Shown piece after piece: positions 1 to 64,000 of a stretch of 64,000 nt of DNA; position 1 is the first letter of the stretch; every line of letters starts with the position of its first letter. Below the pieces are notes generated by a model that was not told where the DNA came from, did no database searches, and saw nothing but the letters and a program-made list of their open reading frames with translations. Made by a program: the position numbers and the translations under genes. The stretch spans positions 112,333-176,332 of the IMG/VR virus record IMGVR_UViG_3300028734_000012; one strand, 5' to 3'. Source of the stretch: a virus.

Positions 1-260
1 ACGATGGTTCTGGTCATAATCTTGGGGTTAGACTAGGTACATTTACAATAGATGAATTTAATAAAAATGAATTAAATAGAGAAAAATTTCTATATGATTT
101 AGGAATAAAAGAATTTAGAATAATATCTGGAACTGATAAACTACCATCTGATGCTGAACTAATAAGTATTAAGAACAAGGCATTCGAAATATTAATTAAT
201 CAAGATTTTTATAAATATACATATAATATAGATACTAAAATGGAATCTTTTGAGAAGTAA
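1..260 (+). CDS. Partial (3' end) Vsr/DUF559-like PD-(D/E)XK endonuclease, probably intron-encoded homing endonuclease
   Basis: Not in ORF track. Frame from nt 3 reads DGSGHNLGVRLGTFTIDEFNKNELNREKFLYDLGIKEFRIISG...FEK* (TAA 258-260). The (EY)DGxxH...R..FL...G...RI pattern is typical of this family. Confidence 0.65.
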   Translation, partial: DGSGHNLGVRLGTFTIDEFNKNELNREKFLYDLGIKEFRIISGTDKLPSDAELISIKNKAFEILINQDFYKYTYNIDTKMESFEK

Positions 261-285
261 CGATTCTTAAAAGTAATATTACAGG
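1..285 (+). mobile_element. 3' part of a probable group I intron interrupting the tape measure gene
   Basis: Hairpin TGAGAA-GTAACGA-TTCTTA (251-269) follows the endonuclease ORF. Terminal G285 directly precedes in-frame AGA CAG GGC (RQG). The TMP frame is closed by TAA 274-276 and has no start or RBS. Confidence 0.6.
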
Positions 286-3200
286 AGACAGGGCAAAACA
301 GTAGAAGATACAACGACTTTATTAAAGGCTTCTACAACCTTATCTAAAGTTGGTATGATGGATTCTGCCCAATCTACAGAATTAATGACAGCCGCTTTAA
401 ATGGTTTTAAACTTAGTGCAAGTGATGCTATGGGTGTCGTTGATAAGTTCTCTGCATTGGATTTAAAATATGCTACATCAGCAGAAGAAATTGCAACAGC
501 GTTACAATACGTTGCATCTAGTGCTGGATTAGCAGGAGTTGGCATTGACAAAATGAGTGCCTTGATTACCGTAGCTTCTTCTGTTACAAGATTATCAGCA
601 GAAACTATTGGTAATGCTTGGAAGAGTGTTACTGCTAGAATGCAAAATATCAAAATTGGCAAGTTTGTTGATGATGATACTAGCGAAGCATTAAATGACG
701 TTGAAAAAGTTCTTAATAAATTAGGAATTAAACTAAGAGATACTAACGATTCATGGCGCAATATGGAAGATGTACTTGATGATGTTGGCAAAAAATGGAA
801 TACATATACAGATATAGAAAAATCTGCATTAGCAACTTCTATAGCTGGTACTCGTCAACGTAACGTTTTTATTGCCACAATGGAAAACTATGATAAGGTA
901 TTAGAAGCAACAAGTGTTTCAGCTACATCAGCAGGAACAGCCCAAGAAAAATATGCCGCAATTTCGGATTCAGTTGATGGTAAACTTAACAACCTTATTG
1001 CAACATGGGATAAGCTAGTTAATAATCTTAACCAAAGTGGTAATTTTAAAGGAATACTTGATTTAGGTACTTCATTAGTTGGTATGTTAGACTATGGAAT
1101 AAATAAATTAAATTTATTATCTGCCGCACTTGTATTAGTTGGTGGTAAATTATTAGGTTTAGGTATCGAAGGTTTAATGACTAAGTTTTCAACTATGTCA
1201 ACAGCTACAGATGGGTATGTCATTACTTTAGGTAAATTAGCACAAGCAACAATGTTAGGCAACGTAGAAACACAAAAGACACAAATTCTATACGATGGTC
1301 AAGTATTAAATTTAGGTAAATTAAATCAAGCGCAGTTAATTTCAGTTATTAGTAGTAATAAAGAATTAGCTGGTTTAAAATTATTAGATGCAGAAAAAAT
1401 AGAAGCGGTTCTTGTCACGCAAGGGGTAAGTGCCGTAATAGCAAAAGATACCGCAATAAAGCTTACTGATGTAACTGCCACTGGTGCGGCTACTGTAGCA
1501 ACTGGTGGATTTACTGTAGTTATGAAGGGTTTAACTGCGGCAATAGCGGCTAATCCAATTGGTTTTTGGTTAACATTAATTACTACATTATTATCAGTTG
1601 CTATTCCCTTAATTCAACACTTTGCAGGAGCAGAACAAGATTTAGCTAATAAGTCAAAAGAATTATTAGATACATTTGCTACACAAAAAGCAACATTAGA
1701 TAGTAACGCTAAAAGTATTAGTGATGTAAGCACCGAATATGCCAAATTAAGACAAGGTGTAGATGCTTTAAATAATAATGTAAGTTTATCATCTACCGAA
1801 TATACTAGATTTTTAGAATTAAATAAACAAATTGCAGGAGTTTCACCAGAACTAGTTAAGGGGTATGATTCACAAGGTAATGCTCTATTAGACTTAAACG
1901 GTGGTGTAAATGCAGTTGTTACATCATTAACAGAAATGATTGCAAAACAAAAGGAATCATATAATCAAAGTATAGTTAAAGATGCCGATAATATATGGAA
2001 TGGGATTAAAGGTAAAGTAGACGAATATAATACTTCTTTAACTAATTTAGATGAAATACAAAAGACTATAAATACTAATACTGGTTTATCACAAGACAAA
2101 ATGCTAACTTTATCTGAACAATTAGATAAACTTGGTATATCATATACAAAAGTTTATAAAGAAGCAAAAAATGCTAATGAATATGGTACGTGGAGTTTTG
2201 ATTTTGGTGGTATAGATACTAAAGATGTAACAAAAAAAATATCAGATTCAAAAAATGATATAAAAAAATCTTTAGAAACTGAACTAGCTAAAATACAACC
2301 AGTGATACAAGCAAAAGTTGAACTTGATGATAATTATAAAAAAATGGGAAGTCAATTACAATCAGTTGTTACCAAAGCTGTTTCTGGTTTAAACTTTAGT
2401 AAAATTGGAAGTAACACAACAGAAATTAGTGACTATATCTCAAAGAATATAATCAAACCAATCTCCGACAATTCCCCAAAAATACAAGAAGCTTGGAATA
2501 AGGCATTAAAATTACAAACTGATTTTAGTAAAGGCACAATAGATAAAACTAAATTTACAGCAGAAGTAAATGATTTATTTAAAGAAGCATTTTCTGGTGT
2601 GGATACAAAAACTTTAGATGTATTAAAAAATTCATTAACAAATGCAGGAGTTGAAGGTAACGGATTAATTCAAATGTTCACTAATCTACTTACACCTACA
2701 AAAGATGAAACTGATGCAATTGCCGCACAAGCTGATGCTTTAGATTCTTTGAGCACTACAATTACCACTATAGTTGATAAATATAATTCTCTTGGTGATG
2801 TTATAGAAAATATTAATACACATCATGCCGTATCATCTGATGATATGAAAGCAATTATAAAAAACTATAGCGATTTAACTCCTGCTCTATTAGAGTATTC
2901 AGCAGGAATTAGAAGCGCCGCTAATATAGAAGATTTATTAAAAGCTAAACAAAAAGAACAAGCTGATGCATATAAGAAAAATATACAAGACCAAATAAGC
3001 AATAGCACTGATTTTTACACTCAAAAAATGGCAAAAGAAAATACATTGGCAACTCAATTAGAAGCTAACTATCAAATAGATTATGCAAAATATACAACAT
3101 TCCAACAACTTAAAAATGCTGTTGATGTAGCTGTACTTAATAAGCAAATAGGATTAGTAACTCTTTCTGGAAAAATTTTAGCTGATGAATATTTAGCTGA

Positions 3201-5907
3201 TGCAACTAATTATGGTAGTTTCGAGAATGGTAAAACTAAAATTTCTGATGCAGTTAGGTTAAATATTGAAGGTCTTAATGAAGACAAAATTAGAGCATTA
3301 GCTAAACAATACGGAATTGATGTTGGAAAATATGGCGATGGAGAAGCGGCAAAAGCAAAAATTACCGCAGAAGTCACTGGAAAAATAGTCCAAATGTATG
3401 CCGCAACTAACGATGGGTTTAAGAGTACATTACAAACTCAATTAGAATTGGCTAAAGCAAGCGTAGCTTCTATGGAAGGTAACGGACAAGACGGTGGTAG
3501 GGCATACATAAATGCACAAAATAGTATTGTAGCTTTACAAAAAGCTTTAAATGGTGGTACAACAACAGATACAAGTGGAATACAAAAAACAATTGACGGT
3601 ATTCTAGGAAGTATTAATACTAGCATACCAAAAACTACAAAAGAATTAGATGCAGTTGATGCCGCTACTAAGAAAGCCGCTAGTACCGCAAAGTCAGAAG
3701 CAAGTGCCGCCGAGACAGCCGCTAATAAAGCCGCCGCCGCATTAAAAGCAAAGTATGAGTTAGAACGTAAGGTAATAGAAACAGCAAAAGATACTGGAAA
3801 ATATGATGTTAATAAGATAGGATATTATACCGCATTAAATAGCCTACAAGCTAAATGGGCTAAATCTGCTTTAGACACAGAAGACAAATTAACATTACAA
3901 AAAGATACTTATGGTGCGCTTAAAGACTATCAAGACGATATTTTAAAATCTTCTTATGATGAACTTGCAAGAAGAGAAGACCTTAACATAATAGGAAAAG
4001 ATTCAGAAGCTTCACTTCAAAATCTGTTAGAAATTCAAAAGAACTTAAATTCAAGTGGAATGACACTAGCAAATACAGCAGAAAAACAACTTGAACTACA
4101 AAAGAAAATCCTTGCAGTTAAAAAAGCTATTGCTGATTCTGAACAAGATACTCTTGACCATGATGTATCAATGGGAACAGTTCAAGAAAATAGTATTCAG
4201 TACGTACAAAGATTACAAGCTATATATGCAAAATTAAATTCAAGTAATATAGCAGACAAAAAAGATTTATGGGATTTACAAGAAAAAATTTATGATGCTG
4301 AAAAAGCTTATGCTAAAGAACAATTAGATAATGCTTCAAAAGCTATCGATAAGAAAATAGCGGCATACCAAAAACAACAAGATGCGATTGAGAAAACATA
4401 TCAGAAACAAATAGATGCAGATGAAGCAGAAATCAAATCATTAGACAAAAAAGAAACTGTTCTTGAAGATTTATATCAACCACAACTTGATGCTATTGAT
4501 GCCCAAACTAAGGCTTTAGAAAAACAAGAGAAACTAATGGAAAATATGTATCAACCACAAATTGATGCATTACAAAAAGTACTAGATGAAAAAGAAGCTG
4601 AAAATAATTTAACTGATAAATCTATTGCGCTTGAGAAAGCAAAACAAGATTTAGCTAAAGCTGAAAGTCAAAAAGTAAACCGTATATATAAACAGGGTGA
4701 AGGGTTTGTATTTGAAGCAGATAAAACTGCGGTTTCTGATGCTAAGAAGACTTTAGATGATTTAAATTATCAAGCAGAAATCGATGCAATAACTGCTCAA
4801 AAAGATAAATTACAATCTTCACTAGATTCAGAGAAAAAAGCGTTAGAAGACCAAATTACGACACTGAATGATTATAAGACTACATTACAAGATAATTGGG
4901 ATGCTGAAAAGAAAGTCTTAGATGACCAAATTAAAACATTGAATACTCATAAAGATAACTTACAAGATATTGTTGATGCTGAAAAGAAATCTATACAAGA
5001 CCAAATAGATTCTTTAAATGATTATAAAGATGAGTGGGATGAACTCGTAGATTATTACGATGAAAATAGTGATGAGTTTATTAAGAAAATGACTAATAAT
5101 AATGTTAATGAGACAGGGTTATTAAAATCAAGATTAGCAAGTTATATTAGTCAAAATACTGACTTCTTAGATTTATTTACAACAAGTAATGATAATGAAA
5201 ATTCTTTATTAACAGATAGAGAAGATTCTTACACAGAAAGTAATCAAGCATCATTAGTATTATATAATCAAAAGACAGCAGATTATTTAGCTAGTCAGAC
5301 AAAATTCTTAGCACAGTTATCTGATGGTAATTCTAAAGAGAATGCTTTATTAACTACAAGACTTGCTAATTTAGATTCATTTAGGGCTAAATATGCAGTT
5401 TCACAAAATCAAATTGTTGCAACAAATAGTACAATAATTAATTCTAATGATAAGTTAGCAAGCAGTTATAGTAATGCGGCATCTGCGGCATCAAACTATA
5501 TCGATTCACTAGCAAGCGTAGCCGCCGCTAAATCAAAGAGTAGTAGTAGCGCTCCTAATAGTAACTACGTTGCTCACGGGGCTTATGCTGATGGTGGTGT
5601 TGATACTAAGGGTGGATTAAATATGCTACATGGTACTCCAACAAGTCCAGAAACAATATTTAATGCAACTGATAGTAAGAAACTATACGATGTTGTACAT
5701 AACAATAGTAATCTAGCAGAATACTTCACAAGCAAGATGGAAACACATAACTCTAAAATTACATCAAGCAATGATAAGAACGTTAATATTACAATTGGGG
5801 ATGTCAACTTACACGAAGTTGAAAATCCAGATACAGCGGCTAAAGCTATCGTTGAGAAACTTCCAGCTAGTGTATTGCAAGCATTGTTTAGTAGAAGCGG
5901 TTCTTAA
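286..5907 (+). CDS. Tail tape measure protein (downstream exon; N-terminus lies outside the window)
   Basis: Frame is open upstream of ATG 355 (RQGKTVEDTTTLLKASTTLSKVG). TMP-type segment (SAETIGNAWKS...AGTRQRNVF), hydrophobic stretches, long coiled coil, C-terminal YADGG...LHGT...PE motif. Confidence 0.9.
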   Translation, partial: RQGKTVEDTTTLLKASTTLSKVGMMDSAQSTELMTAALNGFKLSASDAMGVVDKFSALDLKYATSAEEIATALQYVASSAGLAGVGIDKMSALITVASSVTRLSAETIGNAWKSVTARMQNIKIGKFVDDDTSEALNDVEKVLNKLGIKLRDTNDSWRNMEDVLDDVGKKWNTYTDIEKSALATSIAGTRQRNVFIATMENYDKVLEATSVSATSAGTAQEKYAAISDSVDGKLNNLIATWDKLVNNLNQSGNFKGILDLGTSLVGMLDYGINKLNLLSAALVLVGGKLLGLGIEGLMTKFSTMSTATDGYVITLGKLAQATMLGNVETQKTQILYDGQVLNLGKLNQAQLISVISSNKELAGLKLLDAEKIEAVLVTQGVSAVIAKDTAIKLTDVTATGAATVATGGFTVVMKGLTAAIAANPIGFWLTLITTLLSVAIPLIQHFAGAEQDLANKSKELLDTFATQKATLDSNAKSISDVSTEYAKLRQGVDALNNNVSLSSTEYTRFLELNKQIAGVSPELVKGYDSQGNALLDLNGGVNAVVTSLTEMIAKQKESYNQSIVKDADNIWNGIKGKVDEYNTSLTNLDEIQKTINTNTGLSQDKMLTLSEQLDKLGISYTKVYKEAKNANEYGTWSFDFGGIDTKDVTKKISDSKNDIKKSLETELAKIQPVIQAKVELDDNYKKMGSQLQSVVTKAVSGLNFSKIGSNTTEISDYISKNIIKPISDNSPKIQEAWNKALKLQTDFSKGTIDKTKFTAEVNDLFKEAFSGVDTKTLDVLKNSLTNAGVEGNGLIQMFTNLLTPTKDETDAIAAQADALDSLSTTITTIVDKYNSLGDVIENINTHHAVSSDDMKAIIKNYSDLTPALLEYSAGIRSAANIEDLLKAKQKEQADAYKKNIQDQISNSTDFYTQKMAKENTLATQLEANYQIDYAKYTTFQQLKNAVDVAVLNKQIGLVTLSGKILADEYLADATNYGSFENGKTKISDAVRLNIEGLNEDKIRALAKQYGIDVGKYGDGEAAKAKITAEVTGKIVQMYAATNDGFKSTLQTQLELAKASVASMEGNGQDGGRAYINAQNSIVALQKALNGGTTTDTSGIQKTIDGILGSINTSIPKTTKELDAVDAATKKAASTAKSEASAAETAANKAAAALKAKYELERKVIETAKDTGKYDVNKIGYYTALNSLQAKWAKSALDTEDKLTLQKDTYGALKDYQDDILKSSYDELARREDLNIIGKDSEASLQNLLEIQKNLNSSGMTLANTAEKQLELQKKILAVKKAIADSEQDTLDHDVSMGTVQENSIQYVQRLQAIYAKLNSSNIADKKDLWDLQEKIYDAEKAYAKEQLDNASKAIDKKIAAYQKQQDAIEKTYQKQIDADEAEIKSLDKKETVLEDLYQPQLDAIDAQTKALEKQEKLMENMYQPQIDALQKVLDEKEAENNLTDKSIALEKAKQDLAKAESQKVNRIYKQGEGFVFEADKTAVSDAKKTLDDLNYQAEIDAITAQKDKLQSSLDSEKKALEDQITTLNDYKTTLQDNWDAEKKVLDDQIKTLNTHKDNLQDIVDAEKKSIQDQIDSLNDYKDEWDELVDYYDENSDEFIKKMTNNNVNETGLLKSRLASYISQNTDFLDLFTTSNDNENSLLTDREDSYTESNQASLVLYNQKTADYLASQTKFLAQLSDGNSKENALLTTRLANLDSFRAKYAVSQNQIVATNSTIINSNDKLASSYSNAASAASNYIDSLASVAAAKSKSSSSAPNSNYVAHGAYADGGVDTKGGLNMLHGTPTSPETIFNATDSKKLYDVVHNNSNLAEYFTSKMETHNSKITSSNDKNVNITIGDVNLHEVENPDTAAKAIVEKLPASVLQALFSRSGS

Positions 5908-5999
5908 TATACGTTAACATTTAGGAATATAGTTGAAAGAGAGTGATTGTCATGTGACATTTTTTAATAAATAATCAAAATTTATAGAGGGAGAAAATA

Positions 6000-7970
6000 A
6001 TGGATATTAATGATAAAATGGTAAGTGTATTGTCGGAAACAATTGTTGATTCAGTTAATAAAGCGGTAGAAAATATCGATTATGATAAAAGTTTTAAAGC
6101 AATTGTTACGGCAGTACTAGGAAATAATCAATATAAAGTTGCATTTAATGGAGCAGAATATAATATTCCTGCTGGAATTAAAAATACAACATTTAAAATA
6201 AATGATTCAGTATGGGTTATGATACCACAAAATAGATGGGCTGATATGTATATATCTTCTAGTGTAATACCTAGCGCTACTGTGTTGCCAACACCTAATA
6301 CTTGGATTGCTACAGCTACTACAATGGGAGATAGCAATTGGGGATACTATTTAACTATACCCAATTTTGTATTTACAGAGGGTTGTCAAGTAACATTTAA
6401 AGCCCCTATTGCTCCAATAGAAGGAATTTGGATATATGTAAGTATACCAAATGTTACTACATTTGGTATCCGTAAATTAAATGGGGAGTACCCAACAAGT
6501 GATAGTTGGGTAGCTAATGCAATGGTTACAGTGACTTTATCATCATCAGTAGTTTTAGATTATGGTAGTGGCTCTGCCCGTGGTGGTACAGCTTTTTTTA
6601 AAGGTGGCGCAGGAAGTATAAAAGATATGTATGACTTCCCATTAAGTATACAGACAGCCACACCTACGCCTGTGAATACTAATCATATATGGATAGCAAA
6701 TGACACTAAGAGGATTTTAGTTATTGATGAAGCCGTCAGAGCAGGATATGATAATTATTATTGCGCTAAAACTAGTAACACAAATAATAAATACTTAAAT
6801 CTTGTAACTACAAAAAAAACTACAGACGGTACAAAAATAACTATGTTCGATAACTATATTAATAGAGATGCTACCCCTTGGACTACTGCAAATAATGTAG
6901 CTTTTACAAATGGAAGTACCATAACTTCTTTATCTCAATTTCCTTTAATATATAGTAAAGTTAATGGTGCTGTTGATATGGAAACAGCTTATAGATGGGA
7001 TGGTTCTGCTTGGCAATATTTAAGTCAAAAAGGTAAATATGTATTTTCTGGATTTACTGGTGCATCACCATATAATCATATGTATAATAGAAGTGGAAAC
7101 GTTTTAATTCAACATTCAGATATTATAGTGCCATATAGTTATCCTATCTATTCAAAATTTTCACCAGATGGAGTATATTTATTTGTTTCGATATACAGTT
7201 CCCCATATTTATATGCATTTAAAAGAATTGGAGATACTTTTACACAAATTACCTTTAATTTACATTTACAAAATTATATATTTGATATACAGTTTAGCCA
7301 TGATGGTAATTACGTAGCACTTTGTACCTATTCTTTAGCTACATGTGATATTTATAAAAAACAACCAGACGGTTCTTGGGTATTTTTAACTTCACTTTCT
7401 GGTCAATATACATATTGTTGTGCGTGGTCACAAGACGATAGTTATCTTTCATTTAGTGGAAGATACAATTATATATATCTGTATAAAAAATCTGGTGATA
7501 CATTTACATATTTAACAATTAATGTTATTGGGACGGCATCATCTTCATATTATAAATACAAAATGGAATATGATAGTACTGGAAATTTTATTGTATGTAC
7601 ATCTAACACCACACCATATATAAATTTATTGTATAAAACTTCTGAAACTACTTTTAATGTAATGGCAACAACTAACTATGGAGTACCATCCCAATATACA
7701 AATGTTAAGTTCCTACCAAATAACTATATAGTATTAGGGGCTGGTGGTTATTTATATATATATTCATATACATATAATACTTTCACATATATTAATACAA
7801 TTGTAGTTGGTACTAATGTTAGTTCTTTAGATGTGAATAATACTGGGACTTATTTAATAGTTGGTGGTACTAATTATATGTATATGTATTCTATAAGTGG
7901 GGCAACACTTACATTAGTTAATACTATAGCTATATCTGGTACTGGGTATGGATGTACCTTATTAAATTAA
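6000..7970 (+). CDS. Tail tip/spike protein: N-terminal OB-like domain, adaptor domain, C-terminal WD40-like beta-propeller
   Basis: Directly follows the TMP. Repeats FSPDGVYLFV / FSHDGNYVAL / WSQDDSYLSF / YDSTGNFIVC. Confidence 0.65.
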   Translation: MDINDKMVSVLSETIVDSVNKAVENIDYDKSFKAIVTAVLGNNQYKVAFNGAEYNIPAGIKNTTFKINDSVWVMIPQNRWADMYISSSVIPSATVLPTPNTWIATATTMGDSNWGYYLTIPNFVFTEGCQVTFKAPIAPIEGIWIYVSIPNVTTFGIRKLNGEYPTSDSWVANAMVTVTLSSSVVLDYGSGSARGGTAFFKGGAGSIKDMYDFPLSIQTATPTPVNTNHIWIANDTKRILVIDEAVRAGYDNYYCAKTSNTNNKYLNLVTTKKTTDGTKITMFDNYINRDATPWTTANNVAFTNGSTITSLSQFPLIYSKVNGAVDMETAYRWDGSAWQYLSQKGKYVFSGFTGASPYNHMYNRSGNVLIQHSDIIVPYSYPIYSKFSPDGVYLFVSIYSSPYLYAFKRIGDTFTQITFNLHLQNYIFDIQFSHDGNYVALCTYSLATCDIYKKQPDGSWVFLTSLSGQYTYCCAWSQDDSYLSFSGRYNYIYLYKKSGDTFTYLTINVIGTASSSYYKYKMEYDSTGNFIVCTSNTTPYINLLYKTSETTFNVMATTNYGVPSQYTNVKFLPNNYIVLGAGGYLYIYSYTYNTFTYINTIVVGTNVSSLDVNNTGTYLIVGGTNYMYMYSISGATLTLVNTIAISGTGYGCTLLN

Positions 7971-7985
7971 TGAAAGGAGATATTA

Positions 7986-8291
7986 ATGTTTTATTATACA
8001 TACGATATTAATGGTTACGTATTATCTAAATCAAATATACAACCAATTGATACTAAATATGGAATACATGCAATAGATTTTGATTTAGATAACTATGATA
8101 TAATTATTGGTTCAATAGACGAAAACTATAATATTACATTTTATACTCAAAATCCAAAACCAACAGCAATACTAATACAAAACTTAACAATTTTAAAATC
8201 TAATTTATTAGATAGCGATAATATTATGCTAGATTTAGATTATAGATTAACATTACAAGAAAATGGATTGAAAGAAAGTGATATTACATGA
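7986..8291 (+). CDS. Small tail-fibre-associated protein (XkdW-like chaperone candidate)
   Basis: AAAGGAG RBS; position after fibre gene; C-terminal LDLDYRLTLQE. Confidence 0.45.
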   Translation: MFYYTYDINGYVLSKSNIQPIDTKYGIHAIDFDLDNYDIIIGSIDENYNITFYTQNPKPTAILIQNLTILKSNLLDSDNIMLDLDYRLTLQENGLKESDIT

Positions 8292-8434
8292 CATATAAAT
8301 TGATTAAAAAGGTTATCGAAAATGGAGTTTACGATAAAGTTGATATCCAAAATAAGTTAGATGTTTTTATGACATTTAATCGTATCACGCAAGAAGAATA
8401 TACTGAATTACAAAATTTAATAAACACGAAATAA
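8288..8434 (+). CDS. 48-aa XkdX-like small tail protein
   Basis: Not in ORF track. ATGA overlap with previous gene. MTYKLIKKVIENG...KLDVFMTFNRITQEEYTEL contains the ITxEEY motif. Confidence 0.7.
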   Translation: MTYKLIKKVIENGVYDKVDIQNKLDVFMTFNRITQEEYTELQNLINTK

Positions 8435-8467
8435 GAGTTTCATTTAATTTAGAAAGGGGGTTTAATT

Positions 8468-9631
8468 ATGGCATCACCATTATTATACCAAATAGTTCCA
8501 TTTGATGCTAAATCAGCATTTGACTTTGTATTTTCATATAGTGCTAGTCAGATTTTTAAGAATAGATTAATCGTAAAAAACAATGTTACAAACGTAACTG
8601 TATATGATGTGACTACTGAAAGTAGACAATTACTATGTGAATTACCAGCAAATACATTAGTAAATGGGACTGCTTATAATGCACAATTATCCGTATTTGA
8701 TTCAAGTAACAATGAAAGTACATTAAGTAATATTATATCATTTACTTGCTACGCTATGCCAGTTCTAATATTTAGTAATTTAGTTGCTAATCAAGTATTG
8801 GATAATTCTTATTATACCTTTACATTAAGTTATACACAAGCACAAGATAGAATACTAAATAATTATAAGATGACTTTATATAACAGTAACAGTTCTGAAA
8901 TATTCAACACTGGTACTATTTATAACACGACTTCTTTATCACAAATAATTAAAAATTTTGATAATAATACAAATTATTTTGTTAAGGGTGACGGAGAAAC
9001 AGTAGATGGTATGACATTTACTACTGGATTAGTTAGGTTTAATGTCCAATATATTACACCAGTAGTATTCTCAATGATAGAACCAGAAAATATGCCATTA
9101 CTAGGAGAAGTTAAGATTACTTCAAATTTGTTATCAATTGATGGTTGGTCTAATCCAGACCCACCTACATATATTGGTAATAACCTTGTGGATTTATCCA
9201 CTCCTAATACTTGGGTTATATTTGATAAAGGGTTTGACTTAACTAATAATTTTTTATTACAAATTAATCTTAGAAGTTTAACTCCTAATCAAATGTTTGC
9301 TGAATTTTCTAATAGTTTATGTTCTTTCCAATTATATTATATGGAATCTACATTTTCTGATTCAGATGGTTTGGTTGGATATATTAATTTAAAAACAAAA
9401 GGGAACGCATTAACATATACTATAAATAGTCAATATATTAAACCAATGAGTATATATGGGTATATTTACAATATTTGGATAAGAAAAGTAAATAATATAT
9501 ATGATTTAAAAGTAGCAAGTTTATCTATTACAATAGATGATATTAATGCTATGCATTCTACAATTAATGATATTATAGAAAAGGATGTTCATATTGCTAC
9601 ATTTGATAGTGATATGCAAAATATTATATAA
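8468..9631 (+). CDS. Baseplate/tail structural protein (beta-rich, FN3/Ig-like repeats)
   Basis: Strong RBS, tail-module context, beta-strand pattern. Confidence 0.5.
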   Translation: MASPLLYQIVPFDAKSAFDFVFSYSASQIFKNRLIVKNNVTNVTVYDVTTESRQLLCELPANTLVNGTAYNAQLSVFDSSNNESTLSNIISFTCYAMPVLIFSNLVANQVLDNSYYTFTLSYTQAQDRILNNYKMTLYNSNSSEIFNTGTIYNTTSLSQIIKNFDNNTNYFVKGDGETVDGMTFTTGLVRFNVQYITPVVFSMIEPENMPLLGEVKITSNLLSIDGWSNPDPPTYIGNNLVDLSTPNTWVIFDKGFDLTNNFLLQINLRSLTPNQMFAEFSNSLCSFQLYYMESTFSDSDGLVGYINLKTKGNALTYTINSQYIKPMSIYGYIYNIWIRKVNNIYDLKVASLSITIDDINAMHSTINDIIEKDVHIATFDSDMQNII

Positions 9632-9642
9632 AGGAGAAATAT

Positions 9643-11229
9643 ATGTCAAGTACAAATAAGACATCTGGCTTAGACTTAACACAATATATTGGTGTTGACA
9701 TTTTTAATCCTTTAGAAGATTACAATGTTGATATGGGTAAATTGGATACTAAAATAACAGCCCTATCAAATACAGTACCTATGAAAACTATAGCAGACAT
9801 AACATATTATGTTTCTACAACAGGATTATACACAAATGATGGATTAACAAGTGGCACATCATTTCCCACAATTAAGTATGCTATTGATAAAATACCACAA
9901 GTTGTTAATCATGTTATTACAATTAATGTAGCGGCAGGAACTTACCCAGAAGATATAGTAATAAGCGGATTTTCTGGTAAAGGGTCTATATACCTTATCG
10001 GGTCATCCACACTAGAAACTGCCTCAAATTACAATGTATTAAGTTGTGAAATTGATAATTGTAGTTGTGTTGTTGAGGTTAAGGGGCTTAATTTTACAAG
10101 TATTCTAAAACCAAGTTTTTGTGGAAACTATTGTATGAATGTTAGACTATTCTATACTAAAGCTATTTCTATATCTGATACTGGCGTACTTATTGTTGGT
10201 TCAAAATCAGTCATTGCTTTTTGTATTATATCAAATAAGAAACAAGCGATAGGCGCTGATAGTAACTCGGAAGTATATACAACAGAGGTATCTGGTATAA
10301 ATAATATAGTTTCCTATTCATCACTCGCAAACTGTAAGATAACCGCTATGAGTATAATGGGACAGTTATCTGGACGTATTAACATGCAATATGGTGGAGA
10401 AATTATTGGTTCTGATGGTAAGTCTACAAGTGGTTATAGCCCTAACCTGTTAATTAATGGGGATTTTAAAGTCTGGCAACGTGGAACAACATTCAATTTA
10501 GCAACTGGGGGATATACAGCAGACAGGTGGAAGATATATACTGACAGTTCAATGACAAATGTTGCCTATTCTGCAAAACTGTATTGTTTAAACAGACTTG
10601 GTGGAAACGGAACATTTAGTGCTATATGTCAGTTCATAGAAGATTTAAGTATTATTGGTAAAACTGTTACTATGTCTGCAATGATTGACGGAGTTGTTTA
10701 TTCAGTTACAACTGTCTTAGGCTCACAACAAAGCTTCATTGTTAAGTCTGGAATTTTGGAATTTGATATTGGAACAGCGATTTATAGTAATGTAAATCCT
10801 GCCGTAAATATAGCGTTTCTTGATAAACTTGACCACCAAGTATCATGGGTGAAGCTTGAAGTAGGTTCTGTCCCTACACCATATGTTCCCCGTCCAATAG
10901 CAGAGGAACTTGCAATGTGTCAGAGATATTTTATTTCATGCAAGAAGGGCTGGGAATCAACTAATGTCTACCAAATAAGTTTGAATGACATATATGCTAA
11001 TTTTAATATCCCAGAAATGCGTGTTGTTCCGACTGTTAATGTTGATGGTTCTAAGATTTATGTTAGCGGTCAGAATACTAATGGAATAACAGGGTTTACT
11101 ATAGATTCACATGGAGCAAGCATGGCTCTTATTTCTTTGCATGTAGTAAGCACTAATAATTCTGTTAACGTGTATGGTTTACAAATAGCTGTAGATGGTG
11201 CTATAACTCTTGATTCAGAAATATACTAA
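9643..11229 (+). CDS. Tail fibre / receptor-binding protein A (beta-helix plus NLLINGDF carbohydrate-binding-like module)
   Basis: YYVSTTG..NDG...TIKYAID and INVAAGTYPE beta-helix start; NLLINGDFKVWQRG...YTADRW; KLEVGSVPTPYVPRPIAEELAMCQRY. Confidence 0.75.
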   Translation: MSSTNKTSGLDLTQYIGVDIFNPLEDYNVDMGKLDTKITALSNTVPMKTIADITYYVSTTGLYTNDGLTSGTSFPTIKYAIDKIPQVVNHVITINVAAGTYPEDIVISGFSGKGSIYLIGSSTLETASNYNVLSCEIDNCSCVVEVKGLNFTSILKPSFCGNYCMNVRLFYTKAISISDTGVLIVGSKSVIAFCIISNKKQAIGADSNSEVYTTEVSGINNIVSYSSLANCKITAMSIMGQLSGRINMQYGGEIIGSDGKSTSGYSPNLLINGDFKVWQRGTTFNLATGGYTADRWKIYTDSSMTNVAYSAKLYCLNRLGGNGTFSAICQFIEDLSIIGKTVTMSAMIDGVVYSVTTVLGSQQSFIVKSGILEFDIGTAIYSNVNPAVNIAFLDKLDHQVSWVKLEVGSVPTPYVPRPIAEELAMCQRYFISCKKGWESTNVYQISLNDIYANFNIPEMRVVPTVNVDGSKIYVSGQNTNGITGFTIDSHGASMALISLHVVSTNNSVNVYGLQIAVDGAITLDSEIY

Positions 11230-11262
11230 AATAAAACAACTTAAAAAGAAAGGGGTGAATAT

Positions 11263-12903
11263 ATGTCAAGTACACATAAAACAGACAATGTGCCTTTAAC
11301 ACAGTATGTAGGTATAGATATCTTTAATCCACTAGAGGATTATAATGTTGATATGTTTAATATATCAAGTGCAATAGGTTGGATATATGATGATTTTGAT
11401 GCATTAGACAATAAGTATCCATTAAAAACTGTTGAAGATATTACATATTATGTTTCTAAAGGGACTGGATTAGATGATGAAAATGACGGATTAACTTCTG
11501 ACACAGCATTTTATAGTATAGCTAAAGCAATAAGTATGATTCCTCAAATTGTGAATCATAATGTAACTATTAATGTTGCCGCAGGAACTTACATAGAAGA
11601 TGTCACACTCGAAGGATTTGTAGGTAAAGGGACGATTACATTAAAAGGTTGCGAAGCTTTAGGTTCACCAACGGAGTATAAAGTTAATAGCGTATTAGTA
11701 CAAAGATGTACAGTATTAGTTTCAGTAATTGGTTTAAATGCTGTGTCTTTTAAAACAGGGTTTGGTTCATTTACTTCAACCCTATGTTCAGAAGTGTATA
11801 TTAATACATGTATATCTACATATATAGATGCAACAAAACCTCATTTTGGTATTTTATCATGGGGTTCAATCACATATGTAATTAATAGTACATTTTCAAA
11901 TTCTAATGGGATATACACAGGACTTGGTGGGACTTTATATTTAGAATCAGTATCTGGGACTAATAATCTTGTTGGTATTACTGTAGCTAATGGAAGTACA
12001 GCTATTAAGTCATTTGGTGTTATTATTACTGGCAACATAGACACCAGTATTCAAGCTGGAAGTCAAATTATAGGTTCTGATGGTAAGTCTACAAGTGGTT
12101 ATAGTCCTAATTTACTTATTAATGGAGACTTTAAGATTAATCAAAGAGCATTATCTAGTTATACAACTGCCAATGCTTATTCTGTTGATAGATGGTTAAA
12201 TTATGGTGTTAGCACAACTATAACACCTATAACAAATGGATTGACAATTTCATGTTTGTCAACTAGTGATAGCAATCTAATCATGCAATCAGTAGAAGAT
12301 TATGCTAAGTTCTCTGGTAAGACTGTTACATTGTCAGTAAAATATAGTGCTTTGTCTTTAGGGACAAATACTAAAATGACATTAGCTATTAGTGATGGCA
12401 TTAGTATGTATTCTGTTGATACAACTCAATCAAGTGGTATCATTAGCGTTACGCATATACTTCCAAGTAATATTACAAAATTATGTGCGACACTGGTTAA
12501 ATATGGAAACGGAACATCATTTTCAGTAAATGTAGAATGGGCTAAACTTGAATTAGGTTCTGTACCTACACCTTTTGTTCCACGTCCAATAGCAGAAGAA
12601 CTTGCAATGTGTAAGAGGTATTATGAATCATTTCTTTGTACTTCTATTGTTACGGATAACTCATATGGAACGTATCGCTACTGCTCTAGTATACCCTTGG
12701 TAGAGAAAAGAATATTTCCAACTCTAAAATTTGATTCAGCAAATATTCTTAATATTGTTATACTTAATGCATCGCAAATTAGTTATGATAGTTCTGCTTC
12801 TAATAAATCATCAATACTTCCAACGGTTTTACAATCAGCTTTTACTACTACTGGAGCTAATGGGGTTATTTTTATAGGTTCAGCAGATGCAGAAATTTAT
12901 TAA
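11263..12903 (+). CDS. Tail fibre / receptor-binding protein B (paralog of A)
   Basis: Same architecture and shared motifs as 9643-11229. Confidence 0.75.
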   Translation: MSSTHKTDNVPLTQYVGIDIFNPLEDYNVDMFNISSAIGWIYDDFDALDNKYPLKTVEDITYYVSKGTGLDDENDGLTSDTAFYSIAKAISMIPQIVNHNVTINVAAGTYIEDVTLEGFVGKGTITLKGCEALGSPTEYKVNSVLVQRCTVLVSVIGLNAVSFKTGFGSFTSTLCSEVYINTCISTYIDATKPHFGILSWGSITYVINSTFSNSNGIYTGLGGTLYLESVSGTNNLVGITVANGSTAIKSFGVIITGNIDTSIQAGSQIIGSDGKSTSGYSPNLLINGDFKINQRALSSYTTANAYSVDRWLNYGVSTTITPITNGLTISCLSTSDSNLIMQSVEDYAKFSGKTVTLSVKYSALSLGTNTKMTLAISDGISMYSVDTTQSSGIISVTHILPSNITKLCATLVKYGNGTSFSVNVEWAKLELGSVPTPFVPRPIAEELAMCKRYYESFLCTSIVTDNSYGTYRYCSSIPLVEKRIFPTLKFDSANILNIVILNASQISYDSSASNKSSILPTVLQSAFTTTGANGVIFIGSADAEIY

Positions 12904-12922
12904 AAAAGGAGAACTACAAATA

Positions 12923-13585
12923 ATGGAAATTAATATACAAACACACAAAGCTTATGCTAGTGTAGATTCTAATAATATTGTAACTAAATTATTCTCTGAT
13001 GTTTTTATACAACCAACTGATACGGACGTATTAATCATTGAAGGACAAGGAGATTCTGTAGTTTATATACAAAATAGTTATACATTGATGGATGAAAATC
13101 AATGTTATAATTATAAAATAGTTGATGGAAAAATAGTCACTAGAGATTTAGAAGAAAAACAATCTGATGTTGATTATATAAATCGTGTGAAAATACAAAA
13201 ATTACAAGAGATATCAAATGCTTGTGAGAAAACAGTATATGCAGGAACTGATGTGACTACATCTTTAGGTGTAGAACATTTTTCTTGTACTGCAAATGAC
13301 CAAACTAACATTTCGGCTTCTGCTTCTGCCGTATTACAAGGGGCAACGCAAATCCCATATCATGCTGATGGTAAATTATGTAGAGTATTTAGTGGTGAAG
13401 AAATCACTAATTTATATACAAGCGTTAAGTTATTTGTTACATATCAAGTTACATTCTGTAATCACTTAAATATTTGGATTAAACGTTGTACGACAATTGA
13501 TGAATTGAACTCTATAACATATACTTCTAAACTCCCAAGTGATTTATTAGAAAATTTTAATACTATTATGGGTATAGTAGAATAG
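12923..13585 (+). CDS. Tail fibre assembly protein (DUF4376-like)
   Basis: ATG 12923 has an AAAGGAG RBS. KLQEISNAC...HFSCTANDQTNI...YHADGKLCRVFS. Confidence 0.6.
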   Translation: MEINIQTHKAYASVDSNNIVTKLFSDVFIQPTDTDVLIIEGQGDSVVYIQNSYTLMDENQCYNYKIVDGKIVTRDLEEKQSDVDYINRVKIQKLQEISNACEKTVYAGTDVTTSLGVEHFSCTANDQTNISASASAVLQGATQIPYHADGKLCRVFSGEEITNLYTSVKLFVTYQVTFCNHLNIWIKRCTTIDELNSITYTSKLPSDLLENFNTIMGIVE

Positions 13586-13592
13586 AAAGAAT

Positions 13593-14012
13593 ATGAAAAA
13601 GTTATTCGAAAATTTAATTTTGTTTTTAATTGGTGGTAGCATTTATTTCTTTTCTGAATGTATATTCAGAGGTTATTCGTTTATGCCTATGTTTATCGTA
13701 GGCGGTATATCGTTTCTATGTATAGGAGCATTAAATAATACAGTGTTTAATTGGAACACACCTTTATTAATACAACAATTTATATCAATGCTTATTATTA
13801 CTTCTTTAGAATTTGCAAGTGGTATGATATTGAACGTTTATATGGGATTAAATATGTGGGATTATTCTAACCAATGGGGGAACATTTATGGACAGATTTG
13901 TCCAAAATTTATGATAATCTGGTTCTTTGTTTCTCTTATTGGTATTATTTTAGATGATATTATTAGATGGAAACTGTTTAAAGAAGAAAGACCGCATTAT
14001 CAATTATTATGA
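13593..14012 (+). CDS. Membrane protein of the 'putative ABC permease' (CmpB/TMEM229/DUF1113) type
   Basis: Four TM segments; E..FRGYS, WDYS...N..GQIC motifs. Confidence 0.7.
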   Translation: MKKLFENLILFLIGGSIYFFSECIFRGYSFMPMFIVGGISFLCIGALNNTVFNWNTPLLIQQFISMLIITSLEFASGMILNVYMGLNMWDYSNQWGNIYGQICPKFMIIWFFVSLIGIILDDIIRWKLFKEERPHYQLL

Positions 14013-14030
14013 AAGAATAGGGGGTGTAAT

Positions 14031-14933
14031 ATGGTATTTTTAGGTAATTCATTTTTCTTAGGGCAAAAGTGTATGAGAACTACCCCATCAAGTATTTCTC
14101 ATATTGTAAAAATTAAATTACAAAATGGTATGTTCGATGAAGTATATATTGGTAAGGATACAAATACAACATATACAACAGATATAAATCCTACATGGGA
14201 TTATAATACACTTTTACACGCATTTTTCAATGGTAATTTATATGCTGGTAATGTAGATTTCCAATTATCACAAGTAAGTTCTATAAGAATAAAACGTAGA
14301 GTAACTGGTGAATATGAGTATACTACATTATTTGAGATACCTATTAAGGTAGAATCAGATTTACGTTTTACAAGATATGATAGATTAGCACAATCTGGAA
14401 TACAGTATGATTACATAAGCGTTCCAGTACTAAATAACGTAGAAGGTAACTCTAGTGTTAAGAGCGTTTTAAGTCAATTTGAAGGTGTATTTATTGTTGG
14501 TAAAGACCAAACATTCAATACAATATTAAATGTTGCAATCACTTCACAAAAGAATAGACCATCTTCCATTATCAATACAATAGATAGAAAATATCCATAT
14601 GTTGTTTCTAATGGATTAAATAATTATTATAGCGGTACAACAACTGGTATGTTCTTAGAAACAGAAACAGATAATTTCACATGGAAATATTATGATGGGT
14701 GGAAACATAGAGCCGATTTAATGGATTTTTTATGTGATGGTAAGCCTAAAATTCTAAAGCATTATGATGGAAGAATTTGGATGATATCTGTTGTTGAAAA
14801 TCCAACCGAAACAGTACAAGAACAAAATGATATTGTAATTACTTCATTTAACTGGACTGAAAGTGATGATTATAATTCAACTAATGCGTTATATAATGGT
14901 GGGTTTATTGAAGTTAATGTTGAGGGGAGATGA
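14031..14933 (+). CDS. Tail/baseplate structural protein (distal-tail-like)
   Basis: Tail-module context; KYPYVVSNG..NYYSG and FLCDGKPKILK..DGRIW motifs. Confidence 0.55.
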   Translation: MVFLGNSFFLGQKCMRTTPSSISHIVKIKLQNGMFDEVYIGKDTNTTYTTDINPTWDYNTLLHAFFNGNLYAGNVDFQLSQVSSIRIKRRVTGEYEYTTLFEIPIKVESDLRFTRYDRLAQSGIQYDYISVPVLNNVEGNSSVKSVLSQFEGVFIVGKDQTFNTILNVAITSQKNRPSSIINTIDRKYPYVVSNGLNNYYSGTTTGMFLETETDNFTWKYYDGWKHRADLMDFLCDGKPKILKHYDGRIWMISVVENPTETVQEQNDIVITSFNWTESDDYNSTNALYNGGFIEVNVEGR

Positions 14934-14939
14934 TAATCA

Positions 14940-16349
14940 ATGCCATATCAAGTACAGCAAGAAGACATTAGATTATTAAAACAATCTCCAAAGACTAATT
15001 ATGTTTCGTTAGAGTTACAAAATAACGTATTTAAAACAATAGATAAAATGGAAGGTCAACTTGTATCTGATTCATATACAATTGATGCAGATTCTGATAT
15101 AAGAAGAACCTTTACACTTACATTAGTTGTAAGTGATTCAAGTTTTAACATAGGAGAAAATTCTAAAATATGGTTGAATAAATATATTAAAATTACTATT
15201 GGTACTTTTAATTTAAGGACAGAATCAATCGTATGGTATCCCGTAGGTACATACCTATTTACAGATACTAACTATAAATATGATTCAGTTTCTAATATAT
15301 TAACATTAACTTGTGTAGATTTAATGAGTAAATTAACGGGATTAAGAAACGGGCAACTTACTGGTTTAACTACCTCAATACCACAAGGTTCTGTACTTCG
15401 TGATACGATAATTTCAGTAATCACACAGTTAGGTGGATTCCCAAATTATAGAATTGAGGATGCTGGAAAACCAATACCATATGACTTGAATTTTTCAACT
15501 GGGGCAACTGTTTATGAAATTCTTACGACACTAAGAGACTTATATGCAGGATATGAAATGTTCTTTGATATTGATAATGTGTTCGTATTTCAACCAATAC
15601 CAACATGTAAAGATACAGATTATTTTTTAGTAGATACAGACTTAAAGGATTTAGTTATTTCAGAAGAAGTAAGTAACTCATTTTCTGATGTTAAGAATGT
15701 CACAGAAGTTTGGGGTCAAAACATTGAAGCTGATAGATATACTGACAGTGTAACTATGAGTGGAGATACATATACTTTAACATTTACTTCCGCAATAGTT
15801 TTAAGTAATTATTTAGATATATCTTTTAAAGCATCAGCAAATAATGTTGCAAATGCAAAGATTAAATTTAACACAAGTACTGTATATAATATATTAGATG
15901 AAGATGGAGTAAATATTATAGCTAATAGGATTGTGGCAGGAAAAACGTATGTAGTTAGATATAGTAATAGCACAGTTAAATTATTAGGTCAAAATCAAAT
16001 ATATGCTATTTGGAAAGATACCAACGCTGATAGTCCATATAACATTAATAAAATTGGTGAGATTTGTCAAATATTTAGCGGTGGTGACTATGAAAAAATA
16101 TATTCTGACGACCTAGCTTTAGAACGTGCTAAATATGAAAACTGGTTAAAAACAAGATTACAAGATGCGACCGTGTTAGAAATGATTAATATACCTTGGA
16201 TGGATGTAAATAAAAAGATTTTATACCAAAGTAAAGTAACAGGAGTAACACAAGGATATATAACTAAATCAATTAATGGCTCAACAACAACTGGGACGAT
16301 GACAACTAATATTATAAAATATTACCCATTGTATCCAGACATTATATAA
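14940..16349 (+). CDS. Baseplate hub protein (DUF5048-like)
   Basis: IDADSDIRRT, DLMSKL.G...GQL, YEMFFDID, IPWMDVNKKI motifs. Confidence 0.6.
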   Translation: MPYQVQQEDIRLLKQSPKTNYVSLELQNNVFKTIDKMEGQLVSDSYTIDADSDIRRTFTLTLVVSDSSFNIGENSKIWLNKYIKITIGTFNLRTESIVWYPVGTYLFTDTNYKYDSVSNILTLTCVDLMSKLTGLRNGQLTGLTTSIPQGSVLRDTIISVITQLGGFPNYRIEDAGKPIPYDLNFSTGATVYEILTTLRDLYAGYEMFFDIDNVFVFQPIPTCKDTDYFLVDTDLKDLVISEEVSNSFSDVKNVTEVWGQNIEADRYTDSVTMSGDTYTLTFTSAIVLSNYLDISFKASANNVANAKIKFNTSTVYNILDEDGVNIIANRIVAGKTYVVRYSNSTVKLLGQNQIYAIWKDTNADSPYNINKIGEICQIFSGGDYEKIYSDDLALERAKYENWLKTRLQDATVLEMINIPWMDVNKKILYQSKVTGVTQGYITKSINGSTTTGTMTTNIIKYYPLYPDII

Positions 16350-16364
16350 AAAGGAGATGAGTAA

Positions 16365-17060
16365 ATGGCTTATACTGATTGCCCACTAAGTACGCTACCA
16401 ACTACTATTGATAGTTTTCCTAGAAGACAGGATTTAACCCTTGCAGATTTGTCATTAGTACAAAGTTTTGAAACAAAATATGCAAGTGGAGATTTTGCTG
16501 GCGCTAACCAAATTATAGAAGATAACCCAACTTTAAAATTAAAAATTAACAATGCAGAAACATGGAATGAAATGAGAGATGCAATTATTGCATTAGAGCA
16601 TATGTTCATGACTGACATTGAAGATTACATAACTAACGTAGCGCAATATCAAGGGACTTTTATACCATCAAAATCATATAAAAAATACGATATAGTTGAT
16701 TATGTATTTAATGATGCTGTTAATTGTTATATGGTAAAATATAACAATACACCAGTTGGTACACTTCCAACTGATTTAAACTATTTTGCACCACAAACTC
16801 TTAGAGGTTTACAAGGTGTAAGTGGTATTGGTCTATCATTTAAGAAATTATGGATTGATATAACTGAATATAAGGTAGATGAAAGTGTGTCTTATTTAGG
16901 TGATATTTATCAATGTTTAATTCAAAATGTAGGACATAACCCATTAACTTCACCTACGTATTGGTTAAAAATTATGTACTTAACACCTCAAATTGTTACT
17001 AGCACAGATAAACCAACAAGTTTGAAATCTGGCGGCTATTGGTTTAAGATAGTTGCTTAA
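16365..17060 (+). CDS. Tail structural protein with carbohydrate-binding-like C-terminal repeats
   Basis: YKKYDIV...Y...P...YF and YKVDESVSY.G..YQC....G..P....YW repeats. Confidence 0.5.
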   Translation: MAYTDCPLSTLPTTIDSFPRRQDLTLADLSLVQSFETKYASGDFAGANQIIEDNPTLKLKINNAETWNEMRDAIIALEHMFMTDIEDYITNVAQYQGTFIPSKSYKKYDIVDYVFNDAVNCYMVKYNNTPVGTLPTDLNYFAPQTLRGLQGVSGIGLSFKKLWIDITEYKVDESVSYLGDIYQCLIQNVGHNPLTSPTYWLKIMYLTPQIVTSTDKPTSLKSGGYWFKIVA

Positions 17061-17081
17061 TAGAAAGGGGATTAATATATT

Positions 17082-18185
17082 ATGAATATTAAAGGAATTG
17101 ATGTTTCAAAGCATCAAGGTAAAATTGATTGGTCAAAAGTAAAAGCAGATGGTGTAAAATTTGCTATGATTCGTGCTGGATATGGTAATTCTATATCACA
17201 AAAAGATACTTTATTTGACTATAATGTTACGAATGCTTTAGCTAACGGAATTGACGTAGGAGCATATTGGTTTAGTTATGCTGTTTCATCAACAGATGCA
17301 CGAAAAGAAGCACAAGTGTTTTTACAAGTTATTGAAAAATATAGAGGTAAAATGAAATACCCAGTATGCTTCGATTATGAATATGATTCAGTCAAATATT
17401 CTATATCAAAGGGTGTGACACCTACTAAATCATCGATGACTAGCATAGCAAAAACATTTATGACAGAAGTTAAAAATACTGGATGGGCTACCATGAATTA
17501 TACTAATATGGATTTTATTAGAAATAAATTCGATATGTCACAGCTAAGTGAGTTTGAGATATGGCTTGCAGACTACAGTGGCTCACCAGACGTTACTTGC
17601 GGTATTCAGCAAACAAGTAGTAATGGTAAAGTTAATGGGATTAGCGGCTCTGTAGATATGGATACAGCATTTAAGGATTATGCAAATCATCAAACTGCAT
17701 CAGATGCAGTAAGTGATACAACTTCTGATTTTAGTATTTCAAAAGGTAATTCATATCAATTTAAAATTACATCAAGTAATACACCTAGCTTTATTTTAGG
17801 AACTGCTAATGTATTCACAGTCAGTTTAGTTAGTCAAATTGGTAAGGAATATTTATTTAGAATCACAGCGATTGGAAATTCTGGTCAAGCAAGCGGAGTA
17901 TTCCTTGATGGCAAGAAGATTTGTATAGTTACCGTTAAAGAAGATATTGTAGTTTCTGATACACCAACTACATTAAATGTTTCTAAGGGTAAAACTTATC
18001 AGTTTAAATTAACGGCAGATAAAAAACCAGTTTTCACTTGTGGAAATGGTGGGATATTTATTGTTGATTTTGTAAAGTCAGAAGGTAATGACCATTTCTT
18101 TAAAGTAACAGCTATTGGGGATATTGGTCAATCAGCAGGATTTTATGCAAATGGTAAGAATATCTGTATAGGTACAATTAAATGA
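17082..18185 (+). CDS. Endolysin, GH25 muramidase with two C-terminal repeat domains
   Basis: GIDVSKHQGKIDW, FAMIRAGYG, GAYWFSYA, FDYE, GISGSVDMD; duplicated SDT..F/L.(I/V)SKG..YQFK repeats. Confidence 0.9.
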   Translation: MNIKGIDVSKHQGKIDWSKVKADGVKFAMIRAGYGNSISQKDTLFDYNVTNALANGIDVGAYWFSYAVSSTDARKEAQVFLQVIEKYRGKMKYPVCFDYEYDSVKYSISKGVTPTKSSMTSIAKTFMTEVKNTGWATMNYTNMDFIRNKFDMSQLSEFEIWLADYSGSPDVTCGIQQTSSNGKVNGISGSVDMDTAFKDYANHQTASDAVSDTTSDFSISKGNSYQFKITSSNTPSFILGTANVFTVSLVSQIGKEYLFRITAIGNSGQASGVFLDGKKICIVTVKEDIVVSDTPTTLNVSKGKTYQFKLTADKKPVFTCGNGGIFIVDFVKSEGNDHFFKVTAIGDIGQSAGFYANGKNICIGTIK

Positions 18186-18511
18186 AAAAGATTAAGAAGA
18201 AACCAGAGTTTTCTAAGTTCGTAATTGGCGCTTTAGTTTCAACTTATTTTGTAGTTTTAATTCTAGGTATTTATGTAGTGATTAGTGCTTTAATACTATA
18301 TCCAGAGTATGCCGTACAAGCATTAATGGCACTATTCACATATGTTGGTACTGTTAATGCAATTTCTATACCATTTTATTTGACTACTAAAAGAGATGAG
18401 AATCTACAGAAATATCCAGACATAAAGACAATAGATGATTTTAAATCTATGAACGATATCAGTTCAAATATGGGTGAAGACCTATCGAATATAAACAATA
18501 CGGAAAAGTGA
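18182..18511 (+). CDS. Holin-like membrane protein (2 TM)
   Basis: Overlaps lysin stop; EFSK followed by two hydrophobic helices. Confidence 0.6.
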   Translation: MKKIKKKPEFSKFVIGALVSTYFVVLILGIYVVISALILYPEYAVQALMALFTYVGTVNAISIPFYLTTKRDENLQKYPDIKTIDDFKSMNDISSNMGEDLSNINNTEK

Positions 18512-18521
18512 GGAATATTAT

Positions 18522-18884
18522 ATGAAAGAATTTATGAGTTTCGTTATTACAAATTGGGCATTAATTGTCGGTTTCATTTTTGTTATTATTATGGCAGTAC
18601 AAAAAATCATGGAGTTTGTGGCATTACCTACAGATAAGAGAATGGCAGAAGTTAAAGAAAGACTTTTAGAATGGGTTAGAATTGCCGAAGCAGACCTTGG
18701 TAGCGGTACTGGTGTACTTAAACTTGCACAAGTATATAATACTTTCTGCGAAGCGTTCCCTTACCTAAAGAAATGGATTACAATTGATAAATTTGATGTT
18801 CTTGTAAAAGAAGCTTTAGCTAAAATTGAAGCCGCATTAACTACAGAACAAGCTAAAATTAATGCTTTCCATTTAAGCAAATAA
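18522..18884 (+). CDS. Holin (LL-H-like)
   Basis: N-terminal TM; LLEWVRIAEADLGSGTGVLKLAQVY motif. Confidence 0.7.
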   Translation: MKEFMSFVITNWALIVGFIFVIIMAVQKIMEFVALPTDKRMAEVKERLLEWVRIAEADLGSGTGVLKLAQVYNTFCEAFPYLKKWITIDKFDVLVKEALAKIEAALTTEQAKINAFHLSK

Positions 18885-18897
18885 TAGAAACGATATA

Positions 18898-18929
18898 TAT
18901 GCCATTATGGGTAATTCTGTAATGGCATA
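18898..18929. terminator. Hairpin after the lysis cassette
   Basis: TATGCCATTATGG / CTGTAATGGCATA 13-bp stem; no clear U-tract. Confidence 0.45.
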
Positions 18930-18944
18930 ATTATAAAAAGAAAA

Positions 18945-19289
18945 GTGAGTGATAATAAAATGGCAAATATGTCAATAAATAATTTTACATTTCATGACCA
19001 TACCACAATAGCGAGTGTGGGGAATGAATTACATCTTACTAACAATATACAGACTGTCGATGTTGAAATTGTCGCCACTGGCACATTTACGGCAAATTTT
19101 GAAGGCAAAGGTTTATCTGGTGCATGGTATCCTATTGTTGGGGCTGATTTATCTACATTAAATTTAGCAAGTAATACTAATGTTACTACAGCTTTATGGC
19201 AAATAGATTTAACTGCGTTGGTATCTTTTAGAATTAATTTAGTACAAAATGCAGGAACTGTTTCTGTATATGGAAAGGTAGTGGGATAA
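18945..19289 (+). CDS. Small beta-sandwich adaptor protein 1
   Basis: Paralog of 21693-22034 (NF.FH..., VD.S/TA, YGKVV end); TAATG coupling to next gene; start may be ATG 18960. Confidence 0.6.
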   Translation: MSDNKMANMSINNFTFHDHTTIASVGNELHLTNNIQTVDVEIVATGTFTANFEGKGLSGAWYPIVGADLSTLNLASNTNVTTALWQIDLTALVSFRINLVQNAGTVSVYGKVVG

Positions 19290-21526
19290 TGGCAGTAGAT
19301 AATATTGCAAGAGGTTTAGCAAATTCTGCTGTAATTATTGCGCCTACTAATGTATTTACAAGTAATGCATTAAGAGATGATTATTTTACATCTAATCCAT
19401 CTGAAATAAAAGATAAACTATATTGTTTCAGTAATGGTCAATTACAAAGATATACAAATGGCGCATGGGTAGATTCAAGTCCTGCTATTAAAGGTGAGCA
19501 AGGGAACATGGGTATACAAGGTGTAAAAGGTGATACTGGTGCACAAGGACTAACAGGAGCACAAGGTAATACTGGAATTACAGGAGATACTGGTGCGCAA
19601 GGTATACAAGGAATAAGCGGTTTACAAGGGGTTCAAGGTTCTGTTGGAGACCCATTCAAAATTACTAAAACATATACTTCTATTTTAGAAATGGATGCAG
19701 ATTATACTAATTCAGATATAGCTATAGGTAATTTTGTATTAATTTCATCAACAGTTGATGACATAGACAATGCTAAAGTATATGTAAAAGACCTTACTGC
19801 ATACTCTTTTGTAACTGATTTATCTGGTATTTCTGGAATCAAAGGCGAAGATGGGTTACAAGGTATTCAAGGAATTGCTGGTATACAAGGCTCTATTGGA
19901 AACACTGGGTTAACTGGTTCACAAGGTATCCAAGGAGTTAAGGGTGATACTGGTGATACTGGTTTAACAGGCTCACAAGGAGCACAAGGGGCACAAGGTA
20001 TTCAAGGTATTAATGGGGCTACTGGTGAACCGTTTAAAATTACTAAAACATATACTTCTATAGCATTAATGAATGCAGACTATTCTAATGTGAGTGTAGT
20101 TATAGGCAATTTTGTATTAATATCTTCTACCGTTGATGATGTAGATAATTCAAAAATATATGTAAAAAATTCTAATGAATTTGCATTTGTAACGGATTTA
20201 TCTGGTGCAACTGGTATACAAGGTGAAACAGGATTAACAGGCGCACAAGGTATACAAGGAGCACAAGGGATACAAGGTAATCAAGGATTAACAGGGGTTG
20301 AATCTAGTTCAGCTTATACATCTGCCGTATCTTATGGATACACAGGGACTGAAAGCAGTTTCTATACATTATTAGCTAAGACTTCTTATGTTTCAATTCC
20401 TGCAACAGCTACTTATGCTAGTGGAATTGTTACTATAACTACACCAGTAACAACTAATAGATTTACATTCATTGCTCCTAGTGATTTTTTAGTATCTGAT
20501 ACATATAAGCTAAATGGAACAGCTATTGTAGTAAAAGACTTAAAAGGAGTAGCCTTAACTGGTGGATGGGTAACTGGCTCTCCAATAGAGTTAACAGTAT
20601 CTAATTCATCAGCTTTTTTTAAGAAAGGTAGTGGTAAGCCATTAGTAGTTACCACAGGAGAATGGACTGTTAGAACCGCCGTTGAAACAAATAAGTGGTA
20701 TGGTGTATGTTATGGCAACGGGTTATTTGTTTCTGTATCCGTTATTGGAACACATAGGGTCATGACTTCACCAGACGGTATAACATGGACGGGCAGAACT
20801 GCCGCAGAAGCTAATAGTTGGACTGTTGTATGTTATGGGAATGGTTTATTTGTTGCAGTATCAAGAGATGGGACGCACCAAATTATGACTTCACCAAATG
20901 GTATAACATGGACATATAGGACTGCTCCAGAACTAAATTTGTGGTATTCTTTATGTTTTGGCAATGGGTTATTTGTTGCAGTTTCTCAAAATGGCACGAA
21001 TCAAATTATGACTTCACCAGACGGTATAACATGGACAGCTAGGGCTTCTATCGAAGCTAGTTCTTGGCATGGGATATGTTATGGTAATGGGTTATTTGTT
21101 GTGGTTGCTCAAACTGGAACACATCAAGTTATGACATCACCAGATGGTATAACATGGACTGCAAGAAATGCCGCAGAAGCTAATTATTGGATAAGTATAT
21201 GTTATGGGAATGGATTATTTGTCGCAGTTGCACAAACTGGTACGCATCAAATCATGACTTCACCAGATGGTATAAACTGGACAGCTATAACTGCTACTGA
21301 AAATAATACTTGGGGAAGTGTGTGTTATGGTAATGGATTATTCGTTGCAGTTGCACAAAGTGGAACACATAGAGTTATGACTTCACCAGATGGGATAAAC
21401 TGGACAGCTAGAACTGCCGCAGAAAATAATGTATGGGTATCTTTGTGTTATGGTAATGAAATATTCGTTGCAGTTGGCGCTGACGGTACTAACAGAGTTA
21501 TGACTACTAATATCGTTTTAAATTAA
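19289..21526 (+). CDS. Collagen-like fibre protein with C-terminal beta-propeller
   Basis: Three Gly-X-Y tracts, a duplicated PFKITKTY..FVTDLSG domain, seven tandem CYGNGLFVAV...MTSPDGITWT repeats. Confidence 0.85.
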   Translation: MAVDNIARGLANSAVIIAPTNVFTSNALRDDYFTSNPSEIKDKLYCFSNGQLQRYTNGAWVDSSPAIKGEQGNMGIQGVKGDTGAQGLTGAQGNTGITGDTGAQGIQGISGLQGVQGSVGDPFKITKTYTSILEMDADYTNSDIAIGNFVLISSTVDDIDNAKVYVKDLTAYSFVTDLSGISGIKGEDGLQGIQGIAGIQGSIGNTGLTGSQGIQGVKGDTGDTGLTGSQGAQGAQGIQGINGATGEPFKITKTYTSIALMNADYSNVSVVIGNFVLISSTVDDVDNSKIYVKNSNEFAFVTDLSGATGIQGETGLTGAQGIQGAQGIQGNQGLTGVESSSAYTSAVSYGYTGTESSFYTLLAKTSYVSIPATATYASGIVTITTPVTTNRFTFIAPSDFLVSDTYKLNGTAIVVKDLKGVALTGGWVTGSPIELTVSNSSAFFKKGSGKPLVVTTGEWTVRTAVETNKWYGVCYGNGLFVSVSVIGTHRVMTSPDGITWTGRTAAEANSWTVVCYGNGLFVAVSRDGTHQIMTSPNGITWTYRTAPELNLWYSLCFGNGLFVAVSQNGTNQIMTSPDGITWTARASIEASSWHGICYGNGLFVVVAQTGTHQVMTSPDGITWTARNAAEANYWISICYGNGLFVAVAQTGTHQIMTSPDGINWTAITATENNTWGSVCYGNGLFVAVAQSGTHRVMTSPDGINWTARTAAENNVWVSLCYGNEIFVAVGADGTNRVMTTNIVLN
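20660..21515 (+). repeat. Seven tandem ~123-nt (41-aa) propeller-blade repeats
   Basis: Recurring tgttatggyaatggrttattygtt and atgacttcaccagayggtataa at ~123-nt spacing. Confidence 0.9.
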
Positions 21527-21571
21527 AATTTGATAATTTCATATTATAATATGAAACATCACAAAATTATT

Positions 21572-21612
21572 AATACTATAGGATTAAGACAAATTTTCTA
21601 TAGTATTTTTTA
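21572..21612 (+). terminator. Intrinsic terminator
   Basis: AATACTATAGGA / TTCTATAGTATT stem followed by T-tract. Confidence 0.6.
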
Positions 21613-21692
21613 TTCGCAATATATACAAAAATAAAATATTTTTATGTACACATATAAACAATAAATTATAAGGGGAAAGGTGAAAAACATAT

Positions 21693-22034
21693 ATGTCTAG
21701 CAATGTTTTAGAAAATTTTATATTTCATGAAGATAATAGTGATATAGGAGATGGCAATATTCTCACAATAACAAACAATATGTCAACTGTTAATTTTGAG
21801 GTTATCTCTTCTGATGATAATGATTTTGAAGCAATGGTATACGCTCAACTTGTTGATTCAGACAGATGGTATAATTATCCATGTTTTAAGTTACCTACAT
21901 ATGAATTAATAGATAATTCATTTAGTGAAAGTGGCTATATTTATACCGTTGATGTTAGTGCAATTTCTAAAATTTTTATTAGATTACTTAGCAATACTGG
22001 ACTAATTTCAATTTATGGAAAAGTGGTGAGTTAA
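21693..22034 (+). CDS. Small beta-sandwich adaptor protein 2
   Basis: Paralog of 18945-19289; TAATG coupling to next gene. Confidence 0.6.
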   Translation: MSSNVLENFIFHEDNSDIGDGNILTITNNMSTVNFEVISSDDNDFEAMVYAQLVDSDRWYNYPCFKLPTYELIDNSFSESGYIYTVDVSAISKIFIRLLSNTGLISIYGKVVS

Positions 22035-23812
22035 TGGACAGTGTAGCGAGAGGATTGGCTTCAAGAGTAAATAATACTGGTAGGCTAAAAGGCTCTTATA
22101 AAGGGTATCTTAGCACAGCAGAAGGTGTTGACACAACTGCAAGCGGTAACAATAGCCATTCAGAAGGATATTGTACTATTGCTTCTGGCGAAGGTAGTCA
22201 TGCAGAAGGAGACCAAACAACTGCTTCTGGTACTTGTTCTCATTCAGAAGGTAGAGATATAACTGCTTCTGGTCATTTTAGCCATGCAGAAGGTAATGAA
22301 ACAATTGCTTCTGGTACTTGTTCTCATGCAGAAGGATTATCCACGATTTCAAACGGGTATGATAGTCATACAGAGGGATATGGTTCATCCGCTTCTGGTA
22401 GTAGTTCCCACGCAGAAGGTGAGCATACATTAGCTTATGGTGATGATAGCCATGCAGAAGGATTAAATACAACTGCAAGCAGTAATTATTCTCATGCAGA
22501 AGGTCAATATACATTAAGTGCAAATGGAGTTATGTATAACATAACTGCTTATAACAATACCAATAAAACAATCACACTTAATAATGTAACAGGATTAAGT
22601 GTTGGTGATAAGTTACAAATTAAAATCGTACTTGATATGTCATTATCTAATATTAGTATTACAAAGATTACTGGTTTGGTTGTTACTTTAAATACAACAT
22701 TAGTGATTAGTTCTAATTGGTTGTATGCTGTTAAATTATCTTCTACGATGGGGGCAGTCCATTCAGAAGGATACAGTTCATTAGCTTGTGGGCTATACTC
22801 ACATGCAGAAGGTGGAACTACATTATCAACTGGCGAAGGTAGTCATGCAGAGGGTGAAACTACAATTGCAAGTGGACGTTGTTCTCATACAGAGGGTGGT
22901 GCGACTAAAGCAAGTAATACTTGCTCCCACGCAGAAGGAAGTTCTACAACATCAAGCGGTTTATATTCTCATTCAGAGGGACAAAATACAGTAGCAAGTG
23001 GGTCTTGTTCACATGCAGAAAACGGTGGTGCAACTGCAAGCGGTCTTTGTTCTCACGCAGAGGGTTCTCTTACAAAAGCAAATGGAGATTATTCACATGC
23101 AGAAGGTGGCGCAACAACATCTGATGCATTTTTTTCTCACACACAAGGAACGTATAATAAAGTATTAACTGGAACTCCAACGGCTTATTCCGCAACGGCA
23201 GATGCTTTTGTAATTGGAAATGGAACTAGTGCTAGTGCTTTATCTAATGCTTTTAGAGTAACTTTTAATGGTAAGACTTATGGTCTATCTGCTTTTAATA
23301 CAACTGGCGCTGATTATGCTGAATTATTTGAGTGGGAAGATGGTAATCCAGATAATGAAGATAGAGTTGGATATTTTGTAACACTTAATGGTGAAAAAAT
23401 AAAAAAAGCTACATCTTTAAGTGATTATATTATAGGGGTAATATCAACTAATCCATCTATAATTGGAGATAATTATGCAGATGATTGGAACGGTAAATAT
23501 GTTACTGATAAATGGGGAAGAATACAATATCAAAATGTACTTGTTCCTGCAACTGATACACAACCAGAACGTTTAGATTATGTCCCAGTACTTAATTCGT
23601 CATGGGATTCTTCACAACCTTATACTTCAAGAGAAGACCGTAAAGAATGGGGAATTGTAGGTATGATGGGTAAGTTACTCGTCATAGATGATGGGACTTG
23701 TGAAGTAAATGGATATTGTAAACCAGTGAATGGAATAGCTACAAAATCTGATAGTGGATATAGAGTAATCAAAAGAATAGATGATACGTGCGTTAAAATT
23801 ATAATAATTTAG
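22034..23812 (+). CDS. YadA-head-like (SHAEG repeat) fibre with C-terminal peptidase G2 intramolecular chaperone
   Basis: Many 14-aa A.G..SHAEG repeats; GADYAELFEWEDGNPDNEDRVGYFVTL; REDRKEWGIVGMMGKL. Confidence 0.85.
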   Translation: MDSVARGLASRVNNTGRLKGSYKGYLSTAEGVDTTASGNNSHSEGYCTIASGEGSHAEGDQTTASGTCSHSEGRDITASGHFSHAEGNETIASGTCSHAEGLSTISNGYDSHTEGYGSSASGSSSHAEGEHTLAYGDDSHAEGLNTTASSNYSHAEGQYTLSANGVMYNITAYNNTNKTITLNNVTGLSVGDKLQIKIVLDMSLSNISITKITGLVVTLNTTLVISSNWLYAVKLSSTMGAVHSEGYSSLACGLYSHAEGGTTLSTGEGSHAEGETTIASGRCSHTEGGATKASNTCSHAEGSSTTSSGLYSHSEGQNTVASGSCSHAENGGATASGLCSHAEGSLTKANGDYSHAEGGATTSDAFFSHTQGTYNKVLTGTPTAYSATADAFVIGNGTSASALSNAFRVTFNGKTYGLSAFNTTGADYAELFEWEDGNPDNEDRVGYFVTLNGEKIKKATSLSDYIIGVISTNPSIIGDNYADDWNGKYVTDKWGRIQYQNVLVPATDTQPERLDYVPVLNSSWDSSQPYTSREDRKEWGIVGMMGKLLVIDDGTCEVNGYCKPVNGIATKSDSGYRVIKRIDDTCVKIIII

Positions 23813-23813
23813 C

Positions 23814-23854
23814 AAAATGGGATATAACATTTTATTGTTATATCCCATTTTTTA
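23814..23854. terminator. Bidirectional intrinsic terminator at the end of the structural module
   Basis: Perfect 16-bp inverted repeat AAAATGGGATATAACA / TGTTATATCCCATTTT between convergent genes. Confidence 0.85.
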
Positions 23855-23861
23855 TGCGTTT

Positions 23862-24152
23862 TTATTTCTGTTTTAATAATCTTTTAGCTATTCTATAAAC
23901 CCATTCTTTATGATAGTCTAAATTAAACCCAGTTGAGTAATCCCAATCTTTAAATTCTTTATAGAACTCGGTATTTTCGCTTATGTCTGGATAAAGTTTT
24001 TGCAGATTAAAAAGTTCTTCACTCCATTGGGAATAAACTGCATCGTCTATAACATTTTTATCCAATTGATAATAGATGTATGAATGTACCAATATTTGTC
24101 TACGTCTTCTCTTAATTAATTCTGTAATTTTATTAATTTCAATTTCAGTCAT
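23862..24152 (-). CDS. Stand-alone protein resembling domain Ia (N-terminus) of NAD-dependent DNA ligase
   Basis: RRQILVHSYIYYQLDKNVIDDAVYSQWSEEL..L...YPD; ATG 24152 follows an AGGTGG RBS. Confidence 0.65.
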   Translation of the reverse strand: MTEIEINKITELIKRRRRQILVHSYIYYQLDKNVIDDAVYSQWSEELFNLQKLYPDISENTEFYKEFKDWDYSTGFNLDYHKEWVYRIAKRLLKQK

Positions 24153-24258
24153 TATTTTACCACCTAAAATTATTTTTAGTATTTTGTATATTCTATTTTT
24201 AAAAGCATATAATATTATCAGTAACCCATATAAATTAAATAAATAGGAGATTGACAAC

Positions 24259-24495
24259 ATGGCTAGAGGAAGAAAACCATTACCTAAAGATTACGAAAAA
24301 CTCATTGCGGAAATCAATGATAAAATTGCCCGTTACACAAAGAGGATTGAAGAATTTGAAACAGAAAAAGAAGAGTTAATGCAAGGTAGGAAACAGAAAG
24401 AACTAGAGACTTTGTATAATACGATGTTATCCACTGGCAAAACAGTTGAAGAAATCGTAACTTTAGTACATGATAGTTCTAAGAAATCCAAATAA
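24259..24495 (+). CDS. Small coiled-coil protein with N-terminal RGRKP motif
   Basis: AGGAG RBS; heptad-rich helix; ends ..L...M..TGKTVEEI. Confidence 0.6.
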   Translation: MARGRKPLPKDYEKLIAEINDKIARYTKRIEEFETEKEELMQGRKQKELETLYNTMLSTGKTVEEIVTLVHDSSKKSK

Positions 24496-24551
24496 TCTAA
24501 CTTTAAAATACTATAAAGTCTTTTATTGGCTTTGTAGTATTTTTTTAGCCA

Positions 24552-24580
24552 TTGACTATTATCCATGATTGTGATATGAT
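24552..24580 (+). promoter_or_regulatory. SigmaA-type promoter of the MazF-like gene
   Basis: TTGACT-17 nt-TATGAT with extended -10 TG. Confidence 0.6.
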
Positions 24581-24619
24581 ATATACATAAATCTATATAT
24601 AAAAAAGGAGAAATGATTA

Positions 24620-25273
24620 ATGTCTACCATCGGCAATAGTACAAACATAAGTGAAGCCTTAGTAGAAGAAGAGTATGATAATAGAGAATTTAAAAGAGGG
24701 GAAATTTACTTCGTTAATTTAGAAGATATGGGTTATGGCTCACGATACATTCAAATGAAAACCCGTCCTGCTCTAATAATTCAGAATGATGTCGGCAATA
24801 GTCACAGTCAAACAATGATTATCGCATTACTTACAACTTCCGATAAGAAACCTTATCCATTTCAATATCACTTCCCTCTTAATGGGAGAATATCGGTTAT
24901 TATGTTCGAACAAATTATGACTGTTGATAAGTTTCGTATGCTGAATAGATGTGGAGCATTAACTCATGAACAAATGATAGATGCCGAACAAAAACTTATG
25001 TATTCGTTACAACTTAATAGAATGTCACTTGAAAATATTATTGACTTTGATATTATGAGTGTAAATTCCAAAACAACTAATTTTGGAAATGTTACTTACT
25101 TCGAAATCGTGATACATTTTCTAAATAATCAAGATAGAATAATCAATATATCGTTAGATAAATTGCAAGAATACAACAAGGTAGTTACTAAAAGTATAAA
25201 ATTTATTAAACTAAAGAAACTGCTAGATTGTTGCAAAGGGTTGAATTGGTTAGTTAACAACAACGAAATTTAA
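24620..25273 (+). CDS. PemK/MazF-family endoribonuclease with C-terminal extension
   Basis: KRGEIYFVNL...Q.KTRPALIIQNDVGN.HS..MIIALLTT...EQIMTVDKFR. Confidence 0.85.
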   Translation: MSTIGNSTNISEALVEEEYDNREFKRGEIYFVNLEDMGYGSRYIQMKTRPALIIQNDVGNSHSQTMIIALLTTSDKKPYPFQYHFPLNGRISVIMFEQIMTVDKFRMLNRCGALTHEQMIDAEQKLMYSLQLNRMSLENIIDFDIMSVNSKTTNFGNVTYFEIVIHFLNNQDRIINISLDKLQEYNKVVTKSIKFIKLKKLLDCCKGLNWLVNNNEI

Positions 25274-25277
25274 TAAT

Positions 25278-25568
25278 TTATTTTTTAGAAACATTAGTAG
25301 AAATATTACTAATGTTTTTTACTAGTTTCTGTTCATTATCAATTAGAATTGACATTGCTTGTGCTTTAGTGAAACCGACTTCAACTAGAGCATCATATTC
25401 ATTTTTCTTTGCTAATGCGCCAATATGGAATAACTCTTTATTATTTGCATAATCAGAATATACAGTCATCAATTCTTTGAGGGCAGTATAAACAATTGGC
25501 TTATATGCTTCGACTAATCCGCTAATAGCTGTAGGGTCTTTTAATAGTTCTTTAAATAATTCATCCAT
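25278..25568 (-). CDS. Hypothetical protein
   Basis: AGGAG RBS before MDELFK; GFT..QAM motif. Confidence 0.5.
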   Translation of the reverse strand: MDELFKELLKDPTAISGLVEAYKPIVYTALKELMTVYSDYANNKELFHIGALAKKNEYDALVEVGFTKAQAMSILIDNEQKLVKNISNISTNVSKK

Positions 25569-25599
25569 AAGTAATCTCCTTTTGATGTAAGTCATCACC

Positions 25600-25911
25600 T
25601 TATTTATTGATATTAGATTTAAGAAATTCTTCTCTAAGTTCAGTCTCGTTTAGATTATATTTTTTAATAATATAATCTAAAAGTTCAGTTTCATCTATAG
25701 TTATTCCAGAACAAAATGGACAATATTCCTTCTTTAATCCAATCTCATCCATCATATATGATGGGAAGTATCCTTCATAATCATTATCTTTTTCATTATC
25801 ATGTACAACACATTCATCACATATATCTCTTCCGCAAGAATTACAGTGAGCAACAGCTTCTTCATATCTTGATTCACCACAAGAATCACAGCTATAATAA
25901 TCTACACTCAT
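25600..25911 (-). CDS. Cys-rich zinc-binding protein
   Basis: Four CxxC pairs. Confidence 0.6.
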   Translation of the reverse strand: MSVDYYSCDSCGESRYEEAVAHCNSCGRDICDECVVHDNEKDNDYEGYFPSYMMDEIGLKKEYCPFCSGITIDETELLDYIIKKYNLNETELREEFLKSNINK

Positions 25912-26489
25912 TTTACCGTTACCCATTCTTTTACGATGACTTTATGTTCTGGAATAATTTTTTCGTATTCATTCTTTTTAACTTCATAAGGCTGAGAATA
26001 ATATTCATTTTCTTGACATTCTGTAAGTCCACATTCCCATTCAACGCAAAAATACTTATCTAAAAGTTGAATATATGATGTTACAGAACGAGACCAACGT
26101 CTATCATCCCCCTCTTCTCTTTCAACCTCATAATCAACTAAATTACTAATTTCTCTTTCTGTGAGTTTTTCTTTATTGGTAATTTTTTTAATCATAATTT
26201 CTTCAAAGTGGGTATCATAATATTCTTCTTCTTGTTCTTTAGCTAATTTAGCTTTGGCTTTTTCTGCTTCTTCTTTTGCTTTAAGTTCTGCGCTTTCGAT
26301 ATCTTTTTGTTTTTGAGTAGGTAACTGTGCTATAATATAAGTGTTCATATCTCGCCATGTTTTAAATGAATCATTTAATGATTTAATTTTCCAATTAGTC
26401 TCAATCAATTCATTCCAATAATTATCCATATCTTCTTCTGTAAGATTCATGGATTTTAATAGCGCTTTGATTTCTGTTTTAGTAGCCAT
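25908..26489 (-). CDS. Hypothetical phage protein
   Basis: RBS; RRWS and GLTECQENEY phage-type motif. Confidence 0.55.
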   Translation of the reverse strand: MATKTEIKALLKSMNLTEEDMDNYWNELIETNWKIKSLNDSFKTWRDMNTYIIAQLPTQKQKDIESAELKAKEEAEKAKAKLAKEQEEEYYDTHFEEIMIKKITNKEKLTEREISNLVDYEVEREEGDDRRWSRSVTSYIQLLDKYFCVEWECGLTECQENEYYSQPYEVKKNEYEKIIPEHKVIVKEWVTVK

Positions 26490-26499
26490 TTATTTCTCC

Positions 26500-27345
26500 T
26501 TATTTCTTTTTAAAAAGATTAATGAACCAATTAGCAATTTTTAGAATAAAGTTCATAAAGCCATTCGTGACTGGCACAATAATATCTTCCTTTGGCTCAC
26601 CAGTAGAACCCCATGCTTCATCAATTGGGTAAGTATAAGGTAATATAGCTTGGTCTTTTACACCCCAGTTAAGACCCCAACTATTAGAAATTAACCAACC
26701 AGTTTCATTCCATCCGTAAATTGTTAATGCGTGATTCCCTGCTAAATCAGAACCTTTTTCAATAACCGCTTGTACAGAACCATCTGCATTTATTATCACA
26801 CTAAATCCATTGTCATTATACCACGGGACACCGATGCCTACATACCCATAGTTCATGATTGCCGATTTAATTTCATCTGGTGTAGTAACTTGGAAATATG
26901 TAAGAATTTTATTAGAAGAAGCTAAAGCATTTAACTTATCCACTCCAACTTCTTGTAATTTATCGGTAAGTTCTGGAACTTCAAGATTATAATCAAAGTC
27001 TTCATTGAAAACATCCCCAACAGTTTGTAGCGTTTTAAACATATCTCTTAGATACATTCCTTGCATAGTAAGGTCTGGTCTATTAGCATATAAAAACCCA
27101 ACTGAAAATCTCTTAAACACACCGTTTCTAATCAAATACAGTTTTTCTCTTACATATCCACCCATATGAGGAACACATGAATTTATATTACTTTGGTCTT
27201 TATCCTCGTTCGGTTGCCCAATCGTATATGTTTTAGGAAATACTACGGTTTTTGCAACGCTTAGTTTATAATCTCTTGTATCTACCTTTGGTTTTAAAGC
27301 ACCTAACTCACCAGTAAACATTTGAGGTTTATTTACATTATCCAT
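26500..27345 (-). CDS. Papain-like (C1) cysteine peptidase
   Basis: DQSNINSCV (Gln/Cys), NHALTIYGW (His), ISNSWG..WG (Asn). Confidence 0.85.
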   Translation of the reverse strand: MDNVNKPQMFTGELGALKPKVDTRDYKLSVAKTVVFPKTYTIGQPNEDKDQSNINSCVPHMGGYVREKLYLIRNGVFKRFSVGFLYANRPDLTMQGMYLRDMFKTLQTVGDVFNEDFDYNLEVPELTDKLQEVGVDKLNALASSNKILTYFQVTTPDEIKSAIMNYGYVGIGVPWYNDNGFSVIINADGSVQAVIEKGSDLAGNHALTIYGWNETGWLISNSWGLNWGVKDQAILPYTYPIDEAWGSTGEPKEDIIVPVTNGFMNFILKIANWFINLFKKK

Positions 27346-27359
27346 ATTTTATCTCCTTT

Positions 27360-27641
27360 TTATATTTCATTTCTCATTCTTATACCTAATATACTTCTCA
27401 TGACTGATTCTTTAACCATTTTATAATGAGTATAATCTGGAAAAATATTTTCTGATTCTTTTTCTCTTATTGCTTGTAAAGCCCTTGCTACATCAACCAT
27501 TACTTCATTTACTGGTCTATAACTTTCTTCTGGATGCATCATAATATCTACACCAATATTTTGTAATTCTCTAGCAACATTATCAATATTTTTCTGTCTA
27601 TAATCTTCTTTGCTAATATCGTCATAATTCAAATTATTCAC
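27360..27641 (-). CDS. Small protein resembling a tape-measure-protein segment
   Basis: Aligns by eye with TMP LNDVEKVL..LGI...WRNMEDVLDDV...SIAGTRQRN; start may be TTG 27632. Confidence 0.45.
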   Translation of the reverse strand: MNNLNYDDISKEDYRQKNIDNVARELQNIGVDIMMHPEESYRPVNEVMVDVARALQAIREKESENIFPDYTHYKMVKESVMRSILGIRMRNEI

Positions 27642-27660
27642 CCCCTCTCATTAAGACTGA

Positions 27661-27708
27661 CCACAATATATAGTGGTGTCACCTAACGACAACCACAACA
27701 TGTAGACC
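27661..27708. promoter_or_regulatory. Tandem NrdR-box-like sites
   Basis: CCACAATATATAGTGG (27661-27676) and CCACAACATGTAGACC (27693-27708), 32 bp apart. Confidence 0.5.
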
Positions 27709-27843
27709 TAAACTGTGAATGAAATACGAATTTGATTTCACAGACAGCCTACAGTACCTCTAGTTTTATCTGTGTGACCTCACAAGCCGTTTGTAGGGAT
27801 TCGGAGTATAGTTTTAAGTCTGAAATTACGTAAGCTGATACGG

Positions 27844-28215
27844 TCATCTAATGCCAAGTTTAGATTTGAGTTCAATAATTTTTTTATTTATATCATTTTC
27901 TTCTTTATCTACTCTTCCTTCTTCTTCTGTATATTTAATGACTTCATCAATATATTTTCGGAATTTAATTAATCCATCATGATTATACGCATCAATTAAT
28001 TCATAAATACTTCTACCAAGACCATAACCATAATCGAGACCATAGTTAAGGTTATAGGCATCCTTATCTGGCTTCGGTACATTGATGCTTAATTCAGATT
28101 TTTGCTTTTGTAATGTTCTAATTTGCTCAATTAAATTACACTCTGGTAAATTCTGGTCTACTGAACAAATATTTTGCTTAATTACTGGTTGTGTTTTATT
28201 TTTGTTCCAAAACAT
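27844..28215 (-). CDS. Hypothetical protein
   Basis: AGGAG RBS, operon context. Confidence 0.5.
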   Translation of the reverse strand: MFWNKNKTQPVIKQNICSVDQNLPECNLIEQIRTLQKQKSELSINVPKPDKDAYNLNYGLDYGYGLGRSIYELIDAYNHDGLIKFRKYIDEVIKYTEEEGRVDKEENDINKKIIELKSKLGIR

Positions 28216-28227
28216 TTTTGTTACTCC

Positions 28228-28587
28228 TTATAATTCAAATTCAAATTCTGTACCAATTAAATCTTTTAAACTATTGTTAATTTTATTAATTTCGTTTGTT
28301 CTTATCATATCTGCATCAGATATACTATATTCTGCTCTAACTCTATCAATAATATCTTTCATTATTTCTTCCTTATTTTTATTAGCTAAATATTGTAGAC
28401 TTTTTTCAATACAATTATATTTACCAGTATCATTAAATATAAGCTTAATAATCAATGTACTACCTTTTATATATTTATTAATAAAAGGTATTTTATGGTA
28501 AGTTTGTATTTCAGCGCCTAAATAATCATGAAATGGTCTTTCATAAGTGCCAACGTTAAATCCTGCATTTAATATTTTAAATTTCAT
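28228..28587 (-). CDS. Hypothetical protein
   Basis: Operon context. Confidence 0.5.
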   Translation of the reverse strand: MKFKILNAGFNVGTYERPFHDYLGAEIQTYHKIPFINKYIKGSTLIIKLIFNDTGKYNCIEKSLQYLANKNKEEIMKDIIDRVRAEYSISDADMIRTNEINKINNSLKDLIGTEFEFEL

Positions 28588-29128
28588 TTTTCAATTCCTT
28601 CGGATTAATAATCACAATATTTTTGTTCATACCTTTAGCGTATTTTACACATTTTCCAGTACCGCCTTTAGTCCCATCCCAAACAGCAATAACAATATCT
28701 GATTTATTTACCATATATTCATTACGCTTTTGCATTTTTTCAATATAATAAATATCTTCTTTTTGACCATCGACTTTGTATCCTTCTATCCTATCAACAA
28801 GGGTAAGGATATCTGCTTGATATAGTTGCGTTCTCCATTTTTGAAAATCTTGCTTATTCCATAGGATATATTGTCTTTTAAATGGGACTGCAATTTCAGT
28901 TATAATATTTTTATAGGAACTCTTTAATTTATTACAAACATAAAATGCCATTTGGTCAACACCTAGCGCCCCACCACAAATGAAGTGAAATTCTTCTCCT
29001 TCATTTTCTTTAATTATTTTTGTTACGGTTGTTGTAATAGCAAGAATAACATCTTGATTTTTAGGTATATCCCAATTATAACCACCGAGTTTATTAGGTC
29101 TATGCCCTGTAAAACATATAGTAATCAT
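28577..29128 (-). CDS. SLOG-family (YspA/DUF1273-like) protein
   Basis: CFTGHRP, GGALGVDQ, RNEYMV, AVWDG..GGT. Confidence 0.85.
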   Translation of the reverse strand: MITICFTGHRPNKLGGYNWDIPKNQDVILAITTTVTKIIKENEGEEFHFICGGALGVDQMAFYVCNKLKSSYKNIITEIAVPFKRQYILWNKQDFQKWRTQLYQADILTLVDRIEGYKVDGQKEDIYYIEKMQKRNEYMVNKSDIVIAVWDGTKGGTGKCVKYAKGMNKNIVIINPKELKNEI

Positions 29129-29667
29129 TTATTCTCCGCTATAGCTGTTAAAATATCTAAGACAATTGCATTTACTGAACTTTGAACCCCATCAATTGCT
29201 GTATATTCTATATTATATTTATTTAAAATATCAACTAATTCAACAGCTATTTCATCAGATTCTTGTTCTGTTTGATTCCTACCATTTGTGTCATATACTT
29301 TTTTGCGATTGATAAAGTAATTAAGATTGTTATATTGAGATAATTCATCGATAACTAAATTATCTAATGTTCTTGACTTCTTACCGTATTTGTTATTATA
29401 AAGTACAGTAAGAATTAAAGGTCTATCAGTTACAATAACATCTACTTTGCCATTTACCCTAAATAATCTATGGTTCTGTTTAGCGAATATGTATAGTTCA
29501 TCCTTAAAGGTCTCTTGCCTGTCTTCCCATACTAAGTCTTTAGCGAACTCTGTTACAAGTTCACAGCTAACTCCGAGCCATTTAAGGTGTGCAAACACAT
29601 CTGCCATGATAGTGCTTTTACCAGATGATGGGCTTGCTATTAGATTAACTACTAATGTATTAGCCAT
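29125..29667 (-). CDS. P-loop kinase (AAA_28/NadR-like)
   Basis: VVNLIASPSSGKST, VTEFAKDL.WE, IVTDRP, GRNQ. Confidence 0.75.
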   Translation of the reverse strand: MANTLVVNLIASPSSGKSTIMADVFAHLKWLGVSCELVTEFAKDLVWEDRQETFKDELYIFAKQNHRLFRVNGKVDVIVTDRPLILTVLYNNKYGKKSRTLDNLVIDELSQYNNLNYFINRKKVYDTNGRNQTEQESDEIAVELVDILNKYNIEYTAIDGVQSSVNAIVLDILTAIAENK

Positions 29668-29682
29668 TAAATTCCCTCTTTC

Positions 29683-30120
29683 TTAAAAGCCACTTTCTTG
29701 CATAGTTGCATCAAATAAATTACATTCCAAATGAGTATCATCAATTGCTATAATTTTAAGAGAACGATAATCCCATCTGCCGCAATAATCACCATTAAAA
29801 TAAGAATTGTCACAATCAATAACTACTATTTTACTTTTTCTATTAAACGTACCATTTTTCTTTTTAGGGAAAGTTGAGATAAAGTCTACCATATTAACAT
29901 TTTGTAATTTATTGACTTTAGCTATGACTTTATCTATGTTTTCAATATACTCTGATTGAGTTAAATATATTCTTGATAAATCATCAAATTCCCTATACCC
30001 AAGTTCTACAAATTCGTCTTCTTCATAATCTTCTTTAAGTTCATCCAAAGCCTTTAATATTTTGCTAAAATCATAGTCTATAGATAATTCATTTTTACCA
30101 ATTGTTAATTTATCTTTCAT
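29683..30120 (-). CDS. Hypothetical protein
   Basis: Operon context. Confidence 0.45.
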   Translation of the reverse strand: MKDKLTIGKNELSIDYDFSKILKALDELKEDYEEDEFVELGYREFDDLSRIYLTQSEYIENIDKVIAKVNKLQNVNMVDFISTFPKKKNGTFNRKSKIVVIDCDNSYFNGDYCGRWDYRSLKIIAIDDTHLECNLFDATMQESGF

Positions 30121-30994
30121 TATTACACTCTTTCAATAATAATTTTTTACTAGTAAATCCTGCGGCTGAAAAATGTCCACCACCACCAAAAGATTCAGCA
30201 ACTTTACTACAATCGACTGTCTTATCTGTTGAGAATAAGGAATAGGTGTACTGTGTGCCATCAAAAACATAAACAACCACAAATGGATATTGATTAATCT
30301 TATCTCCAAAAATCCAACTATTTGATTTTTTATTTATAACATAGCATTTATATCCTGCTAGTTCTGATTCATATCCAAAATTAGATAAATAATATTCATT
30401 ATCCGAATCTATATATTTTTTGATAATATTTCCATCGTGAATAATATCGTCCAAAATATTTGTGTGTCCAAATTTATCTTCTGATAATAACCTATCCCAT
30501 ATTGGATTAGATGGTGTCATATTAAGGCTTTCAATCCCTAACTTGAAATATGTGGTCATATCTCCATATTTATAAATCCAACAATCATAATCAGAAACTA
30601 ATTTAATATACATGGGACATTCTTCGAAACTTACGTTATATAAAAACATATAAGTTAATGCCGCACCAGATATCTTATCTTGGATTAAACCTTTGATATT
30701 ATGTAAATTTTTATATTTTTTAATTAACTTTAGTGAAGATATATGGTGGTCACACCACACTATATTAGTAGTTCTATTTAGTATATTTTGGAATTGGTCT
30801 AAAGTTGGTTCTGTGAAAGAATAGTCTACTATGTATACCTTTTCATTATTAGATACAACATCTGGTAATGGTTTAGTATAATCAACTTCAAAGAAATCTT
30901 TTTTAGAAAACGCATACCCATGTTTCTCTTCGTAATTTAAAACAACTGATGCCGCACAAATACCATCCATATCATTATGATAAAAACATTTCAT
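30110..30994 (-). CDS. DHH/DHHA1 phosphoesterase
   Basis: YHNDMDG, IVDYS, CDHH, SGAAL, DYD, FGGGGHFSAAGF. Confidence 0.9.
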   Translation of the reverse strand: MKCFYHNDMDGICAASVVLNYEEKHGYAFSKKDFFEVDYTKPLPDVVSNNEKVYIVDYSFTEPTLDQFQNILNRTTNIVWCDHHISSLKLIKKYKNLHNIKGLIQDKISGAALTYMFLYNVSFEECPMYIKLVSDYDCWIYKYGDMTTYFKLGIESLNMTPSNPIWDRLLSEDKFGHTNILDDIIHDGNIIKKYIDSDNEYYLSNFGYESELAGYKCYVINKKSNSWIFGDKINQYPFVVVYVFDGTQYTYSLFSTDKTVDCSKVAESFGGGGHFSAAGFTSKKLLLKECNNER

Positions 30995-31007
30995 TAATTT
31001 ATTCTCC

Positions 31008-31424
31008 TTATAATTTACATACTAAAATTTTACAATCCGTATCTTTAAACACATCTTCGATAATCTGCCTAACCATTCCCCATTGAAGCCTGTCTCTTGT
31101 GCAACCTAACTTGTAAATCGCTATTTTTTCAATCTTCTTTTCAATAATAATATCTCTCATCATTTCTAATGATTTAGTCAGCGATTCATATGTAGGCTTA
31201 TTCCAATACTTAGATTTTGTTACCAAATTAAATACTTTATTTACTAGAATACAATCTGGATATGTACGCTTACCATTTTGATGTAGGTATTGTCTTAGAT
31301 GAAATCTTTTTTGGAACTCAACCGCTATTCCTGCCCCTAGTTCATAATCAGCAGAAATACAATGTGCTAGATAATATTCATTTGGAAGATTGAATAAATT
31401 ATATTTTATTTCTTTAATTTTCAT
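31008..31424 (-). CDS. Macrodomain ADP-ribose hydrolase (Poa1p/DarG-like)
   Basis: LAHCISAD..LGAGIAVEF, FNLVTK, KPTY, LGC..DRL.W. Confidence 0.85.
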   Translation of the reverse strand: MKIKEIKYNLFNLPNEYYLAHCISADYELGAGIAVEFQKRFHLRQYLHQNGKRTYPDCILVNKVFNLVTKSKYWNKPTYESLTKSLEMMRDIIIEKKIEKIAIYKLGCTRDRLQWGMVRQIIEDVFKDTDCKILVCKL

Positions 31425-31434
31425 TTTGTCCTTT

Positions 31435-31617
31435 CTAAACTGATTTAACTAATTCGTAATCATCAGCCGTATTTTCATTAATATAGTCTATCATACCTAA
31501 ATATTTCAAATTATCCATACTAAATGTATTAACATTAACTTGATGAGTAATTTGATATTTAACTTTTGACTTTTTATTTATAATGGTATCTCCAATTTTA
31601 ATAATTTTATATTCCAT
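31435..31617 (-). CDS. Hypothetical protein
   Basis: AGGAG RBS. Confidence 0.45.
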   Translation of the reverse strand: MEYKIIKIGDTIINKKSKVKYQITHQVNVNTFSMDNLKYLGMIDYINENTADDYELVKSV

Positions 31618-31630
31618 TGTAATGTCTCCT

Positions 31631-31993
31631 TTAGAATATCATACAAACTAATATTTGTACAATGTGTAAACTCTGGTCAATGTAAAGTGAATGCCAATCT
31701 GAAATATTAAGTTTCTTATACCATCCTCTACATTTCCATGCATCAATTAACATATGACCAAATACTAAGAATGCTAGTTTTAATGGGATATATGCGAATC
31801 CAAAAATCATAAGACCAAATGTAATACCGATACCCCAAATTGCAGAATGGACAAATAGTATATAATTACTCTTTGCCTTATAAGTTGCTAAAAATTCACT
31901 TTGAAGTGAATAATCCAATAATAGATTTATCCAATATAAAAAGATAAATATATAAAAAGGATTTTGTTTTATTTGTTCTAATAAAATATTCAT
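31631..31993 (-). CDS. DUF3307-like membrane protein
   Basis: DYSLQ..FLA..K, LFVHS.IW, H..ID.WK, DQ.LH. Confidence 0.75.
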   Translation of the reverse strand: MNILLEQIKQNPFYIFIFLYWINLLLDYSLQSEFLATYKAKSNYILFVHSAIWGIGITFGLMIFGFAYIPLKLAFLVFGHMLIDAWKCRGWYKKLNISDWHSLYIDQSLHIVQILVCMIF

Positions 31994-32017
31994 TTGTGTA
32001 CTCCTTTATTTATTCCC

Positions 32018-32060
32018 TATATATATTATAGTATATTTTAATTGTTTTGTCAAGTAAATT
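32018..32060 (-). promoter_or_regulatory. Conserved phage sigmaA-type promoter P1
   Basis: AATTTAC-TTGACA(32053-32048)-17 nt-TATAAT(32030-32025)-ATATATAG. Confidence 0.85.
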
Positions 32061-32460
32061 AGGAATTAAATTCTTTTATATTATATCCATAAGAATTAAG
32101 CCAATCGGCTACTAGATGACGATGGCAAAAATCTTCTGGTTTTTCGTAACAAATAAGGGCGATACTATCATGGATATTCATATTGTAATATGAAGTATTT
32201 TTCATCAAATCTGCTAAATCTTTAAGTACTTTTTTATAATCTAGTTTATCTAATACTTCTGATTGGAAATGTTCTATGTAAAAATCATTATCATGATTTT
32301 CTTTCCACTCCATAAAGAATTTATATTTAGGAGCAAGTTTCTTATATTCTAATCCATCCCATCCTTTAGGACTTTTACCACAAATTGCAATTGGAATAAT
32401 GTTTGGTGTAAGATTCTTTATATTAGAAAAATAACTTGTATATATCATTTTATACTCCAT
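32059..32460 (-). CDS. DUF488-like protein
   Basis: IYTSYF, YKKLAP, LICYEKP..FCHRHLVADWL. Confidence 0.75.
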   Translation of the reverse strand: MEYKMIYTSYFSNIKNLTPNIIPIAICGKSPKGWDGLEYKKLAPKYKFFMEWKENHDNDFYIEHFQSEVLDKLDYKKVLKDLADLMKNTSYYNMNIHDSIALICYEKPEDFCHRHLVADWLNSYGYNIKEFNS

Positions 32461-32463
32461 CCT

Positions 32464-32496
32464 AAAAAGGGCAAGCTAACAAAAGCTTACCCTTTT
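32464..32496 (-). terminator. Intrinsic terminator after dUTPase
   Basis: AAAAGGGTAAGCT / AGCTTGCCCTTTTT on - strand. Confidence 0.7.
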
Positions 32497-32504
32497 AATA
32501 TTAT

Positions 32505-33035
32505 TTATTTACCGCTACTACCTAACATTCCCATACCACGTTTTGATTCAATCTTTTTTAAATCTTCATATGGAAGTTCTTCAATATTTGTTTTAGGTAC
32601 TGGTAGTAGTAACGATTGGGTAATAGCTTTTTTATATGGATAAATTATTACATCATTTCCAAACTTTAATTTTATTGATTCTATTTGTTCATTCTTTTCT
32701 TTTTCGTCTTCTTTAAATTTTAGAATAATAATAAAATTATTTGTGGTATTAGTAATAGGAACTTTCCATTCGTTTCTAAATCCAGAATCAATTACTCCAC
32801 AACGTTGTGCAATACCTTTTGTACCAGTTGAACCACGTTCTTTTAAAATCATAACATATTCATCTGAAAATGCAGATGCGATTCCTGTTTCAATCATGAC
32901 TGTTGTATGAGGATTTATTACTAAATATTCTTGTGTAAAATTTGCATATATATCATATCCTGCATTTTCTATATCTTTATTTGGTATAACCCCATCACTT
33001 TTTACTTTTGAAAAATAAACTTTAATTTCACTCAT
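32505..33035 (-). CDS. dut: Trimeric dUTPase
   Basis: AGYDI, ERGSTG, GVIDSGFRNEW, RGMGMLGSSG; ATG 33035 has an AAGGAG RBS. Confidence 0.92.
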   Translation of the reverse strand: MSEIKVYFSKVKSDGVIPNKDIENAGYDIYANFTQEYLVINPHTTVMIETGIASAFSDEYVMILKERGSTGTKGIAQRCGVIDSGFRNEWKVPITNTTNNFIIILKFKEDEKEKNEQIESIKLKFGNDVIIYPYKKAITQSLLLPVPKTNIEELPYEDLKKIESKRGMGMLGSSGK

Positions 33036-33051
33036 ATTAAAATCTCCTTTA

Positions 33052-33552
33052 TTATATATCATTTTTTATAAATCTAGCGTTATTGATATCTCGTTTTCTT
33101 GGATTAATTAAATTATGTAGTCTCCTATGTTCTGACTTTGTTAATACTAATAAATTATTTACATCATTATTTAATTTATTGAAATCTTTATGATGAACTT
33201 CATATTTTGGTAATAGATACTTAATGCCATTAATTTCTACACTATTTTCTTTATTTAATAAATATTTTTCTGCAACTAATCTATGCTCAAAAACAAAATC
33301 ATCATCATTCTTAAATGGATGATTAGGACATCTAATAAGTTTATACCCATGACTAATTCGTTTATCAGATTTCCATGATGTATTTAGATTTCCTTTTAAC
33401 CCATATTGTGGATTATTTTTACCTTTAAATGTTTCTTTTTTATCTATTCCCATACATTTCCTTGAACAATAATTATGTTTAGATATACGTGATGGTTTTC
33501 TATGAAATTTTTTATTACATATTTCACATTCACAATTCACTTCGCTTTTCAA
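33052..33552 (-). CDS. Free-standing HNH homing endonuclease with Zn finger
   Basis: CEICNK...CSRKC; FEHRLVAE; VHHKDFNKLNNDVNNL...EHRRLH. Confidence 0.85.
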   Translation of the reverse strand: MKSEVNCECEICNKKFHRKPSRISKHNYCSRKCMGIDKKETFKGKNNPQYGLKGNLNTSWKSDKRISHGYKLIRCPNHPFKNDDDFVFEHRLVAEKYLLNKENSVEINGIKYLLPKYEVHHKDFNKLNNDVNNLLVLTKSEHRRLHNLINPRKRDINNARFIKNDI

Positions 33553-35897
33553 CTACATCTACTCCATCCACATGACTTACATAAATTACATCCACCTTCA
33601 AATATTAATGGCTCGGCACATTGAGGACAAATACCAGTTTTTATTAGTTGCTCTTTAGGGTCAGCCACAATGCAAGAATCAATTATTTTAGTAGGTTGTT
33701 TAATAACTTGTGGAATGGTAATCTTTTTTGGTTTAATTTCTTCTTCTGTCTCATCGTCTTCTTCATCATCATCTTCATCATCTAATCCTAATTCGCTTCT
33801 GACTTCTTTATACATATCAATTAATGCATTTCCAATAGCCATTGGACAGCAAGCGCCTTTTGATGTATCATGTTTTAATACCGTTCTATTGGTATATGAC
33901 GAACAAAGTCCACTACTATTTAATTGGTCTACGATGGTATAAATATTTCCGCCCAACCTAGCGCACAATGAAATTGTACGAGACAATCCAATCATGAAAT
34001 TATTACAACCGCCACTCGAACCTTTATCAAAGAACGTTTCAAGTAAATCACCAGTCACAGGGTCAAACCATGCTGTACAATGTAAACTACCACAACCAGT
34101 AATTAATCTACGTTTCTTACCAATCTCATCATTATTTATTAATAAGATATCTCCACGTTTTAATTCTGTCAGTACTTTTTTATCTTTATTGTCATCTATA
34201 GAAGTTAATATTCCAGTACGTTTGCATCCATCAACATAAATTGTCATTCCTTTAAGCTTTTGTTCCCAACCATATAAATAAACTTTCTCTATATCATCTA
34301 ATGTTGATTCTTTAGGTAAGTTTAAAGTAGAACTAATAGCTGTATCGATATGTTTTTGCATTGTTGATTGCATATCAATTCTATTTTTCCAAGGAATCAT
34401 ATCTGATGATACAAAATATTCTGGTAATGTTTTTGTATCATATTTTTTCATATACTCTGTTGCTTCGTCAATAAATACATCATAATAAACATCTTGATTT
34501 TTATGCAGTGTTTCTGTTTTACGTTTATAAGACATTCTAAATATAGGTTCACATCCAGTACTAACATTTAACATTGTACCAATGCTACCAGATGGTGCAA
34601 TTGATAATAAAGAACAATTGCGTAACCCATATAATTTTAATTCTTCAATTTCATCATCCGTAAAATGTTCTTTAATGATTTTTGATTTCCAAACTAATTC
34701 TGTATATTTTGGAAATGAGCCTTTAGAAACTGCATTATCTGATGAAGAAATAACCGCGCTTCTAAACATTTCGTACAAAATACTATCTATAAGTTTTAAT
34801 GATTGTTCATCTCCGTATGTAATACCCATTTTTAAGAACATTGAAGCAACACCCATAACCCCTAATCCAGTATTTCTATAGTTTATAGCCATATCTCTTT
34901 GTTCTTGTAATGCATGATACTTGAATCCATAGTCTAAAACTTCATCTAAAGCTGTAATAGCAATTCCAACATCATTTTTGAAAGAATTTAAATCAAATTC
35001 AGCATTTTCTGTATATGGGTTAATAACATATTCTGATAGATTCATTGACCCTAAATTACAAGCCCCATTTTTTGGAAGTGGCTGTTCCCCACATGGATTA
35101 CCAGTAACTACTTTATAATCATCAACAAATTCCATAATATTATGATTTCTAAATTCATTTGTAAATATGATTCCTGGCTCTGCCCAATCAAAAGCATTTA
35201 AACACATTGATTTATATACATCTATTGGGCAAACATCATATTTAATTTCCCCACTGTCGTATTTAAAGGTAATATGTTTAATTAATTTTTCACCAGTCAA
35301 GTAAAAATGTTTTACCATATCCATAAATTCATTATCTATTTCAAGTGATAAATTCGCCTTTTCAATTTCTCCTGTCTTACTTTTAACAGTAATAAAAGTC
35401 TCTGCTTCTTTATGCCATGCATCAAGAGACATCATTAATGCACCTTTACGAGAACCGCCTTGTGAAATACTTTCTGTAACTCTGTCAAAAATTCTCATAA
35501 AAGGGATTATACCATCTGATTCATAGCCACCACTTGTGGAAGACCCTTTTGGTCTAATTTTTGATAATGATAATCCTTGACCACCTTGCGTTTTATATGT
35601 AATAGCAAGATTCTTTGCTAAATCCATTATTTCAGAAACACTATCTGGCGCATATCCACTAGAATAACAATTTGATGTGCTTGCATTTCTTCCAGTATTA
35701 TAGTTAGTCATAGTACGACCACCATAAATAAATTTCTTTTTTAAAATCATATTTTTAATAGATTCATTACCATTAGAAATCCTGTTAATCATTTCATCAA
35801 ATGTTTCTTTTTTACCATTTAATGTTTGCATATATTTTCCTGTACAAATATCAATCCCAAGTGTATTATTTTCGCCTAACCATTGTTCAACTGTCAA
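33549..35897 (-). CDS. nrdJ: Class II (B12-dependent) ribonucleotide reductase with C-terminal TSCPD-like domain
   Basis: SNCY, QGGSRKGALM, NPCGEQPL, ACNLGS, SIAPSGS; C-terminal CPQC...EGGC.LCKSCGWSRC. Confidence 0.92.
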   Translation of the reverse strand: MTVEQWLGENNTLGIDICTGKYMQTLNGKKETFDEMINRISNGNESIKNMILKKKFIYGGRTMTNYNTGRNASTSNCYSSGYAPDSVSEIMDLAKNLAITYKTQGGQGLSLSKIRPKGSSTSGGYESDGIIPFMRIFDRVTESISQGGSRKGALMMSLDAWHKEAETFITVKSKTGEIEKANLSLEIDNEFMDMVKHFYLTGEKLIKHITFKYDSGEIKYDVCPIDVYKSMCLNAFDWAEPGIIFTNEFRNHNIMEFVDDYKVVTGNPCGEQPLPKNGACNLGSMNLSEYVINPYTENAEFDLNSFKNDVGIAITALDEVLDYGFKYHALQEQRDMAINYRNTGLGVMGVASMFLKMGITYGDEQSLKLIDSILYEMFRSAVISSSDNAVSKGSFPKYTELVWKSKIIKEHFTDDEIEELKLYGLRNCSLLSIAPSGSIGTMLNVSTGCEPIFRMSYKRKTETLHKNQDVYYDVFIDEATEYMKKYDTKTLPEYFVSSDMIPWKNRIDMQSTMQKHIDTAISSTLNLPKESTLDDIEKVYLYGWEQKLKGMTIYVDGCKRTGILTSIDDNKDKKVLTELKRGDILLINNDEIGKKRRLITGCGSLHCTAWFDPVTGDLLETFFDKGSSGGCNNFMIGLSRTISLCARLGGNIYTIVDQLNSSGLCSSYTNRTVLKHDTSKGACCPMAIGNALIDMYKEVRSELGLDDEDDDEEDDETEEEIKPKKITIPQVIKQPTKIIDSCIVADPKEQLIKTGICPQCAEPLIFEGGCNLCKSCGWSRCS

Positions 35898-36480
35898 TAT
35901 TCGTTCCCCCTATACATGATTTATATTCTTGAATATATTTATAAACATCAGCCCAATCACCTGCAAGGTCAATCTGATATTTATTAACATCAAATCCTTG
36001 ATTCCACGGATATTTTAATAATATCTTTTTGTATTTTCCGTCAACTAAATTATGTACAGCATCATCTACCATGATATCTACATCAACCATTTGCTTATTT
36101 CCGCAAACAAATAAATGCTTATGAAGATTTATAAATGGATACTCTTTTTTAAATATGTTAATTTTAGTCTCTAGTATTGTTGGGGCTGTATCCGTTATCA
36201 AATACAAATCTATATCATTATCTTTACTCAATTTTTTCATATATAATTGAGATTCATATAACGGTTGTACACGCTCCCAAAGTTTAGGGTTTACCCACAA
36301 ATCTTCTACAAGTCTTTTATACTCTTTTGGAAATATATTTCTCATATCCCATTCAGTAATATCTTCCATTGTATAGTGTAACCCTGTGTATTCATTAAAT
36401 AAACTTATGAATGCGAATGTCGAATCGAATAAGACACAATCATAATCTACTCCAACTTTTATCTTATTTATTTTCACCAA
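35887..36480 (-). CDS. 5'(3')-deoxyribonucleotidase (NT5C, HAD)
   Basis: VDYDCVL, K.....DIMVDD..HNL, PWN. Confidence 0.85.
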   Translation of the reverse strand: MVKINKIKVGVDYDCVLFDSTFAFISLFNEYTGLHYTMEDITEWDMRNIFPKEYKRLVEDLWVNPKLWERVQPLYESQLYMKKLSKDNDIDLYLITDTAPTILETKINIFKKEYPFINLHKHLFVCGNKQMVDVDIMVDDAVHNLVDGKYKKILLKYPWNQGFDVNKYQIDLAGDWADVYKYIQEYKSCIGGTNIDS

Positions 36481-36970
36481 TCTCCTTTATAAATTTAATT
36501 GCTTCTTGTTCTAAATCTTCAATCGTATCATTATTATTTATAGTATAGTCATATGCAAAATTTAATACATTTGCATCAGCCATATTTGATTCAATCCGCT
36601 TTATATTGTTATTAGTAATTAATAATGTTTTTGCCCCAAAATCATTTACAAATCTTTGGATTTCGTCTGGTTCACGAACGTGTATGAACAGAAATGGACA
36701 ATTATTCCCTTTGAATATATCGATTACTTCTACAACATCTTTATAAGGCATATCATTATAATCTGAAAATAATAGTTTTAAATCGCTTAATAATTTTCTA
36801 TCTTTTTCTGTTTTACCGCCATCCCATCCACCTATTTTAGCAATCATCTTTACTTTGTTAACAGATGAATAATTCATTACTTGATATTTACAGTTCTTCT
36901 TTACTAAATGTACGAAAGTATCCTTTCCCCATGAGCCAGAACCGTTGATGATTATAATCGTTTTATTCAA
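36464..36970 (-). CDS. P-loop deoxynucleotide kinase-like protein
   Basis: IINGSGSWGKDT, GWDG.K..KDRKLLSDLK, HVREP.EI; TTG start with GAGGGG RBS. Confidence 0.7.
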   Translation of the reverse strand: MNKTIIIINGSGSWGKDTFVHLVKKNCKYQVMNYSSVNKVKMIAKIGGWDGGKTEKDRKLLSDLKLLFSDYNDMPYKDVVEVIDIFKGNNCPFLFIHVREPDEIQRFVNDFGAKTLLITNNNIKRIESNMADANVLNFAYDYTINNNDTIEDLEQEAIKFIKEIGENK

Positions 36971-36971
36971 T

Positions 36972-37580
36972 TTATTCCCCCTCTTTTTTAGATAGTCTCT
37001 TGTAAAAATCATCATTATATGCCGCATATCTTTCTCTGATATCTAACATATTAATATCTTTGTGAGTTTCTGTAAATTTTTCCCAAAAGTTACATGGTTT
37101 AAATTCTGGACACCCACAACGATAAATGCAGTTTGGAACAAGAACATTTGCTATTTCTGGTTCTGGTTTATGTATTGTATACTTCAAATCTTCCGCAAGT
37201 TTTCTAGCTTCATCAGCGGCTTGATAACATAATCTTTTACGTTCTGTGTCAATTAAATTTTGTGGGTTAGCGAACCCATTAAAATCAACTAAACTATCTT
37301 GTGGTTTTTTATCTCTATCTTCGCCAGTTCTATCAGTTCGCTGTGTTCCAATGAATTTTTCCCATTTATGTCGTGACCACTCTGTACTAACCCAATATTT
37401 AATATTTTTCCAAACCCATAAAATATTAATGATTCTAATTGGGCTATGCTCTGAAATTAGAAGGTCTTCTTTAAATTTTTGAGAAGGTTCGTTCTCTGTA
37501 AAATCTTTATTTACAGTTGTTCTACAACAATTCTTAACAGTTTTCCAACTGCCATAAATTTCATTAATTTCAGTTTTCAA
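36972..37580 (-). CDS. thyX: Flavin-dependent thymidylate synthase (ThyX/Thy1-like)
   Basis: SEHSPIR, WVSTEWSRHK, QRTDRTG, KRLC, VPNC.YR.GCPE; TTG start after AAGGAG. Confidence 0.75.
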   Translation of the reverse strand: MKTEINEIYGSWKTVKNCCRTTVNKDFTENEPSQKFKEDLLISEHSPIRIINILWVWKNIKYWVSTEWSRHKWEKFIGTQRTDRTGEDRDKKPQDSLVDFNGFANPQNLIDTERKRLCYQAADEARKLAEDLKYTIHKPEPEIANVLVPNCIYRCGCPEFKPCNFWEKFTETHKDINMLDIRERYAAYNDDFYKRLSKKEGE

Positions 37581-37602
37581 ATAGTTTCTCCTTATATTAC
37601 TA

Positions 37603-38244
37603 TCACATAGTACTATAATATGTATTACCAATTTGTTTCCATAGTTTACCTAAATGCCTATACTCTGACTGATATACAACATTGGAAGGACAAAGAGTTT
37701 CACCTTCTAAAACTCTTTTAGCAATTGCATAAGCCCTCTTAACAGCTTCTTGTTCACAAGCATTTTTTGCTCTGCTAGGGAATTTTACACCATTTTCAAA
37801 CCCTGCATATTGACCTTCTGATTCTAAAACTCCACGGATGGTGTTAGCAAACTTGCCACTTTTTACTCTATTTATAATAACATTGCCATCGAGTATTCTT
37901 TGAATATCTGTGGCATTATTTCCACCGTGTTCATTATATATACCTGCCGCCATACAAAACAAATCATCGTCAGTATAGTTATAAACCTTTTTAGAAATTT
38001 CTTTAGGCGGCGGTGTATATATTGATTTAATTTTCATATCACTAACTTTTTCTTTAGTGATTAAACTAATCTCGTTAAAGACTGTTGGTTCGCTAGTGTT
38101 CTCTATTTTACCAATACAATTCTCTATTTTGTATTTATGAATTGGCGTTTCTGTAGCTTTCACTTGAAAGTCTATTCTATCACTCATTAATGATATTGAT
38201 AACATGAGTGCTAATGAAAGGCATATCGCGCTAGTCCTTTGCAC
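37603..38244 (-). CDS. SleB-like cell wall hydrolase (Hydrolase_2) with signal peptide
   Basis: N-terminal hydrophobic leader; MAAGIYNEHG...NVIINRV....FANTIRGVL...QY. Confidence 0.8.
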   Translation of the reverse strand: MQRTSAICLSLALMLSISLMSDRIDFQVKATETPIHKYKIENCIGKIENTSEPTVFNEISLITKEKVSDMKIKSIYTPPPKEISKKVYNYTDDDLFCMAAGIYNEHGGNNATDIQRILDGNVIINRVKSGKFANTIRGVLESEGQYAGFENGVKFPSRAKNACEQEAVKRAYAIAKRVLEGETLCPSNVVYQSEYRHLGKLWKQIGNTYYSTM

Positions 38245-38261
38245 AAAATCACGCTCCTTAG

Positions 38262-38492
38262 TTATCCTTTGTCAACTAAGTCTAGGTCATCTATCCAAAA
38301 TAACCATTGTGGAGTTGATTCATCTTCTTCTAGTATATACATAAATGTATAAAAATTATCAACGTCCAACTTAGCCGTAAAGGTATTATTTTTGTTTTCT
38401 GTAATAAACTTTGTAAATTTGTCAGAGTATTTACCTCTTTCGAGGATTTTGTCCGTTTTGATTTTTACTTTTCTACCAGATATATTTTCCAT
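38262..38492 (-). CDS. Hypothetical protein
   Basis: ATG 38492 follows an AGGAG that lies just downstream of promoter P2. Confidence 0.55.
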   Translation of the reverse strand: MENISGRKVKIKTDKILERGKYSDKFTKFITENKNNTFTAKLDVDNFYTFMYILEEDESTPQWLFWIDDLDLVDKG

Positions 38493-38507
38493 ATTTTTTT
38501 TAACTCC

Positions 38508-38550
38508 TATATATATTATAGTATAATTTACAGTGTTTGTCAAGTAATTA
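38508..38550 (-). promoter_or_regulatory. Conserved phage sigmaA-type promoter P2
   Basis: TTGACA(38543-38538)-17 nt-TATAAT(38520-38515)-ATATATAG. Confidence 0.85.
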
Positions 38551-38578
38551 GGATATTTATTTAATTAGAATTTATTTT

Positions 38579-41500
38579 TTATATGTGATGAAAACTGCCT
38601 ATATTCCAATATCCTTTATTCTGAAACACATGCTCTGCAAAGATTATATCATATTTTTCAATTGGGCTTTCTTCATATAATTCCGATGCCATATAAAACG
38701 CTCCATGCTTTCCAGAACCAATTGATTGTGTTCTAAGACTATATTTCCATACTTTGTTAGGAACTTTGCTAAACCTATCTATAATAGGTCTAATTTCTAA
38801 TACAACTAGTTTTCTACGTTCTTTTTCTTCCTGTGAGTGTGAACATAGATTAATATAGCCTAGAAACTCCAATTGTGTTAAAATTTTGTCTTTGTATGAA
38901 AAATCTTGTATAGTTTGACAGTTTAAAAAGTCGTCGCATTCCTGCAATATATTTCTCACATTCAATTTTGTAAAAGATTTCTCGCTTTCTGTTGAGTTTC
39001 GTAGTACAATATTATATAGAGTTTGTTTACTTTCGAGTTTAGTCTTGCTAATTGTTTTAGAATTTCCCTGTTTAAAGAAGTCAAACATATCAACAATTCT
39101 AAGTAATTTCATAGAATTTCCAAACTCTTCAAAGAAATCTAATTTAATTAGAATTTCAAGCTGTCTTGAATTAATTTGGATATCTCTAATATCATACAAT
39201 AAATCAGTAAAGGTATTATATGTATTATTTCTTAAACTATACAAATCATCAGCACAATTTTTATTTAAAAACTTAATTGATTGCATACCTTTATAAATTG
39301 ATTTAGTGCTTATGTCAAATGAGTATTCAGATTTACCATATCTAAATTTAGGCTCAACAATCTCTATCTTTAATAATTTAGACAATTCTGTCCCATTTGA
39401 AATGTCTTCTTCTGTTTCAGAACAATTTAAAAATGCAGTTAAAAACTCATAAGGGTGATAATAACGTAAGTATGCACATAGATATCCTAACATGCAATAT
39501 GCGATACTATGGTTAAGTCCAAACATATATGAACTTGCATCTTCGATTATCTTTAGGAATATCTTTGCTTCTTCTTCTGATATCTCTCTAGGCTTATCAG
39601 AGACCTTGCAATAACCCTCTAAGATGTTTGGTAGCGCTTTCTGTAATCTATCAGCATCCTTACGACCAATGGCACGACGGGTATTATCAGCTTCACTACC
39701 AGATAGTCCACAAATATCAGTTAAGAATTTAATTACATCTTCTTGATAGACCAGATAACCTAGATTGTCCTCTAACAATTTATCGATAATTGGTGATGGA
39801 TTATGGTTAATTATATGTTTACTTAGACTATCTCTGTACGATGCACCAGATGGACGAATCATAGCCGTAACAAGTGACATATCCTCAATAGATTTTGCAT
39901 CAAATTTCTTTAATGTATTAAATGCAAAAGCAGATTCAAATTGAAATATTGCAGTATTAGATTTTTTCATATCAGCCCATACGTTTTCATCATTCCAATC
40001 AATCTGATATGATAACGGATATTTTTCACCAATATATTCATAAGTCTTTTTAATGATACCGACATTCTTTAATCCTAAAATATCATATTTAGCAAGTCCA
40101 GTTTCATGAACGCATTCCATATCTAACTGCATAATTACATTCCCATCATTTACGAAAGTACCATAATTATCAGCTAATGTAATTGGAGAAATTACAATTC
40201 CTGCTGGATGTTGGCTTTGAGATATAATAGTTCCTAACATTCCTTCAAAGTAATAAAATATCTTAGGATACTTTTCTCTGCATTTATCAGCGTTAGCTTC
40301 GTATTCTGTTTTTATCGTTTTCATAATTGCTAAATTATATGGGCTTTCACTTTTATTTAACTGTGGATTAGCCTTACACCATAAGAAGTCTAACGCTCTC
40401 CCTATATCATCAATTGTACCTTTGTCTGATATAGTTCCCATTGCTAAAACAAATGCTGTCTTTGGCTGTCCAAAATGAGTAATGATATGTTCGTATATCT
40501 TAGCCCTATCATCTTTAAACACATCAATATCGATATCTCCGATTTCCTTACGGTCTTCATTACAAAACCTAGAAAATACAGTTTTCCATCTAATAGGATT
40601 TAAATCAGTTACATCGGTAACATATGCGACACAGCTACCGCCACAACTTCCTCTGCTGAACCCAATAGGGATACCGTTCTCTTTACACCAACAAAGAATT
40701 TCTGACATTGAAAGCATAAACCCTAACATATCAACCTTTTTAAATACCCTTATTTCTTCTTGAATATTTATTTCAAACTTTTCTTTTTGGCTCATTGGGA
40801 TTATGCCATTTTTAAGTTTTTCTTTAAACATTTTATCGATACGCTTAATAAATACTTCTTCATCATTATCGTACATTCTAGGATATTTTATTGATGCATC
40901 CAGTACAATTTGTTCTATAGTACTTGCCATAACATTTGTATTTTCTATTGCTTCTAATATTATATCCATTGGTAATGAGTTTTGCACTATAAAGCTATGT
41001 ACAAGTTCATCATATGTCTTATATGTTAAATCATAATCGTCTTCATTGCTAAACTCAATTTTTTTAGATTTCTGTAATATACTACGGCATTCTGCTTTAT
41101 AGCTATTTAAACTATGTGTATCTGTTCCTGCTATTAATGGCTTATTATATTTCTTTGATAAGTCATATAGGCTCTTGTTAAAACTAATCTGGTCTTCTGT
41201 ATTATGGTACTGAATTTCATAATAATCATAATGTTTTAACAGTTTATCAAAGTAATCTTTAGTCTCATCTATTTGAGACTGGTTGAAAAGAATTTCATTT
41301 CTTATTTTTAATCCGTCAAAATTAGGGTCTTCTTCTTTGGCTTCAAGAAGTTGGCTTTGTAACGATTCTATTTTTTCTTTAATTGGGGTTATGGTATTCA
41401 TTAACTTATTTAATGGAGAAGCTAAACATGCTGAAATTTTTACGATATTATCAGATACACCTAAAAATTCATCAAAAGTTAATCTTGGTTTATAGTAAAA

Positions 41501-41872
41501 ATGGTCTGGTTGAGTAGCTAGTCCAACTAAAGTATTTAGTTCCTTTAATCCCTCAAAGTTCTTTGCTAATAAAACTGTGTGATAATTATCTCTAACTTTA
41601 TATGGTTCATCTTCATTAGTGCTATCAAAGTTATCATGAAATAATTTTTCAGTTAAATACACTTCACAACCATGAATATATTTAATTCCATTCTTTTCAC
41701 AGTACATCTTTTTGGCAACCCAATTGTAGATATTACCTTAACCATGTTCAGTAGAAGCAATTGCCTTTTGCCCCAACTGAACACATCTGTCCACATAATC
41801 AGTAAATTTAGTACAGCTATCCAATAAAGAATAATCTGAATGCGAGTGATAAACTACATAATTATCTTTCAA
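38579..41872 (-). CDS. dnaE: DNA polymerase III alpha subunit, with an in-frame TAA at 41740-41738
   Basis: PHP motifs HSHSDYSLLD and TEHG*GN upstream of the tracked ORF, in frame; GCEVY, GTDTH, SRGSCGGS, FSRF, DIDID, HPAG, KYDILGL. TTG start after AAAGGAG. Confidence 0.92.
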
Positions 41873-42572
41873 TAGAATCATCTCCTTTATAATTAAATTC
41901 TCCGAACAGTTCAATTTCTTTATCTTTTCTTGCCTTAATTGCTTTTTCTATAGTATCAAAACTTCCTATATTAATATTTTTGTAATTATACATAATCCTT
42001 GCTATATATTGATTACCAATTTGCGCTATACCTTTATATCCACTAGTGTTATTGCTATTTATTCCTCTATTTATACCATTAGTTGATTTATTAGCTAAAC
42101 GTAAATTATTCCTTCTGTTATCATTTTTATTTGTATTTTTATGGTCAATTATTATATTAGAATCATTAATATCTAATATAACTCGATGTAAACGATAAGA
42201 AGAATTATGTTCATTTTTTTGACTACTTATAATATAATTTTGGTCATTTTCTAGCCATGTAAAGTCTTTGATTTTATCATAATCAACTAAATCAAAATAA
42301 AAGTTTTTATCAGTATTTGTAGTCCATCCTATTCCATATTCATTAGTTAAATCATATTTATTATATTTTCGTTTTGCTTTAGAAGTCATTTCTTTATGTA
42401 AACATCCACAAGATTGTGTATTCATTTTCTTTAAATTAGAACCTCTAACTATAATATCGTTTCCACAATCACAATGACATAACCACCTAGTTTCCCCATT
42501 ACCTACTACATCATATTTACTGATAACCAATAATTTACCAAAAACTTTATTAGTTAAATCAACCCTAACCAT
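41862..42572 (-). CDS. Free-standing HNH-AP2 homing endonuclease
   Basis: FGKL.V...WLCHCDCGN...SCGC; LHRVI..IDHKN.NKNDNRRNNLR; NTSGYKGI AP2 domain. Confidence 0.88.
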   Translation of the reverse strand: MVRVDLTNKVFGKLLVISKYDVVGNGETRWLCHCDCGNDIIVRGSNLKKMNTQSCGCLHKEMTSKAKRKYNKYDLTNEYGIGWTTNTDKNFYFDLVDYDKIKDFTWLENDQNYIISSQKNEHNSSYRLHRVILDINDSNIIIDHKNTNKNDNRRNNLRLANKSTNGINRGINSNNTSGYKGIAQIGNQYIARIMYNYKNINIGSFDTIEKAIKARKDKEIELFGEFNYKGDDSIER

Positions 42573-42578
42573 TTATTT

Positions 42579-44564
42579 TTAATATTCACCGCATTCACTT
42601 TCATTTAAATTATCGCATTCTAATTTTCTTCTCCCAACTAGTATCCCATTGCTACCAAATTTAGTGGAAGAGTATTTAATTGAGCCATTATCCCAATTAT
42701 ATTTCTTATAAATATCATCACTACTACCATATAATCTACGGGTAGCTTTATCGTATCTTAGCCCCATACGATAGCCCTTTTCCCCTAATGTTCTGTCTTT
42801 AAATACTGTGAATTGTCTATCAAAGTTTTCTTGTAATAATTTTTTATCATATGTCTGTTCTAGCCCGTAAATTCTATCAGCCATATTTACAATATTAGAA
42901 GTTCCTAAGATATCATACTCATTTAAAGGTGTTCCAACTTGTGGTTTTCTTGGATGTGCTACTAAGTGAATTGTGCAACTATTTCTCTTTGCAAAGTGAA
43001 TCAATTCATTCATAAATTCTACTTGAACAGCCGTCAAATCTGCATCAGCAATACCCTTAAAATTTAGACACAACCAATTGTCTAAAACAAATACTCTTGT
43101 ACCTCTTTTCTTATACATATCTTTCATTCTGCTAAAAACATCTAATGGGCTTGTTAGTAATAAATTATCGTATACAAACATTCTGTTCTTGTAGGTCTCT
43201 TTAATCTTCTCAACTGCCTGTGTAGTAGGCTTATAATACTTAAATCCGTTAGGATTAGTGAACTCTATAACGTGGTCTCTTCCTGCCGCCTGTGATAGTA
43301 TCCAATTTAACATCTGTGATGTAGTGCTTTCTGCATTAAACCAGAATACTGATTCTCCTTTATCTACTGCATCAAGCACACAAGATTGTGCAATTAGTGT
43401 GGTCTTTCCTACACCACTGTAAGCCGTCCAAATATTCATCGTACCATCTATGTAGCCATAAATCTTAGAATCTAAATCACGTAGTCCTGTTGATAAGTAA
43501 TGGGTCTTTTCAATATCAAATTCTTCTACTGTTGTTAGGTCTACGATATTTTCAAGAGGAACTTCTTCTGCGTTATTAATTAATTGGAGTATGTCACCTT
43601 TACCACAACTTAATAAAATATTATTTGCATCTGTTTTTCTAATGAATACATTCTCGCTAAATGTTTGATAGTATGCTTCGACTTTATCTTCTTGTTCAAC
43701 TGTTGGCTTAATAACTTTACAACGATATTCACCCAAACGATTAATGGTATTTTTTAATCCTTCTTGCCCTGCTGAATCATTATCAAACCATAATATAATT
43801 TCTTTAAAATTTTCAAGGAAATCATAGTTAAATTCAATCCATCCTAAATCATTTGCACCACCGTTAATTGAACATACATTAGAATATCCCGCTTCAACAC
43901 AAGCTAAAGTATCTTGATATCCCTCTGTAATTACAAGTGGTTTTGTAATATCTACTTTATTACTATTATATAAGATAGGACACATAGATACTTTTGGTTG
44001 CCACCACATCTTCATTTCTCCATGTTTAATAGCATGTGATGGTCTATATTTAACTGCTAGTAATGTATTGTCTAAGTCTCTAAGTTCATATACTATATTA
44101 CCATGAACATCCTGTTTAACATCCATGTAATCAAGCGTTGCCTTTGATATACCACGCTTTGCCAGATAGTCTTCTACTTGTGACCTATCTGTATTTGTCT
44201 CTTCCCGTGGATAAATATAGCCTTTAAAATAATCCTTTCTATCTTTTACACTTTGACCATAATCTTTAACATCATAGCCCATATCAAGTTCTTCAAATAA
44301 TCTTTTTAAAGCTTTCTTATAAGTACCTTCTAATGTAGTATATAAATCTAAAATACCAAAGTTCTTACCACATCCGAAACAGTGGAAATAATGCTCTTTT
44401 GTATTCCAAGAAAAACTAGGTGTAGATTCATGATGAAAAGGGCAACACCCTTTTAAATTTGCTTCATCCCATTGTTCGAGATTCAATTCCTTATTAATGA
44501 TAAAAGCCGCATTATCGCCTAGCTTGTCTTTCGCTTCTTGAATTTTCTCAAACAAATCTGTCAA
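42579..44564 (-). CDS. Primase-helicase (CHC2 Zn finger + TOPRIM + DnaB-like; T7 gp4/Twinkle type)
   Basis: CPFHHE.TPSF, FHCFGCG, ITEGYQD, FDNDSAG, AYSGVGKTT, LVAHPRK. Confidence 0.92.
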   Translation of the reverse strand: MTDLFEKIQEAKDKLGDNAAFIINKELNLEQWDEANLKGCCPFHHESTPSFSWNTKEHYFHCFGCGKNFGILDLYTTLEGTYKKALKRLFEELDMGYDVKDYGQSVKDRKDYFKGYIYPREETNTDRSQVEDYLAKRGISKATLDYMDVKQDVHGNIVYELRDLDNTLLAVKYRPSHAIKHGEMKMWWQPKVSMCPILYNSNKVDITKPLVITEGYQDTLACVEAGYSNVCSINGGANDLGWIEFNYDFLENFKEIILWFDNDSAGQEGLKNTINRLGEYRCKVIKPTVEQEDKVEAYYQTFSENVFIRKTDANNILLSCGKGDILQLINNAEEVPLENIVDLTTVEEFDIEKTHYLSTGLRDLDSKIYGYIDGTMNIWTAYSGVGKTTLIAQSCVLDAVDKGESVFWFNAESTTSQMLNWILSQAAGRDHVIEFTNPNGFKYYKPTTQAVEKIKETYKNRMFVYDNLLLTSPLDVFSRMKDMYKKRGTRVFVLDNWLCLNFKGIADADLTAVQVEFMNELIHFAKRNSCTIHLVAHPRKPQVGTPLNEYDILGTSNIVNMADRIYGLEQTYDKKLLQENFDRQFTVFKDRTLGEKGYRMGLRYDKATRRLYGSSDDIYKKYNWDNGSIKYSSTKFGSNGILVGRRKLECDNLNESECGEY

Positions 44565-45334
44565 ACTATATCAACCCCATTCTTAAAACCATCTCTATCT
44601 GATTCAAATTGTTTTCTATACTTTACAGCTTCTTCTTTATTGTCACACCATTTAAAATAATGTTTTCCATTATAAGTTAAATAGGCATTCCATTTATTAT
44701 ATTTTTCATTATAAGATACACCAACTACACCTGTTTTGTTAGGTTCGATAGAGGATATTAATTCACAGTTTTTTAATCCTCTTTCTATTCTGCTATATAT
44801 TGTATATATTGATATATTATATTTTTTAGAAATTTGTTGTGGAGTGAATTTTTCGCCATCAATTTCTCCGTATATATTATAAGATGTATTGTTTTGTTGT
44901 TCTTTATTTGTTGCCCATCTACAATTCTCTGGACAATAATCTTTATTACCATCTATACGGTCTATACTTAGATTATCTTGATATCCATTATCTATAGACC
45001 AGTTATAGAAATTCATAAAATCATTAAGCCATTCTTGACAGATATTTATATCTTTATAATATTCATGATATTTATGAGTTCCGTATACTCTACATTTCAT
45101 CCCATGATATATGCTATATAATCTTGTATGCATTAAACAACCACAAGATTTAGATTTTCCAGAAATTAATCTTTGAGCAGATACGTTTATTTCTTTATTG
45201 CATAACTTACATTTACATAGCCACAACGGTGAAACATAATGACGATATTGTTTTTCTCCATTTTGTTTAATTGCTATTAAAAATCCGAAATTTATTCCTG
45301 TTAAATTATCATTAACTTTCAATATCTTCACCAT
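44561..45334 (-). CDS. Free-standing HNH-like/AP2 homing endonuclease
   Basis: WLCKC..C...SCGC, RLY.IY..MK.R, SIDRIDGNKDYCPENCRWAT, TGVVGVSY. Confidence 0.85.
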   Translation of the reverse strand: MVKILKVNDNLTGINFGFLIAIKQNGEKQYRHYVSPLWLCKCKLCNKEINVSAQRLISGKSKSCGCLMHTRLYSIYHGMKCRVYGTHKYHEYYKDINICQEWLNDFMNFYNWSIDNGYQDNLSIDRIDGNKDYCPENCRWATNKEQQNNTSYNIYGEIDGEKFTPQQISKKYNISIYTIYSRIERGLKNCELISSIEPNKTGVVGVSYNEKYNKWNAYLTYNGKHYFKWCDNKEEAVKYRKQFESDRDGFKNGVDIV

Positions 45335-46115
45335 TTTTAATAGGGCATACATTTCTGAACGCGCAAAAATTGTCGGAAAAGAAGTCTCCACAATTTGGGT
45401 AGAAGTCAAATGTTGATTCAATTTCTTCAACATTAGTTACAGCCCAATTCAAAGCTTCTTCATAGTCTTCTTGCTTAAAATCTATAATAGTCCATTCATT
45501 TTTTCTAAATCTGTTAAACATCATTTGCTTTGGAAATTTACCGTATTTTTTATATGTAGCATATGAATATAGGTATAATTGTCTTGCATATTCTTTTAGT
45601 TCGGCTTTACTCTTAAACCTTGCTTTAGATTTATGGTCTATAATTACTAAATCTCCATTTTTATCAAGCGCGACTAAATCAATTTTACCATTAAATATAA
45701 ACAAATCATTTATAACTTCTTCAAATTCATATTCAGCTTCAAGTATTTCAAAGTCATTAAATCCTTCAAAATTCTCAAAATATTTCTTTCCACTATCGTA
45801 ATAATCTCCTGCAAAATCCTTTGAAAAGTCTTCTGACATTTTTAATGTAAAATCTGATGTTATTTCTTTGTTATAGTTATCAATATAATATTGTGATAAA
45901 TCATAAACGTTTAGTTCGCCTTTTTCAAATTTCTCTAAAATATTATGGCAAAATCCACCGAACTCGGAAGTGCCATGACTTATGCCCTCTTCTCCATTAA
46001 AATAATGCTTAAAGAATCCATATCTACAATGTAAAAATGAAGATATCTTACTAAACGAATATCTTGGAAGTTCACGTTGCTTTTCTGTTAATACTCCTGT
46101 GTTAATACTCTCCAA
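45312..46115 (-). CDS. PD-(D/E)XK exonuclease (Cas4/RecB-like)
   Basis: YSFSKI...C, G..CH.ILE, GKIDL, IIDHKS, QL.LY, C-terminal Cys cluster. Confidence 0.85.
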   Translation of the reverse strand: MESINTGVLTEKQRELPRYSFSKISSFLHCRYGFFKHYFNGEEGISHGTSEFGGFCHNILEKFEKGELNVYDLSQYYIDNYNKEITSDFTLKMSEDFSKDFAGDYYDSGKKYFENFEGFNDFEILEAEYEFEEVINDLFIFNGKIDLVALDKNGDLVIIDHKSKARFKSKAELKEYARQLYLYSYATYKKYGKFPKQMMFNRFRKNEWTIIDFKQEDYEEALNWAVTNVEEIESTFDFYPNCGDFFSDNFCAFRNVCPIKNGEDIES

Positions 46116-46135
46116 CTACTCACCAACCTTATAAT

Positions 46136-46168
46136 TAAAGCCACAGAAATATCACATCTGTGGCTTTA
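46136..46168 (-). terminator. Hairpin/terminator after ssb
   Basis: TAAAGCCACAGA / TCTGTGGCTTTA inverted repeat. Confidence 0.65.
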
Positions 46169-46196
46169 TTCTATTTATTAAATTTTCTGTGTTATA

Positions 46197-46610
46197 TTAG
46201 AATGGAAGTTCGTCATCATCTGGTGTTTCATTTTTAGCGCTTGTATCTTCGTTAGCAGTTTCATCAGAAGAAGTGCTTGCTTCGCTTTGGCTCTTAGAAT
46301 CAATAAACTCAAAATTGTTTACAATGACTTCTGTCTTTTTGCGTTTATTACCATCTTTATCGGTATATGTACTGCTTCTTAGTTCGCCTTGAACTCCAAC
46401 CTTTTGTCCCTTTTTGAAATACTTTACTAAGAACTCGGCATGTTGATTCATTGCTACGAAATCGATAAAATCTGCTTGTGGATGTTCTTTATCTTTACTA
46501 TATCTATTTCTAGCAAGTGTAAAGTCAGCCACCTTAAAAGTATCGCTAATTTCTTTAATTTCGGGGTCTGCTGTTAGTCTACCAATGAAAATTGCATCAT
46601 TACCTACCAT
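46197..46610 (-). CDS. ssb: Single-stranded DNA-binding protein
   Basis: GRLTADPE, YFKKGQKVGVQG.L, acidic tail DDDELPF. Confidence 0.95.
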   Translation of the reverse strand: MVGNDAIFIGRLTADPEIKEISDTFKVADFTLARNRYSKDKEHPQADFIDFVAMNQHAEFLVKYFKKGQKVGVQGELRSSTYTDKDGNKRKKTEVIVNNFEFIDSKSQSEASTSSDETANEDTSAKNETPDDDELPF

Positions 46611-46613
46611 ATA

Positions 46614-47573
46614 TTATTCTCCTTCATCCGTCTTAATTAAACACTGTAACGCATCTAATACTTCTTCTGCAACGCTTAAATCTGTAATAACATTAAAGTT
46701 TGCAGTCTTCTTACCATTGACTAGATTATATTCCTTGATGGCATTAGAAATATCAGTTCTACCTATACCATCATCTTGTAACTGTTTAGCCAACATGCTA
46801 ATCTCTGCAATTTTGGCAGTTACTTCATCACTAGGAGTTACAGCTACTTTTACTTGCTGTGTAACTGTAGCTGATTTAACAACTGCATCTACATCACCAC
46901 TATTAGCCCAATCATATAGGTTCTCTCCGTCTTTTTCTGTAAGTACATCATATCTACCCTCAAATAAATGCGTATTGTCTTTTTCTACATTTGGAATATG
47001 AGTTTCTTGGTCAATATTCAAAACAACAGTATACTGGAAATCTCCTGCTTCTCTTTGCTTAAAGCCAACACCAACTTTTTTAGGGGCTTGTTTACCATTC
47101 TTATCTTCCATCGTATAAGCTGTTTTACCTCTTACAGTAGAAATAATATGTATTGGAGTTTGTAGAATTTTTTCTTGGAATGCATCATCTCTAGGTGTTA
47201 ACTTAGCCCAGTTCGTATATGAATTACCATTCATCTTACTATGTACATCTAAGATATATTCCCACTCATGTGATGTGCTATCAATTACAAGTACTTTAAA
47301 TCCTGCATCAACTGCGGCTTGAATTGCTTCGATGTATTTTTCTGGTGTATAAGGTGCTTCTAACTGAATATCAGAGAATGAGAACTCATTAGCGTAGTAT
47401 CTGATACGACCATTTTCTGTATCAATTACTGCAACTCCCTCGCCACCAGTCTTTCGTGCAAGTCCCGTTGCAAGTCTTAATGCCGTGTAACTTTTTCCTG
47501 CTCCTGCAACACCGCCTAGAAGAACTTTAACATAGATATTCTCTCTCTGTGCCTTTTTAAATTGCATTGCCAT
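46614..47573 (-). CDS. AAA_24 / Sak4-like recombination ATPase
   Basis: GVAGAGKSYTAL, IDTENG, VIDSTSHEW, KDNT.LF. Confidence 0.8.
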   Translation of the reverse strand: MAMQFKKAQRENIYVKVLLGGVAGAGKSYTALRLATGLARKTGGEGVAVIDTENGRIRYYANEFSFSDIQLEAPYTPEKYIEAIQAAVDAGFKVLVIDSTSHEWEYILDVHSKMNGNSYTNWAKLTPRDDAFQEKILQTPIHIISTVRGKTAYTMEDKNGKQAPKKVGVGFKQREAGDFQYTVVLNIDQETHIPNVEKDNTHLFEGRYDVLTEKDGENLYDWANSGDVDAVVKSATVTQQVKVAVTPSDEVTAKIAEISMLAKQLQDDGIGRTDISNAIKEYNLVNGKKTANFNVITDLSVAEEVLDALQCLIKTDEGE

Positions 47574-47642
47574 ATTAATTTAATTACCTCACTTTATTAT
47601 GTATTAAATTTTATATTAAAAATAATATAATCTGTTTAAGAG

Positions 47643-47894
47643 TTAGCCTTCTACTTTTGGAATAACAATTGGTTTATTCTTAGTTCTGCAAGATTCACAT
47701 CTTAATGGCAAACTGCCGAATTTCGTAATAAAATATACCGCATCATTATCTGTAAGCTGATACATTTTCCCACATTCTTTACAGATTCTATGACTTACTC
47801 TACGGTGTGGGCAGAAATCCCTTTTAATGGCTACTTTAGCTTGTACCTCACTTGAAACTTCTACAACAGAATTGTCTAGTTCTTCTTTAAGCAT
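47643..47894 (-). CDS. Zinc-ribbon protein
   Basis: CKECG...P.RCESCR. Confidence 0.65.
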   Translation of the reverse strand: MLKEELDNSVVEVSSEVQAKVAIKRDFCPHRRVSHRICKECGKMYQLTDNDAVYFITKFGSLPLRCESCRTKNKPIVIPKVEG

Positions 47895-47906
47895 TTTGTT
47901 TACCCC

Positions 47907-48236
47907 TTATTTATTATATTTTGATTCCGTAAATTTTAAGCAATCGTCAGTTTCTTTTTGAATTTTAATGTCCAATGCATCAACAATCTTATTCTCATAG
48001 ACAACTTCATTGTTAATCCATTTAACAAATGTTAATAGTTTCTTAATATAAGATTCATGAAGATTCATTTTGATAAAATCCTGTTTAATCTTATATTTAC
48101 GCTTTACTAAATCACTACCGAACTCTTCATCGAAAGTGTCTTCTGGATGACATACGGCAACTGCTCTAATTTTTTTACCCTTGTAATAACCATCTGCAAT
48201 TGTGACCTTGTTCTTTTTGTCAAATTTAATTTTCAT
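47907..48236 (-). CDS. Hypothetical phage protein
   Basis: AVAVCHPEDTFDEEFG phage-type motif. Confidence 0.55.
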   Translation of the reverse strand: MKIKFDKKNKVTIADGYYKGKKIRAVAVCHPEDTFDEEFGSDLVKRKYKIKQDFIKMNLHESYIKKLLTFVKWINNEVVYENKIVDALDIKIQKETDDCLKFTESKYNK

Positions 48237-48279
48237 ACTAAATAAATTTCCCCTTATTTTTATTTATTGGTTTATCTCT

Positions 48280-48320
48280 CTATATATATTATAGTATAAT
48301 TAGTTTTGTAAGTCAAGGGA
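48280..48320 (-). promoter_or_regulatory. Conserved phage sigmaA-type promoter P3
   Basis: TTGACT(48316-48311)-17 nt-TATAAT(48293-48288)-ATATATAG. Confidence 0.8.
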
Positions 48321-48353
48321 TTCTAAATTAATTATACTAATTAAATTATTAAC

Positions 48354-48405
48354 AAGATGCTTTTAAATATTCCATTATATTTTATTTAATAGCTGTACGC
48401 ATCTT
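48354..48405 (-). ncRNA. ACAGC structured RNA motif, copy A
   Basis: AAGATGC-GT-ACAGC-TA-TTAAATA...TATTTAA-AA-GCATCTT. Confidence 0.7.
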
Positions 48406-48419
48406 TAATCTATATATAT

Positions 48420-48457
48420 TATAATAGGGTTAATTTTTATACCGTAACCCTATTATA
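48420..48457. other. Perfect 13-bp inverted repeat spanning the DUF2828 stop codon
   Basis: TATAATAGGGTTA / TAACCCTATTATA; on the - strand it runs into TATAATATATATAG just upstream of copy A. Confidence 0.7.
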
Positions 48458-57832: not shown

Positions 57833-58981
57833 TTATAAACCCCACTGTAATAAGAAATCATTGCTTACACATTTGAAAGATATACCTAAATCGTAATTTC
57901 TATATACGTAACCTTCTCTTAACGTATCATAAATATTAGATTTACCAGTTGAAAATGCCATAAGTTCATCAATCGTGTCTGGCAATATGTATTCAGTCTC
58001 AACGATAGGAACAAATTTAATACCATAATTAGAAAACAAATCCTTTGCACTCACGCTATCAATCTTGCCGTTCTTTTCAGTGATTAAATTAAAAGCATAA
58101 AAATCTCTACCCTTGATATGATACTTATTCTTTTGAATTGTTTCGCCAACTGTCTCGCCTTGTAACGTTATGTAATCATTATCTTTAATTAATTTTCTTA
58201 GAACTGATTCTACATTATATTTTAAAGCCATTTCCCAATACACGTTATCATCGTAAAAACATTTCTTAGATGGTGTTGGCTGTGCAACAGAACGAGAACA
58301 AATTATAAACTTATACTTCTCTTTTTTGAATATCTTGTATAGTAAACCTTTGTTTGCTTTCTTTAGTGTGAATGTAGTTGAAGTACCATCCAACTTCTCC
58401 GTAACCATGAATGGCTCTTTATTTTTAAGTACACTAGGCATATTCTGTACTCTTTCCTCGTCGGTCTTAACAACCCAATAAGGGAACTTATTCGCATTAA
58501 CCTTTGGTCTTAAAATATGTATCACAATATTCTTAAACCACTGATGTTTGATTAAACGCTTGAACAACTTATTCTTAAATAGTTTCTTGTATCTGCCTTG
58601 AATCCTTGTTAACAAATCAACCTTTGGCGCTTCGTAATCCTCTTGAATCTTAGTAATACCTAGAATATCTGTGACATCTTCACCAATCTTATGATTACCA
58701 TCTAGTAAGATTGATATTGGTAATACTAACCCTTGACTTAACGTATTACGCATTTTCATGCTTTTTACTTTAAAGCCCTTACCCTCTAGGAACTCAAATT
58801 CTGGATTATCAGATGGAACTCTTGAATCAATTTCTATGTAAACACCTAAATCGCCATCTTTAAACTCGTCTTTTTTAGTAATAACATTCCAACCTAAGAC
58901 ATTGACTTGCTCGATTCTATCAGCACCCATGATTGGTCTGATATTATATACTTTCTCTACGTGTGCTAATACCCTTTCCAT
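57833..58981 (-). CDS. ATP-dependent RNA ligase (DRB0094/Rnl2-like, N-terminal OB fold)
   Basis: PI.GADRIE, Y.EIDS, SQGL, KTDEERVQN, TEKLDGTS, QGE..G, REG.V, SFK.VSN.FL. Confidence 0.9.
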   Translation of the reverse strand: MERVLAHVEKVYNIRPIMGADRIEQVNVLGWNVITKKDEFKDGDLGVYIEIDSRVPSDNPEFEFLEGKGFKVKSMKMRNTLSQGLVLPISILLDGNHKIGEDVTDILGITKIQEDYEAPKVDLLTRIQGRYKKLFKNKLFKRLIKHQWFKNIVIHILRPKVNANKFPYWVVKTDEERVQNMPSVLKNKEPFMVTEKLDGTSTTFTLKKANKGLLYKIFKKEKYKFIICSRSVAQPTPSKKCFYDDNVYWEMALKYNVESVLRKLIKDNDYITLQGETVGETIQKNKYHIKGRDFYAFNLITEKNGKIDSVSAKDLFSNYGIKFVPIVETEYILPDTIDELMAFSTGKSNIYDTLREGYVYRNYDLGISFKCVSNDFLLQWGL

Positions 58982-58987
58982 TTTCTA

Positions 58988-59461
58988 TCATCCTTTTTTA
59001 TTTAATATTTGTATTGCTTTATTTACATCTGTTTCGTTTAGTCCTAAACCATTGTACCAAGACGTTTTAACCCAAAATTTATCATATCCATATTTTTCCC
59101 AATCAAAATGGTCATCATCAAGTATTACAAATGATTCTATGTTATCGTGATTATCTAACCAATATTTAATTTCTTCTTCTCTTTTTCCCGTCGGACTTAC
59201 ATAAGTTGATGACATAATTTCAATATTATATTTCTGTAATATCTTAATAAATTCTTTACAGAAATCCATACATTCGTTATAATTAATTGACCAACCATAT
59301 CTCCAACTTGATGACAATACTATTTTGCAACCAGTAGAATCAATAATATTTTTTAGAAATGGAAGTCTAGTCTCGTCAATATCATTATACCTATCTTTTC
59401 TGTTTTTGAAATAACTCGATGAGTTTAAAACTCCATCTACATCTAAAAATATTATTTTCAT
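58988..59461 (-). CDS. HAD phosphatase (Swiss-army-knife RNA-repair type)
   Basis: IIFLDVDGVLN, IVLSSSWR, R..EI..WL, FVILDDD, GL. Confidence 0.85.
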   Translation of the reverse strand: MKIIFLDVDGVLNSSSYFKNRKDRYNDIDETRLPFLKNIIDSTGCKIVLSSSWRYGWSINYNECMDFCKEFIKILQKYNIEIMSSTYVSPTGKREEEIKYWLDNHDNIESFVILDDDHFDWEKYGYDKFWVKTSWYNGLGLNETDVNKAIQILNKKG

Positions 59462-59471
59462 TTTTTATTCC

Positions 59472-59729
59472 TTATAATAATCTTTTAATTTTAGTAATAT
59501 TAATTGGTTCATGTATTATATACTGCCACCATGCTAATTTTTCTACTAGTTCTGGATGCTTATTTATATCATAATTTACTTCCAATAATACACTACCATA
59601 ACTTAAAGCTATTGACGGCTCTATTGATAAATATGTGAATCTACCATTTTCAGTTATACCAAATAAGTACCCATCTTTTTGTATTTGATTCCAATTATTT
59701 TCTGATGTACCATGATATAACCATAACAT
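59472..59729 (-). CDS. Small ADP-ribosyltransferase-fold-like protein
   Basis: LYHGTS..N...I...G, YLS.....A..YG.VLLEV. Confidence 0.5.
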   Translation of the reverse strand: MLWLYHGTSENNWNQIQKDGYLFGITENGRFTYLSIEPSIALSYGSVLLEVNYDINKHPELVEKLAWWQYIIHEPINITKIKRLL

Positions 59730-59730
59730 T

Positions 59731-60060
59731 TTATTTTACCTCACAACTTAACAATAACTTCTTATAATTGTTTTTAGCATATTCATAGGCTTGTCTATAA
59801 TCAAGTACATCATTATTATAAGAAAATTTATATTTATTCTCTGGACGTTTATTAAATTGTATAATTTCTGATAATTCAATCTCATCTAAATCTACAAATT
59901 TACAAGTAATATTTTCTATGCTCATTGGAGTATCTAAGACAATATGGTTTTGAATATATATTGCAATATTAACCCCTACGTAATATGTAATAGAATTAGT
60001 ATCATTGATATCGAAACTTCTCGGTTCTACAATAATTGGTGTACCTTTATAATGCATCAT
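59731..60060 (-). CDS. Hypothetical protein
   Basis: Operon context. Confidence 0.45.
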   Translation of the reverse strand: MMHYKGTPIIVEPRSFDINDTNSITYYVGVNIAIYIQNHIVLDTPMSIENITCKFVDLDEIELSEIIQFNKRPENKYKFSYNNDVLDYRQAYEYAKNNYKKLLLSCEVK

Positions 60061-60473
60061 CTTAATTCTTCTCTTACCCTCATTAGAATCTTTCCTAGCT
60101 TGTTCTCACCCACTCCATTGACTGTGCCCCAAATATCATCACCATGCTGATTCCCTTCTTCTAAAGGCTCATTCCCCGTAGCTAACAGCAATCGTTTAAG
60201 GTCTTCATGTTGTTCAAACTTAGCTTTTACAACTTCATACATAACACTATCTTTGATATTTTCCCAAACAGGTGTTAGTTTAACGCTTCTACCTCTTGAT
60301 TTTGCTTTTGACGGTGACATAGTACAGAACTTAATTTTCTGTTCCAACTGTGAACATTTCATAGATTGAAAAGCCGCTTCGCTATTTTGAAATGTTAGTC
60401 CTCTATATGTAACTTCCGTTTCATAGAAATTGCTTAAAAAGAAATACTGACCTCTAAATTCGTTAATTGCCAT
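60057..60473 (-). CDS. NADAR-family protein (YbiA-like)
   Basis: FLSNFY, SEAAFQ..K, AK..GR, W......M......KF.Q...L...LL.TG, D.IWG, GENKLG.ILM.VR. Confidence 0.92.
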   Translation of the reverse strand: MAINEFRGQYFFLSNFYETEVTYRGLTFQNSEAAFQSMKCSQLEQKIKFCTMSPSKAKSRGRSVKLTPVWENIKDSVMYEVVKAKFEQHEDLKRLLLATGNEPLEEGNQHGDDIWGTVNGVGENKLGKILMRVREELR

Positions 60474-60495
60474 TTTTAATCATCCGTTCTTTTTT

Positions 60496-61096
60496 TTATA
60501 ATACTTCATATAATACATCTTGAATTGAATCTAATAATTCAGATTTATCTATTCCGTATTCGTCTAAAAATTCTTTTAAATAAGTCCCATGTATCATCTT
60601 ATCAATAATCATTTCAGAAATATTATCAACATCATATCCACTTATTTCAAAATCTTCTCCTAAACGAACTTCTTTACCATAATTTTTTCCGCTTAAAATT
60701 GAAACAGAATTATTATTATTAACAAATCCTTTAGTCCCTTTTGGGATTATGACTTCTTCGTTTAGAATAGCCGTATAGGTTATAAAATCTTTTGGAAATA
60801 TGAATTTTTGTCCATAACTTATTTTAATCATTTTTTTTAACTCCTTATATATTTGGGAAAATATAATTTGCAACTTTCATTAAAGCTTTATATAAATCCC
60901 CACGGTCATCATATAATTCGTAATTATCATTTACGCGCTTATAAACACACGCTTCATTATTTGCATTGTTAAAAATCTTGAAATCTTCATCTTTTAAAAT
61001 AAAATCCATGTGTAAAGTTTTTACTAATATTCTGAAAGCTTCTTCACATTCGATATCTATATTTACAACAGTTTTACATTTTACATCTACTTGCAT
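60496..61096 (-). CDS. Two hypothetical genes (60496-60831, 60845-61096)
   Basis: RBS-preceded packed ORFs. Confidence 0.5.
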
Positions 61097-61106
61097 AATT
61101 ATACCT

Positions 61107-61649
61107 TCATTCTGTTACGAATTTTCTGGCATTGTGTGTTAATTCAGTTAATGTTTTAGGCTCAAAATCATTAACATCTACCCCTACGTTATAAGCATTC
61201 TTGCAATATGCCCACGGGTAGTTATGATAAAATGAAGGGTTATCATGTACATGACCAAATAGGTCAATTGAATTATGGTAAAACCCATTCCATTCAGCCA
61301 TAGGGTAATGACATAAAATTACTTTATTATAATTATCTTCAATCTCTTCATATTTCTTAACCCATTTGAATAGACTTAAATCAAAATTTCTATCTTTTAG
61401 AAATCTATAATCATGGTTTCCCTCAATTAAAAATTTCTTACCTTTAAGACGACTAATAAATTGGTTAGCCATTAACCCGTTTCCCCAAACAACATCACCT
61501 AAAATATAGACCTCATCACTTGCTAGGATTTTCTGATTCCATTTTAAAATAATAGTCTCGTTCATTTCTTCAATTGATTTAAAAGGTCTATGACATAAAG
61601 TCATAATATTTGCATGATTAAAATGCAAATCGCTTGTATAAAATTTCAT
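61107..61649 (-). CDS. Calcineurin-like metallophosphoesterase
   Basis: SDLHFNH, LGD, GNHD, LCHYP, GHVH, NVGVD. Confidence 0.9.
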   Translation of the reverse strand: MKFYTSDLHFNHANIMTLCHRPFKSIEEMNETIILKWNQKILASDEVYILGDVVWGNGLMANQFISRLKGKKFLIEGNHDYRFLKDRNFDLSLFKWVKKYEEIEDNYNKVILCHYPMAEWNGFYHNSIDLFGHVHDNPSFYHNYPWAYCKNAYNVGVDVNDFEPKTLTELTHNARKFVTE

Positions 61650-61654
61650 ATGTA

Positions 61655-61873
61655 TTAACCTAACCTTTGTCCACATTGATTACAATATACATTCATACTT
61701 ATTTCTGTGTTACCACAATTTGGGCATGAGCATGAATAATTATCATAAATTGGTCTTTTTGCGATATCTCTTCCAATTGCATTTACTGCGATTTTCATAT
61801 AATCTTTTGTAAGCATAGCGCCATTTTCAGCCGCATCTTTAAAAAATAATAAAGCTTTCTCATCGTTACTCAT
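61655..61873 (-). CDS. Small zinc-ribbon protein
   Basis: CPNCG...YCNQCGQRL. Confidence 0.6.
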   Translation of the reverse strand: MSNDEKALLFFKDAAENGAMLTKDYMKIAVNAIGRDIAKRPIYDNYSCSCPNCGNTEISMNVYCNQCGQRLG

Positions 61874-61883
61874 TTTGTTCTCC

Positions 61884-62414
61884 TTATGTATTAAGTTTTT
61901 TATCTTCAACTATATAATCAACAAGTTCTGGATTAACCCCTTGCCATGAAAGTAAATTTTTTTCCATTTTAGTTTCAAGAACATCTTCAAAACTATATGT
62001 GATATCAAAACCAAATGCTCTCATCACACAACGATAACAACGCTTATTTGGGCAATATGTACCATCGTCAAATATTTGGCTATCATCCCCGTACTTCCAG
62101 AATAATATAGCCGCACCAATACCAGAACTTCTTGAAATTCCCGCATCACAATGAACCAAAATTGTATCAACTTCGTTTTCCCAACGCTTTACAAATTCAG
62201 CTATTTGATTAGCTTGTTCTTGTGTTATACCACCATTGTCATCTTCAACATCATCAAATTGCCAATGACCAATAGCCTTAATTTGAGGATTTTTAAAAAA
62301 TCTATTTGGGGCATCACCATAAGTATGAATTGAAATAATTGCAGTTGTTGGTATATTTTTTAAAGCAGAATAAGTTTTTGCCTTGTTCCTAGATAACACA
62401 ACCACTTCTTTCAT
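61884..62414 (-). CDS. Protein-tyrosine/dual-specificity phosphatase-like protein
   Basis: IISI, FDDV, LVHCDAGISRSS (HCx5R), PN. Confidence 0.88.
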   Translation of the reverse strand: MKEVVVLSRNKAKTYSALKNIPTTAIISIHTYGDAPNRFFKNPQIKAIGHWQFDDVEDDNGGITQEQANQIAEFVKRWENEVDTILVHCDAGISRSSGIGAAILFWKYGDDSQIFDDGTYCPNKRCYRCVMRAFGFDITYSFEDVLETKMEKNLLSWQGVNPELVDYIVEDKKLNT

Positions 62415-62428
62415 GGAGCATCACCCCT

Positions 62429-62875
62429 TTATTTTCTATTTTTATCAACAAAACATTCTTTAACAAATATAGAATTATGATTTGAAATAATTCCATAGAC
62501 ACAACATCCGTTAAAATCCGTTCTACGATTTATGACCTTATATTTATCGATTTTTGACAAACTTCCAACACTTCTTGATACTGGTTCAAGTGAGCATTTA
62601 ATTGGTTTAATATAAATGTATCCGAGTTTATCATTTTCTTCACATGTATTCGTATGCAGAGGATTATAATATCCATCTGAATAGTACAAATCATCCATAG
62701 AATCCAAAGTATATCTATACTCATTATTACTATCATCATGATGGGCTTCTTCATCTGTACTTCTACATATAATTCCATCTAAGATTCTATGATGATTATA
62801 AATAGATGCTTCAAATGTATTACCTACCCCACCTGTTACATAAACAGGCTCATTATCAAACGTTGATGATGGCAT
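62429..62875 (-). CDS. Hypothetical protein
   Basis: Operon context. Confidence 0.4.
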   Translation of the reverse strand: MPSSTFDNEPVYVTGGVGNTFEASIYNHHRILDGIICRSTDEEAHHDDSNNEYRYTLDSMDDLYYSDGYYNPLHTNTCEENDKLGYIYIKPIKCSLEPVSRSVGSLSKIDKYKVINRRTDFNGCCVYGIISNHNSIFVKECFVDKNRK

Positions 62876-62877
62876 AA

Positions 62878-63315
62878 TTATTTCCTTTCGCTAAACACTT
62901 TCTTAACTGTCTCTGAAATCAATTTATTGTCAGCCTTACCTTTTAAAAGTGAAAAGTAAGTTTTCATTGCAGTACCAATGTTATCTCCTGCGGTCTTAGT
63001 CACATTGATTCCTTCTGAAATAATTTTATACAGTTCTTGTTCCGTCATTTGAGTAGGTACATAGCTTTGAAGATAAGCTTTTTTATTTAGGCATGAAGTC
63101 TTAATGTCTTCCCTGTTTTCCACAAACTCCAATGTCTCATTAATCTGCTTAATCTCTTTGCTGATAACTTCAATAATTTCCGCATCAGTCAGTTCCCTTT
63201 TCAATTCAATGCTTTTGTTTTTGATATTAGAAAGAACCATTCTGATACATAATTTAATATCAGTGTTGTCTTCTCTGATTGCCTTGATTAATTCAATTTG
63301 TAATTTATTTAACAT
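62878..63315 (-). CDS. GatB/YqeY-domain protein
   Basis: LIKAIR...IRM..S.IKN..IE....LTD.E...VI.KE.KQ..E...YL..Y.P.QM...G..M...KGKAD. Confidence 0.85.
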   Translation of the reverse strand: MLNKLQIELIKAIREDNTDIKLCIRMVLSNIKNKSIELKRELTDAEIIEVISKEIKQINETLEFVENREDIKTSCLNKKAYLQSYVPTQMTEQELYKIISEGINVTKTAGDNIGTAMKTYFSLLKGKADNKLISETVKKVFSERK

Positions 63316-63341
63316 TTTTTTTATCTCCTAATTTATTTCTT

Positions 63342-63383
63342 GTTTATATTATACATTATTTTTGTTTATTTGTCAAGTAAATT
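63342..63383 (-). promoter_or_regulatory. Conserved phage sigmaA-type promoter P6
   Basis: AATTTAC-TTGACA(63376-63371)-17 nt-TATAAT(63353-63348), with extended -10 region. Confidence 0.8.
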
Positions 63384-64000
63384 AATAATTTAATTTTTCT
63401 TGAAGTTTTTTATTAACCATTTTAATTACTTGGTCTACTCTTTGTTTAGAAACACCATACATATCACCTATTACTTTATAAGTAATATCTATATCGTCCT
63501 CTTTGCTTTTCAACCAAGTCATATAAATTTTCTGTGTATTATCGCTATATCTGCTAATATTTTTTTTGATATTAGAGACAAGTTCATTTTTGCTTTCTTC
63601 ATCTTCAATGTCTTTTTCAACATTAGCATTATTATCCACTACACTATTACCTTTAGTTTCAGAAGTTAACGGAAATACATCATCCAAACTATCTTGATTT
63701 AACATTGTGGCAATATTATTAAAATCAGACCTTGAACATGCAATGTCACAATTTCTGAACATTTCATCGTATGACATATCTTTGTTTTTTATAATATAGT
63801 TCTTAATCTCAATAGCCTTGCTACATGGACTAATGCTGATATTATCTATGTAGATATCCATGTGCTTTAACCTATTCACAATGGCTGTATAACAGTTAGT
63901 AGATAGCTTACCTTTAGTCTCATCATATGTTCTTATAGCGTTTAGTAGGGCTTCTGAACCTATTTGATACATATCATCATAATCTTTGTCAACTCTAAAA
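63382..64000 (-). CDS. Sigma-70-family (sporulation-type) RNA polymerase sigma factor, 5' truncated
   Basis: Frame is open to the window end; region 2 DDMYQIG..AL..AI..YD..KG.LST; region 4 HTH TY..IG..YGVSKQRV.Q. Confidence 0.8.
   Translation of the reverse strand, partial: FRVDKDYDDMYQIGSEALLNAIRTYDETKGKLSTNCYTAIVNRLKHMDIYIDNISISPCSKAIEIKNYIIKNKDMSYDEMFRNCDIACSRSDFNNIATMLNQDSLDDVFPLTSETKGNSVVDNNANVEKDIEDEESKNELVSNIKKNISRYSDNTQKIYMTWLKSKEDDIDITYKVIGDMYGVSKQRVDQVIKMVNKKLQEKLNY

Follow-up and report, generated by a model that had tools for sequence, protein, structure and literature searches.

The interrupted dnaE locus

The DNA analysed here, referred to as the window, is the final 64 kb of the 176,332-bp uncultured-phage record IMGVR_UViG_3300028734_000012 of IMG/VR, which has a G+C content of 30.6% and is about 89% complete. 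On the minus strand of the window lie, in this order, a primase-helicase gene (42579-44564), a free-standing gene for an HNH homing endonuclease of 236 aa (41862-42572; protein P0123), recognized through PHROG and Pfam matches, and dnaE, whose start is overlapped by 11 nt by the stop of the HNH gene. A search of the whole 176-kb record gave dnaE as the sole polymerase-family match.

The first part of dnaE consists of 44 codons on the minus strand, running from TTG 41872 to a proposed take-off codon for glycine (41741-41872), with a ribosome binding site, AAAGGAG, at 41882-41888, 9 nt ahead of the TTG. It carries the metal-ligand motifs HxH, D and EH of the PHP domain, includes the sequence YHSHSDYSLLD, and matches positions 2-38 of the Pfam PHP profile. 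The take-off codon, GGT (41741-41743, minus strand), is followed by an in-frame TAA (41738-41740), which is the whole coding gap of the window allele, and then by a second GGT (41735-41737), the proposed landing codon. Across this site the minus strand reads GCT TCT ACT GAA CAT GGT TAA GGT AAT ATC TAC AAT TGG, or STEHG*GNIYNW. Past the TAA, 1052 codons are open in the same frame when the landing GGT is counted; the second part of dnaE proper starts at AAT and comprises 1051 codons and a stop (38579-41734, minus strand), which encode the rest of the PHP domain (profile positions 50-149), Pol III alpha, the finger domain and HHH. Its first in-frame ATG is at 41707, where gene callers begin a product of 1042 aa (P0001), and no Shine-Dalgarno sequence is present upstream of this ATG. 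The preliminary description of this DNA had reported GGT-TAA-GGT inside the TEHGN motif of dnaE, with 44 in-frame codons, an RBS and a PHP motif upstream and an intact polymerase downstream; its coordinates and its minus-strand reading are correct on each of these points.

TAA is a normal stop in this phage, ending 86 of the 122 long open reading frames of the genome, compared with 8 of 122 that end in TAG. ARAGORN finds 22 tRNA genes, in arrays at 5.7-7.3 kb and 76.9-82.6 kb of the record and so outside the window, among them a tRNA-Gly(UCC) and one tRNA with the anticodon CUA, which reads UAG only. The latter, called ‘Pyl’ by ARAGORN, is an amber suppressor and lies on the complementary strand at G000:C1 6145-6237. 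No tRNA with the UAA-reading anticodon UUA is encoded in the record according to the same program, and an alternative genetic code or a suppressor tRNA was rejected as an explanation, as TAA is a normal stop and has no tRNA to read it. A search of the record for genes interrupted by TAG found none that was convincing, the two in-frame TAG candidates being unlike interrupted genes. Elsewhere, the dnaE of one Logan assembly (ERR9717606; L020:2380-2410) has an in-frame TAG in place of a Thr/Ser codon at about codon 10 (HLH*ELSLLD), with no extra bases, which could be a case of TAG recoding.

Authenticity and recurrence of the insert

The site of the interruption is highly conserved. EHGN is found in 113 of 117 dnaE relatives that retain an N-terminus, drawn from a collection of 5.8 billion proteins, while the remainder read NHGN, EHGK, EHGY or EHSN, and none of the 117 has an indel at this position. 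Compared with these relatives, the window therefore has exactly two extra codons, or 6 nt, as had been proposed. An HMMER alignment with Pol III alpha from Thermus (2HPI) places a two-residue gap opposite the same two codons. Scanning the whole 176-kb record for a stop between long open frames that is flanked by matching codons identified dnaE as the only real gene with this arrangement; of the rejected candidates, that at 84405 is an antisense frame of another gene and that at 32385 is AAA TAA AAA followed by an RBS.

The sequence of the site is identical in three other assemblies of this phage: the Logan assembly of SRR9021243 (9129 of 9129 nt identical), ENA ERZ27249832 (15 SNPs elsewhere over 9.1 kb) and JGI contig 3300029998. 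Exactly the truncated 1042-aa gene-caller product is found on 13 contigs. An assembly error, which had been listed among the alternatives, is excluded by the agreement between these assemblies. Variation of another kind is seen in the region that encodes the catalytic DIDID motif (40454-40532, minus strand), where 14 SNPs, clustered and mostly synonymous, separate an ENA assembly (L018) from the window, in what looks like a short recombination tract. In the same patch a JGI contig (L019) lacks 31 bp between ACAT/GCAT microhomologies, a deletion that splits dnaE into 409 and 620 aa.

Further interrupted loci were located through homologues of the HNH protein and through scans with degenerate patterns of the interrupted motif. 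These reveal GGT-TAA-GGN at the same codon in two other dnaE backbones, on many contigs. The first backbone, with GGT TAA GGC, is represented by Logan SRR32122083 (L028), OBLI01008317 (L111) and a pig-gut metagenome (L183), all of which have an HNH gene upstream of dnaE; the second, with GGT TAA GGA, is represented by a 143-kb IMG/VR contig (L110) and two further runs (L181, L182), none of which has the HNH gene. All six translate as TEHG*GNIYNW. The take-off GGT and the TAA are the same in all interrupted alleles seen, and the landing codon varies, so that the identity of the two flanking glycine codons emphasized in the preliminary description applies to the window (GGT/GGT) but not to its relatives, in which the landing codon is GGC or GGA. 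Matches to the looser patterns were mostly due to chance, and after filtering with tblastn only L110 and a frame-changing allele (L310, described below) were left among the matches listed. Close relatives are lacking among GenBank phage records, where the best protein identity is 46% and neither the 43-aa ORF nor the DNA of L110 finds a match.

Evidence of the interruption is also present in gene calls. ORFs of 43-44 aa equivalent to the first part of dnaE and ending in TEHG are called in other assemblies, and 12 protein clusters, comprising more than 130 sequences, have the Met just past the site as their first residue, which is the trace that interrupted alleles leave in gene calls. As gene callers either truncate these polymerases or report orphan ORFs of 43-44 aa, on hundreds of contigs, annotation pipelines miss them. 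Among the matches listed from viral and genome collections and from the pattern scans, there was no dnaE with a two-codon insert of sense codons at the site.

Other irregularities were observed in the dnaE genes of this group. Three loci have a second interruption further downstream, giving 693 aa followed by a 159-aa ORF in L110 (918-3624), 638 aa, a 155-aa ORF and then the rest of the protein in L029 (3662-6672), and 681 aa followed by a gap in L025 (950-3835), which suggests additional insertion elements in dnaE. A large and widespread dnaE clade (P0030-P0120; L021-L023:2440-2500) has no ATG, GTG or TTG before the conserved NYTAYHVH; its start is likely to be a CTG 8 nt past GGGAGG, and gene callers begin at an internal TTG or ATG instead.

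Association with an HNH homing endonuclease

The protein encoded upstream of dnaE matches two HNH endonuclease families, PHROG 374 (1e-42) and PHROG 99 (4e-38), and scores 23.9 bits against Pfam HNH_3, just below the cut-off of 24.8. Residues D143, H144 and N165 are invariant among 30 homologues, and the gene is present as a single copy in the record. Of the HNH-AP2 label initially given to this protein, the HNH part is borne out by the PHROG matches, but the AP2 part is not borne out for P0123 itself, PF00847 being matched by some of its homologues.

Homologues with 56-62% identity to P0123 occur at loci L025-27, L028, L029 and L310, and one with 40% identity at L111. All of these are encoded directly upstream of a phage dnaE, as far as which the arrangement is constant; the gene further upstream varies and encodes a primase-helicase, a DHH/RecJ-like or a HAD-like protein. 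At 80 IMG/VR loci with more distant homologues (at most 44% identity) none adjoins dnaE, and the association is therefore limited to the close subclade and L111. The HNH gene is absent from the nearest relative, P0002, and there is turnover and loss among the relatives.

The state of the EHGN site follows the presence of this gene. All six dnaE lineages with an adjacent HNH gene have an altered site, four through the insert and two through replacement of Gly by Ser (GG to TC), giving CAT TCA AAT and CAT TCT AAT; EHSN occurs otherwise only once among the 117 relatives. Lineages without an adjacent HNH gene have an altered site in one case of 14, the L110 lineage, which has retained the insert, and the other 13 keep CAY GGN AAY. 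A Fisher test on this association gives about 2e-4, for lineages that are not independent of one another. The preliminary description had predicted that the insert would co-occur with the upstream HNH gene; this was the case, more strongly than expected, with the insert found at the same codon in other dnaE backbones and the closest HNH homologues all adjacent to dnaE. The pattern fits, as we infer from these alleles, a nuclease that would recognize the conserved GAR CAY GGN AAT region and whose carriers would be immune to it. Only one Ser allele (EHSN) without a known adjacent HNH gene was seen, at positions 1-171 of a 3.4-kb contig (L180; Logan SRR29243444), where a 56-aa fragment of an upstream ORF (ending ...KEQKEVFG) has no match to a PHROG family.

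Three observations bear on how the insert is inherited. In a tree of dnaE built from the sequence after the site, interrupted alleles are interleaved with the near-identical uninterrupted P0276, P0282, P0253 and P0260, the uninterrupted P0002 falls next to the window, and at least six changes of state are needed. The identity between L028 and L110 is 90-97% in the 129 nt that precede the TAA and drops to 77-83% right past it. L028 and L111 have near-identical dnaE genes, whereas their HNH genes are just 42% identical. The mosaic tree, the drop in identity at the TAA and the exchange of the nuclease gene together indicate a mobile cassette, which is transferred and exchanged as one unit. It comprises the HNH gene, codons 1-44 of dnaE and the insert, which forms its 3′ edge.

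The dnaE sequence downstream of the site is under strong purifying selection, with pN/pS values of 0.04-0.12 between pairs of stop-bearing alleles. The 10 codons directly past the stop differ among these alleles by synonymous changes only. This is weak support for their translation since the insertion, given that the cassette ends at the insert and the divergence of these 10 codons may be older than it. The interrupted dnaE is real, recurrent and under selection. Besides an assembly error, the possibility of a dead scar raised at the outset is also excluded, given the many assemblies and lineages that carry the insert, the purifying selection downstream, and the position of dnaE as the sole polymerase.

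An allele that changes the reading frame

IMG/VR 3300012974_000015 (L310) has an allele of a different length, which reads ACT GAA CAC GGT TAA ACAT GGC AAC ATT TAT AAT TGG. It has 10 extra nt, with a 7-nt gap between the Gly codons, and the polymerase continues in the +1 frame, which is open for more than 1000 codons and has its first ATG, GTG or TTG at codon 108. The ATG closest to the stop is in the wrong frame, and the sole strong RBS (AAAAGGAGGTG) precedes the first piece of 43 codons. CAY GGN is repeated on both sides of TAAA. The 10-nt allele was read on one contig; other assemblies support it indirectly, through the same N-terminal ORF on 11 contigs and the same 899-aa gene call in ENA. 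Clustering at 90% groups this ORF with others of 43 aa, at least 14 different ones in all, each of which ends in TEHG; one of them is present on 465 contigs. The HNH gene of L310 (2175-2576) is truncated to an ORF of 133 aa, whose match to the window protein is confined to residues 69-228 of the latter, so the nuclease may be decaying here while the insert is retained.

As this allele changes frame and offers no start for 108 codons, neither readthrough nor restart in frame can make its polymerase, and on this sequence what is left would be a +1 frameshift or a hop. Take-off at GGT and landing on GGC in L310 would give TEHGNIYNW, while a +1 frameshift would give TEHG-KHG-NIYNW.

Proposed translation across the stop codon

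We consider it probable that the insert is a minimal translational bypass, which would restore TEHGN in the protein while shielding the genome from the phage's own nuclease, and which would be a small analogue of the mobA/gene 60 system. For the fuller proposal, on balance we lean towards a natural and selected stop-hop in which ribosomes of a Firmicute-type host would routinely slide 6 nt (10 nt in the sister allele) over UAA to make the sole replicative polymerase of the phage, with the minimal signal for this being the terminal piece of a mobile HNH cassette, which would use it to stay immune to its own nuclease.

The 6 nt, which can be written as GGTTAA or equally as TAAGGT, form the 3′ end of the mobile HNH cassette and disrupt GAR CAY GGN AAT, where the nuclease probably recognizes or cleaves its target. 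With this region broken up, the genome of the carrier would not be cut. Ribosomes would initiate from the strong RBS that precedes the 44 codons and translate until GGU occupies the P site and UAA the A site, where a fraction of them would escape termination. The peptidyl-tRNA(Gly) would then unpair, the mRNA would slide by 6 nt, and the tRNA would re-pair with the next GGN before decoding resumed at AAU. Nine nucleotides would in this way specify one Gly, and the product would have a normal TEHGN, with the junction peptide ...AIASTEHGNIYNWVAK. Landing on GGC would use the same tRNA by wobble, and landing on GGA, in the L110 lineage, would pair two of three bases. Among single mechanisms, a short hop would account most economically for the 6-nt and the 10-nt alleles alike.

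An RNA element may be involved. RNAfold predicts a hairpin at 41744-41784 (minus strand) with the His codon at the end of its 3′ arm, immediately before the take-off codon, and with a free energy of -18.7 kcal/mol over the containing 42 nt and z = -6.0 against 300 dinucleotide shuffles. Such a hairpin is predicted in all interrupted alleles, with z values of -3 to -6; the same helix recurs in L310, L028, L110 and L111 at -16.3 to -19.0 kcal/mol, and covariation amounts to one compensatory pair, from U-A to C-G. A similar hairpin is predicted in 2 of 12 uninterrupted lineages as well, so that a role in the hop is only suggested. Such a hairpin 5′ of the take-off codon might speculatively aid the forward slide, as has been proposed for the 5′ stem-loop of T4 gene 60.

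Several points count against a hop. The GGT/GGA pair of L110 would not be read by the same tRNA(Gly) under standard wobble rules, and as UAA competes strongly for release factors, the yield of a hop could be very low for a sole polymerase. [quoted passage not shown] In favour of a hop, a Gly-tRNA in gene 60 constructs can land on GGU, GGC, GGA or GGG (bioRxiv 10.1101/2024.12.09.627546). Ribosomes can hop over a stop flanked by matched codons in constructs tested in E. coli, but a natural in-frame hop of this kind is not known (PMC5009743).

An alternative, which we regard as unlikely, is that the polymerase is made in two pieces, with a 44-aa peptide ending at the TAA and the large part re-initiated near the stop or at ATG 41707, after which the pieces assemble into a functional PHP domain, in the manner of the nuclease-split nrdA of phage Aeh1 or of T4 gp39/gp60. 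In favour of this, a split gene would require its stop to be conserved, genes in pieces are known to arise through nuclease cassettes (bioRxiv 10.1101/2022.08.31.505936), an ATG is kept 10 codons downstream in all 6-nt alleles, and TAAGG resembles a partial Shine-Dalgarno sequence. However, ATG 41707 has no Shine-Dalgarno sequence of its own, and a start there would lose the conserved GNIYNWVAKK. TAAGG is too near the only nearby near-cognate codon, an ATY 4 nt away, and was rejected as a restart RBS since the spacing is too short and the motif is absent from L310. That locus also lacks the ATG, reading KWAYC, and has no canonical start for 108 conserved PHP codons; nor does the nuclease gene lie between the two pieces. 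Restart at ATG 41707 had been named as an alternative from the start, and it is likewise disfavoured here, by the missing Shine-Dalgarno sequence and by L310.

It is similarly improbable that a near-cognate tRNA decodes the UAA at low frequency to give TEHG-X-GN, with the stop acting as a throttle on the level of polymerase. The window insert is in frame, the phage carries many tRNAs, and solved PolC sequences differ from DnaE right past the HG of the motif, so this region may tolerate change. Against this, UAA is the tightest and least leaky of the bacterial stops and would be unexpected in a selected leaky readthrough, and the sole suppressor-like tRNA has the anticodon CUA and reads UAG rather than UAA. 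Seven of the nine single-base changes of TAA produce a sense codon and would raise the yield, yet TAA is invariant in the interrupted alleles, no allele with a sense two-codon insert was seen among the matches listed, and none of the 117 relatives has an indel at the site. Readthrough would also be of no service to the 10-nt allele of L310, and of the readthrough alternative initially put forward only a form confined to the in-frame window allele survives.

Mixed recoding, in which L310-type genes would shift by +1 at GGU-UAA-A and the 6-nt genes would rely on readthrough or hopping, is very unlikely. The duplication of CAY GGN around TAAA in L310 means that a +1 shift would yield an in-frame insert of three residues, and, as prfB illustrates, shifts of this kind are promoted when a stop codon occupies the A site; tRNA(Gly), however, would re-pair poorly on GUU after a +1 slip, and two mechanisms would be needed where one hop would explain both alleles and restore the consensus in both. 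That the insert is a non-functional scar, the polymerase gene being dead in these phages or the stop an artefact, is barely credible: all the sequences are metagenomic and one JGI contig (L019) has a separate 31-bp deletion in dnaE, but the stop recurs in many independent assemblies and several lineages, more than 1000 downstream codons remain open under strong purifying selection, and the record has no other polymerase.

Comparison with known systems

To our knowledge, translational bypassing is in use in very few places, namely T4 gene 60 and its homologues and the mitochondria of some yeasts. A hop of the kind favoured here would, if true, be shorter than any other natural bypass, and the mobA/gene 60 strategy would have arisen a second time, independently. 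The gene 60 solution would then have evolved more than once, with an untranslatable insert in an invariant motif protecting its carrier while translation repairs the damage. At about 60 nt, the locus would also be a small, naturally recurring system in which to study the minimal signals that make a ribosome ignore a stop and slide, with natural variants that have inserts of 6 nt or 10 nt, landing codons GGT, GGC or GGA, and the nuclease gene present or absent.

The 50-nt translational bypass of T4 gene 60 reportedly lies within a MobA HNH homing-endonuclease element. The dnaE arrangement resembles gene 60 in having a Gly take-off codon, a stop directly after it and a Gly landing codon past the gap, and in placing the insert at an invariant residue of an essential replication enzyme with an HNH homing-endonuclease gene adjoining. 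In both, the distribution is patchy and mobile, and by analogy the dnaE insert plausibly blocks self-cleavage. The insert bypassed in gene 60 gives protection from MobA and persists once the nuclease has been lost or replaced (Manning & Atkins, bioRxiv 10.1101/2022.08.31.505936); the dnaE insert is likewise kept where the nuclease has been lost, in L110, or swapped, between L028 and L111. The differences are substantial. The gap between the codons is 3 nt in dnaE (7 nt in L310), compared with 47 nt in gene 60, and is too small for a take-off stem-loop, which is impossible in 3 nt, or for an internal mini-Shine-Dalgarno sequence. The host gene is dnaE, in its PHP domain, rather than a topoisomerase. 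The dnaE nuclease gene lies upstream of a whole gene that it does not split, and there is no sequence homology to the gene 60 cassette.

Other systems share single elements of this arrangement. The synthetic stop-hops of E. coli (Weiss et al. 1987; PMC5009743) have matched or synonymous codons around a single stop, as in dnaE, from which it follows that 9 nt would encode one amino acid; they are artificial and low-level, whereas the dnaE arrangement is natural, conserved and in an essential gene. The byp elements of Magnusiomyces capitatus mitochondria (PMC5009743) differ in being 27-55 nt long, in having an unused codon in the A site, and in having no link to a homing endonuclease. In Aeh1 nrdA/MobE and T4 gp39/gp60, as in dnaE, a homing-endonuclease cassette accompanies an interrupted essential gene whose parts are still functional; in dnaE, by contrast, the second part lacks both an RBS and a start of its own, and the two parts are not separated by the nuclease gene.
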